This document shows positions 1-64,000 of a stretch of 64,000 bases of DNA, one piece after another. Source of the DNA: Diplonema japonicum (Eukaryota; Protista; Euglenozoa: Diplonemea); assembly GCA_964019335.1 (NCBI GenBank), contig OZ025704.1:186001-250000 (forward strand). The letters are read 5' to 3'. The notes beneath the pieces were generated by a model. It searched no databases, had not been told where the DNA came from, and worked only from the letters and a program-made list of their open reading frames with translations. Within the stretch, counting starts at the first letter, position 1, and the number at the start of each line of letters is the position of its first letter. The position numbers and the translations under genes were made by a program.

Positions 1-1032
1 GACAACAGCGTCGTCGTGTGGAACTCGCAGGTATGTCCGCACATCTCAACACCACACCACACCCTCAGACACTTGAGTGTGTCCGCACGATGCAGTCGCA
101 AGGCAACGACACCATCTACTCCGCGTGCAAGGTGCAGACCGTACCCGAGGACTACGAGGTCTGGACGCTGTCGGAGGGCAGGGTGCAGATGTGGAGGAAC
201 CATGAGTACCCGCTCCCTATTTGGTGTGCTCTCATCAATTCCCTTTTTTTTCCTTACATTACAACCCCTTGCTGCAGGTGCAACGACGCGTACCAAGCGT
301 GGATGGAGAACGTGAACGAAGTTAAAGACGAAGTGGCACAGCTGAAGGCAACGGTGGCGTTGAAGAACGAGAAGATAGCACAGCTGGAGGGGCTGAACGA
401 GAGGGTATGCAAAAGAAACCCCCCCCCCCCCCCCCCACGCTCTTAATTCCCCACAGTTGAAGGAAGACCTTGTGCAGGCCAACCAGCTACAAGTATCGGT
501 GCAGTCGCTGGCGACGACGAGGTCGCAAGAAGTGGGGGTGGAGAACGAGAGGAGGAAGAAACTTGAGGCGGAGCTGAGCGACTTGCGACAGGTGATCATT
601 GAGATCCACAAAGAGATTACACCTGCGGATCAACACCTGTTGCACTACAAGCCGAGCGACCTGAAGAGCATTGTCGGTTGGTTGGCGAACGAGTACACAT
701 GTGGGGCAGGAAGCCTCCCTCAGCAGGACGGCGCTGAATCTGAGCTTCACCAGCTCCTGACAGACATACACAAAAAGCTAACACCCCCTGAGGACCACGA
801 GGACACCTACAGTACCAGTGACTATGTAGGGATTGTCCGGTTACTGCAGGCACGTGCTGCCAACCCAGAAGTACAACAGATGGACACAAACGACACCATC
901 GCTGACCTCACTGCGCAAAATCACAACCTCAAGGAGGACAACACCCGGCTGAAGGAAATGCTTGAAAAGCTCAAACTGTCACACAAGAGGGTCAACGCTC
1001 AGTTGCAATCCATCACCCAACAGCACTCTTAG
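1..1032 (+). CDS. 3' part of a WD40-repeat plus coiled-coil protein (5'-partial; predicted exons <1-30, 69-223, 278-404, 457-1032)
   Basis: Removing GT-AG introns 31-68, 224-277 and 405-456 gives one frame: DNSVVVWNSQTLECVRTM (WD40-like) followed by a heptad-rich coiled-coil region. Confidence 0.7.
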
Positions 1033-1653
1033 ATTTTCTTTTTTCTTTTTTTTTTTTCCTCAAGCGCTACCTTGACCCCCTAGTACGGGATATGCTCAAA
1101 AGGATTTACCCAGTTAGTTTGAGGAGTGGCCCGGGAAAGGTTCCTGACACGTTATTGTAGTACCCCGAGTCTTCAGAAAGCAACTCAAACTAACTATCTT
1201 TTATGTTTTGCATTAGGGTGCATTATTGGATCATTTCAAAAACTTGGGTCAAGTTTAGCACTCCACCCCCTCTTTTTGTTTTTTGAAGTGTGATTTTCTT
1301 TCTTTTTTTTTTTTTCTGCTCCCCGTTTTCTTTCATTCTTGTTTAAAAAAGAAAAAACGACTTTCGAACTGCTGGGGCGAGGAGAGGGGGACTTTTTTCG
1401 TTTACCCCCCGGTTCTAAAGGGAAAGAGGGAGGGGGAAAAAAAAAGAAGAAGAAAAAAACTATAAAGCTGCCTGCCCCCCCCCCTTTTTTTCTTTCATGT
1501 TGTATTTTTATGAAACTTGTTTCTTTTTTTTTTTTTTTTTCTTCTTTAGATTAGTTCTTTTTTTTTGTCGCTGCTGCGGGTTTTTCGATGTTCCAGAAAA
1601 AGAAAGCTGAAAAAGGTGGTGAAACTAAAAAAAAAAAAAAAAAAAAAAGAAAA

Positions 1654-1914
1654 ATGTCGGTAGTGTCGCCCAGGAGCCCGACGTCCCCGATCGCAATGCT
1701 GGAGCATGGGGACGCATTCTTCAGGCTTAGAAGCTTTTTGTGCAGCTTTTACGAAGAACACAATCCAGCCATGTTGGGGCGGGTGGACACAGTCGCGACT
1801 ACGTGGGTTGGTGCTGAGGATGACCTTTTCCACCGGTTACTGGCAAGGTACCCTGAAAGACAAAGTGACTTTGAATGGATGCTTGAGTCACCACACAGCT
1901 GTGCCCACTGTTGA
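1654..1914 (+). CDS. Small hypothetical protein (86 aa) with an FYxxHNPxxLxxVxxxxxxWxGxExxLFxxLxxRY helical motif
   Basis: ATG follows a poly-A run, composition is coding-like, and the motif resembles a small helical repeat seen in protist proteins. Confidence 0.6.
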   Translation: MSVVSPRSPTSPIAMLEHGDAFFRLRSFLCSFYEEHNPAMLGRVDTVATTWVGAEDDLFHRLLARYPERQSDFEWMLESPHSCAHC

Positions 1915-3406
1915 TCAGACAACAATTTTACACCTTTTTTTTTTTTTTTTTTTTTTGCTTTCTTTCCCCTGCTAGCAGTCTTCTTTGCCCCCTTCCCTCC
2001 CCTGTTAAAAATGACACGCCAGCAGGGTGCTAAGGGGAAGGGAAAAAAAAAAAAAAAAAAAAAAGAATCATATGCACGTTTTTACCGTGAGAGAAAACTG
2101 GTTATGAAAAAAAAAAAAAAAAAAATGTGGCATAAAGAGAAAAAAAAAAAAATCATGCGATGCTGGTGGTACGTTGCTAACCTTCTCCATCATGATGTGA
2201 ATCTTCTTCTTCTTCTTTTTTTCTTCTCTCTTTTTTTTTTCTCCGATGCACACCGTAAGAATAAAAATCACATCGGGGGGATTTTTTTTTTTATTTATAA
2301 AAGAAAAGAGACGACCTCTTGAATATAAAAGAAATTGTAAAATATATTTTAGGGGCAGCAAGTGTGTTTCACGACACTTTTCCCTAAGCGAGTCAGAGCA
2401 TGGAGAGACAAGGAGAAGGCAAACCTTGGTTAGTTGTCATCAGCTATTGCATTACCAAAATATGTCTCCAAATGTGCTGTTGGACTAAAAACATGTTTTT
2501 TTTTTTTTCTTTTTTTTTTTTTTATTGTGTTTCAGCAAACCATCGTGCGCTTTATTGCTACTTGTGATCACCCCACCCCCCTGAAAGAAAGTACCTGAAA
2601 AAAGAAGAAATAAAAAAAAAAGGTGATTTTAACCACCAAAAACTTAGCTTTTTATATTCTCCCCCCCCCCCCCCTAAACCAAAAAATACTTGCTCAGTTT
2701 CGTTGTAAGAGCAAAAAGAAAGTGGTAGCATGCAGTAATTATCTCCAGGATTTAAACCGTGTGCTCAATCGAATGTTAAAAACCGACTTTTTTTTTTTCC
2801 CCCTCTTTTTTTTTTTGTTTGCGTTTGTTTTTAGTTCTTTGTTACGTCCCCTTCTTCCCCATATTGTTTTGTATTCTCATTTTAAACCCTCTCTTTCTTC
2901 TGGCACCCTTCTTTCTTTTTTTTTTTTTCTTATCCAAAAAAAAAAAAAACCCTCCCCCGGAGCAGGTTTTCATGATTTTTCATTTTTGTAGTTCTTCAAG
3001 AGTTCAAAATGCCCTCACCCGGGCAACGCTCCTTGTGGTTCGTGTTTGGTGACTCTGTGTGTGGGTGTGGCACTAAATAACACTAGTTTTAAACCGCAAT
3101 GCCCTTCCTTCTACCTGCCCTATCCCCCACCTCCCCTCCTCTCTCCTCTCAAGTACCAATAAAGAAAAGCTATTTGTTACCAACAAAATTATGAGGTCCT
3201 TTTATTCCACCCTTCTCGTTCATTTTGAGTCGCATGCTACCGCTCTTCGTGGCCCGCTGATCTGAGTGGTTGTGTATTTGGTTTGATGATTCGGTTGATA
3301 TTTAAGCTTCCCCCCTCCGCCCTTAAAAAAACCGAGCTTCGAAAAAAACCCCGAGACAACGCAACAGGAGAGGGGTAAAAAAAAAAAAAAAAAAAAAAAA
3401 AAGAGC

Positions 3407-5679
3407 ATGGCAGAAACAGAGGAAAAAGTGCCTTTCGAACAGGACACAGCAGCTGGTATGCATTTTTTTTTTTTTTTTTTTTTTTTTCGTTCACACCCCC
3501 TCCAGCCGAAGATGCAACGGACCTCCACAGCTTGCTCCTTCCGGACGGTGCCCTCCCTGTTCATGTGAAGAACTTCTCACTAACTTACGCGAATTTGGTA
3601 TCGAAAAAAAAAAAAAAAAAAAAAAAAAAAGGGGAAAACAACGTACACGGTAACCAAATAACTTTTTTATACCCCAAAAGGGGAGCATCATAAGGTAGGC
3701 ACGCCACCGCGGCGGGCCGTTGCTAACCACTTCGTTCCTATCATAGTGAATTTTTTCCACCGTCGCCTTAAACCCACAACTTTTTTTCCACCGTTCACGG
3801 TAACCTACACCTTTTTTTCCACTTTTTACTGTAACCACCAACAATTTCCCTTATGCAACCACTAACTTTTTTTCCACCGTCCACGGTAACCTCCCACATT
3901 TTATGCCTCATTGGGGTTTGGTACGAAATGTAGCGAGGGGGGCAAAACATGATGTCATAGCAAAAGAAAAGGAAAAAAGACCTTTTAAGAGAAATGGGTG
4001 ACTACCCTGAAGGCTGGGACTACAACCGGGACAGCACTTCGAGGAGTGATTGTGGTTGGTGCAGCAGTTGAGTAATGAGGGTTCTTACAAGTTGCATTTA
4101 ATTTCCCCTTTTCTCTCACTTCGCTTCCTCCTCTTTGCTGGCCTGCCTATCTGTGACTTCGTGACAACAGGGGGCTTGAGGGCGAGGGGTGGAGAAGTAC
4201 ATCAGACGCCAGATACCTCGGCTTTGGCTTTAAATCGTCTTTGGAAATCGCCCTTGCCAACTTCCAGGAGAAATTCTTGGTGTCTTTTTCGAGCCCTGGT
4301 TGTGCCTACACGTTTTTCCAAAGTGCACACACACCTCCACCGTGGACGTTGGAAAAAAAGTTGTGGGTTTCCGTGGACGGTGGAAAAAAAGTTCTTACTT
4401 ACATGGTTTAGTGGAAACAAAAATAGGTTGCCGTGGAGAGTGGAAAAATTTTACAAAAAACCATTTGAGTGGAAAAAAAGTTGTAGGTTACCGTAAACAG
4501 TGGTGGAAATTCTGCTTACAGACTTGAGTGGAAAAAAGTTATTTGGTTACCGTGTACGTTGTTTTTCTCAAAAAAAAAAAAAAAAAAAAAAAAAAACCAC
4601 AGGCTCTCCAAGGCTGGGTCAAACAGCGAAGCCCTGTCTGCGCAGCTTGCAGTGTAGCAGGTGCGTACAACGCTGTACTCGGTCTGTCCAGAGGAATGGA
4701 GGGAGCCCAGAGCCAAGAATCCGTTTTGAATGTACTGAAGGAGCTGGTCGAAGGCCAAATCCGACGGGCGGAGGACAGCCTTCTGAGACAATTGCTGGTC
4801 CCCTCTATCCAACCCGCTCTCGAACTGGTGCAGGAAAGGATCGCCGAGAAGAACAAGACCTTGGGAGGGAAGAAAACTGCAGGTGTCACCCCTAAGGAGT
4901 GCGTCTGCCTTATCAGACGGCGCTGCATAGAAGAGGTGCTGGAGAAGGGCAACGTTGACGTGGATCCCAACAAAATGCCGTCAGATGTGTTCGAGAGTTT
5001 AATCGAAGTGTGGGGCATCACTAAGGAAAAGTGCGAGGTCGAGCCGGAAACACCGGACGACAAGTTCCTGAGCAGCACAGACGATGACGACGAGAGGATG
5101 CTGGCAGGCTCTGACGACGAAGAAGAACTGGAATCTACCGTTGTGATGAAAAAAAAAAACGCGAAAAAAAAGAAAGGCCAAGAAAAGGACCAGGGACAAG
5201 CGGTGTCCTGCGCGCTCAACAAATGGTTCCGAGCGATAATCGCACATGCGAAACTGTGCAGGGACATCGGCCCCTCCACTGCAGGCATAGGCAACTGGGG
5301 CATCTTGCAGTCCACTACAATGCTTGCTGAAAAACACGATGTCTGTATTGGTACCAGGATTCTTTTTGGCCGAGGGTGCACGGCAGCTTTGAAGCTTAGG
5401 TCCAGCGACACTGAGCTCGATGTTTCCCGCCAGTGGGCAGCCGTCCGTGAAGCTTTCGACACCCCACGCACTTCGCTCATCTTCCACCTGACTAATCACT
5501 ACGCCCTTATCTTCGCCATGCGTTCTTATACAAACCCCGAGGGGGTTGTTGTTCGTGAGATCCTCACCGCGCGAAAAGGCCAGCGCCCTTCTGCGTGGAT
5601 CTCGTTCACCGATGTGCGGTCCATCCTCCTCTCGTGGGGAGGATACAAGATCATGCAGGTGGCCGGGTCCGCTGCATGA
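3407..5679 (+). CDS. Papain-fold/C39-like cysteine peptidase homologue, BIVM-like (exons 3407-3455, 3506-3597, 4603-5679)
   Basis: Splice phases restore one frame (MAETEEKVP...YANL|ALQGWVKQRSPVCAACSVAG). Contains Q-x4-C and IFHLTNHYALI motifs similar to BIVM/C39-like proteins. Confidence 0.6.
3631..4569. mobile_element. Non-autonomous Mutator/foldback-like MITE inside an intron
   Basis: TIRs: GGGGAAAACAACGTACACGGTAACCAAATAACTTTTTT (3631-3668) and its near-perfect reverse complement ending at 4569. Subterminal TTTTTTCCAC/GTGGAAAAAA repeats occur in opposite orientation. Flanked by poly-A on both sides. Confidence 0.8.
3671..3750. repeat. ~80-bp dispersed repeat, copy 1, inserted into the left TIR of the MITE
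   Basis: Matches 20199-20279 except for one C indel. Flanked by T6 on both sides and interrupts the TIR relative to the right TIR. Confidence 0.85.
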
Positions 5680-5904
5680 TTTCTAGAAGGGAAGAAAGAA
5701 GAAAAAAAGAAAAAGAAAGAAAAAAAAGGGGGAGAAAAGAATAGTATAAAAGAAAACCCCCCCCCCCCCCCCCTTCCCTCCCATCTTTCCCCTATTGTTA
5801 AATATAGACATTCCCCCCCTCCCTCTTTTTTTTTTTTTCTAGTTTTTTTTTTTCAAGTTTTTTGTTTTGTACAATTTCAAAAAAAAAAAAAGAAATCCAG
5901 ACGA

Positions 5905-7284
5905 ATGGTTGTAAACCAAGAGTATGTTGTGCATGGCACACTGTTTGAACTGCCGGAGAGATATGAGGTGAAGAAAATGGCGGATCACGATGGAGGGCGG
6001 GCGGTGGGGTACGCGACATTCGGTGCGGAGTGCCAGTGCTTCGACAGGGAGCTTGGCTGCAAGGTCATCGCCAAGAAGCTCGAAGGGCCCCACACTTGGA
6101 ACACGGTCCGAGAGTTCCGGCTGCTGTGCAGGCTGTCGCACTACACCCTCGTAAAAATCCTCGACTGCTTCTCAGGGAGCGGCGACACAACCCACGAGCT
6201 CTACTTCGTCACAGCACAACACGACGCCACCCTACAAACCATCATCAGGTCCGAACAGATCCTGACTAAACAACAGATCAAAATCCTATCGTTCCAACTC
6301 CTCGAGGCAGTTCGGTACCTCCACGAAAACAATATAATCGTCACCTCCCTGAACCCATCCAACATATTCTGCACGGTATCATGCGCCCTGTGCATAGGCG
6401 ATTTGGGCAGCGCTGTAATGTTCCGTCCGAACTCCCCTTGCGAGGAAATCCCATCTGCCGACTGCAAGAACCCTGAAGACCTGTACACTAACTGGTACAA
6501 GCCGCCTGAGCTCCTCTTATCCGCACCGGTTATAACCACTGCCTGTGACGTGTGGTCCATTGGGGTCATTCTTGCCGAACTCCTATACCGGCGGCCGTTG
6601 TGGCCTGCAGCCAACTACCTCGACCAGATCAAACGTATCACTGACGCCTTGGGCGTCGACAATGGAGAGGTGAAACCCAGCGAAACCGAACCGGACACCT
6701 GCCACCTTGACTTTCTAGGGAACTCAAAGGACGCGAACACCGTCAAGAAGTACATCGTTTCCTTGGGGCCGAAGCTGAACGTTCCCTTGCGGACGATGCT
6801 TCCGTCAGCAGGTCGGTTTTTCTGTGATTTGCTTGAAAACATGATCCGATTCGGGCCGGCTGGCAGGATGAGCACGGCAGACCTGCTTGACCACCCTTAC
6901 TTCGACACCCTCTCGAGCAGGGAGGTCACCATTTGCAAACGAGCTGACGAGGATCTGGGCACTATTTTCGATCAAAAAACACAAGAACTGACTAGTGTGA
7001 CAGCCTCCTCCCCTGCCGACCTAGCTGGCGTTGCTCAGTACGTCGGGTTTCAACTTCACTCGTTGAACGGCGCCGCCCTCAACGCACCGATGGTCATGGG
7101 CGCCCTGTCCCCACCTGTCTCTTTGCAGACCATCGGAAAAGGGAAGACTTCGGTCACCCTGCTGTTTGGAAAACTGTTGAACTCCCCGTTGAAGGGCGTC
7201 CCATGGGTGACGGAAGGGATGGACAGGGAGGAGCTGGATGAGTGTCTAGTAGAGGATATGCAATACTTACGTAATGCTTTTTAA
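5905..7284 (+). CDS. MAPK-like (CMGC) protein kinase, probable pseudokinase
   Basis: Kinase subdomains present (WYKPPELLL, DVWSIGVILAELL). HRD is replaced (VTSLNPSN), DFG reads DLG, and no TxY is present. Confidence 0.8.
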   Translation: MVVNQEYVVHGTLFELPERYEVKKMADHDGGRAVGYATFGAECQCFDRELGCKVIAKKLEGPHTWNTVREFRLLCRLSHYTLVKILDCFSGSGDTTHELYFVTAQHDATLQTIIRSEQILTKQQIKILSFQLLEAVRYLHENNIIVTSLNPSNIFCTVSCALCIGDLGSAVMFRPNSPCEEIPSADCKNPEDLYTNWYKPPELLLSAPVITTACDVWSIGVILAELLYRRPLWPAANYLDQIKRITDALGVDNGEVKPSETEPDTCHLDFLGNSKDANTVKKYIVSLGPKLNVPLRTMLPSAGRFFCDLLENMIRFGPAGRMSTADLLDHPYFDTLSSREVTICKRADEDLGTIFDQKTQELTSVTASSPADLAGVAQYVGFQLHSLNGAALNAPMVMGALSPPVSLQTIGKGKTSVTLLFGKLLNSPLKGVPWVTEGMDREELDECLVEDMQYLRNAF

Positions 7285-7366
7285 CCTTCAGTTTTTTCTT
7301 TTTTTTTTATAATATTTTTTTTATTGAACACGGCAAACGTACCTATCCTCCAGGCGATGACTCAGT

Positions 7367-8143
7367 ATGTCCGTCAATGAGTGTCTCACCACCGCAGTCT
7401 GCACCAACGCGGGACAGCAATGCACGGACGCCGATACAGCCCAGCCTAACAACTGGGTGTGTTCGTGTATCGCACCGTTAGCAGGTCGGCAAACAGCAGG
7501 TGTTGCAACGTGCAGCCTTCCGGCAACGCCTAGCCCAGGGTCTTCGGATGACGATGGGAACGTATTGGCGATAGCATTGGCTGTGACGGGGTTTGTGTTG
7601 TGCCTTGCTATACTCGGCTGCTTCGGGGTTGTCCTGTACCTCAAGGGGAAAAGAGAGAAACGAGAGATGCAAGAACGAACACAGGTTCAACAACCAGTTC
7701 CAGTAGAGCCGGAGGTACCACAGTTGGACCCACCAGGCGATGCAACGCCTTACAAAGCTATGGAAGGCGATATGTTCGCATCTATGGGGTCCGCTTCTAG
7801 CTCAGGGCCGCGTGGGAGGTTCTTCTTCGAGCCTGAAGAAGAAGAAGAAGGTGAGAAATCGCTTCCTCCATTGTCAGCACCCCCTCCCCCGCCGGTGGAA
7901 GGTGCAAAAACTTGCCGTTCCTGTGGAACACAGGGCTTGATGCCTTGGAGTGAAATATGCCCTTCTTGCAATGCAACCGTTGGTGGGCCTAACGGTACCG
8001 ATGCTGAGGTCACCTACCAGGCTGAACGGAGCGTGTCGGTTATTGCGCCATCACCTTCACCCCCAAGGCCCTTCTCACGTGTTTCGAAGCTGCCTGATAA
8101 GACGCACCCGCTGCCGTTGGGGGGGCCTTGGTTCAATGTGTAG
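7367..8143 (+). CDS. Membrane protein: EGF-like Cys-rich module, one TM helix, cytoplasmic Pro-rich region and CxxC..CxxC zinc ribbon
   Basis: VNEC...C...GQQC.D......WVCSC...C module, hydrophobic VLAIALAVTGFVLCLAILGCFGVVLYL, and CRSC...CPSC. Confidence 0.7.
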   Translation: MSVNECLTTAVCTNAGQQCTDADTAQPNNWVCSCIAPLAGRQTAGVATCSLPATPSPGSSDDDGNVLAIALAVTGFVLCLAILGCFGVVLYLKGKREKREMQERTQVQQPVPVEPEVPQLDPPGDATPYKAMEGDMFASMGSASSSGPRGRFFFEPEEEEEGEKSLPPLSAPPPPPVEGAKTCRSCGTQGLMPWSEICPSCNATVGGPNGTDAEVTYQAERSVSVIAPSPSPPRPFSRVSKLPDKTHPLPLGGPWFNV

Positions 8144-8460
8144 ATATGGAAAAGAAGAAGAAACGAAAAATGGTCGAGGTTTTTTTTTTTTTTTTTGCAA
8201 GAACGAGTCTTTGACTTGTCTAAACAAAAGGGGAACGTTGGCAACGTGTTTCGGGTTGACAAACTTCTCCAGGTTTTACCCGGCACGTACAAACAACGGC
8301 CAGTTCCTCTTTTTTTTGTATAGATATTTTTTTTTCTTTGTTGTTTCTTTAAAAAAGCAGGGCGCCGCCAACACCGGCCTCCTTTAACTCATATATATTT
8401 CTTTTCCTTTAACCGGGAGGGTTGAGGAGGAAGAGTTTTTTTTTTTTTTTTTTTTTTTAA

Positions 8461-9550
8461 CCACTAAAGGACCATGAGGACATATGTGTCCTTAAGAAAA
8501 ATAATCTTTTCTATGTGACACTTTTTGTGCCCCACAGCCCCTGGACTTTACTAAGACCCATTGTTCCGCAATTTTTTTTTATTTGAAATACCCTTTAACA
8601 AACACAAAAACCCGTCCCCAAGGGGGTTGCTTGGTGTCCTGTTTTACTTAGTATTTGAGAGCAGCTTCTCAGGACCTTCGAAAGTGATTTCAAGTGCTTC
8701 TTCCAGCCCCAGCACCACCTCAGATGAGGGTGGTGTGCGTTGGGGGACAAATATCAACCGTATACCGGCCAGGAAATGACATGGGTACAGGGGTCCAGCA
8801 ACATCGAACGGTGACATGGATAGGCTACAACTTTTCTGTTTGTTTATCACAAACAGCTTGCTGAGGTCCATTATCAGCTGTTCGAAGGTGTATGCCACAT
8901 CCAAGGGCACCACATTCGACGCAGACGTGGTACAACTCAACACCTGGATCGCCGTCTGGGTTCTGGACGAAGTCTGCAGGGCGGGCGTCAAGGACTACTG
9001 GTCTACAAAGGAAGAGATTGCAACGCCTTACATAGGCCGTGTCCTGGGCCGCGCCACATTTCTCCATATCTTCTTGAACGGGACACTATCAAAAGTGGAG
9101 ATGCTGCATTCCTAGACTCCCCCAGCTGGAAAGCTGCATACCACCCCCGGTCAAGGGCTGAGCATTGATTCGCTCTTTCTCCCACCTTAAGCACAGCGTT
9201 TTTCAGCCAGCTAAACGCAAGCGCTATGGCTTTAAGGTGTACTCCGCCGCATTCATGCACAGGGTGCGCGCTTAACATTAGAATTTACCCTGGTGGGGAC
9301 CCGGAGGACACGGTACCATGTCTTCTTCGACAGTTCGAGCATCGTGGTCACTGGGTTGCGATGGATAATCTTTATTCTAATTACCATCCCTGCATGGAAA
9401 ATAAACTGTTTTTTTTACCCCCTGGGTCACGTGCTTTTTAAAGGGTATAGTGTACTTTCCTATGGTTAAACTCTCGCATTTTTTTTCCCCGGGTTCATAA
9501 ATAGACAGTCCTTGGCATTTTTTTCGCCAAAACCCCCGGTCCTTTAGTGG
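8461..9550 (+). mobile_element. Decayed piggyBac DNA transposon
   Basis: Perfect 13-bp TIR CCACTAAAGGACC / GGTCCTTTAGTGG with TTAA on both sides. Frameshifted transposase fragments LQLFCLFITNSLL..KDYWST and RGHWVAMDNLYS. Confidence 0.9.
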
Positions 9551-9728
9551 TTAAAAAAAAAGAAAATAGAAAAAAAGAAACTCCGGTTTCCCACATTTCA
9601 TCCTTTTTTTTTTCTTTTTTTCTTTTTAAACCCCCATCACCCGGTCTTTTGCGATTTATTAAAATAGGGGAAAAAAGCCGGAGGGTGGGTGGGATTCGTA
9701 TTAAAAAAAAAGTCTCTTTTTAACTTAA

Positions 9729-9934
9729 CCCTTATGCAACCAAGGGGGGGTAATTGATTTTTGAAAATTTCCAGATTCAGATGGAAACAAATAGTGTATT
9801 TAATGAAGATTTTCAAAGTTTTTACATTCCAATTTTTTTTCTTCTGAAAACCGATCCGAGACTTTGGTCTAGATGACCAGAGAACAATTTACACCTATTC
9901 ACTGCTTCCACAGAAGCAGTTGGCTGCATAAGGG
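9729..9934. mobile_element. piggyBac-type MITE (206 bp)
   Basis: TIR CCCTTATGCAACCAA / TTGGCTGCATAAGGG (14/15 match) with TTAA on both sides. Confidence 0.85.
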
Positions 9935-10014
9935 TTAAACCCTCAGAAATAAAGAAAGAGATGTTTTTGTATGTCAAAGAAAAAAAAAATCAGGTAAGTT
10001 TTTTTTATTATTAT

Positions 10015-11119
10015 CCCCTAAACGCCGGAGCCTATCTACGGTACCCCCCCATTTTCGTTGTTGCTTTAAATACTCAAAAAAGGGGCAGCATGCAACCATA
10101 GGAAGGTGCAAGGAAAGGGTAAACGGTACTAAAATTTTCAATTCCAGGTGCCAGATTCAGATGAGAACACTTAACTATGTGTGTAAGAGGGGACAGCAAA
10201 CCCTTAGGAGTCGACAGCACGCATGACTAGGTCCTGTGTTGTGGACTTCTTGCTGAAAATGTTGAAATTCGTCAGGTAACAGTTTTATGAGTCGCATGTA
10301 GCGATTGCCTTGATGCCCACCGCGCCATGACTTTTATTGTTGTCGGGATAACACTGTCGTCAACAGACAACCACTTGCCAGGGGTCCGCACAGTCCTACA
10401 CCGGTTGACAATGATGTCAAGAAACCTGCGCATGAGGTGCAGTTTCAGGCCTTCCAAATGTTTTCCAGGTTGTCAAAGGTGAGGTAGCGCTGTATGTCAA
10501 CGAATCGGTTTGCTCATTTTCTCAAAAGCCGGGATGGTTAAATTAGAATTTGTTGTCCAGTAGCTCTTCATGTTCGGTGCCGAGCGTAAACCCATTAACA
10601 GGACCAACCCAAGCCAAATTTTGTACTCTGGGATGGAAAGATTCAGATTCCGCTGTTTTTTTGAATCGAAACGACCGTTCGTGGAAGAAACTATGAGCTC
10701 AAGTACCGGGTGTGTAAAAAAAAAAGATAAAAAACACCCTCCTCATTGGCCGCTTCACCTAGAGGTGTCCTAAGCCCACCTTTTCACGGAAATGATATGT
10801 TTCGGGCCTTTGGGAGTATTTCTCCCACCCAAGCATCGTTTCCGGCCCCTCTTTGACCGCCTCATCGTCTTTTTCTTCTTTATCTGACCAGTCAGACTCA
10901 CGTTTTCGCTGCTATTTTGACCATCTGATTTCATTTTAAGCCAACCCTGCCGGTTTCAATTAAAACAAAACTTTTTAACGCAAAATGTAGTTCCAAGACA
11001 AAATAAACCGCGCAACAATGCCATATTTTGAAGTCCAGGGACCGTGTTCGAAAAAAAGTACTTAGCGAAAAAGCAAATTTTGAAATAAGGACAAAAACGT
11101 CCGCGCGGGCGTTTAGGGG
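10015..11119 (-). mobile_element. Decayed piggyBac-like transposon with TTAT target site
   Basis: Perfect 12-bp TIR CCCCTAAACGCC / GGCGTTTAGGGG flanked by TTAT on both sides. Minus-strand fragments PGKWLSVDDSVIP (SVDESM-like catalytic motif) and KIWLGLVLLMGL...MKSYW. Confidence 0.85.
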
Positions 11120-11345
11120 TTATTATTATTCATTTTTCTTACAGCATTTTATTTTTCTTTTTTTTTTTTTTTTTTTTGAACCTACAACTCGGCCACGGTG
11201 CGCCCCCTTGTAATCAAGTAGACAGTTCTTGTACAGGGCGCCGCCAACACCGGGCTCCTTTAACTCATATATTTTTTTGTGTGTGTGTACTCTTTCAATA
11301 AAAAAAAAAAAAAAAGAAGAAGGGGGAAAAAAAAAAAAAAAAAAA

Positions 11346-13327
11346 ATGTTTTCGAGAAACAGCAAGCAGGCGGCGACACCCAACAGCACCGCCGCCAACA
11401 AGGAGACATCCCAGCCGTTCAAAATAGGGAGTTATGTGCTGGGCAAGACACTGGGCAAGGGCTCGTTCGGAAAGGTGAAGCTCGCAACGCACGAGGTCAC
11501 CGGACACAAGGTGGCGGTGAAGATCCTCAACCGGCACAAAATAAAATCTTCCCAGATGGACAAAAAAATCAAGAGGGAGATCACAGTACTCAAGCTCTTC
11601 AGACACCCCAACATAATCAGGCTTTATGACGTAATGGAAACCACCACCGACATTTTCATGTGCATGGAGTACGTGGACAAAGGAGAGCTCTACGACTATA
11701 TTGTAAAACACGGCGTTTTATCGCAAAGCGCCGCGAGGAGATTCTTCCAACAAATCATTTCCGGGGTTGAATACTGCCATCACTACCAAGTAGCCCACCG
11801 CGATTTAAAACCAGAAAATCTCCTCCTGGATTCCAAACTAAACGTGAAAATCGCTGATTTTGGACTGTCCAACCTCATGAAAGACGGTGACTTTCTTAAA
11901 ACATCATGCGGGTCGCCAAACTACGCTGCACCAGAAGTTATAAGCGGGATGCTGTACGCGGGGCCGGAAATCGATGTGTGGAGCTGCGGGGTGATTTTGT
12001 ACGCGTTGCTGTGCGGGAGGCTGCCATTCGACGAAGAGTCTATCCCGGCATTGTTTCAGAAGATTAAGTCCGGTAGGTTTTACTTACCACCGTCGATCCC
12101 GCAGGGCCCGAGGGATATCATTAAAAAGGTGCTGCTTGTTGACCCCATGCGGCGTATGACCCTGTCACAGATCCGAGAAACAGAATGGTTTCAAACAGAT
12201 CTCCCAGCGCATCTATCACTGTCCCCAGCACAGCTCGCGGAAAAATCGCAGTCGGACGACATCGATATGGAAATCGTAAAACAAGTTTGCATAAAACTCG
12301 ACATCACCCAGGACGTCGTTATTAATGTTGTGGAGAATGGTGACGATCCTTCCGTCGCGGATTATGACGTGTCGCTTGCTTACAACATTTTGTTGGACAC
12401 AAAAAAGCGGAAAGAACTTGAAATCCTCGCAGAGGTCGGAACGGATGAACCGCCATCATCTCCCAACGGTACTGTGGAAGCAGCTCCGTCGGCAAGTACT
12501 GGAACAAGCACTCCGGCTATGAACAGTTTGACATCGAGCCCGGTTATCGACATCCTAACACAGCTTAGTGCAATTCACACAAAAACACGTTACAACAAGT
12601 CGAAATTTGTTGTCCCGTCTTCGTTGCCGTCTTCTGTCTCGTTGAGTAAAACCCCTATGTCGAGCAGCCCACCGTTTAAGTCGTATATTCAGAGGAGTTT
12701 GGGCGGTGCGATTCATAGTGCGGCGAAATCGGCGCCGGGTTTTATGGGTTCTCCCACAGAGGCTGAACCGTATTCTGCACAGAATGGGGGTGATGATTCT
12801 ATGATCTTCCCCCTTGATGACGCGACGGTGGGTAGTGCCAGCGGTGGGACGCTTCCTCCTCAGGAATCGTCGTCGCAGGACAACACGGATAGTCTGGACG
12901 GGGCTGGGTTCCTCGCTTACCACGGGTGCGGGTGGCGTTTGGGGTTGATGTCTGAGAAGAAATCAGCGGATGTTTTAACAGCAATTTATGACATACTGGT
13001 GGAAAAACAGCTGGTTTGGAAGGTATTTGAAAAAAAAAAAGAAGGAAAAAAAAAGAAGAAAAAAAAAAAAAAAAAGGTAATTAGCCCCTACCATCTTAGC
13101 GTGCGGGGGATCAAGCACAAACCGGGGGATTTTAAAATTGGCATCCGTCTTTACAGGATGCATGATCGGCATGACAAGGTGTGTGGGGTTAAAAAAATTT
13201 TTATTGGGGGAAAAAAAAAAAAAAAAAGGGATTTTTGATCGATCTCACCCGGATAGACGGGAATACTCTGCCCACTATGGACATCATCAGTGAGTTGTAC
13301 GATTTGTTTCAGGTCCGTGTAGTGTAA
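11346..13327 (+). CDS. SNF1: AMP-activated protein kinase alpha / SNF1 catalytic subunit (exons 11346-13022, 13077-13178, 13229-13327)
   Basis: LGKGSFGKVK, HRDLKPEN, DFGLSN, DGDFLKTSCGSPNYAAPE. The C-terminal KA1-like domain (WRLGL...) is completed by splicing two poly-A introns. Confidence 0.93.
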
Positions 13328-13756
13328 TGGGGGGAGAGAGAGAGAGAGAGAGGGGGGGGGGGGGGGGGGGGGGGGAGATGGGTTTCAAAAAAAAAAGTGT
13401 TTTGACGGGGTGGGTATATATTTATATTATTTTTTTTTCTTTTTACAAGCAAAAAAAAAAAAATCTGGTTTTGGCTTCGTACTTATTTGTTTTTACGGGG
13501 GGGGGGGGGGGGGGGGTTTCGGGGCTAATTCAGTATAGCGGCATCATTTGGGTTTTTTAAAAAAAGAATAAAAAAATAAAAAAAACCAAAAGAGAGAAAA
13601 AAAAGAATTGTGTTCACATTAGACTATTTTTTACTAAGAGGTGATTTCGAAAAATGCCATTTTCTGCCATAATTGTCTTAAAGGGGGGTGGGGTGGGGAA
13701 GAGGTATCAAATAAAAAAAAACTCCCCCCCTGCTTTCTTCTTTTTTCTCTCTCTCT

Positions 13757-13788
<32 letters not shown>

Positions 13789-13813
13789 CTTCAAGGTTAT
13801 TTGTTGACAACTA

Positions 13814-13849
<36 letters not shown>

Positions 13850-16004
13850 GGGAGAAAGAGGGGAAAAAAAAAGCAGTTTTGGGACCATTTTGATACCCCC
13901 ACCCCAGTAATGTGGTGTGTACGTGTATTTTTTCCTAAATGATTTTTTTTTATAGCATTTTTTTTTTTCCCCCTTCCTGTTTTTTTTTTTTAAAGAAGAG
14001 AAAAAAACCACCCTAGCTGCCCCCACAGTGCTTTGTGTGTAGAGTTGTCGTTGATATCATCTTTCCCGCTTTTTTTTTCTTTTTCCGTTTTTTTTTTTTT
14101 TTTTTTTTTTTTTTTCATTCTTGTGACATAAAATCCGAATAATGGAAGGAGCAAGGGGGAAGGGAGGGGTGCTGAAGGGGTCTCTGTTTTATATGTGCAA
14201 AAGTTGATGTTTTAACCACACTGGGAGGACCCCCCCCCCCCCCCCCCCCCCCCCCAACTGCTAGCGCACCCGGCTGGTCCGAACTGGACTTTTCTTTGTT
14301 TTGCAGTTATTATTATTCCCCCCCCCCCCCTTGAAAACGTTTTTTTTTTCTTCGTTCTTAGTCAGTGGGCTGTTCTGTACCCCAAAGACCATGAATTTTG
14401 TTTATTTAGTTTTTTTTTCTTTCTTTTTTTTCTTTTAAATTATTTCTTACGCAGGTTTCTAGGAGTGAAGCAAGAACAGCAAGCACGGAACTCGGCGTAC
14501 AGTTCGGTAAAACAAGCCTTGCCCGGCGAAAAGCAAAGCGAGGGTGAAGTGGCTTTGCAAGGAGACTGTTCTTTGCCTCACGAGAGACCCCGGCGAGAGG
14601 ATAATTGCCGAATAAGGAAAAGCGGATGATAGTGAAGTACAAAGGAAACACAAAAAAAAAAAAAAAAAAAAGGGGGAGTGTGTCCTCCCAACCCACGGCT
14701 CGACGTTTTTTTTTTTTTTTTTTTTTTTTCTAAAATGGAAAAAAGAGAAGAAAGAAAAAAAAAGTTTTTTAAAAATAATCGACAGTATTCTGAGTTACAA
14801 AGTATAACTTTCTTTTGTAACCGCCCATGCCAATTGACAGAGCTTTTTGAACAGTCTTTGACAAAAACGAAATGGGGACGGGGGGGAAAGGAAGCAGCAC
14901 ACACGTTCGCGGGTTCGTTTTCATTTTTTTTTTCCCCCTATTTTTTATTTCAGCTTACAGCAAAAAAAAAAAAAAAAAAAAGAAACCCGTGTTTTGCTAT
15001 TTCCTGTATTTGAGGTGTTGATGTGCTCCAGAATTTGGTTTGTCCACGTACAAAATAAAGTACTTTCTATTTTTTTTTTTTTTTTTTTTTTTTTTGCCAT
15101 AAATAAATTTGTACTTTTTCTTCCCCCACCCTCCTTTTCTCCTTCGTCTGTACTTTAAGCTCCCCCTCCACTCCTGCATTCGTTTCAGCCTTTTTTGTAA
15201 CGCTCCATATCTCTAAAACCCGTCTATCCTGGTCGATCCTGAACTTGATCATTGAAGAGTTGCGGGAACGAGTTCATTGCAGCCCTTGTTTTGGAAAAAA
15301 AAAAAAAAAAAGGAAAACAAAAATAAAATAGCGATTTTCTTTGTGGGAGTAGCAGACGAGTTTTTAGAGATATGGGGCGGTACTTTTTTTTTTCACGTTT
15401 TTTTATTTGTGCTCCTCCCGCCCTCCCATTTCTGGTATTTCTTTTTTTTTTTTTTTTTTTTGTGAGAAAGTAAAGTAGCTAGTATAGGAAGTATGGAAAA
15501 AAAAAAGTTTTTTGTTGAACGTGTCCCTGAAAAAAATTGTTTTGTGAGGGGGGGGGGGGGGGGGGGGACGAGAACAATTAATAGGCGAGTTTTTCTTTGT
15601 TTGTTCGATGGGAAAAGAACAAGGCTATCTCTCACCCAATAATAGGGGGGAAAGGGGAGGGAGGGGGTTCCCGTTTCTCGATTCACCAAAAATATTATTA
15701 ACTACAGCCAACAACGTAATCGGCTTTTTTTTTTTTTCTCTTCTTTCTCTCTTTACTAGCTATTTTTTTTACTTTTTTTTATCGCCCCCCTCCTCCTTCC
15801 ATTTCGCCCTTCCCCTTCTCCTCTCCGCATGCCGCCTTTTTTTTTTTTTTTTTTACTTTCCATTTTTTTTCTTTTTATTTCATCTGTTTCTGCGCATCAA
15901 TACACGATTTCCTTTTATTCAAAATTTATTCTTCTTCTTCTTTCCCCCCTTTTTTTTCCCCCTGCACCCAAAAAAAAAAAAAAAAGAAGGGGGTAAAAAA
16001 AAAA

Positions 16005-18644
16005 ATGCAAGAATGGAGCCACGAGGAGGAGGAACTACTAAAAATGGAGGCCCTGGAAGTCGTCAAAAAGCGGGACCTGCATTGGGAAGAGGACCTCCCC
16101 CTCCGCATTGACTCCATGATAGAAGCACTGGAGAAGGAGAACAGCACCATCGACAGGGACATTGGGATGATGACGTCGATTCAAGTTGACGAGGTGAGGC
16201 AGTCTTTTAAGCTACTGGGCCAAACCAAGCCAGAAGCAGACAATTTAGTCAAAATATTCGACGAACTAGGCCTTTTAGTCGCCGCAGAACGGGAAGACAT
16301 GAAGGATTTCAAACAACTCAAGGAGGTTCACGAAACCCTCGAAACGTTATCATCCGTGACCAACACCGTCGATATGCTGCTGTCTTTACAGCAAAAACAT
16401 GTAGAATACGAGGAAGCACTGCAATCGTCAGGACCAACAATATCGGCAACCTGCACGGGATTATGGCCGGTTCATGAATTCAAACAAAACCTCAGCACGG
16501 CCTCAGGACACCCTGACAAACAAAAGTTCTCGTCGCACTTCACACTACTGTGCAACACCTTGCAGAGCGTCGTCGGGAAAATGCGGAAAACCTTCACGAA
16601 ATTCTCCAAGGCCGGGTGCGAGATAAACAACCTGGACAACAACGGAGGGGACTGGGGGAAGCTATTGGATGAAGAGTTCGCCCTTCTATCCGACGCCATG
16701 GATGTTGTCAACTCTGAAAGAGAGTTGATGTTCTCATCTGACCTCAGTTTATTCGACGACCACGAAAAGAAATACGTGAAAGAAGGCGGGCTCTGGTCGC
16801 TCTGCCTTCAATGGATTACACAAGGTACGAACAAACTGTGGGTAGACTCGCTCCGCCTCTCACGAACCAACGGCGAGGAAGATCTTCTCAACACAGAATC
16901 CACCAAGACAATACTCGACCGCCTCAGTGAATGGATCAAAGCCCTGGACGGCATTATCTTCAACCTTATCAAAGACGGCCACCCGGAACCGACACCTTCC
17001 ACCCTCGCTCAAGGACCTTGGAAGGACACCGCTCACGCTGAAGCGATCGTCCGTATAATATGCGATGTCGGCCATGAAATGGTAATGAGAATCCTCAATC
17101 TGTGGATCTCACGAATGGGGACCGAGAATAAGCTCGGCGCGCCGGACCTCCTCGTCATTGTAAAATGGACCAAGATGTACGATACGCAACAGGGTATCTT
17201 AAGGTGTTACCAGGGTTTTAAACTAACCGGGCCGGCTCCTCACATACTAACCGCAAAGGGGAAACAAGAACTCGAAGAAAAACGCGCTTTAATGCTTCGC
17301 TACATGTCGCAAACGCTGAAAGAATGGCTCGGAGACATGGCGGAACGGCAAGCCACGACAACCATCAACCTCGCTTACGACTCCGAGTCTGGGATACAGC
17401 GTAAAGGCAGGGCAGGGATATTCCACACAATGGGCCCCGTCGACTTCTTCGATCTCCTCAACACCCAGTACGACGAAATCGGGCATTTCAAAGACACCTC
17501 GGCCATGGAATCCCTCGCAAGCGGGGTTCAATACGCCACCTTGCAATACATGGGTAAGATGAAGGAGTGTTGCAAGCATGAATGGTGGACGGATAAACTT
17601 GCAGCCGAAACCTTCAAAGCACCTTTCAACGGGAGTAATCACCGGTTCGTAGCATCCATGGCGCTGCTTAACGATGCGGCAACATTTCAGGAAAACCTTC
17701 CAAGGATCGAGGGAAGGTTCAAAACGGTGGTACAGCCGTCAAAGCTGCACTTTGATGTCGCATTCTCTGAAGTGGCGGAACTAACGCACATTTCAATCCA
17801 CGAATTCGGATATTTCATCACAATATCTGAATGCTCGGAGATGTGGGACGGTCTATTCCCGTCTCCTGAAGGGTCGTCTTTTCCCGATATACTCGCAACA
17901 ATTGCAGATTATGAAGGAGATTTGAAAACCGGTCTGGATAGCGACAAACATGAAAAAACTGTTCAAGCGATGGGGAAGCTATGCGAGGTGGAGTATTTAA
18001 AACGCTTTGCGGGGTTTTGCAAGGACGACAAGCAGAAGAAATTCGAAGGCAGGCGGGTCGAGGAGATGAAAACCGACCATCGCGGGCTTGTCGAAACCTT
18101 CGAAGGGTTCGGAGCGACCGACATCGCATCAGGCGCCATCAAGTTACTAGCAGACATCACAGGCGCACTGTATCAGAAAGTGTGGGTTTCTTATGAGAAC
18201 CATATTGAAAAGCTTATCAAGATGTTCCCTGACGTCCCTTCCGAGCTGGTTAGATTTTTAGTCAAAAAAATCGACCTATCGAGCAGCGAACGGGAGCGTG
18301 CAACAGAGCCCTGGGACGCTATGATCAACTCGCAGGATAGAGATGAAAACGATGTCCCTGCAGCGGTGTCGTCCGGTGCAGTCGCGCCCACGGTGTTCTC
18401 TAACATCCGTATCGACACGTCTGCGAACAAGGGTGTCATGTCGAGCCTGTTCGGGAAATTCGGCGGGAACAAAAACAAACGGAAGTCCCTGCAAAAACCC
18501 GGGAAATCCGACCCCTCGGCAGCCCCCCCTTCCGGCCCCGCTTCGCCGGCCAACAACGCTCCTCCTCCACAACAAGAAAAACAAAGCGAACAGTTCACGC
18601 AAGCGGTTACCGTGGGTTCTTTGAGCGACTTCTTAAACTCGTAG
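16005..18644 (+). CDS. Exocyst complex component Sec6/EXOC3-like
   Basis: 879-aa helical protein with an N-terminal coiled coil and Sec6-like segments (TMGPVDFFDLLNTQ, MALLNDAATF, ILATIADY). Confidence 0.65.
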   Translation: MQEWSHEEEELLKMEALEVVKKRDLHWEEDLPLRIDSMIEALEKENSTIDRDIGMMTSIQVDEVRQSFKLLGQTKPEADNLVKIFDELGLLVAAEREDMKDFKQLKEVHETLETLSSVTNTVDMLLSLQQKHVEYEEALQSSGPTISATCTGLWPVHEFKQNLSTASGHPDKQKFSSHFTLLCNTLQSVVGKMRKTFTKFSKAGCEINNLDNNGGDWGKLLDEEFALLSDAMDVVNSERELMFSSDLSLFDDHEKKYVKEGGLWSLCLQWITQGTNKLWVDSLRLSRTNGEEDLLNTESTKTILDRLSEWIKALDGIIFNLIKDGHPEPTPSTLAQGPWKDTAHAEAIVRIICDVGHEMVMRILNLWISRMGTENKLGAPDLLVIVKWTKMYDTQQGILRCYQGFKLTGPAPHILTAKGKQELEEKRALMLRYMSQTLKEWLGDMAERQATTTINLAYDSESGIQRKGRAGIFHTMGPVDFFDLLNTQYDEIGHFKDTSAMESLASGVQYATLQYMGKMKECCKHEWWTDKLAAETFKAPFNGSNHRFVASMALLNDAATFQENLPRIEGRFKTVVQPSKLHFDVAFSEVAELTHISIHEFGYFITISECSEMWDGLFPSPEGSSFPDILATIADYEGDLKTGLDSDKHEKTVQAMGKLCEVEYLKRFAGFCKDDKQKKFEGRRVEEMKTDHRGLVETFEGFGATDIASGAIKLLADITGALYQKVWVSYENHIEKLIKMFPDVPSELVRFLVKKIDLSSSERERATEPWDAMINSQDRDENDVPAAVSSGAVAPTVFSNIRIDTSANKGVMSSLFGKFGGNKNKRKSLQKPGKSDPSAAPPSGPASPANNAPPPQQEKQSEQFTQAVTVGSLSDFLNS

Positions 18645-18797
18645 TGGTGATTTACAAAAAAAAAAAAAAAAAAAAAATAGATTTTTTTTTGTTCGTTTTT
18701 TTTTTTTTTTTTTTTTTTTTCTCTCTCCCCCAACTATGTAAAAGGTCCGTATTAACATGGCAGCACAGCAACCGAGGCTGACGGGTGGCGCGTGTAT

Positions 18798-18833
<36 letters not shown>

Positions 18834-18878
18834 CCCCCCACACACTCAACCCTAGTGATACGGAAGAAACGTGATGTG

Positions 18879-20108
18879 ATGGACGACGACGACACGGACG
18901 AGAAGATCGAGATCGCTTGGAAGTTCATCGACAATGAGGTGATCGACAAGATGTGTGAAGCGATCGGGAACACAAACCTGGACCCGTTGATCACCGTACT
19001 AGACCTCACGGACAACAAGCTCGGCCCGCAAGGAATGCAACGACTGGCCAATACAATGGAAACCGGCTTCATCTCCGACTGCGTTATAAGGTACAACAAC
19101 ATCGGCAAGGAAGGCGCTGACAGCGTGTCGCTTGTTGTGGAAGGAAGCCAGACACTTACAAACCTCGATTTAAGAGGCAACAAGCTCGACGCGGCGGCTT
19201 TGAAGAAGCTAATGAAAGCTGTCGGAGATTCTGAGAAACTAAAGCTTCTCGGTCTCGGGGGGAATGATTGCGGTGCAGAAGGTGCTGTTTACATCTCCGC
19301 AGCCTTGACACGATCCCCTTCCATCACTAACGTTCAGTTGTGGAAATGCGGGTTCGGTTCAGAGGGAGCGGAACACCTCTCCGCAGTACTCGCACACAAC
19401 AGCAGCATATTAACAATCGATTTGTGGAACAACCGCTTCGGTCCCGAGGGAACAGGGTACTTAAGCAAAGGCTTGGCGCACAACAACACGTTGAAACGGC
19501 TTTCGTTAGGTGATAACCGGATTACTGACGCTGGGCTCCCCGATCTCTGCAGGGCCTTGAAGGGCAGCAGGACCCTCATGGACGTGGATTTAAGAAGTAA
19601 CGGATTTACACCCGAAGGCATTATAATGCTGGCAAAGGCTTTGAAAGATCACACCAGTATACAGTCGATCCATTTATGCAGCAACACAATCGGGGCGGAC
19701 GGGGCAGAAGCGATCGCAGATTCATGGAAAAAGAACTCGGCTCTTGTTGACATCGATTTGTGGAACACAAAGCTCGGGTCGAATGGCGCGAAACATATTG
19801 CGAATCTTTTATCCCACAACAGCCATCTTATGAGCCTTTCTCTTGCAGGGAATAACATAGATACATCGGCCGCTTCTGAACTGGCGGCTGCCATTCCCAC
19901 TGCAACGTCGTTTGAGTTCATCGATCTCGTGAATAATGAAATAAATATTGAAGGTGCGGAGGCGCTGCTCTCTGCTGTCGAGAAGAACCCTTCTGTGACA
20001 AGCCTGTCTCTGCATGGTAATAATATTAGCAGGGTGATGCAGAAAAAGATCAATTCAACCTTGCATGAACGGAGGGTGCAGGCAGGGATCGATCGAGAAG
20101 GGAAATAG
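18879..20108 (+). CDS. Ribonuclease-inhibitor-type leucine-rich repeat protein
   Basis: About 13 repeats of 28 aa with the pattern LxxLxLxxNxIGxxGAxxL. Confidence 0.9.
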   Translation: MDDDDTDEKIEIAWKFIDNEVIDKMCEAIGNTNLDPLITVLDLTDNKLGPQGMQRLANTMETGFISDCVIRYNNIGKEGADSVSLVVEGSQTLTNLDLRGNKLDAAALKKLMKAVGDSEKLKLLGLGGNDCGAEGAVYISAALTRSPSITNVQLWKCGFGSEGAEHLSAVLAHNSSILTIDLWNNRFGPEGTGYLSKGLAHNNTLKRLSLGDNRITDAGLPDLCRALKGSRTLMDVDLRSNGFTPEGIIMLAKALKDHTSIQSIHLCSNTIGADGAEAIADSWKKNSALVDIDLWNTKLGSNGAKHIANLLSHNSHLMSLSLAGNNIDTSAASELAAAIPTATSFEFIDLVNNEINIEGAEALLSAVEKNPSVTSLSLHGNNISRVMQKKINSTLHERRVQAGIDREGK

Positions 20109-20153
20109 TTTAAGAAATGGGGAGAAGAAAGAAAAAAAAAAAAGCATTTTCAT

Positions 20154-20188
<35 letters not shown>

Positions 20189-20191
<3 letters not shown>

Positions 20192-20279
20192 GGGAACGAC
20201 CCCAAAAGGGGAGCATCATAAGGTAGGCACGCCACCCGCGGCGGGCCGTTGCTAACCACTTCGTTCCTATCATAGTGAA
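20189..20279. repeat. ~90-bp dispersed structured repeat, copy 2
   Basis: Matches 3671-3750. GGAACGA (20193-20199) is complementary to TCGTTCC (20261-20267). Embedded in poly-T. Confidence 0.85.
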
Positions 20280-20569
20280 TTTTTTTTTTTTCCCCCATCC
20301 CTTGCCTCCCCCCTCCACCCTTTAAGATGTGAATATTCTATATTGTTTCATTATCTTTTCTTCTTCGATTTCTTTTTTACGCTGTGCCCAGTGCGAGACG
20401 CCATGAAATAAGACAAACAATCAGACCGGCTGTCTCAAAAGAATTGATCTACGGCAGGTCGTTTTTGCTGGAATGGCTCTTCTCCTCGAGCCAAACCGCC
20501 CCCTATCAGAACGGTGAGCACTCACCGCACACCGAAATTTATCAATTCCTTTTTGCCCAGAGGAATAAT

Positions 20570-23032
20570 ATGACGATAACTGTATTTCACAATCACATCA
20601 CAGACCTGTTCGAGAAGCATTTGTTTGCTCTTGCCGAGACCGAAATAAAACCATTCTGATTTGTCTTTCCCGTTCGCCCCCCTTTTTTTCTTGGGCCTTC
20701 GTCTGTCCCTTGGGTTTTGTTTCATGATGACAAACCTATTTCACAATCACATCACAGACCTGTTCGAGAAGCATTGTTCATGCCGAGAACCGAATTCAAA
20801 TATATCTGATTTTTTTTTTGTTCTTCTCTGTGCTCTGAGGGCATCTGTTAGGTTTTTTCATGATGACAACAACATTTCACAATCACATCACAGACCTGTT
20901 CGAGAAGCATTTGTTTATGCCGAGAACCGAATTAAAATTTATCTGATCCTTTTTTTCTGTGTGCAGGATGGCCTTAGATGGGTGCCTCCTGAGAATCCCT
21001 TTCTTTGATCAGTTTTCGTGATGACAACAACATTTCACAATCACATCACAGACCTGTTCGAGAAGCATTTGCTCATGCCGAGAACCGAATTCAAATTTAT
21101 CTGATTTCTTTTCTTTCTCTCTCTGTGCTCTGAGGGCATTTGTTAGGCTTTTTCATGATGACAACAACATTTCACAATCACATCACAGACCTGTTCGAGA
21201 AGCATTTGTTTATGCCGAGAACCGAATTAAAACATTTTCTGACCCATCTGCACAATCTTTCTGTAGTCTCTGGTTTTTTATTTTTATTTTTTTTCTTTGC
21301 GGGAGTAAATGATGACAACAACATTTCACATCACATCACAGACCTGTTCGAGAAGCATTTGCTCATGCCGAGAACCGAATTAAAATTTATCTGATTTTTT
21401 TTTTCTTCGGGGTCGAAGGCCTTAGAAGGGAGTCCCACCGCTCTGAGGGCATCCGTTAGGCTTTCATGATGACAACAATATTTCACAATCACATCACAGA
21501 CCTGTTCGAGAAGCATTTGTTTATGCCGAGAACCGAATTAAAATTTATCTGACCCATTTCTCTTTTTCCTTTTTAGGCAGGAAGGGTGCCTCTCGAGAAT
21601 GCACTTCGTGATGACAACCATATTTTCACAATCACATCACAGACCTGTTCGAGAAGCATTAATTTGCTATTGCCGAGAACCGAATTAAAACCTTTCTGAC
21701 CCATCATCTGTATATGGCTTCTGTGATGTCTCTTTTGTTTTGCAGTGATAAATGATGACAACAACATTTCACAATCACATCACAGACCTGTTCGAGAAGC
21801 ATTTGTTTATGCCGAGAACCGAATTAAAATTTATCTGATTTTTTCTTCTTTTTCTTCTCTCGGAAATGGGGAGGGGCCAAGTTGTACAATTTCTGTAATG
21901 ATGACAACAACATTTCACATCACATCACAGACCTGTTCGAGAAGCATTAATTTGCTATTGCCGAGAACCGAATTAAAATTTCTCTGATAAATGCTTGTGC
22001 CCTAAGTCTTTTTTTTTTTTTTTTTTTTTTCGTGATGACAACAACATTTCACAATCACATCACAGACCTGTTCGAGAAGCATTTTGTTTATGCCGAGAAC
22101 CGAATTAAAACACCTCTGATCCTCACATGCTGCCTTTTGCATCTTGTTGCAAGCTATTTTTCGTGATGACAATCCTTCATTCACATCACATCACAGACCT
22201 GTTCGAGAAGCATCTATTTACTCTTGCCGAGAACCGAATTAAAATCTTTCTGACCACATTTTTTGTTAAATGCTCACTGCCCAAAGTCCTTATGATGACA
22301 ACAATATTTCACAATCACATCACAGACCTGTTCGAGAAGCATTAATTTGCTATTGCCGAGAACCGAATTAAAACATCTCTGATCACCCCCCTTTTTTTTG
22401 TTAAACGCCCGTGCCCCCCCTCCCTATATTGCGCATGACCCCCCAACCCGGAGGGGGGGGGGGGGTCGATATATGCGGTACCCCCCCCCCCCCCCCTCTC
22501 ACCCAAGTTCCTCTTTTTTTTGTGATGACAACAATATTTCACAATCACATCACAGACCTGTTCGAGAAGCATTAATTTGTTATTGCCGAGAACCGAATTA
22601 AAATTTCTCTGATCCCCCCCCCCCCCCTCCCCCCTTTTTTTGTTAAATGTTTGTGCCCCAGGTCTTTTTTTTTCCGTGATGACAACAATATTTCACAATC
22701 ACATCACAGACCTGTTCGAGAAGCATTTGCTCATGCCGAGAACCGAATTAAAACACCTCTGATCTTCACATGTTGCCTTTTGCATCTTTTTGTAAACAGT
22801 TTTCGTGATGACAATCCTTCATTCACAATCACATCACAGACCTGTTCGAGAAGCATCTATTTGCTCTTGCCGAGAACCGAATTAAAATCTTTCTGACCAC
22901 CCCATTTTCTTTATTAAATGCCCACTGCCCAAAGTCCTTTCATGATGACAACACTATTTCACAATCACATCACAGACCTGTTCGAGAAGCATTAATTTGC
23001 TATTGCCGAGAACCGAATTAAAACATCTCTGA
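20570..23032 (+). ncRNA. Tandem array of 17 box C/D snoRNA copies, U25/snR56-like guide against SSU rRNA
   Basis: Units of 86-92 nt start at 20570, 20724, 20860, 21018, 21155, 21309, 21466, 21608, 21752, 21898, 22032, 22163, 22292, 22522, 22676, 22805 and 22942. Each has RTGATGA (ATGACGA in copy 1), invariant CATCACAGACCTGTT, a C'-like WTGCCGA and a terminal CTGA. Confidence 0.88.
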
Positions 23033-23072
23033 TCTATGTTTTGCTGCCCTTCGCCTTGTTGTAAGCATTTTC

Positions 23073-23129
23073 GTGATGACAATCCTTGTCGTCGTGTGTA
23101 GCCCGTAAGGGACGTTTAGAATTTCCTGA
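23073..23129 (+). ncRNA. Divergent or chimeric 18th C/D unit
   Basis: Starts GTGATGACAATCCTT like copies 12 and 16, has a different interior, and ends in CTGA. Confidence 0.35.
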
Positions 23130-23296
23130 TTTTCACTTACTCCTCCAATTTTAGCTTTTTTTTAATACAATATTTTCCTAAGAACCATTAAAAAAAATAA
23201 TAAAAATAATAAATAAATAAATAAGAAAATAGAATTCACAAGATGCACAGGTTAAGAACCACATTTACTTTAAAAAAACACCTACAAAGAACCATC

Positions 23297-23974
23297 ATGG
23301 AGCTCAACGCCGACCTTGGTAAGTCAGTGGCGATCGACAGTGCAAAAATAGACTGGACCACGAGCCAAATGAAGGGGGTGATGAGGCGAATGCTTGAAAG
23401 GAAGGGTGATGAGGTGGCCATATGCGCTACAATTGTGAAGTACGACCCCGAAAGCTACTACGACGAGCACGGGCACGAAGAAGGGGAGGAGTTCGTGGTC
23501 CTCGAGGGAGTCTTCTCGGACAATTACGGTGACTTCCCTGCAGGCACTTATGTGAGGAACCCACCGGGATCCAAGCACAAGCCGTTCACAAAAGGCGGGT
23601 GTGCTATCTTTGTCCGTCTGCGACAGTTTCTTCCTGAAGACCAGCAGTACGTCCGGACAAACATTTTCGAGCAACCGGAATCCGCTTGGAAAACAGACGG
23701 TGCCACCAAGGTTTCCACCCTGCCCCTCCACACCTACGCCACTGAAACCTTCTCTGTTCTGAAGATCCCACCGCAGACATCGGTTCCTTCGCGTGTCACA
23801 ACACGAATTGAGGAGTCCTTTATTCTCAAGGGATCTATCATGGAGGGTGGTGAGGTGCACCCTGTTCACTCTTGGATCCGAAAGGCCGTCGGTTCCCCAT
23901 GCACGTGGAAGAGCGGAGACGAAGAATGCTACATTTTGCACAGGGTGGGGAGGTCTAAGCATCCCGAGTTGTGA
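23297..23974 (+). CDS. ChrR-like cupin (bicupin) domain protein, bacterial type
   Basis: MELNAD...HGHEEGEEFVVLEGVFSD..GDFPAGTYVRNPPGSKHKP..GCAIFVRLRQF closely follows the bacterial ChrR-cupin pattern. No introns. Confidence 0.85.
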   Translation: MELNADLGKSVAIDSAKIDWTTSQMKGVMRRMLERKGDEVAICATIVKYDPESYYDEHGHEEGEEFVVLEGVFSDNYGDFPAGTYVRNPPGSKHKPFTKGGCAIFVRLRQFLPEDQQYVRTNIFEQPESAWKTDGATKVSTLPLHTYATETFSVLKIPPQTSVPSRVTTRIEESFILKGSIMEGGEVHPVHSWIRKAVGSPCTWKSGDEECYILHRVGRSKHPEL

Positions 23975-24633
23975 AAAGGTGGTGGTGGGGATTTAAAAAA
24001 AAAAAAGATTAAAAAAAAGGGGGGAGGAAGGGATGGAGGGTAAATATTACACTACATGTGTGACGTTACAAGTCACGCTGTAGTGTACCCCCCTTTTTTT
24101 CTTTTTTACCAAACGGTTAGCAATCTGATTTTTTTTTTCTGTTTTGCTATTTTATTTTTGCTTACAGACGAATTAGAACCAAAAAAGAAAAAAAAGACAC
24201 ACGAGCTTTCGTGCTTTTTTTTTTTTTTTTATTGTGGTGGTCATTGCAAGAGCACCTATAGGAATTTTGGGACGATTCAGTTTACAGAATAGTTCTTTTT
24301 TTTCTTTATTCTTCTTCTCTTTTCTCTCTTTTTTGTCCTGAGGTTAGAACAGTAAAGAACAAGACTCAATACTTCTCCTCCGGCTTAGCTTTCAAAAAGA
24401 AAGCTGAAAAAAAAAAAAAAAAAAAAAACGGGAGGGGGAACAAAATAAAAAGAGATTTGTGTTCATGTGAGACACCCCCATTGAGGGGAACACTGTTTTT
24501 AAGAACGAAACACACATGAAACATACAAACCCTCAGCTCCCTCTCTCCTTCTTTTGATATTTTTTTTTTGGCAACCCGTGAAATGAAAGTGTTTTTTTTT
24601 TTTTTTTTCATAGGGAAAAAAAAAGGGGGGGAA

Positions 24634-25098
24634 ATGACGATTCTCGACAAATGGTGGGTGTGCTCAAAATGTGGGGAAAAGAACCCTGGAGCGGAACAGA
24701 CCGAGAGCATTACAGTGAAAAAGAAGGAAGGAGAGAGAATGGGCATGGTGTGGGGTATTGGGCTGAAGGTGAAGGGAGCACGGGAAAACAGCCCCGCTGT
24801 TCTGGCAGGAGCGCTGGACCACATTGGTTGGGAGGTTATCAGCGTGAACAATGAAAAAGTTACAACGGTGGCAGAAGTAAACGCAATTTCCTGGCCGAGT
24901 ACGGAGGTCACCATCGCAATGATTCTGAAAAAAAGAAACACATGCACAAAATGCCACTCCTCCTGCAGAGTACTGTGCAAGACATGTGGGTCCCCCGTTA
25001 GCGAAACTACAGGCCACTGTGTAGTGGTTACCTGCCCTGCCAAACCCCCTATAAAGCCAGAATCCATGGAACATGTTGATGCTTGCTCTATTCAGTAA
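24634..25098 (+). CDS. Small zinc-finger protein with an inserted PDZ-like domain
   Basis: WVCSKCGEKN, a PDZ-like stretch (MGMVW..SPAVLAG..GWEVISVNNEKV), then CTKC..CKTC. Confidence 0.65.
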   Translation: MTILDKWWVCSKCGEKNPGAEQTESITVKKKEGERMGMVWGIGLKVKGARENSPAVLAGALDHIGWEVISVNNEKVTTVAEVNAISWPSTEVTIAMILKKRNTCTKCHSSCRVLCKTCGSPVSETTGHCVVVTCPAKPPIKPESMEHVDACSIQ

Positions 25099-25213
25099 TT
25101 CTATGTTGCCCCCCCTCGCCGCATTTAGCCTTTTTTTTTTGTATTCTCACCATAGGTAGATAGATTAGAGTCCCCCCCTCCACGCCCCCCCCCTCCCCTT
25201 CCTCCTCAGAACA

Positions 25214-28200
25214 ATGGACAGCGACGTCGAGCTGAGCGGGTGGGTCTGGAAGTTCTCCGTTGTCGGCAAGAACGACTGGAAGCCACAGCATTGGCGGAAG
25301 CGCTTCGCCACTGTCTCTAAATCTGCACTGTGCTTCTATAAGGATCCTGCCGACTCGGTCCCTTCCGCACTGGTGAACTTGAAAGGCACTCAGCCGCTCA
25401 CGGTGTACAGCACGCAGCAGAATGACTTCCCTTTTTCCGAAGACGGCTACAACTACTTCATGGGGATACAGTTCTACGAGGAGGGGAAGTCGGTCCCGCT
25501 GCTGCTGCTCCTCAAATGCATCACCCAGCAGGAGCATCAGACCTGGTCGCACCACTTCTCCACCCACATGGAGTCCGAGCAATTCAACTACATCAAGAAG
25601 AACTTCCCCACCTTCGACGCATCAGCTCTCGAAAAGGCCGCCAAGGCAGAGACCCAAGCCGAAGCGTCCTCTTCAGACGACGAAGAAGCACGCGAAATGA
25701 TCGCCTCATTTATGTCGGACCAGCCTGCGAAGGAAAGCTCGTCAAGAACTCCAGCAACTACGGCCCAAGCCCAGCTGGAGGCTGCTAAAAAACGTTTGCA
25801 AGCGAGCCGAGCGCGTGCCGAGGACAGACAGCCTGCCTCATCGTCCAGCAACCTCAAAGAAAAACTGGCGGCATTGAAGGCAAAGAACAAAGAAGCTTCG
25901 ATAGCCCGCCCCTTTCTCGAAGCGACCACGGATGAGGACACAACGCGGAGGGAGAGGCGGAAGTCGCTTATCGAAGACATCCCTGCTACCCCTGTCCTAG
26001 CGCAGACAGAAGGCTCGTCAATGGCAGGCAGGTCGAAGCTTGAGAAGGTGCTGGCACAGCAGAGGTCTCGCACTGCAGAGGACGACATTGCCAAGAAGAT
26101 CCAAAACTTTGCAGCTAGGCTCGACAAAGACTTCGATGATGACGAGGAGGAGGAAGAGGCCACAGGGCTTGTGGCCACCGATCCTGCTGCACTCACACTA
26201 TCATCGTCAGCTCTGACCACATCGACAAGTGAGAAACGGGCCAAGCTCCTCGCTAAAGCAAAGCAGGCCAAGGCTAAGAAGATGTCCGAGATCGCAGTCC
26301 AAACAGACCCCACAAGCGACACGGGAGGGGGGAGCGCAGACCTCGAAGAAAAGTACCATGACGCCGCTGCCAGAGCCCAAGCAGCAGAGGCAGAGGTCGA
26401 GTCGATCATCGAAGAGACTACAAAGGAGAAGGAACAGTTGAAGATGGCAAGACAGCGGTGTCAGTCCCTCATTGCCGAACGCGACAGTTTCATGGAGAAG
26501 GCAACCACAATGGAGAAGGAAGCGTCCGAGCAAATGCAGAAGGTGAAAGACAGGCTGAGCGAAGTTGTGGATGAAAAAGATACCTTGAAAAGATCGCTTC
26601 AAGAGGCCGGAAGTCGATCAGCAGAGCTGGAGGCGCAGCTGCAAGAGACAGTAGCTTCCGTGGAGGGGAAGGGGGACGAGTTGAACGAGTTCCGCAAGCA
26701 GATCGAAGCGGAGAAGAGGGACAGGGAGGCGCGCATCACCGTGCTCGAGAAGGACCTTGCCTCGAGAACCGTCGAGTTGGAACAGATATCAGCGGAACTA
26801 GCGACAAGCAACCAGCAGCGTGGAGACGCAACGGACGAATTCGAAGAACTGAAACGGCAGCTGCAAGAGGCAGAGGCGGCCAGTGCTGCCAAAGTCCAAG
26901 AAGTACAAAAAAACTGCAACCAGGAACTAGCCGTGCTTAAGGAACAGCTGGAAGCGACTAACAGGGAACTCGCTGACGAAGCACAGCAGCGGCGCCAAGC
27001 AGAAGAAAACGGCAGTGCAAAGAACGAGGCGCTCCAAGAAGCTGACAATAAGCTTGAGGCTGCTAGGCAGGAGCTGTCAACTGCCATGGAGGCTGCACAA
27101 ACTGCGAATAAAGTAGCGGAAGGCAAATTACAGACTATTTCCGTCCTGGAAGATAGGCTGAAGGAAACCACAGACGAGATTGCTAAACTCTCCGAAGGCA
27201 GCGACCAGGCACAGGTTCTGTCTGCGAAGCTAGACGCAGTCATCACGGAACGCGATACATTCAAGGCGACTCTTGGTGACGTGCAGCAACAGCTTCAGGT
27301 GGCTGAAAGCGGGCTGCAAGAGAGTGAAACCGAGCAACAGAAAGTTGGCAGCCGCTGCGAAGAACTTGAAGCGAAGTTGGCAGCTGCACAGTCTTCATTG
27401 CAAGAGGTAAGTGAGGAGAACCGCAAGGCGAAGGCGGAGCTCCTTGAGACACACAACGAAGCACTGAAATCATTGGTGGCCGCAACGGGGAGGACCGTCG
27501 AGCAAGTTGCAAGCAGCAGTATTGATGATGCCACAAAGCAGCAGTTTGCAGCAGAGCTGGATGACATCAATGCGGCGGCTGACAAGTGCAAAACGGAGGA
27601 GGAGCGTGCTGCTGTTTCGGCTCAGGTAACGCAACTTCAGGAGGAGATAAAGGCCATGAAGCCGCAGCTAAGCAAAGAGACACAAGACGTCATCGCTGAA
27701 GCGGAGATGGAGGCAGGCGTGTTCGGTGATGACGTGGAAGGGTGGAAGGAAGTGGCCAAGAGGCTGTTGCGCGAGAAGAACGACCTGCTCCTCCAAGTGA
27801 CAGGGTGGACCTGCCCCAGCTGCTCGGAACACAACGACAGCGACTGCGACATCTGCCGCTCTTGCTCCACAGAGAAACCCCTTGAGACAGAAGAGGCTAA
27901 GACTAAGCGGGAACTTCTCGAAAAGACAGAAGAGCTCAGCAAATTCAGCAACGAGGTTGACAGGCTCTCAGCACAGGTCAAGACATCAGAGGATGCATGT
28001 GAAGCACTGAAAGAAACCCTCCGAACAAGCCAAGAAGGACACACCACAGCGCAAGCTCTGGAGGAAACTGACAACCTCAAAGAGGCTTTGGAACATGCCG
28101 AGAAGCAGCGGCAGGAGCTTCTTGAAAGAGAGGAACGACTCAATGAGCAACTGGAGAATCAAGCAAAGCAACTGGAAGCGCTTGAAGAAAATGCCTCCGC

Positions 28201-31200
28201 CGGTAAGGAGGTGGCCAGGAAGCTGCTTCAAGCGAAATGCGCGCTGGAAGAGGAGTTGGAGCAAGCGAAAGCAACTCAAGATACTCAAGGGAAGGAGGGT
28301 CAGGAGGACGAGGCTGACAAAGAGGGAAACCAACAGCTGCTGGCGGAGATTGAGACACTGAGCAAGCAGCTGGCTGATGCTTCCGAGGAACGAAACAGGC
28401 TTAAGGAGGCTGCTGAAGAAAGCGCGAAGGAACTCGAGAAGCTGAGAGAGTCTGACGGTGCTGCTGAAGGCAACATGAAGCGAGCCGAGGAACTGCAGCA
28501 AGAGCTGTCTTCCGTCCAAGAAGACGTAGCAGCGCTGAGAGTGAACGAGCAATCAGCGAAGCAGAGCATCGAGGCGATGGAAGACCTTTCTGACGAACTG
28601 AGCAAACTCAAGGCAGCACACGAAGCACTGCAAGAAGCCTCAGAAGCACAGAAAAAAGAACTTGAAGGTCAGTTGCAGAGCACAACCGAAGAGCTCACCA
28701 GTATACGAGAGACTAATGCCGAAGGCGATGCGACAGGCAAGGAGGTTGCGCGAGGGCTACTCCAAGAAATAACTGCCCTTCGGGAACAGCTATCTGAAAT
28801 GGGCGACGCGCTTGAGGCAAGCAAAGAGGTGGCCCGGAAGCTGATCAACGAACGGACGGACTTACAAGAACAGCTAGAAGAATCCAAAGAAATGGCAGAA
28901 CAGCTACAACAGACAGAAAGTACGACTGAAGCAGGTAAAGAAGTCGCCAGGCAGCTGCTACAAGATAAGAACCGGCTGCAAGCAGAGTTGGAAGATACGC
29001 AGAAATCACTTCGAGCTGCGGAGCAGTCAATGGAGGAAGCAAATGCTCGCTGCGAGGAGCTGGAGGCAGCCAGCCCAATAAAAGGCCAAGCCCAGCAAAT
29101 GGAACAGGGCACTATCGCCGTGCGTGATGCCACCATCAAAGCGGCGGAGACATCACTGGACAACCCTGACCTGACTCCTGAGGAACGCGAGGAGCTAGAA
29201 ACAAAGGTGGCCGCGTTGAAAGAGATGGAACTCGATGACGAGGCTATGGAGGAAGTGTGCGCCAAGGCTGCTGAGCTGCAAGAATCCGTTGAGAGGGTGA
29301 ACCCCAACGCCGACACGAACGAGGCCACCTTGCAAAGGTCCTTCAACGAAGCATCACAGGAAGGCACACAGGAGGAGGTTTGGAAGGAGGTGTCACGCAG
29401 GCTCCTTCAGGAAAAGGGTGCGCTTCAAACCGAAGTCAGCGGTCTTCAGTCGTCACTTGAAGTGGCTAAAAGCGAGGTTGTCGAGAAAGATACCGAGTGC
29501 CAAAAATTGCAGCAGCAGATCTCCGAGTCAGGCGCCGCAGGCGATGAGCTGGCAGCTGAGAGGATGAAGGAGATGCAGATCAACATGATGAACCTGAACG
29601 ACTCCATTTCTGAACTGGAAGAAGCACTTCTGAAGGAGAGGAGGCGTGGTGACGACGCGGCGGATGAACTGAAGTCAGCCGCTCTTGTCGCAGAGCAGGA
29701 AAGGGACGCCCTCCTTGTGAAACTGTCGAGCGATATGCCGGATGACAAGAAAGCTGAAGCACTACAAAACCTCATCAGCAACAAACTTCTTGATGACAGT
29801 GATTTGTCGGAAGAACAGAGGCAACACCTGCAAGAATTAACAGAGATGCCCCTCAGTGATGACCCCGAAGAACTCAACCAACAAGTACAGCAGCTGCGGG
29901 AAGCTGTCAGCAATGCGAACATCGACGATACGACGTCAGAGGCGTGGAAAGAAGTGGCGCGTAGGTTACTGCAGGAAAAGCGCGAACTGCAAGACGCACT
30001 TTCTGCCGTGAAAGCAACGCAGGGCGCTCTTGACCTACTGCCCGAGGACGTCAGGGAGCAGGTCCAGCAGGTAGGGGAAGACACCGATTTGAAGAAGGCG
30101 CAGGGCCTGCAAGCAGCACTTAAAGAAGTGGAGAGTGATCCTGCAGCCGCACAACTGCAACAAAATGAGAGGGGAGAGCTGGTGAGGGCTTCTAATATTG
30201 AGCTGAGCAATGACCCTGATGAGCTGCACAAGCAGCTTGAAGACCTGCAATCTGTAGCCACCTCGGTGAGACACTCTTCTGTTTTCTCATCACTCCCACC
30301 CGAGCTGCAGAAGGGCGAGGACGAAGAGTCGTGGAAGGACGTAGCAAGGAGGCTGCTCATGGAAAAAAAAGAACTGCAGGAAGCACTATCTGCTGTGAAC
30401 AGCTCGGAGGCTGTCACTGTGCTTCCCCCCGAGGTGCGTGAGCAAGTCCAGCGCCTTGCTGATGAGAACGCCGATTACGTCCCAGCCCCCACTGATGCAC
30501 AGAAAGCGGAGGACTTACAGGAAGTGCTGCGCGAAGCTCTCTGCACACCAGCAGCCGCCGATCTTGACCCGAAGCAGCTGGAGGCATTGCAAGTTCTATC
30601 CAATAAAGAAGTCACTGAAGAAACGGGCCATTTGCAGCTTGAGGAGCTTCAAAGCGCAGCAGCATCTCTGATGGATTCGAAGGCCGCCGAAGACCTGCCT
30701 GTGGACCTGAAGCAGGACCTTTCGGACGCCGCTGACAAGTGGAAGGAAGTGTCACGAACAATCTTGCAGGACAAGAAAGAACTGCAGGACGAGCTTGATG
30801 CCGTGCGGGCGAAGCTTGCGGCTTGCGAAGAAGAACTTGAAATGTACAAAAAGAAGCAGGCGAGTGCTGAAGAGATGACCGAACCCGCTGAAGGCGCGGA
30901 ACAGCAGCAAGAGATCGAAGAGCTTCAACACACGCTGACCACTGTAAGCGCATCACCCGCCTTGGAGCAGCTCCCTGAGGAGCAGAAACAGCGCCTGTCA
31001 CGTGCTGCATCAATGATCATCAGCGAAGACCCGAAGACCAAACAGGAACAGTTAGAAGAGCTACAGGGCGTGGCTGTGGATTTGATGACGTCTGGCACTG
31101 CGCAGAACCTGTCGCAGGAAGATGTCAATGACTTCACGCAGACAGCCGACAGCTGGAAAGAAGTCTCCAGGAGGCTCCTAGGTGACAAGAGAGACCTGTC

Positions 31201-34200
31201 CGAAACTGTTGAAAAACTGCAGCAGAGGGTAGAAGAACTAGAAGGTCTGATTGCTCAAACAGAAAGCAACAACGGGGAGCTGCAACGGCAAGTGGCACAA
31301 CTCGAGGATGGCAAGGAGGCGTTGCAACATGAGGCATCGTTGATGGAGGAAAGAGCGTCACAGATGGAGGAGAAAGCCTCACAGATGGAGGAGCGTGCTT
31401 CCGTGATGGAGGAGAGGGTTGAAGAGATGCAACAGAAAGCCGACGACATGTTCACTGAAAAGGAGACACTTGACTTGCAGCAAACGCTGAGGTCCATCAC
31501 TACTTCGGTGGGAGAGAAGCTACCAGACAAGCAGCTGCAGGAGATTGCAAAGCTCACTGAAATGGAAATCAGCAAGGACCCGGAGGAACAAAGGCAGCAG
31601 CTTGAAGAGCTCCAGAATGCTGCAGTTGCCATCCATGAAACGGTCCCTGAGCTGCAGGAGGCTCTGATCAACAACGATGCTTGGAAGGATGTTGCCAGGA
31701 GGCTTCTGCAGGAAAACCATGCTTTGAAAGAACAGCTTGCAGCACTCAATCCCGAGCCTTCAGAAGAAGACATGAAGACAGAGATGCTCGAAGCCCTGCT
31801 TGACGTAAAGGAAGGCCTCCCGCTGAGACTCAAGGAGCGCATTGACCACCTGTCTGTGCACCCCGACGAGACGTCAGCGGAGGAACTAGCAGGCATCATC
31901 AACGAAATCACCACCACCCCGCAGAATCTCACACCCGAGCAAATCGAACGTCTACGTGCAGTGATCGCAATTAAGCCCGACAAAGATGTGGAGGGCACTC
32001 CAGCTTCCGATGAAGAGCTACTCAAGCAGCAGGTTGCGAGGCTCAAAGAAGTCATGACACACGTGACCAAACTGGACGCCCTGCCTCAAGACATGCGGCA
32101 GGACATTGAACGCGCAGTGGGAGGCTTCGATTTGCGCCAGAATGCTGAAAACATGAAATCGGCACTCGTGGAAGTGAAGGAGAGCGAGTGCTCGGAGCTG
32201 ATGACTCCACGGCTGATAGAGCAGCTCGCTTCATCGGTTCTGGAACCCCTTTCCGACGACAGGGCGGAGCTACAGCAGCAGCATCACGAGCTCTTCAACA
32301 CTGTGTGCGCGGTACTTGACTCCGATGTGGCCGACTCACTCCCTGCAGACCTCCTTGCCAAGCTAAGACAGACTGTCGCAATCTGCACTGATGCTGATGA
32401 AGATTCAGAGGCCCTTCAACAGCAGGTCGATGAGCTGCTCCAGGCGCTTGCTGCCGTGCAAGAATCCGCCGCCGCACCTCAGTTGCCCGAGAACTTACAG
32501 CAGATGCTCAAGAATGTTAAGGAACTAGGTGCTTCACCAAAGCGGTTGCGCCGCACCCCGCTTATCATCCCCTCCAGTGGAGATGCGCAGCCTGTGCCTC
32601 ACCATGAGTTCAGGAACCTTCTTAACGAGATACTCAACGAGCCGTCGGCGCAGCATCTCCCCTTGCCCTTGCTTACTAAGCTTGGGACTTTGGCGGAAGG
32701 AGACACATCGCAGCTGGCATCTGAAGTGCAGTCTCTGCAAAAGACGTTGAGTAAGTGCGACTCAAAGTACGATCCTTCTGGTCTAGTGCGTGCAACACCC
32801 TCCACAAACCCCCTGCAGCTTGCTGAGCAACTGCACGAACTACGTGAGATGATCATAAGTGTCCCGCCGTCTGAGGTCAGTGTACTTCCTCAAGTGCGTG
32901 AGAAGTGCGAAACAGCACTCGATGAGCTGAAGGCACGCACAGCCTCACATGTGTCTGTTTCCGAAGCACCTGCTTCCGAGGTGCCGCAAGAATGGGGATC
33001 TGCTGCTCCAACGACAGAAAGCCTCGAGCTCAGCAAAGTGAGAATACAGCAATTAGAAACTGAGGTAAAGGAACTGGAGGCACAACTTGAGGCGACACAC
33101 AACCGAGAGGTGGCTGGGAAGCTGCTACCGATGATGTCTTCTGTGAGATGGCTGCAGGTGCCTGAGGAAACGAGGCATGCTATCGAACGCCTCATGCAGG
33201 CGGGAAGCGAAGAGGACATCAAAGAAGCCATTGCTCTGTCTTCTGAACTCCCCGGGCTTCGTGTCGACACTGACAAAGGTATTTTAGAATGTGTGTCCGA
33301 GTTATCCAAGCAAGTACCCGCACCAGCAAGGAGTACCGAAGCCGACTCTCTGCAGCAAGCGCTGGCTTGTGCGTTGGCTTCCCCATCTGCACAACAGCTT
33401 ACCGAAGAGAAGAGGCAGCAAATAGAATCTCTCATCAACGATGACGCGGCCAACCCTGAGGTGCAGGCTGCACTCAAAGAAATCTCGAACGAGCTGTTAT
33501 CCAGCAATCTCTCGCTCCCGAGTGAAGTGCTGTCCGGGCTAAATGGGGAGATGACCACGTGGAAAGACTTGCACAAGAAGTTCCTAAATGACAAAGCCGT
33601 GTCTGAGAAGGTCATCGCTCGAAGCCGTGCAGGCAGTCTCACCGCCAGCACAATCCGCGAGTGTGAGGCCTTGCAACAGGCTTTCTGCGCGGTGCTGTGC
33701 AGCCCAGCTGCTGAGATGCTCCCCGCTGGACAGAAGAAAGCATTCACGCAGCTAGTCGACGTTGAAGCAGAGAGTGTTGATGTTGCGAAACTCAGGACAA
33801 CAGCAGCAACTATGCTTACCCATGCAGCGGCTGCAAAACTCACTCCAAGGGAGAGGGAGTGCTTGCAGTTTGGGCAACAAAACGACTTGTGGAAATTCAT
33901 CATCAAAAGGCTGCAGAACGAGAGACAGGCACTGGAAACAACAGCGGCCATGCTCCCTGAGAGTGTAGAGTCTAAGCAGCTTCAAGAAGCTCTTGCTGCG
34001 TGGAGCGTCCTTCCCTCGTCAGAGGGCAATGGATGCCTGGAGGACGTAGAGAAGCTTGTGATGTTGGGCGATGCTGCGCCAATCGACGAACTGCGAAAGG
34101 CTGTGGTCATGATTAAGTCGTCTCCCGACTACGACGGACAGCCAAAGGAGCTGGACTCAAGCATGAAGCTGACTGAGTCATGGAAGGGCGTCACGGCTAC

Positions 34201-37200
34201 CCTGATGAAGGACCAGAAGGAAGCAGAAGAGACGCTAACCAGAGAACGCGCAAACAGCAAGATTGAAACAGAACAATGCATCAAGGCATTGCGTGGCAGT
34301 CTTGAGGCCGTCCTGATAAACTGCAGCGACCAGTTGCCTGCACAGCAGATGGCAGAAATCACTGCCCTGCTTCAAGAAGAAGGAAACGAACACAAAACCC
34401 CGCAAGACCTTGTGGCCGATCTCTCGGTTGCAGGACAGTCGCTTATTCTGGAGGACGATGGGCTGGCGAAAGCACTGAACAAAGCACCCTCCGACACGTG
34501 GAAGGATGTGGCGAGGAAGGTGCTGGAAGAGAAGAAGGAACTCGAAAATGAATTTGAATCACTACGAACTCAAAACGCTGCCCTGAAGCAGCCCGCAACA
34601 GCCATACCTTCGGATAGCGGCCTGTCTGACATCTCTGCTCTGTTGGAGGAGAAGCAAGATTTGGAGCACAAAGTCACAGAGCTCCGCGCCGCCCTTGACG
34701 ACAAGGGCACCCAGTGGTACGACGTTGCCATGCAGCTGACGAACGAGAAGAAGGAACTTGAAGCACAAATGGCAGCTTCAGTAACTGAAGAGACTGCCGG
34801 CCGTCGCAAGCAGATGCAAGATGTGTTGAAGCAAGTTGCCGAGTCACCTGTGTCGCGGGCTCTACCGGACGACCACAGGCACCACGTCGAGCGGTTGGCG
34901 AGGGAGGGAAGCGACATTGTCACGTTATCCGAGGCGGTGGCCACTGTGAGAGCCTCGCCGCAAGTGGTAAGTGCGCTTCCTCAGGAGACTCAAAGAAAGC
35001 TGAAAGAGGCCACTGCAAGTGTGTCTCCTATGCGCTGTAAGGACAGAGTAACGGAGCTAGAGGGGTCCATCCATGACTTGCTAGGGACTATCAGTGAGCT
35101 TGAGGGCGAGCTTGACAAGGATAGGCATTACAACGCAGTAGTCGACATCCAGGAGACACTGCTGAAGGCATCGCAGCTAGAGTCCCTCTCGCCTGACGTA
35201 TGTGAGAAGCTAACCGAGTTGGCAACTATGGACATCTACACCGAGCCACAAGCGTTGCAACAGCAGCTTGCCGTGCTCCAAGAAATGGCCAAGGAGGTGT
35301 CAACTGTCGGGGGGTTGCCGGAGGAACTGAGAAGCGCTCTGGAATTCCTGGCGAACAACGACGAATCGCCCATTCACGAACAGGTGGCTGGACTACGCAA
35401 AGCTTTAGAAGCCGCATCTAGCGTGCAGAGCGCGCCATTCGCTGAGCGCACTGCGTACAACCAAGCCATGACCGCCGTTGTCGAGCAATGCGAGCTCCCT
35501 GATGATCTGAAATCTTACATCACCAACCTGACGGAAGGAAAAGCCCCTGCGGGTTCCGTCCCTGCTGTCGATCCCATGTGGAGGTCTGAGCGCGATAGCA
35601 TTGCGGACTTGGAGGCCCTGCTCCGCGAGAAGGACAGGGTCATCGGCGGTCTGGAGCACGAGCTGGACACTATCTCCACTGTGAGCCCCCCTGGTCACAA
35701 CCCAGCACTCCGAAAGGCCGCAGCCTTGCGAGACGGGCTGGTTACTGTTCTTGAGTCGGATGCAGAAATAGCACCAGCGCTGAGGTCGCAGATACAGGCG
35801 CTTGTGACGAGGAACCTTAATACTATGACAAACGAAGAGCTGCACGCCGCAGCTGGCTCGCTACGAGCTGTCTCTGATGCGGTGTTAACGACTGGTGTGT
35901 TGCCTATCAAGGTCAGGGACGCTCTGGCCCGAGGAATAACACCGGTGCAAAGCATCGCGCCACCGATAGCACCGCAGCCTCCAACACCCCCCAGACCAGC
36001 CCCTAAGCCACGTGTGGAATTCTCAGACAGGCAATCACTGACAACTGGGACGGGTACCACAGCCACCACTGAGAGCGATCTCGATTTCATGGAGAAGCTC
36101 AGCAGCAAGATTCAGGTGTATGAAGCTGCTGTGAAGTCCGTGTTAGATTGCAGCGCAGCCCGCTACTTAACACCAACACTGCACTACCAATTGTCGTCGC
36201 TTGCAAAACGACCATCAGGGAACTTCGTTCAGGCAATTGCTTCTGAGTCCGCCGAAGAGGTAGTGGCACTGCGCTTGCGTGTAGCGGAGCTGGAAGGACA
36301 AGCTCAAACCCTGGAAGGGCACTCCAAGCGCTCAGAGGACATGATCAAGAAGCTCAAGGATCTGTCGAGAATACCTGGCATGCCTGAGGAAAGTAGACGG
36401 GAGATCCACACGGCAATCGCTAGCGATGCAGCGCTGACTGCAGCGTCAAATGCTGCTGTCCGCCAACCAGACGAAAGAGTTTGTGACCTTGAAACCCAGG
36501 TAAGTGAGCTCACTGATGCCCTAACAGCAGTAATGGAGTGTCAAGCAGCTGAGCAGCTTCCTGAGTCCCTGCATCAGAGGATACTGACGCTGTCGAGAAG
36601 TAAGAAGGGACAAATCCCGCTCACTGACCACTACAGGGAGCTGCAAGATGTCGCTGTTGCTGTACAGAGCAACACTGCTTCTGACATGTTCCCCGAGTGG
36701 CTCATCAGAAGGCTTGACAGACTGATCCAAGAGAGCAGCAACGAGAAGACAGAGCTGTTGCTACGCACGATGGAACGACTGGAGAACAAGATCCAGCGTC
36801 TGGAGGGCAGCAAGGGTAGGGTCGACAACCTTGTCGATTCCGTGAAGAACATCAGAGTCGCAGGGTCGGCAGTCATCCCTGAGGAGGCTAAGCGTGCTAT
36901 GGACACACTGATCATTGCTGATGTAGCTGCTGCGCAGAGGCTCTTGCTGGAAGCGGAGACAGCAAGTGCAGCTTCTGTAAGTGCTTCTGCGGGCGAAGCT
37001 GGGGCAGCTGCGTTGGCCGCATTGTTGCGAATCATCGAAGGCCGACTCGGCACTTCAGAAGGCAGTGCTGTACAGCTAGCGGAGGCGTCGACTGCGGCGT
37101 CTGGTCTATGCAATGCCAGCGGTGTGGTTGGGCTCGCCATGAACGCGGTGGCCTCCCTCACCCACGATGCTCTGTCGTGCATGAGGGCGGCCAGCGGGCT

Positions 37201-40200
37201 CCCCGATGCTGTCGACATGGTGGCTTCTGCCCGCAAGGTTGCTGAGGCTGGCGCAGCGACTTCTTCCGCTGCAAGATTCATCTCAACCGCCCTCTCGGTG
37301 GGCGCCCACACTGACAAGCTTGTTGCTAACGACCTCAACGTGTTCGCCAACAGACTTTACAGCGAGTCGAAGGACCTGCCCAATGAGTGTCACCCTCAAG
37401 TGCTGAAGCTGACGAAGGACCTGAGGCATGCGGCATCAGAGGGCCTCAGCAAAGACACGCTGCTTGCGCTTTCAAAAGACGCCTCCGCTATAGCTGGTTA
37501 TGAACAGGCGGCTGTAAGGCCAAGGTTTACACCTGCGACAGAAAGCGCTGCCGAACTGCGGAACAGGGCGGTTGAGTTGCGTGCGTCAGGCGGCTTGGCC
37601 ACTGCAGCGACGGTCGATCGCGTCGCTCAGATGCTCGAAACAGGCGATACTTCAGTACTGTGGGATGCGGGCGATAACAAGCCAACGTTTGTCCACACCG
37701 CCCACACCACTGCCAACGTGAACGAGGCAGCTGACCAGCTGAGTTCCTCGTGGACGTCGATCGACCCGTCAGTCGCAAAGGTGGTGCGACAGGCACTCAA
37801 GAAAGAGGGAGGATTGCCAGCCGACGCTCGTTCTTACCTTGCAGACACCCTCCGGACGAGCCAGGGCAAGGTTGGTCCACTGGCAGAAGCTGCTGACAGC
37901 ATACTAGAGAGAAATGACCTTGGAGAAGACAGTAGGAGGTGGGTGGAGGACCTTGTGACCGCTGCGGACTCAAAAGCAAGGGATCTCATGGGCGGGCTGT
38001 GCTCGCTTCTTCGAAGCAAGATGGTGACAGGTGACGCAGCAGTCCTGCTGAGTAATGCGGTTGCTGAAGCTGACCAGCAGTTACGCACGTTGCTCGACCT
38101 TGCGTTCAAGGCATTGGACACCCCCACAGGCATTCCTGAACATGTGTACTCTGCTTTGTCGGAGGTCTTAGGCGAGACTAATAGCAGCTTGCAAACTGCT
38201 GCTGCCATGGCCGTCAAGGACCCTGGGCTGGCGGAGCAAACACGACGTGTCCTGAAGACCTCATTGAGAACTGGTAGTGGCATCGATGTTGGTTTGGAAG
38301 CAGCGCTTGCATGCACTGGACTATCGCGCGGTGTTCGTCGCGTGCTGCAAGAAGCGTTGGCGGCGCACCGCACGCCCATCGCAGGCATGGCACAGCAGCC
38401 GCTTCTCCCAGCTTCTCACGTGATTCTTCCACACGCTGTACGAAGAGCTGAATTAGGCAGTCTGCCTCCGTCAACTGCAGTCTTATCCGCAGCCCTTCGC
38501 ACGGCTGTCAACAGGGCTGTGACCTTGGAGCGTGCCATCGACTCCGTCCTCATGCTGCCGTCGACACCTGGTGCCGTGCGCGAACACCTGCGCCACTTGA
38601 TCCCTTCGGACGCTGATGCACACAACGATCAAACCGACTTCTTTTCTCCAACAGAGGCTAGCGACTTGACGCAGCCTGGTGTTCGAGAGGGCCTCACTGC
38701 TATTCTCCGATCTACTGGAACTGAGGACATCCCACCAGGTCTCAGGCACAGACTTGAGGGTCTGGCTGGTATTAAGCCAGAGGTGACAGAAGTCAAGTCT
38801 CAAGGCAAGCCGCAGGTGGTAGTATTGGAGAACCCAGGCGCAGGTGAATGGCTTGACTGCCAAATGGAGTCAAGGCTGCCGAACGGGCGCTGCCGCATTA
38901 GAGTCCTTGCGCTACCGCCAACACATCCTGCTGTCAGGTTCAGCGGCAAGCACCTTGCTGTCGACGAGGAGCATCTTCGGTACAAGAAGGACGCAGTGGC
39001 GAAGCCGCCCTTGGGCACAGTCGTGAGACGGAACCCTGCATCTTGGAAGTGGGGTGAGCAGGACGGTGGTGCAGGCAGGACAGGCATTGTGGTCGACGTG
39101 AATGAAAGTAACTGGATAGGTGTCCAATGGGAGTCGGGGAGGAGGTCAAGATACAGGTGGGGCAAGGATGACTGCTATGATGTGGTAGCAGAAGAGCGCC
39201 CTGTGCTACATGCTGGTACGAGGGTCACCCCTATTGACAGCAACAAGCAAGGCTCCGTCGTGGTTGTCGATGACGGGTGGGCTACTGTCAAGTGGGACAC
39301 AGGTACTGGTGGGAGGTACAGATGGGGCGAAGGCGGCGAGTATGACCTGAAATTATGTGCCTCAGAGGGTCCTGATGAAGATGGGCTGCGTGCTGCAGTG
39401 CGCTCTGCCGTTGGAAGTCCTGACGGCGACAGCTTGTCGGACATTGCACGCCTAAGACTTGAGTCTCTTGTTGGCCCTGGGTCGCCACACAGAAAGGTGA
39501 CGCGCGACATACAGAGGATAGTAGACGAGATACATGGGCAGACAGCACAGCACAATGAACCTGCACACGAGTTCCTTCGTGCGCATGACGTACAGCTGCA
39601 AGAAGGGTCGCAGCACACTGCTGTGGCAGTCCATGTCCCGACCACAAGAATACCATCAGACGACGCAGGCAGCGTGAACGAGTGGGTGAAGGAGGCTGTT
39701 GAACTTCTGCGGGAGATCGGCGAAGGTGTCGTTGAAGCCAGAGGCCAGCAGTGGGTCCTACTTACGCCAGATCTGGCAGCTAGGGTCAGAGCCTTCAACA
39801 CAAGGCCGCAGCCCGAGTCGTCTATGGAGCTACCTGTGGTTCTGAAGGGGCTGCTGAACCCTGATGAGACTGGAGTCAATGTCATGGAAGCATTGAAGGA
39901 GGTCCTCGACAGCAGGGACCTGCAACTCGCGCAGCAAATTCGTGGCCTTGCAGGAGGCACAGTGGTAAGCAGCGGGGCGCCACTTGAGACACGTGTCAGC
40001 CATGTTGAGCAGGTGTCTGTGGGAGTGCAGTGCGCACCGACCACCCGCTGCAAGGGCGTCAACGTCAACCTGACAGAGTCGCTGCACAAGAAGCTGAACT
40101 CCGAAAGGGAGAAAATCAAAGGTCTCCAAGTAGAGCTGGTTGAGACAAGCAACAGAAGATCCCGATCAGTGGACCGGGAGAAGATCGATGTGGACCCCGA

Positions 40201-40548
40201 CCCTGAGGTATGCCTTGCTATCGAACATTCTTTAATACACGACAGGTCACCAGGGCTCTGAAAGACCTTGCGCTGTTGAGCAAAGCACCGCCCTCCGACC
40301 CGGTATGAGTTGGTTTCTCTGACATTTCACACAGAACGATGCCTGGGTGGACTCTGTGGTGGCGAACACAAAGCAAGACCCGGCTATGAGGGGATTGCTG
40401 CCCAACAACTTCGGCCGTGATGTTACAGGCGGCGTGCGTTTCGGGAACAGGAAGATCGACCTGGTGGCGATCAACGAGTTCGCCGCGGTGCGAATCGGCG
40501 GTGGCTACATGCTGTTTTCAGACTTTGTCAAAAAGTATGCCAACTAAA

Positions 40549-40585
<37 letters not shown>

Positions 40586-40588
40586 ACA

Positions 40589-40626
<38 letters not shown>

Positions 40627-41525
40627 AGGTTCGCCGACACTGACGACAGGAAACTGGTTGTGAACAGAGAAAGCGGTGGAGACCCTGCTGCACTGATCAG
40701 GAGCGGCAGGGACATGGTGTTTGTGGACCCTGCAGAGAAAGATGACCCGCAGCACATCATGTCCCGTGGTGTGGGCCCTGCAGGGGGTTCGCGACCCGTG
40801 TCACCTAAAAGAACACGCCTTCCAAGGGAAGAGATCACTGTAGAAACAGAAGACAGGCCTGGCTGGGTTGGGGTACAAGACAGGAGAGCGCCAAAACCAA
40901 GGTTCGCAACAACAGGGCCCCTCCCGGAAAGCGTGTCAAGAGGGTCAACTCCTATAAGACGGCGGACTTCTTCTGGCTCACGATGGGAAAGCCCCGGGAG
41001 AAAATATATGGAATCGGTGGCGATGGGGAGTTCACCGGTGCAGTGGGTGAGCAAGGCGGCTCCCGAACCAGCACCACAAGACCATCTTGAACAGGAAATC
41101 GAAGAGGAAATTGAAGAGGAAGACACACCAAGCGAAACGGTTACTGGCACGCTGGACATGCTGGAAAGTAGGTTACACAACATACTTTCTGCGCCTGTTG
41201 CTGCCTCTCCGCCCAGACTGCATCAGAAACAAGCTTACTTTAATGACCCCGTTCAGGTGAAAACGACCAGCCCTCGACCTGAACCGGGGTACAGCAGGCC
41301 TACCATAGGGTCTGTTTCTAGAATGAGTGAAGAGGGGCAAAGGAGGTCTTATAGGCTATCCAAACACCCGGTATGGCAATGGAAAAAAAAAAAGAAGGGA
41401 AAAAAAAAAAAAATGTGTAGCTCTATGATGACACCTCGCGGTCAGTCGATTACGATACATATATGAGTACCCGTTCTGCTGGGTCTGTGAGGAGGAGCAC
41501 CAGGCCTCCTGCGCACCCGTTTTAA
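25214..41525 (+). CDS. Giant (~5,365 aa) PH / coiled-coil / RanBP2-ZnF / 2x Mib-Herc2 / GAS2(GAR) protein (exons 25214-40207, 40246-40302, 40335-40534, 40629-41370, 41421-41525)
   Basis: N-terminal PH-like (LSGWVWK..WRKRFA..LCFYKD), WTCPSCSEHN...CRSC, Mib-Herc2 WKWGEQDGG..VQWESG..YRWG, and a GAR-like RFGNRKI..VRIGGGYMLFSDFVKK after four in-phase GT-AG introns. Confidence 0.8.
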
Positions 41526-41951
41526 ATTAGAGATACACACAATAAGAAAAGTTTTTTTTAAAGTAGTTCTTCTTACATTAAATTGCTGTTGAAGATCCCC
41601 CCCTTTTGTTTTTTATGTCCATATTCGTTCCCCTCATTGCATCCCCAGCTTTTTTTTTTTCTCCCTCTTTGTATTGATTTTTCATTTTCCCCTCCAAATT
41701 AAAAAAAAAAAAAGGTGGCAGTTCTTTAGCCCTTGTTTTTTCCATAGATATTCTTTTTTTTTTTTCACCTTCCTCAAGCAGCCCTTTTTTTTTCATTTTT
41801 TTTTTCACCCCCTTTCTTCGAAGAAAACGAATTTTTGTTGTTGTGATTCTTTTACTTTTCTTTCCACCTCGGTTTTTTTTTTTAAAAAAAAAAAAGAAAA
41901 AAAAAAAAAAACTATCAAAAAAAAAAAAAAAAAATGAAATCAGCAAGAACA

Positions 41952-43149
41952 ATGGCAAAGATGATGGGAAGGAGGTGGGTCTCGATCGCCTCCACAGAAC
42001 TGAGGGGTGGACTGGACGTATGGAAAAAAAAAAAAAAAAAAAAAGAACCCAATCTATTTTTTTTTTTTTTAACAGCACCCAGTTCAGATCAGGGGGAGGA
42101 AGCACCTTCCTGACTGCGACAACAAGCTGCTCCCAGAGTACCTAAAATCCGCCTCTGAGAATGAGTTTCTAGTGAACCTCAAGGCGGTACAGGAAGACGA
42201 AGAAGGCTTCGAGGAGTGGTCGAAGACCGTGAGAAAGCACATGGACGAAAACCTCTCAAAATATGGCGCCGTTCTCCTAAGAGGCACGCCCATGAAGACC
42301 CCCGACGACTTCTCCAAGTTCATTGAACTAAGCGGATGGCAGACAAAGGGCGACGATGACTTCGCAAGGGCTATGCAAGCCCGTTCCATGACCTCCACAT
42401 GCGTGTCACAGTACGCGAGAACAGCTTCTGATGACCATCGCAACTACACCATCGAACCCCATCACGAGTACCACACTGTTGGTTTCCCTAACATCATTCT
42501 CCTTTTCTGTCAAGAATGCCCCGAGACTGGTGGTGAATGGCCTGTTGGTGACGGCAGGCAGATTCTCAAGGAACTCCGCCCTGATGTTGTCGAAAAATTC
42601 GAAAAACTCGGTGCTCGTTACTGTTTGTACTACCCCTCGAAGGAGTCTTCTGAAGGAGCGAGGTACAACAACTGGGAGACAAACCTGCTCCCCACGAAGG
42701 TAGAAACCGAAAACTACCTGAACGACAGAGGATACACTGTTGAATGGCAGGAGGACGGCGGCTTGAGGTACTGGCAGAACTACCCTGCTGTGAGGGAGCA
42801 CCCTTCCACAGGTGAGAAGGTCTGGTTTAACCAAATTCACGCGCACCACAAGTCGTTCTATGAGTGCCATCCTAACTTCGCGGACCCTGCTGTGTGGCAG
42901 GCTGTGGCCGAGGAGAACAAGTGGCCTGTTGATTGCACTTATGGAGACGGTACTCCTATTGAGCAAGAGACACTCGACCACATCCGTGAGGTTGTGTGGA
43001 GGAACTGTGTGGGCGTCACACCGAAGCCTGGCGACCTTCTTATCTGCGACAACTGGCTTTCGCTTCATGGGAGGATCTCCTTCCCCGCTGGCGAACGCAA
43101 GGTTTTCGCTGCCACTGTGTTCAGCGAGGAGGATGAAGATGATGAGTAG
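41952..43149 (+). CDS. TauD/clavaminate-synthase-like Fe(II)/2-oxoglutarate dioxygenase (exons 41952-42017, 42076-43149)
   Basis: YGAVLLRG, an HxE motif (PHHEY), HPSTGEKVWFNQ, GDLLICDNWLSLHGR. In-phase intron. Confidence 0.88.
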
Positions 43150-44249
43150 GTTTTTTCTTTTTTTTTTTTTTCTTTTTTTTTTTTTTTGTTGTATTGTGTT
43201 CTTACATTTTTTTTTTTTTCTTTTCGAACCATTTAAATTTAACAGTTGTAAAGTGCACTTTGTGGTTTGAAAGAAAAAAAAAAAAGCTGTATGAACGCAA
43301 AAATATTTCCCGTCCCTCTTTTTTTTTTTTTTTTTTTTTCTCTTTTTTTTTTCACAGCACCTTGCGACACTCGCAAAATGGGTTCAGGTCGCTGCAACAA
43401 CTACCCTCTCGGAAGAAGAAGAAAATAAAAAATATTGGGGGGGGAATAAACAAGCTGCTGTTAAGGGTGCTGCCCCCCTTTGTTCTGATACCATATTTTT
43501 TTTGTGTGTGTGTGTTGTGTTGTGTTTCCTTGTTCCTTCCTGTTGTTCTTTCCTCTCTTGTTTTTTTTTTCTTGTCATCTTTTTTTTTTTTTTTTCAATC
43601 ACTTCCCTCTCTGTAATTTTTTTTTGGTGGTCTCTTCTCCCCCATTGTGAACTTTTTTTCTCACCCTCTCTCTCCCACCCCCCCCCCCCCCCCCCCCCTT
43701 TCTTCCACACACCCGCACCGAATATCAAAGAAAACGAAAAAGAATTAGGGGAAAAAAAAGGTTAAGTAATGTTTCCTCCCTCCCCCTTCACCCCCCTCTT
43801 TTTCTTTTTTTTATCAGAACGAATAAAAAAAAAAGAAACGAAGGGGGGGGGGAAAAAAGTGTTTAGAAAAAAATGGAGGAAATAATAATAAAAAGAAAAA
43901 AAAAAAAAGCGATTTGCCAAAAGAAAAAAAAAATAAGAATATATTTTAGAGGAGGGTGGGGAGAAAAAAAAATAAAAAACCTGCAAAAAAAAAGGGGGCG
44001 GAGGACGGAAAAAAAAAGAAAAAAAAGGAAACGCTTTTGACCTGGGGGGGGGGGGGGGGGGGGAGGGGTGAAGAGAGAGTTTTTACATGCGTAACACACA
44101 CCACACACAACATATTATTGCCCCCATCTTTTTCTTCTTTTTTCCCTTTTTTTTTTTCTCTCTTCTTTTTTTTCTTCTTCTTCTTCTTTTTCTCGAAACT
44201 CCATGGGAAAACCCTTTTTTTTTTCAAGAAAAAAAAGGGGAAAAAAAAA

Positions 44250-45215
44250 ATGACAAAAAATGAAAAGCGAAAAAAAACCCCCGCATCGAACACAGCGATT
44301 CTAAGCTGCTCACGCAACGAGCAAGTAGTGGAGCTCGCAAAAGCGTTACTTAGAGAATACATGCACAAACGAGGGTATTCCCGCACGCTGAAGGCGTACG
44401 ACGAAGAGGACCCAAGAACAGAATATTCCATTTCCAGCAGAGCATTGATGGCAGATATGATGCTTCTGAAAGGAAAATCGAAGAGTAGCATAATGGAGGA
44501 CATTGGTACTAGAAAAATAGAGAAGAAAGGGGTAATGCAAAGAATGGCGGAGCTAGACGTTGAGATAGAGCAACTGAACCAAAAGGTTGACGCTGTGAAC
44601 GGGAAGTTAAAAGCCGTCAAGAAAAAAAAAAAAAAAAAAGAAGAGAAACAGCAAAAGAAGCCGAAGCGAGCCAACAGCGCTCCCCCGTCTATGTGGGTTC
44701 CCCCTGCTCCTGCTTCCATTGACGAACAGTCGTCTGAACCTGTCTTCAACTCCTCAATAGGAATTGGCTACAAGTCAAATAAAGGCCCTGTTTTATTTGG
44801 TGGCAGGGACTGGATCCCTCCTCCCATCGATAGCACGTCTGCTGAAACCACAGGTGGCAGTGAAGGCTGGGCCTCTAACAAAATTCTCACAGGGACAGAA
44901 TTCAAGGATTTACGCGAAAAAATGCGAAATGAGGTAGAAGAAGAGCGCACCAGGGTGGGCCGTGTAACTTCTGGCCACCATGTTACGTTGGCCCCAACAG
45001 CCGTTTCCACGGGGCATGGGTTGCCCAGGGGGGTATGAACGAAAAAAAAAAAAAAAAAAAAACGACAGAATACCAAGCTTGATAAAACCGCACTTCGCCT
45101 GACAAGCCCGCCTACAGAAGTCCTCAGTCCGACCACTTCCGCGTTACGGCCAGCATCGCTTGAACCTGGGTCGGCTACAAAGCGAGATAAAAGGGTCTCG
45201 TTTGCAGAGAAATAG
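44250..45215 (+). CDS. LisH-like (MINDY4 N-terminal-like) coiled-coil protein with a C-terminal RVxF motif (intron 45033-45068; start uncertain)
   Basis: LAKALLREYMHKRGYSRTLKAYDEE is LisH-like. The spliced last exon ends KRVSFAEK. Confidence 0.6.
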
Positions 45216-45228
45216 AGGAGATGATGGT

Positions 45229-45263
<35 letters not shown>

Positions 45264-45794
45264 CCTTAGATTTTTTTTTTTTATATTATAAAAAAGAAAG
45301 ACTGTTCAGTTCCGGTAAGAAAAAACAAAAAAAAAAGATTCAAAGAGAAAAGAAAAAGAAAATAATTAAGGCCCATCGTGGGAAGGTTCAGCCCGTCTTC
45401 AGAATGGACTGTATGAAATGGATTGTAAAACATGGAGGGGGGGGGGGGGGGGGGGTGGGGGTGGGTTGGTCTTTCCCACACACTGTGCTCTTAAAAAAAA
45501 AAGTTTACCCTCCGTCACCCCCCCCCCCCCCCCCCTGACCCCCTTAAGTTTTTTTTCACATTGTAAAACTGTAAACCCTGTTTCTCTTTTGCATGAGCTA
45601 GAAGAGTTGAAGAACCAATAGACAGAGTAAAAAAGGGAAAAGCAGCCAAGCTGGCTAGGGGTTCGGAAGACAACCGAAGAAGGAGAACACAATGGAAAAG
45701 AACAAGAGGGGCATCTCACAAATACCTCCATTAGGAAGTAGGGGGGGAAGTAGGGGAAAACAGGAAAAAAAAAAAAAAAAAAGAATCAGCAAAA

Positions 45795-46130
45795 ATGGGA
45801 AAGAACATTTCCAAAGAGAAGATGAATGAGTTCAAGGATGCGGCGAAGGGGAAGTGTATGCATTATAAAAAAAAAAAAAAAAGAAAAAAAAAACCACTGC
45901 AGTTGACGAAAAAGAGATTAAGCACATGTACAAGTTGTTCCATAAGGCTGCCCCTTCTGGAAAAATGGGCAAACCTGAGTTCAAAAAGTATATCGGTATG
46001 TAAATGGGGGGGGGGGGGGGGGGGGGGACACACGCCCACAGACGATCTTGCGTTATTCAAGAAGGTGGATCAGAATGAAGAATATGATCAACTCTTCCGG
46101 GGGTACGACAGGAACCGGGATGGGGTATGG

Positions 46131-46161
<31 letters not shown>

Positions 46162-46628
46162 CCAGACGATTTCGTTTAAGGAATACCTACAGTACCACCT
46201 GGGCATAGTTTTCTCAACAGAGGAGTTGTTTGAGAGTATGAAGAGGGGAAAATAAATTCCGAGAAAAAAAAAAATAAAGTTGTCTTTTCGATGTATGATG
46301 CCGATGGCAATGGGTACATCACGAAGGAGGAGCTTGAAGAGGTTGTCACCAACAGCACAAGGTGGATGGGGGACTGTGATGTGGAAAGCAAAGAGGTGCA
46401 AGACCTGGTGAAGCAGGAGGTGGAGAAGGTAATGAAGGGAAAAAAAAAAAAAAAAAAAAAAAAAAACAGATTGTTAGCTTTGTAGATTCGAACCGTGATG
46501 GGCAGATCAGCAAAGAAGAGCTCAGTCTCGCAGCAGAGAAGCACCCTGAGCTTTTGGAAAAGGTATGAGAAGATGAGGAATGAGGGGAGGGGAAAAAAAA
46601 AAAAACACAGCTGAAGAACCTTGCGTAA
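45795..46628 (+). CDS. NCS-1/frequenin-like N-myristoylated EF-hand protein, 7 exons (45795-45855, 45903-45995, 46042-46124, 46166-46235, 46280-46428, 46470-46562, 46611-46628)
   Basis: MGKNISK, FDEKEIKHMYKLF..APSG, and EF-hands DRNRDGTISFKE, DADGNGYITKEE, DSNRDGQISKEE are rebuilt across six 41-48 nt introns. Confidence 0.88.
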
Positions 46629-47600
46629 ACTAGGAGGGAAAGTTTTTCTTTTTTTAGATACCTCCATCCCCCACCCTCCCCTTTGTTTATTTCTTTCTTC
46701 TTTTACTGTTTCCTCACCCCCCCGTCCCCCCCCCCCCCCCTTTTTCTTTTTCGTCACGCAAAAGAACAAAAAAAAGTGAGGGAAAAAAATGAAGGAGCAT
46801 TTCTTTTTTTTCTTCTTTTTGGAATTTGTGCTTTTATTCGTACCCTTCCCCCTTTTTTCCTCATGAAAAAAAAAACAGGGGGGGAGGGCTTTAGTGGGCT
46901 GGTTAAACTATTTTTGATTCATGGTTTTCTCTATTTTTTTTTTGTCATTGAGTTGGCATAGCGCACGAGGGGTAAGGGCAAAGGGAGATGAGAGAAAAAA
47001 AAAAGGAGGAGGAAAAGGAGAGAAAAAAAAAGAAGAAAAAACAAAGAGTGGCTTGTGCGCAGCTCTTTTTTTTTTTTTTTTTTTTTTTTGGTTGGTGGGT
47101 TTTCCCCACCAGACTTTCTACTGCAAATAGCATTCTCAAGTGTCCTGCATGCCCTTTTATTTCTATTGTTCCCCAAGTTTGTAAGAGAAAAAGATGAAAG
47201 AAGAAACTAGAAACTAACCCATTTTTCCGCCAGAGTTTACCCCTTTCCATTTTATTTTAATTTTTCCCCCGTGCATGTGTATGGCAGTGGGGTGCGCAAA
47301 GCTTTTTCTTCTTTTACCTCATAGAAACATTTCTTTTCAAAAAGAGAGAAAGACGGGGGGGGGGGGGGCTGGGAAAGAAAAAAAGATGCAAAAAAAAAAA
47401 AAACAGCAACACACCGTGTCTTTTTTTTTCTCTTTTTTTTTATAGGTTTTTCTCATCACTCTCCTTATTCCCCCCTTTATTTCACCCACCCCAATTTCCC
47501 CCTTTTTTTTTCCCCCTTGAAGCCAAAAGACAAAGGGCGGTGAGCGCGAAAACGTGCACCTTTGAAAGTCCAGTTTTTTTTTTTTTTTTCTGCATTCCTT

Positions 47601-47636
<36 letters not shown>

Positions 47637-47831
47637 CCCCGTTCTCAATGCTCCATTTCCCCGCCCCATTCTTTTTATTTTATTTTATTTTATTTTATTT
47701 CTCTCCGCGAGGGGAGGGGAAAAAAAAAAAAGAAGGGAAAAAAATAGGAAAAAAAAACTGCAGGCCACTGAAAACAAAGAAAATGGTATAAAAAACCAAA
47801 CGAGAAAAAAGAAGAAAAAAAGAAGAAAAAA

Positions 47832-49455
47832 ATGACCACCCGAGTAGCAACTGTAAAGAAGGTCGCCCCGATCAATGCTGGTGAAAAAGCAGTCAAAATG
47901 TACCCCAATCTTCCTATATTCTGGGTGGGGGACGTGCGAAAGGTGACGAAATCTGGGAAGAAAACCGTAGATAGGGTACTGCTGGCAACCGCGAGAATGC
48001 TGTTTTTATGCAACAAAACCAGGGTAAGACGGGCCATCTCTTACGACCAAATCACAGAGGGCTACTACAAGGAGAAGGGCGGGGAGATGGAATTCTTGCT
48101 AGAGATTCGAAACGAAGACACATTGCAATGGAGAACGATGAAAAACAGCTTTGTCCTAGACATAATCGACCCATGGAGCGCAATCAATGCAATATCCAGT
48201 CTACGGGCAAGGTACTTCCACGGTGACGGCTTGGTTATGAAACAGGCAGACGACACCGTTATCTCTCAAAGGAGGATCACAACTACCGCTCCAGAAAATC
48301 TCAAAAAAAAAGTCGCGCTAGAACACCCAGAACCCAAACCCGGCCCCAACGAACTGTTAGTGCCCAAAACAGCACGGGCCATCGGTGCCACATTGGGCAG
48401 CGATCTCGCATTGACCCATATTGCCCCTGATTCCGCAATCGCGAGCGTTCCAGGTTCTGAAGCTTTTCTCAACAGAATTCTGACACATGTTGATGCCCTG
48501 CCTGTGAAGACAGTCGTGGAGGTCCGGCAGGTTATTGATGGTTCTTACGGCCGGTCGGTGTTGTTCACGTTTCGTGAGTCCGCTTCTCTTCCTCTCCCCC
48601 CGACTTTCGGTGACAATATGGCTGTGGAGGTCAAGTCTGAGCCGAAGGTGAAACTACAACCGTCGCTTCCCCCGCCTACCCCTGAGGCTGTTCCTATGGC
48701 CCCAGCAGATCTTCCGAGCGTGTTGCCTGAAGTAGATGTGCCTGTTGTTGCTGGTCCTGGAATTGCTTTGTCGGTGCCATCGGGACGACGGTCGATTGTT
48801 TCTGTTCCCACTGAGATCGCGTTGTCCGAACCTCCTTTCAAACCTCCTGTGAATCGTAAATTAACGTCTGTCCCTTCATTGGTGTCTGTACCGCAGTCGG
48901 TGGTGATGACGGAAAAGGAAGAAAAAGATGTCGTTCAGCAGGTGTCATCGCAGGAAATCGCTGTCCCGCCATTGTACGCTGAAGAAAACGCGGAGCTAGA
49001 AGGAGAAGACCTGGATTTGGTTCTAAACACAATGAGCAACCTTGTGAACCGGCAGACGAAGACAGAGGAGCTGCTTGTCTCGTTGCTCACAACTATCGAT
49101 CCGACTTTTAAGACGAAAAATAATGAAATAGAATACGTTCGTGAGGGTAGTGAGTCCAGTGGAGCTGTCGAGTCAAGCAGGGCATTGGGTGTGAGAAGCG
49201 ATCCAGTGCTGCCCAAAACGAGGCCGAGTTTCAGGACGCATACCCCCGTGTCGCCAGTTTGGGAAGGTCAGGAATATCTAACGGATGAGCTTTCACCTGC
49301 TTATCAAATCACGCCTAGCAGGAACTATAACGTCGCTCCTCCGTCTTTCAATTATGTGCCATCGCCACCTCAAGCTTCGTTCTGCCCTAACTGCTCGACT
49401 GGGATGCTGGGTGCTTTCTGTCATCTTTGTGGTATTGCTGTGGGGGTCCCTCAGT

Positions 49456-49457
<2 letters not shown>
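47832..49457 (+). CDS. Hypothetical protein: N-terminal PH/TH1-like fold, PDZ-like segment, Pro-rich linker, C-terminal zinc ribbon
   Basis: 541-aa ORF with ATG after poly-A, IFWVGDVRKVTKSG..RVLLAT..LFLC, and FCPNC..FCHLCG. Confidence 0.7.
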
Positions 49458-49493
<36 letters not shown>

Positions 49494-49723
49494 AGAATAC
49501 AAAAGTCTAACTCTCTCCGGCCCGGGGAGCACAAAGAAGTTTTTAGAAGAAAAAAAAAATGGAGAAAAAAAAGAAAAAAAAGATTGAGTTTTTTTAGGCC
49601 AGGTTTTCTTCGAATTGTATTTTTTCCCTTTATTTTTTGAAACAAAATAAAAATTAAAAAAAAAAGGGGGGGGAGAACAAGAAGAAAAAAAAAAAAAGGA
49701 AGAAATCTCGCTTTTTGTTTGTC

Positions 49724-49768
<45 letters not shown>

Positions 49769-50168
49769 ACATTTCCTCTGTGGAGGGGCAGGGGGGTGGA
49801 TTCTTCTTTTAATCCCCTGCTTGTTCCTCCCTGCCAAACCTTGACTCTCTCCCTTCGTTTTTGTATCTTTCCCCCCTCCCCCTTTTTTGTATCGCCCCCC
49901 CACCCCCATTTTATCTGTCTATTTCTTTTACAAATATATTATTTCAACTGGCGCTTCATGTATGTGCGTCCAGCGTACTTCTGGGTCCGCGGGGTCCGTC
50001 GTCTTTCATCCTCCTGCTTTCGTTTCATTTTATCTCCCCGAAACTTGGGAGTGTCTCCGCCTTCGGGATGGTGCGGGTGACCACCCTGCTTCTTTGACAA
50101 CCTCAAAACGTTTATCCGTCCATAGGAAGAAAAAAAAAAAAAAAAAAAGAAAAAAAGAAAACAATGTG

Positions 50169-51320
50169 ATGGGTCACAACCGGGCAGCAAAACATGCGGA
50201 GTTTAGGTACCAGCATGAGGTGATGGACCTGGAGAAGGATTTTGAAAAAAAAGTAGGCGGGGGTTTCGGGTGCCGACCGGTCTCGATGGCCGCTTGGAAG
50301 GAGTCCATGCAAAACAGGAGGGTGAAGGGCATGGACTACCACCACTGCACAGGATGCTGTGCTCGTTGCAAGGAGGAAGACGAAAGCACCGATCTAGAGG
50401 CTGTCAAGACACTTCGATGCCACGCGAGCAAAGGGTCCATCACCATGGCGTTCCTAGTATCACTGGGAGGCATACACAACGGAGTGGAATGGCCGTCTGC
50501 AGTAGGAGAAGCTTTGGCATTTTCCAACTCGCTCCCTCTCCCATTCAGAGACATTTCAATGACACACCCAACCTCTGGCACCGTGGCAGCCTGCAGTGTC
50601 TATAAAAAGTGCGTCTCATCCTCCTACGGCACACCATTGGAAAGGCTTATAAACAAAAGCCCGCCACTGAAATTTCCGAGAAATCTGTTGTTGCTCATTA
50701 CAGTCTCGGAGTGGGGGGGAAGGCTGGCAGAAGTACAAGAAATGTTATCGATAGTAATCAGAGCAGGGGGCGACTGCTCAGAAACAGACGAGGAGGGGTG
50801 CACAGCACTGTATTACGCTAGCGGGCGAAAATGCTTCGCGAATGAGGACACCCTAACCATGCTGGCCGGCCCGAACCGTGAACTAGTCAATGCTGGGGAT
50901 ATCTACAACAGAACGCCCTTGTTCCGCGCGTGCGAAGAGGGGCTTAGCGAAATAGTCGCGATATTGTTGAAGTTAGGTGCGAGCCCCGTTTCGAAAAACG
51001 TGAACTGTTTGACCCCCCTGCACAAGGCTATAGAGGGTAACATCAACCCAACCGTTCTTGGTCTGTTGTGTAGCAAGCAGGCGGTTGAGGCACGAAGTGA
51101 CAAAGGGTGGACTCCTCTGCATTTTGCGGCGCACCACCTTTGTCCTGCCGCGATCGCCGTTCTTCTTCGGCACGGTGCTGATCCACGTGCGAAAGCGGAC
51201 ACGCCGAAGGGTATGGCGCCCATCCAGCTTGCCCGCCTCCATCAATCAGACGCGACAATCTTCCAGGGGAAAAAGGAACTCTTCAGATCGGTCATCAGAG
51301 CACTTGATTGGGGAGGATAA
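50169..51320 (+). CDS. Ankyrin-repeat protein
   Basis: Repeats GCTALYYA, RTPLFRAC, LTPLHKAI and GWTPLHFAA. Confidence 0.85.
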   Translation: MGHNRAAKHAEFRYQHEVMDLEKDFEKKVGGGFGCRPVSMAAWKESMQNRRVKGMDYHHCTGCCARCKEEDESTDLEAVKTLRCHASKGSITMAFLVSLGGIHNGVEWPSAVGEALAFSNSLPLPFRDISMTHPTSGTVAACSVYKKCVSSSYGTPLERLINKSPPLKFPRNLLLLITVSEWGGRLAEVQEMLSIVIRAGGDCSETDEEGCTALYYASGRKCFANEDTLTMLAGPNRELVNAGDIYNRTPLFRACEEGLSEIVAILLKLGASPVSKNVNCLTPLHKAIEGNINPTVLGLLCSKQAVEARSDKGWTPLHFAAHHLCPAAIAVLLRHGADPRAKADTPKGMAPIQLARLHQSDATIFQGKKELFRSVIRALDWGG

Positions 51321-51612
51321 AAAAAAAAAAGAAAGAAAATATAGGGAAAGAAAAATCACGCAGTAGTAACCGGTCACAGCTTCGTTGTGATTGGGTAGCT
51401 TTTTTTTTAGCGATGATTCTTTTTTTTTTTTTCTCTTTTTTTTTAGCGGTAGTTTTTTTTTTTTTTTAACGCCCCCCATATCTCTATATCCCGTCTCTAG
51501 TTTTTTTTGGGAAGGTTTCGAGGTAATTCTTAAAAAAAGGATCTTTGAAGAGAGAGCAATTTTTTCTGCGTCCGAAAACAAGGGGTTTTAGAGATATTGA
51601 TATGATGGCGTT

Positions 51613-51644
<32 letters not shown>

Positions 51645-51650
<6 letters not shown>

Positions 51651-52263
51651 TTAATTCTGTCAAGTTACATGAGGAAATTCCTAAAGAGCCATAAAAATCA
51701 GAAATCACTTTATCGTTCACGAGCAAAAATAAAGTGAAGAATAAAAATAAAGTAATAGGCCGAATTTGGCTTAAAAAAGTGCTGTAAAAATAAAGTAAAA
51801 TCTGATTTTTACTCTGAGCAATTTTCGGGCTTTTTCGGCATTCGTCTTCATTTTTTGCATCTGGTGGCCGCTGACACCGCCGTAGGTCAGTGGTCAGGAT
51901 CCTCGGCCACTGTTTCAGGGGTCGAGGGTTCAAGCACCGAGGGACCGTTTTTTTGACCCCGATTTTATCGAAAAAAGTTCAGGGTCCAGGATTTGATCTG
52001 GCGTCTCCACTGGCCATGCATACAGGCGTTCTTTTGCACAATACCTTGTTGATGAAGGAACCTGCAACCAGCAGTTTCTGAAGAGCGATGATCAAGTGCC
52101 GACACAAATTACACAAAACCTACAGAATTCTGTCAATTTGGCATCGCCTTCTCAGGCAATCAGGCTTAGTTTTGACATCAGTGTGAACATTTCGCAGAAG
52201 TGAACATAAAGGGTTCACAGTGTCCGAAGTTTCCTCATTTAACTTTACAAAAATTAAATAAAA
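51645..52263. mobile_element. Putative MITE with imperfect ~33-bp terminal inverted repeats
   Basis: TTTTATTTAATTCTGTCAAGTTACATGAGGAAA versus TTTCCTCATTTAACTTTACAAAAATTAAATAAAA. The interior is non-coding and homopolymer-poor. Confidence 0.6.
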
Positions 52264-52271
52264 TATCATAT

Positions 52272-52419
52272 TAAATAAAAATTAGCCAGATTTTTACTCG
52301 GAATTTTTTTTTTTTTCACTCGTTTTTTTTTGAATTTCACTCGCTTCGCTTGTGAAATTCAACTACTCGTGAAAAAAAAAAAATTCCTCGTAAAAATCAG
52401 GTAATCTGATTTTTATTTA
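52272..52419 (-). repeat. Long imperfect palindrome with periodic tandem mismatches
   Basis: Arms TAAATAAAAATTAG..GATTTTTAC..GAATTTCAC and GTGAAATTC..GTAAAAATC..CTGATTTTTATTTA around a central GCTTCGC. Confidence 0.8.
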
Positions 52420-52757
52420 GTAAATAGTCATTTTTGTAGCCCCTTCTTCTAAATATTTCTTTTCTGATATGTCACTACTAATAGTCCATTTTTAGTGGGG
52501 GACACAATCAAGAGAAAGGTTTTCCTGAGATTTTTTTTTCTCTCCCCCCTCCTTGTTTCTTTTTCTGTGTTTCTTTCAAATGATTAAATTAATTTTAGCG
52601 CTCCATTAGTTTGTGCGCACGAGCGATTTGAAAAAAAAAAATTATTTTTTTACAACTGAAAACTCCACCTATTTTTTTTTTTTTTTTTCCACAAGGACGA
52701 GGGGAGAAAAAAAGAAAAGGGGGAAGTGTTTAACCATCCTCCCTTTTTTTTTTCTGC

Positions 52758-52789
<32 letters not shown>

Positions 52790-52792
<3 letters not shown>

Positions 52793-53713
52793 ACCTGTTG
52801 CATAGGCCCCCCGTCGTTGAGCCTGTGCTTGATGTTCTGGTTCGCCTGTGACGCTGTGGTTGCGCTAGCAAACTGGTGGTTCTGCACCTCAAGGGATCTG
52901 AGAGACTTTGACAAGACGGCTTCGACAGCACATGGGGTGCTCTCAGTAATAGGGTTTTTTATGTATTTTGGCTTGGCGAGCCCTTTATTTTACTATCCCC
53001 ACTACTACCGTGAACGGTTGCGCATGTGGGACCGCCTCGTCAACCGCCCTCAAGGAAGGAAGGACTTCGGACAAAGAACTTGGCGAACCTACACCATACT
53101 AGGGATTTGGGTTTCGTTTCTGGTGGCGTTTCCCCGATTCTGTGTAGAGCTCCATCTTGCGCTGTCCTACGGGTGGATTTATGTGCTGCAGGGAATCGCC
53201 GTTCTCACGAGCTTTCTAACAACCTTCTGCGGGTTCCTAGCGGTGTGGGGAAGCTACCTGTGGAAAGCCAGCAAACGGTTTCAAATATTCTCCCTAAACA
53301 CAATGGGAGAAGACATGCGCAGGCACTATCTAGACTGTTACAAGGAAGGCCCATATGAGTTTCTCAAAAATGAAGTTGGTGAAGCAGTTTGGGTAACAGG
53401 GCAGCCTCTACCGCAGTTTCTTCTGAATTCACCTTTTTATACGTTTTACCCAGATGCTGGGCAACACTCTCCTCAAGAGATAGAGGGGAAGATGGTTGAG
53501 GGAGAACCGGCTTTGGCGGTGACTGGGCTGCATTTTCCTCCTCAAGACCCGGACTTGTCCCCTCTCCCTCAGCCCTTGTCGAGGAGGGCTAGCAACCCCT
53601 TGGTGCTTGCTGACCTTCCCCCATTCCCGCCTCATACACAGCGTATCCCAATGCAGCCTAGGGCTGGTGAAATGCAGGTTGTTGCATCATCCGATATCAC
53701 CTTTGTTGAATAG
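52790..53713 (+). CDS. Multi-pass (about 4 TM) membrane protein of unknown function
   Basis: Four hydrophobic segments and a Pro-rich C-terminal tail. ATG after poly-A. Confidence 0.7.
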
Positions 53714-54004
53714 AATTTTTTTTTTCCCCGCTCCCCTTTTTTTTTTTTTTTGTAGATTCTTTTTTTTTTTTTTAAATAAAATAGACGGTGCCAGTTATTA
53801 GTTAGAAAGACCCCTTTGTCTCCTCCCCCCCCCCTTTTTTTTATTCCTCTTTTTTTTTTCTCTGGAAGTTTTTTCAAAAAAGAAGCCAACAATCTTAGCA
53901 CAGCAGGTGCTCACGGGAGGAGGGAGGGAGGGAGGAAGGAGGAATTTCCCCTTTTTTTTTCACAAAAAAAAAAAAAAAAAACACATAAAAAAAACTATAA
54001 AAAA

Positions 54005-54583
54005 ATGGACGAAGAGGATCGGTTTTATGTGAGGTATTACATTGGACATAAGGGCAAGTTTGGCCACGAATTTTTGGAGTTTGAAGTAAAGGTGTGTTGA
54101 GGGGGGAAAATATATAAAAGAAAACACCCTTTATTTATTATTATTATTATTATTATTTTTTTTTTTTTACTTGAACAGAAAGATGGGCTGTTGCGGTACG
54201 CAAACCACACGAACTATAAATCCGAGAAGATAATCAAGAAGGAGGTGTACTGTAACAAGATAGTTCTGGAAGAGCTGAAGAAGATTATCGACAGTAGCAA
54301 AGTACTGAACGCTGACGATGACAAGTGGCCAGAGCCCGACAAGGTGGGTCGGCAAGAGCTGGAGATTGTCTCAGGCAACGAGCACATCTCATTCGTAACC
54401 ACCAAGATAGGTTCCCTGCTGGACACCAAAGACTCCCAAGACCCTGAGGGCATGGCGAACTTTTACTACTTAGTACAGGTATTTTTTTTTTTTTTTTTCA
54501 AAAAAAAATTTTTTTTTTCTCAGGACCTGAAAGCACTTGTATTCGCAGTTATGGACATGCATTTCAAAATCAAGCCCATCTAA
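54005..54583 (+). CDS. MAGO: Mago nashi, exon junction complex core (exons 54005-54091, 54179-54478, 54524-54583)
   Basis: [56 protein letters not shown]. Confidence 0.96.
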
Positions 54584-55163
54584 AAGGGAAAAAAAAGATG
54601 TTTTTTAAAGGCGGGGGGGGGGGGGGGGGGGGGGTTGGGGTGTGGGGTGTTGGTCTCTTGCCTTTTTTTTTTTTTTTCCCTCCTTTCTCGGTATGTTTCG
54701 GGGGAGGGTCTTTTTTTTTTTTTGTTGTGACTTTACTCCGCCCCCCTTTTCTCATTCTTACTTAAGAAAACGGTACCCCCTTTTTTTTTCTCTCTCTCTT
54801 TTTTTTTTTTTTTTTTTTAAAGCAAAAGTTCAGTGTTTATGTTTTTAGTGTACCCGGGGTCATTACCCTTTACTCCGTCCCCCCCCGCCTCCAACAAAAA
54901 AAAGAGAACCCCCCCCCCAAAAAAAGGGGATTGGAAAACAAAACAAAAAAAAGGGGGAGGGAAAAGCTTAAACTCCCCTTTGCTTTTCTTTAATACTTCC
55001 CCCTCCCCACATCTTTTTTTTGTCTTCCCCATTACTCCATGCAAGAGGGAAAAAAAAGGGGGGGGTGTATCAACCCTCTTAGTCTTTTTTTTAATTTATT
55101 TTATTAGTAATCACCGTTGTGTTACCTTCTTTAGCGGGAGGGGAAAAAAAAAAAGAGAAGAAA

Positions 55164-56555
55164 ATGCAGCAGAGTGAATGGATAGAGTTTCTGGACGCAC
55201 AGCCGGCGTTCTCAGGATCGGGGGAGTTTACGTTGGATCCAGTGATGAAGCTGCTAGCACTGTGTGGTGACCCCCATCTGAGGCTCCCACCAACGATCCA
55301 TGTTACGGGCACGAATGGTAAAGGAAGCGTGGTAGCATATACATCAAGGCTGCTGGCGGCAAGCGGTGAGAACGTAGCGAGTTTCACCTCACCCCATGCA
55401 GCGCCTGCTTACAAGGATCATTTGACTGTAAACTGCGAAGCCGTCAGCGACAGCGTGTTCGGCCAAGCAGCGCAACGGGTAAAAGAAGCATTATCCCGCT
55501 ACACAGACCCCACCACAACCTCAAACGAGCCCGAATATGTAAACCACCTGAAATCCATCGGCGTCATCAAAATCGGGGAGAAGACAACGCAAAAACCGAG
55601 CCAGTTCGAGCTCATCACCGCGATCTGCATCGTGGCCATGGCTGACATCATAGAACCCAAGCCTGGCGTTTGCGTCATCGAAGTCGGCTTGGGCGGAAGG
55701 GTGGACTCCACCAACATCATCCCACCTTCAGCATGCTGTGCCTTCACCTCAATCGACACCGATCACGTCAGCATCTTAGGCGACACTCCTGCTAAAATCG
55801 CCGTCGAGAAAAGCGGGATTATAAAACCCGGGACGAAGGCTGTTGTGTCGTACCCGCAGTCAGATGCGGTGCGAAAGGTGTTGCTCGACAAGTGCTCGGA
55901 GACGGGTTGCGAAGGGTTTTCTGAAGTGTCGCCGCCTTTTGAAGCACCTGCTGCTCTGCACAATTTCCCGCGGCATCAGGTGTTGAACTACATGCTGGCC
56001 TGTGAAGCAGTTCGTTGCGTCCGTCCTGACCTTCCCGTTTCAAACCTGAGCAAAGATGTGTTGTTGAATGGTTCATTGATGGCAGGCCGGTTCGAGGCGT
56101 ACCAACTTGAAGAAGGGCATTATGTGGTGTTTGATGGTGCGCACAACCCGCAGGCTGTGGAGGGTCTTGTGGAGCAGGTTGAGCTGTTTCTGAAAAGAGA
56201 TCCTGAGATAAGTGGGATTGATGTTGTGCTTGGTATTCTGTCTGACAAGGACGCTGGTAAGATAGCGAGGTCTTTTGCGCGGTTAACGACTGCTACCTTC
56301 CACCCCGTGGATGTCCCTTCCCCCCGTACCCTCCCGGCTGCTTCCCTCTTCGACTCACTGTCGACGTGCATCCCCACGGCCCGCCTTGCCGTCCCATCCA
56401 CCCTCCCCGACGTCTTGCACCGCCTCGCGCCCTCCCTCTCTAACAAAAACCCCGTCAAAACTGCTGTTCTTATCACAGGGTCGTTCTATTTGTTGAAGGC
56501 GGCGCGGGAGGCTCTCGGGTCGTCGTTTGCTTTGAATAACAAGATCTTTGTTTGA
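55164..56555 (+). CDS. folC: Folylpolyglutamate synthase / dihydrofolate synthase (FolC family)
   Basis: IHVTGTNGKGS, FTSPH, EVGLGGRVDSTN, DHVSILG, DGAHNP, TGSFYL. Confidence 0.92.
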   Translation: MQQSEWIEFLDAQPAFSGSGEFTLDPVMKLLALCGDPHLRLPPTIHVTGTNGKGSVVAYTSRLLAASGENVASFTSPHAAPAYKDHLTVNCEAVSDSVFGQAAQRVKEALSRYTDPTTTSNEPEYVNHLKSIGVIKIGEKTTQKPSQFELITAICIVAMADIIEPKPGVCVIEVGLGGRVDSTNIIPPSACCAFTSIDTDHVSILGDTPAKIAVEKSGIIKPGTKAVVSYPQSDAVRKVLLDKCSETGCEGFSEVSPPFEAPAALHNFPRHQVLNYMLACEAVRCVRPDLPVSNLSKDVLLNGSLMAGRFEAYQLEEGHYVVFDGAHNPQAVEGLVEQVELFLKRDPEISGIDVVLGILSDKDAGKIARSFARLTTATFHPVDVPSPRTLPAASLFDSLSTCIPTARLAVPSTLPDVLHRLAPSLSNKNPVKTAVLITGSFYLLKAAREALGSSFALNNKIFV

Positions 56556-56697
56556 AACGAATGTTTTTTTTTTGTTTCTTTTCTCTTTCCCCCCCCCTCC
56601 CTTTGATTGGTTTCGCAGATCTGTTTTTTTTTTTATCACTTGCTTTGAGTCAACAAGATACAATCCTGATAAGGACGGTGGGAGGGAGAGGGGGCCC

Positions 56698-59600
56698 ATG
56701 CCATCGGGATGGCACATGCCAAATGTGAGCCCCCCCGTTCGGGGGGTGGCCTTTCGTACGGACCCCGGTCCCGGGTCCGGGTCGGACGACGGGTGGGCTG
56801 ATCCTTCGATTTTCAAAGACGTTCCAGATGAGGTGAGGCAGGTCAGTTCATCGATGCACAGCCTGACGCAGCCCAGCTTCAGGAGGGCCTCGGGGGGGAG
56901 CAACACAGGAGCGCAGATTGCTGGGAGTGTACAACCGGGATTTAATTATATCAACGAGCGGGCCCTCTCGCCGGTCCGCAGGGTCATGGTGTCTGACGGC
57001 CCACCCCGTGTGGTGAGCTTCACACCCAACGAACAAGACGTAGCTTCCTTCACGTCCCTTGCCAGTGTAGAGGAGCCGAGGGAACCTCCCATGCCCGTGC
57101 AGCAGGAGGAGAATAAGCCACTCAGAACACCGACCATGACCCCCACGCTTGAAGTGACGCAAGCCGTCGACATCGACAGTATCATCAGGACAGTGACGAA
57201 TGACATGGCAGCAAGGCTCTCCATTCTGTCTGTCGGACTGAGCGCTGAAGTGAAGGAAGATGTTTGGCGGGACTTGAAAGACAAGATCAAAGCTTTGGAG
57301 AGGAGGGCAACGCTTGACATGCCTGACTACCAGGCTGCCATCGACGATTTGCAGCGCGATCTTGTGCAGCATGGCGATGTGATCCGTGGGATGGGTGCCT
57401 CTGTCACTGACCACGGTGGCCACATTGACGAAATGCGCGGCACACTTCAGCAACACACCTCAGCCATGCAGGAAATCGGATCCTCTTTCTCGGGTGCCAA
57501 CGAACGCTTCGAGGAGCTCCGCAACCACCTAACCTCGGCGTCGGACCGCCTGCAAGAGCTCCACAGCGACATAGTGCAACAAGGCGCTGACCTTTCAGAT
57601 CAGAAAATGCACATTAGCGATCACCACAGCAGCCTACAGCAACACGATGCCACCCTCATAGATATGGTTGCAGCAGCAGCGACCCAGCAGACACACATGG
57701 ACGAGCTGCGTAGTAACCTGCAGCAACACGACGACGCCATACGCGGGATGGGTGCTTCCTTCTCCGAGAGTCTTGACGATCTCCGTAGGCGACTTGAGCA
57801 AGCTGGTGACAGGTACAACAACACGACCATTCTCGAGGACCGTGTGTCGGAGATGGAAGTATTGCTGCAGGGCATCAGGGCGAACAGCGAGGATGACAGC
57901 GTGATGGACGGCTTCAGGAACGCCATCGATGACCTGATGGGGAGAGCCATACGGGGGAATCATGAAATGGGTACGCTGGCGACACGTTTGACGGACACAG
58001 AGAGCGCACAGAAGGGTTTCCTTTCGAAGCAAGTGTTTGAGGAAGGAATGGGAACCTTGAAGCGCACGCAGCAGATGGCCGACGAGAGGCAGACTCGTCT
58101 CGTTGAACGGCTTGCTCATCTCGAATCGGTTCGCAGGCCGTCGCTGCCACAGGTGCCCGTGCAGAACGAGAACTTCATGGCCCTCTTCGACGAATTGACG
58201 ATGAAGCAGAACGCAATGGAGCGCAAGACGGCAAGGCTCCGACACGGGCATCTCAACCTCGCGGTGCAGCATCTCTTTCGCTCGTCGACTTTCCGGGCAC
58301 GGCAAACGGCATTCTGGAAGTGGGCGAAGTGGAGCCGCCGCCGTGTTGCCAGCACTACCCTCTCTCGCAAATCACGCATTACATTCCTTGCTCGTCCCTT
58401 CCGAGCATTCCAGGAAAACATCCAACACAAAAAACACCTCCGAGCCTTCCACCGCCGTTCCCGCCTCCTCCTTTACATGGGAAACAAAACCAAGCATACT
58501 GTTCTCAGGAAATATCTGGACACCTTAGTGCGCTTCAGAAGTCTCTGCAAAGAGCGGAGGAGGCTGCGCGGCAGACGTGTTGAAGAGCTCAAAAGAAAGA
58601 GCCGCGTGGCGCACCTCAGGCGTGGGTACATGATGTTCGTCCTTAACATGCACGCAAAAAAGAAAGCGGGCAGCCCCAGGAGAGGCTCAGCTCCAGCAGC
58701 AAGGTTGTTGCCTGCCTTGATCAGGCGCAACAGGACCATCCTCATGCGGAAGTACTATAGCAGGCTAACAGTCGCCTACCATGCAAGAATGAAGAGGAAG
58801 CTTGGGAGGAACGCTGTAGCAGGGCTGCGTGTGCGCAATCTCAACGTCTTTAGATTCAGGGTATGGGCCAGGTGGGTGGGGCACACCTTGCGGAACAGAA
58901 GAAAAACACCTCCTGCACTGCCGGCTCCGGTCGTGGTCAGGAAGCACCCGTGGGGCGCCGTGCAGTTTTTGGAGAAGAGCAATAAGAGAAGGTTTGCTGG
59001 GACATGGTGGAACAGGCTCAAAGCGTTTGCAAACACCAAGAAGCAAAATAGGTACCTGGAAGAGGCGATTGTGCGTGCGCACGAGGCGTGGCTGCAGGAC
59101 AGGGCATCTCCCCGCATCACGAACATCGAATCACACGTGTCGGGGATCGCAAGCCATATCCCGAACCACGTGACACGGCTCAACAAGCTGGAAGGCAAGA
59201 TCAACATGCTCCTCTCCGGCGAGGAGCACGGTCTCGAGGCGCACCTGGCTGATCTCCGCGGCCGCTGCGAACATCTCAACACCGAGATGGCCACGCTGCG
59301 CAGCGCTGTTGACGACCTCAAGGGGGCCACCACACTGGCCGACACCACGATCGTGAACGACGTTCTCGCAAGGGTCACAGCGCTGTTCGACTACGTCACC
59401 GACAGGTGCGCGCTGATGGAAGCCGCTTCACAAGCTGCACACACGAAACAGCTGCAAAAAGTGGGGGAAGGCGAGAGGGACATGGAGAGGGAACGAGAAA
59501 AGGAGCGGGAGAGAGAACGAGAACGCGAACGAGAACGAGACAGGGAAAAGGAAAGGGAACGAGAAAGGGAGCGAGAAAGAGAAAAGGAAAGGGAGCGGGC

Positions 59601-60168
59601 AAGGGAAAGGGAAAGCGCCCGCCCGGTGTCGCCGGTGAATATTGTGAGGTCCCCCAGGCATAGCTATGTGTCGCGTGTGTCGCCTTTAAAGCAGCGGCTA
59701 GCAATGATATCACCACTGAAGGGGAGGAGCAGGAGTCCTCGGGCAGGTCCAGTACGATCAGTGGCGGCACTGCGCACAGTGTCGCCTATGGGGCTGCTGA
59801 GCACGAGGACGAAATCACCAAGGACAATGTCGCCAAGGAGGAACAGGACGCTGAGCGTTGTGAGTGACATCGCGCCGATCAGCCCTGTGGCGAGGGAGAG
59901 TAGCAGGGTGTCGCCCAGGAGGGGGTCGCTGGTGCACTCTGCGTACACTGCACAGCAGCCTGCCCCCGTAGCGCACCACCGAAGGGTCTCGCCCCCCAGG
60001 AGGTTCGACATGCGCTCCGAAGCCGTCCAAGACGCCATCAGCACAGCGCGGAACATCATCTCCACTGCCGACCACGGCGACACCATCCAGCACCTCCGCA
60101 ACAGGCAGAAGTCCCGTTCCGAAGCCTTCGACAGTGTCTTGTCTCGCTCAGGCCTTTCCCCGAGATGA
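56698..60168 (+). CDS. Large coiled-coil protein with a basic Sfi1/IQ-like helical region, (RE)n tract and SP-rich tail
   Basis: Long ORF with AFWKWAKW, VWARW and TWWNRL helices, RERERE repeats and many RxSP motifs. Confidence 0.75.
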   Translation: MPSGWHMPNVSPPVRGVAFRTDPGPGSGSDDGWADPSIFKDVPDEVRQVSSSMHSLTQPSFRRASGGSNTGAQIAGSVQPGFNYINERALSPVRRVMVSDGPPRVVSFTPNEQDVASFTSLASVEEPREPPMPVQQEENKPLRTPTMTPTLEVTQAVDIDSIIRTVTNDMAARLSILSVGLSAEVKEDVWRDLKDKIKALERRATLDMPDYQAAIDDLQRDLVQHGDVIRGMGASVTDHGGHIDEMRGTLQQHTSAMQEIGSSFSGANERFEELRNHLTSASDRLQELHSDIVQQGADLSDQKMHISDHHSSLQQHDATLIDMVAAAATQQTHMDELRSNLQQHDDAIRGMGASFSESLDDLRRRLEQAGDRYNNTTILEDRVSEMEVLLQGIRANSEDDSVMDGFRNAIDDLMGRAIRGNHEMGTLATRLTDTESAQKGFLSKQVFEEGMGTLKRTQQMADERQTRLVERLAHLESVRRPSLPQVPVQNENFMALFDELTMKQNAMERKTARLRHGHLNLAVQHLFRSSTFRARQTAFWKWAKWSRRRVASTTLSRKSRITFLARPFRAFQENIQHKKHLRAFHRRSRLLLYMGNKTKHTVLRKYLDTLVRFRSLCKERRRLRGRRVEELKRKSRVAHLRRGYMMFVLNMHAKKKAGSPRRGSAPAARLLPALIRRNRTILMRKYYSRLTVAYHARMKRKLGRNAVAGLRVRNLNVFRFRVWARWVGHTLRNRRKTPPALPAPVVVRKHPWGAVQFLEKSNKRRFAGTWWNRLKAFANTKKQNRYLEEAIVRAHEAWLQDRASPRITNIESHVSGIASHIPNHVTRLNKLEGKINMLLSGEEHGLEAHLADLRGRCEHLNTEMATLRSAVDDLKGATTLADTTIVNDVLARVTALFDYVTDRCALMEAASQAAHTKQLQKVGEGERDMEREREKERERERERERERDREKEREREREREREKERERARERESARPVSPVNIVRSPRHSYVSRVSPLKQRLAMISPLKGRSRSPRAGPVRSVAALRTVSPMGLLSTRTKSPRTMSPRRNRTLSVVSDIAPISPVARESSRVSPRRGSLVHSAYTAQQPAPVAHHRRVSPPRRFDMRSEAVQDAISTARNIISTADHGDTIQHLRNRQKSRSEAFDSVLSRSGLSPR

Positions 60169-60495
60169 GGCAACAAGATATTCTTGAAAGGAAAAAAAAA
60201 AAAAAAGAAATTAGATATGTTTGTTACTGTAGGCTAAAAAGAATGGGTGGGGGTATCTCTCCCTCCCCTTTCTTTTCCTTCTTTTAAAATATCCCCCCCT
60301 CTCACTCCTTTGTTTGTACCATTTTTTAAACCAATTTTAGATTTTTTTTTCCATTTTTGTTTCCCCCTCGTGTCAAAAAAAAGTAATGCCACTCCTGTAC
60401 TTCATTCGTTATTCCCCCCCCCCCCCCCCCCTTCCTCTTCTTTCTTTCATAAAAACAACCCAGGGGAAGGGAAAAAAAAGGGAGAAGAAAAAAGC

Positions 60496-61836
60496 ATGGT
60501 GTTCCCACAATGCAGCAGGAGCAACAGCAGCAGTGATGGGGAAGTGAAACCGCCTGTCGGTGCGGAGGAGGCGATGTGCTGGGGACCGTGCGACGAGAGC
60601 GAAGCCGTGGAGGAGCAACGTGTGTTCCATTGGGATCCGGAGTTCTTCAAAACGTACAGCGGAAACGGAAGGTTCGCACTCCAATCGGTCAACGGCTACA
60701 AGTCGTCCGCGGCACTGAGGTACGGAACACACGGCAAGGCCATCGTGTACATCCTCCCGCTGGGAAGCTGCTGGTCGCACTCATTCTCAATGAACAGCCG
60801 GACGAAGAACTGCAAAAAAGGAGACACCGACCTACCAGTTGTACCCCCACAGCTTGACGTTTTGCGTCGCTATCTGGCCGCATTTTTCTATGGCATACCT
60901 GTTGTTCTGTTGGACCCAGTACCGCTTCCCGCAGGACGGCGTAAATCAGGGACACCCGACACATCGACACCCGAGGTAAGGTCACGCATCAACGAGAACA
61001 ACCCACCCACGAGAAGGGTCCAGAGGTACGCGCCGGACCTGCTGCAATGGATCCGTTTGAAAACCCCGAGCGACACATACTGCGTTCTAGGCGTCACGCA
61101 CCACGATCTTTACAACTCTGCTGCGTACAACCACTGCGTCGGAGCCTCCTCACACGGTGTTGCTATCATATCCTTCGCGAGGTTGGAGCCTGCTTTTTAC
61201 GGCGGGTCTCGAAACACATTCAGCAAGAAGCTGATGAAAACCGAAGCCGACGAGTCGGACGGCACGCAGGGCAACAACGCACGCGGGGAGTACTGGTACC
61301 TTTGGATGCTTAAAAGAGTCTGCAGAGTGTCCTGCCACGAGATTCTTCACAGCCTGGGTATCAAACACTGCAATATCTTCGAGTGTCTAATGAACGCCGA
61401 AGGTGTGCAGGACGTCGACGACATGGGGAAGTCCCTTCTGTGCCCGATCTGCCTTAAAAAATTCCAACACGCGACTAGTATTGATGTGCTGTCGAGGTAC
61501 AAGGCACTGGGAGGTTTTTGCCAGGATTTTCAAATTATCTTCGGTACAGAGGGCTCTTGGATCTGCGGTCGGTTTGAATGGATCGCAAGAGGGATGTCCC
61601 GGGTCAGGCTGCCTATGTTCTCATCCCACCCTGACGGGGCCAGTATCGCTCAGTCCAATAAACACAATGAATCCAGCACACAGGTCATCACAGCCACCGT
61701 ACCGCAACTACGTTCTGCCCCACCACCTGTCGCCGCAAAACATCGCGATCGCCGGCATATCGTGTCGCAACGGTCTGATGGCACTTCGTCGACTACACAT
61801 CGTAACATTTTGTGGTCTTTGCAGTGTTCTTCTTAA
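60496..61836 (+). CDS. Archaemetzincin (peptidase M54, AMZ-like) zinc metalloprotease
   Basis: HEILHSLGIKHC, CLMN Met-turn, LCPICLKK, VLGVTHHDLY. Confidence 0.88.
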   Translation: MVFPQCSRSNSSSDGEVKPPVGAEEAMCWGPCDESEAVEEQRVFHWDPEFFKTYSGNGRFALQSVNGYKSSAALRYGTHGKAIVYILPLGSCWSHSFSMNSRTKNCKKGDTDLPVVPPQLDVLRRYLAAFFYGIPVVLLDPVPLPAGRRKSGTPDTSTPEVRSRINENNPPTRRVQRYAPDLLQWIRLKTPSDTYCVLGVTHHDLYNSAAYNHCVGASSHGVAIISFARLEPAFYGGSRNTFSKKLMKTEADESDGTQGNNARGEYWYLWMLKRVCRVSCHEILHSLGIKHCNIFECLMNAEGVQDVDDMGKSLLCPICLKKFQHATSIDVLSRYKALGGFCQDFQIIFGTEGSWICGRFEWIARGMSRVRLPMFSSHPDGASIAQSNKHNESSTQVITATVPQLRSAPPPVAAKHRDRRHIVSQRSDGTSSTTHRNILWSLQCSS

Positions 61837-62403
61837 GAAGGAGGGGGAGGGGAGAGAAAAAGGAAAAGAAGACTTCCGTCTTTTTTTTTTTTTTTTTCTT
61901 TTTTTTTATAAACCTCTAATTTCTTTCACACTCTTTTACCCTCCCCTTCATGAAAGGAACGCTTCTTCAAAAACGATGCAGCGTTCAGTCATCAGATTCG
62001 CAGAATGCCGTTGGAGTGCTTCATGACTGAGTCGCAGTTCGAGGATGTGTTGCTTCCTTTTGTTGAAAAGATGTGGTGGGGCGGTAAAGTTGCCCAGGTC
62101 ATGGTGATTGCACACAGCCGAGTTGTTTCCGACGATTGCCACATCTGGGCTTTCGGGTGAACTTTATTGCGATTATTTTTTTTTTTTTATAAGGTAAAAG
62201 AATTTCTTGAGTGTTCCCACTTAGGTTGTCTTTTTTTCTTTTTCTTTTTTTTTTTTTTTTCTCTCGATCGTTGCTACAACACAATTTTGTTTTCCTTCTT
62301 CTTTTTTTTTTTTTTTTTTTCTTCTAAACCAACTTCGCCAAAAGGTACACACTTCAAAAAAAAAAAAAAAAAAGACTTTAAAAAAAAAGAGAGGGAAAAA
62401 AAA

Positions 62404-63081
62404 ATGTCGTGGGACGAAAGGTACACCGACGTAAGGGCAGAGCTCCGCGCGGCGCAACGGGATGCAGACGCACTGCTAGAGGGTGGGGACGAAGGGCATG
62501 CAGGTGACAAGAAGCGCATGGCAATAAGGAAACACCTGCACGAACTGGAGAGCGTGCTGAGACAGCTGAAGGAAGAGGCGGGGAAGGAGGGGAGGGAAGA
62601 CATAAAAACAGACATGCTCCGCAGACTAGAAACCGTCGCCGATCAAAGACGCGCTATAACCGACAAGCTGGGACAAAAGAAAGAAGGATTGTTCTCAGGC
62701 TTAAAGAAAGCCATGGGCATGGAGGGGGGCAGACGTGCAGACGAGGAAGCCCCTATGTTCGACGATCATGATGATGACGCTCTCCTCCTGATGCAGGACG
62801 ATGGCATCCAGGAGCAGAACGAGAAGCTCTCACGTCTCCATAAGGTGATAGTTCGGCAGAAAGAGGTTGGTCAAGCAATAGGCCAAGAGCTCGACGATCA
62901 AGCAGTTGTTATAGAAAGGCTGGAAGAGGGTGTGACATCCACAACCTCTGCCGTTCGGCAGGAAAACAAACGGATCAAGTCCCTCCTTGACGCATCTTCC
63001 TCCGATTCCCGGCTCACCATCTGCATCTGCCTCCTCCTCGTCATCCTCATAGTGGTCGTTATCTTGGCCATGGAGACATAA
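62404..63081 (+). CDS. Qc-SNARE (syntaxin-8/SYP5-like)
   Basis: N-terminal helical bundle, SNARE motif QEQNEKLSRL..RQKEVGQAIGQELDDQ, and a C-terminal TM anchor. Confidence 0.85.
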   Translation: MSWDERYTDVRAELRAAQRDADALLEGGDEGHAGDKKRMAIRKHLHELESVLRQLKEEAGKEGREDIKTDMLRRLETVADQRRAITDKLGQKKEGLFSGLKKAMGMEGGRRADEEAPMFDDHDDDALLLMQDDGIQEQNEKLSRLHKVIVRQKEVGQAIGQELDDQAVVIERLEEGVTSTTSAVRQENKRIKSLLDASSSDSRLTICICLLLVILIVVVILAMET

Positions 63082-63243
63082 AGAAAATTTCATATAAAAA
63101 AAAAAAAATAAAAATAAAAGAATGTGTGTGTGTGCCATATTTTTTTTGTTTCACATACGGATATAAATTTTTTTTGGGGGGGGGGAGGCAAGTAAATTTT
63201 CACGTAAATCTGACTCGGAAAAAGAAGAAGAAAAACTGTGCTG

Positions 63244-63278
<35 letters not shown>

Positions 63279-63590
63279 GGAAAGAGTTATTTAAAACGTG
63301 TAAAGTTAAATTAAAAAAAAAAATACAGGAGTGGGGAAAAAAAGAAAAGAAAATTTAAAAAAAAAAAGTGTGATTTTTTTTTTTAACTTACGTATTTTAT
63401 CTTCCCTCCCTGGGGGAAGGGGGTGTATGTGTGTGTGTGTTTTTTTTTTTTTTTTGGTGCCAGGTTGACGGATGCAGCCGCAAGGTATGCCGCGCGTGCG
63501 TGAGGCGATGAAACGCAGGAGCATGGAGGGGCGGCGGGGACAGAGGGAACGGAGAGGCAACTCCTGCGAAGCACAGCCGAACAGCTGCTC

Positions 63591-64000
63591 ATGAGATACA
63601 TGCCAGTGGAAGGGGACGGAAATTGCCAGTTCGCTGCAATTGCTAGGGCGCGAGGAGCAGGGAACGCCAGCACAGTACGCGCACAGGCAGCAGAGTACAT
63701 CGCGACGAACCCGGAGTTTTACAAAGAAGCAAGGAAACACTCCCTTTCTCTCAGAAGGATTGAGCATGACGGAGAGTGGGGGGACTACTACACCCTCGGA
63801 GCGGCAGGATGGGCAACCCAGACATGTATCTGGATCCTCCACAAAAAGAGAATGGTGCGAGCCACGAAGCCTGACGGGGCGAAGCAGACGATTATAGTTG
63901 CTTACGATTCCCAGCACTACGACGCTGTACTCGCGCCGCTACACATGATGGATTGGTTGGGCAAGACGGAGGCCACGGTAGTGCAGATGGAGGACCTGCT
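63591..64000 (+). CDS. OTU-family cysteine protease domain (3'-partial; absent from the ORF track)
   Basis: Frame from 63591 reads MRYMPVEGDGNCQFAAIA...GEWGDYYTL...AYDSQHYDAVL, giving the OTU Cys and His boxes. It runs off the window end. Confidence 0.8.
   Translation, partial: MRYMPVEGDGNCQFAAIARARGAGNASTVRAQAAEYIATNPEFYKEARKHSLSLRRIEHDGEWGDYYTLGAAGWATQTCIWILHKKRMVRATKPDGAKQTIIVAYDSQHYDAVLAPLHMMDWLGKTEATVVQMEDL

Follow-up and report, generated by a model that had tools for sequence, protein, structure and literature searches.

A CRISPR-like tandem array in a diplonemid-like euglenozoan genome probably consists of genes for one box C/D snoRNA of the snR56/U25 type

Introduction

Between two genes of the 64,000-nucleotide stretch of DNA analysed here (the window) lies a locus whose likeness to CRISPR, one of appearance only, resides in regular repeats with unique spacers of similar size. 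The question it raises is what such a locus encodes in a eukaryotic genome, and what its copy number signifies. Sequence parsing and TRF resolve the locus into 17 co-oriented units at 20570-23032 on the + strand, running from unit 1 (20570-20659) to the last unit (22942-23032). An initial annotation had read these units as copies of one box C/D guide RNA whose amplification pointed to a special high-dosage role. Here we present evidence that the whole is, with high probability, a set of tandem genes for one box C/D snoRNA, the counterpart of snR56, U25/SNORD25, snoR19 and TB9Cs2C4, and we weigh this reading against alternatives that invoke a different function, decayed copies or an error of assembly.

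Results

The unit count, size and pyrimidine-rich spacers that had first been described were recovered by parsing, with unit lengths of 86-92 nt in all 17 cases, spacers of 38-71 nt plus a single one of 139 nt, a spacer composition of 70% pyrimidine on the + strand and TRF periods of 136, 295 and 448 across the array. The identification as box C/D snoRNA genes holds as well: box C (RTGATGA) occurs in 16/17 units and is degenerate (ATGACGA) in unit 1, box D (CTGA) ends 17/17 units, and every unit carries both the guide CATCACAGACCTGTT and WTGCCGAG. Units 2-17 (20724-23032, + strand) are sixteen intact genes, in which the 5' half comprises RTGATGA, 34-36 nt with the guide CATCACAGACCTGTT at its end, and CGAGA (D'), and the 3' half a hairpin loop that varies among units (four isoforms), WTGCCGAGA (C'), ACCGAATTMAAA, 4-6 variable nt and CTGA. 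The units have no conserved terminal stem, and Euglena snoRNAs, as Russell et al. 2006 and Moore & Russell 2012 are said to have described, are likewise compact and without one. The array holds one probably decayed copy beside the sixteen intact ones; this is unit 1 (20570-20659, + strand), the edge copy, which in addition to its altered box C lacks one A in the C' region (GAG-ACCG) and has AAAT in place of AATT.

The first copy of the 15-nt D' guide lies at 20596-20610 on the + strand, and the others start at 20750, 20886, 21044, 21181, 21334, 21492, 21635, 21778, 21923, 22058, 22189, 22318, 22548, 22702, 22832 and 22968. These 17 are its only occurrences in the 62.5-Mb assembly (reversed control, 0), and the array is the sole locus of such a snoRNA in the assembly. 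Beyond the last unit, comparison with units 12 and 16 revealed one more unit (23073-23129, + strand), the 18th, which is 57 nt long and box C/D-like; its first 15 nt, preceding spacer and GAATT...CTGA tail are common to those two units, while its middle has been replaced by a core that occurs nowhere else in the genome. In all probability it is a terminal copy that was rearranged and is now dead; the idea that it serves as a long antisense RNA for the rRNA stretch beside the target was rejected, its local alignment score of 19 against a shuffle mean of 20.3 placing its likeness to rDNA at chance level. Units 13 and 14 are separated by the 139-nt spacer, which contains a 90-bp insert (22415-22504, - strand) with 91% identity to L012 6384-6465. 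The insert reproduces part of the genome's own rDNA intergenic spacer, lies antisense to the array, holds a G13/C15 hairpin, has very high read depth and recurs on C86, C37 and C28.

The array is flanked by an LRR protein gene upstream (18792-20108, + strand; Pfam LRR_6, E = 8e-31) and a ChrR cupin-like protein gene downstream (23243-23974, + strand; Pfam Cupin_7, E = 5e-32). The latter has an AG acceptor for spliced-leader (SL) trans-splicing at 23249-23250 (+ strand), where a contig of run X5 starts at 23250 and is preceded by CTACAGTTTCTGTACTTTATT, the 3' end of SL group 'Euglenozoa 14' (PMC3795323). On its 3' side the intergenic stretch bearing the array ends at this acceptor, and the array lies upstream of it. 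Every large ORF between 4.5 and 63 kb has the same + orientation as the array. A CRISPR array was rejected on several counts: the repeats of 86-92 nt exceed the ~25-50 nt typical of CRISPR and contain C/D boxes and rRNA antisense, the spacers range from 38 to 139 nt where CRISPR spacers have a fixed length, the genome is eukaryotic with SL trans-spliced mRNAs, the neighbouring genes (LRR, Sec6, cupin) are eukaryotic, and no cas genes were found near the array.

An Rfam comparison, which the initial annotation had named as a check, returned the expected family at scores under its threshold. The snR56 model (RF01188) is the best family and aligns with the units end to end (model positions 1-84), matching all 17 at 22.9-40.1 bits, below the gathering cut-off of 54 bits, so that no match reaches the gathering threshold. 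Unit 1 gives the weakest match (22.9 bits), units 2-17 score 28.5-40.1 bits, and the best score has E = 0.0023. In a whole-genome search with the same model, the best 16 of 27 listed matches fall in the array, and the other 11 are weaker (E 0.3 or worse). The array RNA thus falls outside RF01188 (clan CL00049) by the cut-off rule and is classed as a putative functional counterpart by its guide, guide position and target.

The guide forms 15 bp, including 1 G.U, with the organism's own 18S rRNA (AGCAGGUCUGUGAUG) at SSU positions 1683-1697 (L012 1873-1887), with a dG of -25.3 against -16.4 +/- 2.1 for shuffles, or ~4 SD better. The antisense element abuts D' directly and exceeds the 10-nt minimum for a box C/D guide. 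It had been proposed that the guide is of the snR56/U25 type and is directed to a conserved 18S site through the motif AACAGGUCUGUGAUG. The type and the target stand, the duplex being maintained by the wobble; the motif does not, since the own 18S has AGCAGGUCUGUGAUG and lacks AACAGGUCUGUGAUG, and the G.U arises because the rRNA reads AGCAGG rather than the presumed AACAGG. The 18S target is the helix-34 site of yeast Gm1428/snR56, human Gm1490/U25 and T. brucei Gm1895/TB9Cs2C4, and, as in the snR56/SNORD25 family, a D'-side guide faces the conserved G of AACAGGUCUG. The homologous site, which sits in helix 34 at the decoding centre (PMC2794176), is methylated in yeast, human, Arabidopsis and Dictyostelium (PMC8817022) and in T. 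brucei (PMC3542256). The guide RNA most likely directs this universally conserved methyl mark on the SSU rRNA.

Which nucleotide would be marked depends on the register of the boxes, and the ambiguity anticipated from the non-canonical D' persists. D' may be read as CGAG or UCGA and C' as UGCCGA or CGAGA, all degenerate and invariant in units 2-17, and with both boxes non-canonical either G1687 or G1688 could be the target. The Rfam alignment places the guide on the model's ACACAGACCUGU and the C starting CGAG on the C starting CUGA, which predicts G1687, homologous to yeast Gm1428; were D' read as UCGA, the target would be G1688. As judged by sequence inspection, UCGA and CGAGA could form G.A, A.G, C-G and U-A pairs, and the K-loop, the second protein-binding motif of such RNAs, is putative here. 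We consider it unlikely that a UCGA/CGAGA pair shifts the ruler by one nucleotide, so that G1688 is methylated, or that the 17 copies serve a non-methylating helix-34 chaperone; if either were true, diplonemids would have turned a guide that is conserved universally to a new purpose.

Elsewhere in the unit, none of ten D-side variants (0/10) pairs with rRNA better than shuffled sequences, which equal the score in 40% of trials, and this lack of a target for the sequence upstream of box D suggests that the RNA is a single-guide snoRNA, like its relatives. The distance from box C to D' is 34-36 nt, ~12 nt longer than in snR56. Pairing of the conserved 5' extension, or of GAGAACCGAATTAAAA, with the pre-rRNA is at shuffle level, and the invariant stretches TTCACAATCA and ACCGAATT find no explanation in rRNA pairing. 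A second, better-matched guide gene elsewhere was also sought and rejected: the perfect-match 12-mer CACAGACCTGCT has 19 genome sites, of which five are rDNA copies on C119 and one (C80:201757) lies within an SSU fragment, and the thirteen inspected have no C/D boxes. At C69:152562 (minus strand), 18 nt of antisense 18S are matched with neither box C nor box D, probably as a tiny captured piece of rDNA or a chance match.

Sequence variation within the array follows the pattern first supposed, in which boxes and guide are held and the remainder drifts. Alignment among array members gives 88% identity for units against 32% for spacers, the latter at chance level, and units 2-17 agree at every one of the 38 box and guide columns. 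Variation is confined to 26 alignment columns outside those 38 (P ~5e-8 for random placement); the parts that differ are the D'-C' loop, the 5 nt that precede box D and the spacers. These observations bear on a reading in which most copies are dead, the array being a pseudogene satellite homogenised by gene conversion around one or few working genes. Decay is plain to see in unit 1 and in the 18th unit, which favours that reading, and conversion confined to the homologous units could mimic selection. However, all box and guide positions are intact in sixteen copies that vary at 26 other columns, the persistence of four loop isoforms and seven box-D-proximal variants indicates that the copies have not simply been homogenised, and no other locus in the assembly supplies the guide, making this reading quite improbable.

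Some spacers resemble each other in pairs, at 84% for 2~4 and 11~15 and at 73% for 12~16; together with the TRF periods of 295 and 448, these likenesses show that the array grew via duplication of one- to three-unit blocks. A metagenome scan for relatives with the pattern TGATGA-N(15-40)-CACAGACCTGNTCGAGA gave 6 matches, all of them chance hits without C/D architecture in unrelated, coding-looking DNA.

Read support for the array was obtained at ten junctions (after units 1, 3, 4, 5, 6, 8, 9, 11, 12 and 17), each matched with 0 differences by contigs from one or more of four runs belonging to three studies; being contigs, these data are blind to small RNAs and to RNA ends. Array junction pieces in the DNA-like run X1 have a depth of 338-905, close to the 578-620 of the flanking genes. 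A copy number that is itself an assembly artefact, with the repeat over-expanded or collapsed, is exceedingly unlikely: short contigs cannot span the 2.5-kb array and the assembly may itself have been built from the best of the DNA runs, but nearly all spacers are unique, and both the ten distinct junctions and the X1 depth argue for the array as assembled. Contigs of RNA runs also span unit-spacer-unit pieces at a depth of ~5, where the neighbouring mRNAs reach 61 and 551, and this low spacer coverage could be DNA carry-over. Splicing of the array was considered and rejected; the contig joints recur in DNA-like runs, have sides of 19-28 nt in homopolymer or high-copy sequence and lack GT..AG ends, and are read as repeat artefacts.

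The proposal that 17-fold amplification reflects a special high-dosage role found no support in comparison with the rest of the genome. A second single-guide array, of six copies, was verified upstream of the RPS3 gene; single-guide tandem arrays recur in this genome and are a normal layout there. Neither the pattern GACGGGCGGTGTG nor Rfam U14 yielded informative copy-number comparators. In Euglenozoa, snoRNA genes typically come in multiple copies (PMC2784804), and T. cruzi has 1418-1662 snoRNA copies (PMC12618653). In its developed form the dosage idea holds that the amplified RNA acts mainly without methylating, as an abundant chaperone whose degenerate D' and C' have lost methylation and which keeps the helix-34 3' strand open, or in position, while 18S folds or is processed. 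The non-canonical boxes, the conserved segments beyond the guide that have no rRNA match, and the excess of 17 copies over the six upstream of RPS3 would all fit. We nevertheless regard it as very unlikely, given that yeast, human, plant, amoeba and trypanosome all have a conserved Gm at the site (PMC8817022, PMC3542256), that the UCGA/CGAGA reading would, on inspection, still offer tandem G.A and two Watson-Crick pairs, that no further pre-rRNA complementarity is better than shuffles, and that, where a genome is rich in multi-copy snoRNA arrays, the number of copies has no diagnostic value by itself.

Discussion

For the preferred reading, tandem genes for a methylation guide, we propose, on the trypanosomatid model, that the array would be transcribed within a long Pol II precursor, from which nucleases would free each unit once Snu13, Nop56, Nop58 and fibrillarin have bound the C/D kink-turn. 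Its D' guide would then place fibrillarin, the gene for which is present in the genome, on 18S G1687. Copy number would reflect a lineage habit of multi-copy snoRNA arrays, with no special role for the helix-34 guide.

The closest known systems are yeast snR56 (RF01188), human U25/SNORD25 and Arabidopsis AtsnoR19, single-guide box C/D snoRNAs for 18S Gm1428, Gm1490 and Gm1431, respectively. The array RNA shares with them the antisense core CACAGACCUGU just 5' of D', the helix-34 target, a D'-side guide with no working D guide and a similar overall size. It differs in its D' (CGAG/UCGA vs CUGA) and C' (UGCCGAG vs UGAUGA), in ~12 nt extra between box C and the guide, and in one G.U wobble. The name TB9Cs2C4 we take to denote one of several snoRNAs in a chromosome 9 cluster; unlike that cluster, so read, the array repeats one gene only. 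TB9Cs2C4 (T. brucei SSU Gm1895) is listed as the snR56/U25 equivalent in this fellow euglenozoan (PMC3542256, Table 4), and trypanosomatid snoRNA clusters undergo polycistronic Pol II transcription and processing from precursors (PMC6562600), which the same-strand intergenic position of the array fits. The yeast snR56 gene is listed as monocistronic and human U25 as intronic (PMC2656528, Table 4), in contrast to the 17-copy tandem array found here.

Euglena gracilis, according to work cited in PMC2784804 and PMC7671301, has multi-copy linked snoRNA genes with several isoforms in polycistronic clusters, and as far as these sources relate it the array resembles them in its linked copies and isoforms. 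The mammalian SNORD115/SNORD116 loci are also long head-to-tail arrays of one box C/D snoRNA, evolving by block duplication and conversion (PMC12429941, PMC8789076). They are intron-hosted, imprinted and orphan, with no rRNA targets, whereas the array lies between genes and its guide is a canonical one for rRNA.

The array opens no new mechanism, and the remaining biochemical point is how a CGAG/UCGA D' measures its target nucleotide. A literature search on the snoRNAs of diplonemid-like euglenozoans found incidental mentions and no description, and the array adds a guide of the snR56/U25 type to this group. Its presence in a diplonemid-like lineage supports an ancient origin of the helix-34 Gm. 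Furthermore, the locus provides a clean example of a single-guide array that has grown by block duplication with boxes and guide fixed, and a warning for annotation that what looks like a CRISPR array in such genomes is a set of snoRNA genes.

Identity and target of the array

Parsing anchored on the invariant 15-nt guide CATCACAGACCTGTT and the nearest C and D boxes resolved window positions 20570-23032 into 17 units of 86-92 nt (first 20570-20659, last 22942-23032), arranged head-to-tail on the + strand by inspection of the window and separated by spacers of 38-71 nt plus one of 139 nt, which reproduces the unit count, unit sizes and spacer sizes of the initial annotation. Box C (RTGATGA) opens 16 of the 17 units, unit 1 having ATGACGA instead, CTGA closes every unit, and pyrimidine content is 70% in spacers versus 50% in units. 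CATCACAGACCTGTT occurs 17 times on the + strand of the window and 0 times on the - strand; throughout the 62.5-Mb assembly its occurrences again number 17, every one inside the array, with 0 for a reversed control. At Rfam gathering thresholds the window gave no match. Under permissive thresholds, the Rfam search proposed earlier returned a full-model snR56 match (RF01188, clan CL00049) in all 17 units (22.9-40.1 bits, best E 0.0023), although every score lies below the model's 54-bit cut-off. The alignment follows the order box C, antisense core ACACAGACCUGU, D', C', box D, and the units differ from the model in carrying some 12 additional nt between box C and guide. When the model was run against the whole genome, the top 16 of the 27 listed matches were units of the array, the remaining 11 being weaker, with E values of 0.3 or worse. 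The genome also holds a fibrillarin gene. At its locus (G000:C100:40444-41239) the Pfam match is divided into three successive parts, the second of which contains a single in-frame TGA, pointing to short introns or a change of frame.

The rDNA repeat of contig C119 is only 6,825 bp long, with the SSU at 191-2260 (2,070 nt), an LSU region at 2750-6229 (3,480 nt) and an intergenic spacer of ~790 bp; partial SSU fragments are dispersed over at least six other contigs. The initial annotation had read the 15-mer as the complement of a conserved 18S motif, and it does pair with the organism's own SSU over 15 bp. The universal AACAGGUCUGUGAUG is, however, absent from that SSU, which instead holds AGCAGGUCUGUGAUG at SSU 1683-1697 (1873-1887 of the extracted repeat, L012), so that one of the 15 contiguous guide pairs is a G.U. 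The predicted duplex has an energy of -25.3 kcal/mol; shuffled guides, scanned across the whole rDNA unit, gave -16.4 +/- 2.1. The AACAGG form had 0 reverse-strand matches and occurs in no rDNA copy or fragment of the assembly; since the T opposite the rRNA's G is kept in 17/17 copies, the guide has not followed the change in the rRNA. The target forms part of the 3' strand of helix 34, within the decoding centre (PMC2794176), where the homologous G is Gm1428 in yeast (guide snR56), Gm1490 in human (U25) and Gm1431 in Arabidopsis (AtsnoR19) (PMC2794176, PMC8817022, PMC3542256, PMC4344503), Gm1506 in Dictyostelium (CD1; PMC8817022 table) and Gm1895 in T. brucei (TB9Cs2C4; PMC3542256 Table 4).

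Rfam aligns the first base of the units' CGAG with the C that opens the model's CUGA, and a count of five nucleotides upstream from there reaches the C paired with the leading G of CAGG; methylation would thus be predicted at G1687, in register with the homologous yeast site. If D' is taken as UCGA and C' as CGAGA, both boxes would instead contain a canonical GA, on inspection forming G.A and A.G and then C-G and U-A pairs, and G1688 would be selected. This second register leans on textbook K-turn geometry. Earlier caution over the exact target base was therefore well placed, both G1687 and G1688 being possible.

Elsewhere in the RNA, pairing of the 5' extension (CAACAACATTTCACAATCA), the D'-C' region and the invariant GAGAACCGAATTAAAA with pre-rRNA was no better than that of shuffles. 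The 17 units have 10 variants of the 18 nt 5' of box D, and the best rRNA duplexes adjoining box D, of 9-10 bp with 1-4 G.U, were matched by 40% of shuffled guides, which argues for a single-guide snoRNA, as are snR56 and U25. The D'-C' interval has a short GCA(U)/(A)UGC stem capped by a loop with four forms (TTTGTTTA, TTTGCTCA, TTAATTTGCTAT and TCTATTTGCTCT), and no terminal stem is conserved outside the boxes in the unit flanks of the array.

A better-matched guide, CACAGACCTGCT, was sought genome-wide and found at 19 sites, five being rDNA copies on C119 and one lying in an SSU fragment on contig C80; inspection of the remaining 13 revealed box C/D architecture in none. One of these 13, an intergenic stretch on the - strand of contig C69 (G000:C69:152562-152573; ~2064-2081 of the extracted stretch L028), is perfectly antisense over 18 nt (GAGCATCACAGACCTGCT) to the 18S site of the array's guide and continues with CAGA. 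Recognisable box C and box D are absent there, and the stretch is probably a chance match or a very small captured fragment of rDNA rather than a second guide gene. Relatives that retain the unusual D' were sought in metagenomes, where all six matches were chance ones in unrelated DNA.

Integrity and evolution of the array

Contigs of four public runs (three studies) were aligned to the region, and in at least one run they reproduce 10 distinct junctions (after units 1, 3, 4, 5, 6, 8, 9, 11, 12 and 17) with 0 differences, providing the read support on which the initial annotation had made the array depend, the best of these runs possibly being the source data of the assembly itself. No single contig covers the whole array. 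Depth in the DNA-like run X1 was 338-905 over array pieces versus 578-620 over flanking genes, and because nearly all spacers are unique, collapse or inflation of the array by assembly is unlikely.

The odd length and very high read depth of the 139-nt spacer that separates units 13 and 14 are explained by an insert (22415-22504), a 90-bp antisense-oriented copy, at 91% identity, of a piece of the rDNA intergenic spacer located ~155-235 nt beyond the LSU 3' end. It contains a G13/C15 hairpin, and further copies of the piece occur on contigs C86, C37 (beside an SSU fragment) and C28. Directly 5' of the array, ~20198-20510 is a repeat with summed word depth of up to ~1.2 million in X1, versus ~600 for single-copy DNA. 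On comparison with the rDNA, this repeat is not derived from it; a diverged variant of 20384-20476 reaches ~40-50x baseline depth in runs X3 and X6, and a T34 run occupies 20155-20188.

Mean identity is 88% among units and 32% among spacers, the latter about the level expected from global alignment of unrelated sequence. Across units 2-17, 26 of 93 alignment columns vary; the 38 columns that make up box C, guide, D', C' and box D include no genuine change (P ~5e-8 under random placement), two flagged columns being a gap artefact from unit 5, which itself ends in CTGA. The earlier proposal that boxes and guide are held while spacers drift is thus borne out. Gene conversion restricted to homologous units could contribute to this invariance; the fact that four loop isoforms and several 3' variants persist nevertheless shows that the copies have not simply been homogenised.

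Tandem Repeats Finder reported periods of 136, 295 and 448, corresponding to one, two and three units and hence to a higher-order structure. Spacer pairs 2~4 and 11~15 (84%) and 12~16 (73%) stand above background and units 11-12-13 share their isoform order with 15-16-17, the signature of blocks of two and three units that were duplicated recently within an old array. At the 5' edge (20570-20659, + strand) unit 1 is a decayed copy with its box C ATGACGA. An 18th unit, of 57 nt, stands at the 3' edge (23073-23129, + strand); around a foreign middle that is unique in the genome it shares with units 12 and 16 the box C end, the type of spacer in front and the GAATT...CTGA tail. As an antisense to 18S beside the target, this middle scored at chance level (19 vs a shuffle mean of 20.3). 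Both edge copies are taken as presumably dead.

Genomic context and expression

All large ORFs between 4.5 and 63 kb of the window are on the + strand, including the immediate neighbours, an LRR protein gene upstream (18792-20108) and a ChrR-cupin gene downstream (23243-23974). We take 'Euglenozoa 14' to be the Diplonema spliced leader (SL). Its sequence is AACCAACGATTTAAAAGCTACAGTTTCTGTACTTTATTG and its 3' end is CTACAGTTTCTGTACTTTATT (PMC3795323), which stands in front of the cupin mRNA contig in run X5, starting at 23250. The SL acceptor AG (23249-23250) is 3' of the first ATG in the cupin ORF, whose true start is probably the ATG at 23297 (MELNADLGK...). The shared strand and the acceptor place the array between the LRR gene 3' end and the cupin trans-splice acceptor, on the transcribed strand. 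Unit-spacer-unit contigs are present in X5 at a depth of ~5, versus 61 and 551 for the flanking mRNAs, which fits a short-lived precursor; DNA carry-over could give the same signal, and contigs cannot reveal a mature small RNA. Splicing of the array was considered and rejected: the sides of the 'joints' are 19-28 nt long and fall within homopolymers or high-copy sequence, the joints appear in DNA-like runs as well, and in no case do they have GT..AG ends.

Copy number and classification

A genome search for RPS3 revealed, immediately upstream of one RPS3 gene, a six-copy array of a different box C/D unit, AATGATGACACCAAAACACACACAAATCACTCC...CACCACCATCTGA (2150-3249 of the extracted stretch L035, G000:C99, - strand), with diverged spacers and two alternating forms of a G/C-rich internal hairpin. 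For Euglena, linked snoRNA genes in multiple copies have been reported (PMC2784804, which cites Russell et al. 2006), and the tandem arrays of T. cruzi assemblies comprise 1,418-1,662 snoRNA gene copies (PMC12618653). Together these indicate that a homogeneous array is the local norm, with 17 copies at the high end among arrays seen in this genome; nothing specific supports the special high-dosage role that the 17-fold amplification had earlier been taken to suggest, given that a single-guide array also lies upstream of RPS3.

We found no account of diplonemid snoRNAs in the literature searched. We classify the array as a genuine tandem array of snR56/U25-type box C/D snoRNA genes that is very probably functional and is the organism's only source of a guide predicted to direct the conserved Gm of helix 34. 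Its layout fits the multi-copy, probably polycistronic manner of euglenozoans, and its peculiarities are degenerate yet fixed D' and C' boxes, a long 5' extension and an uncorrected G.U.
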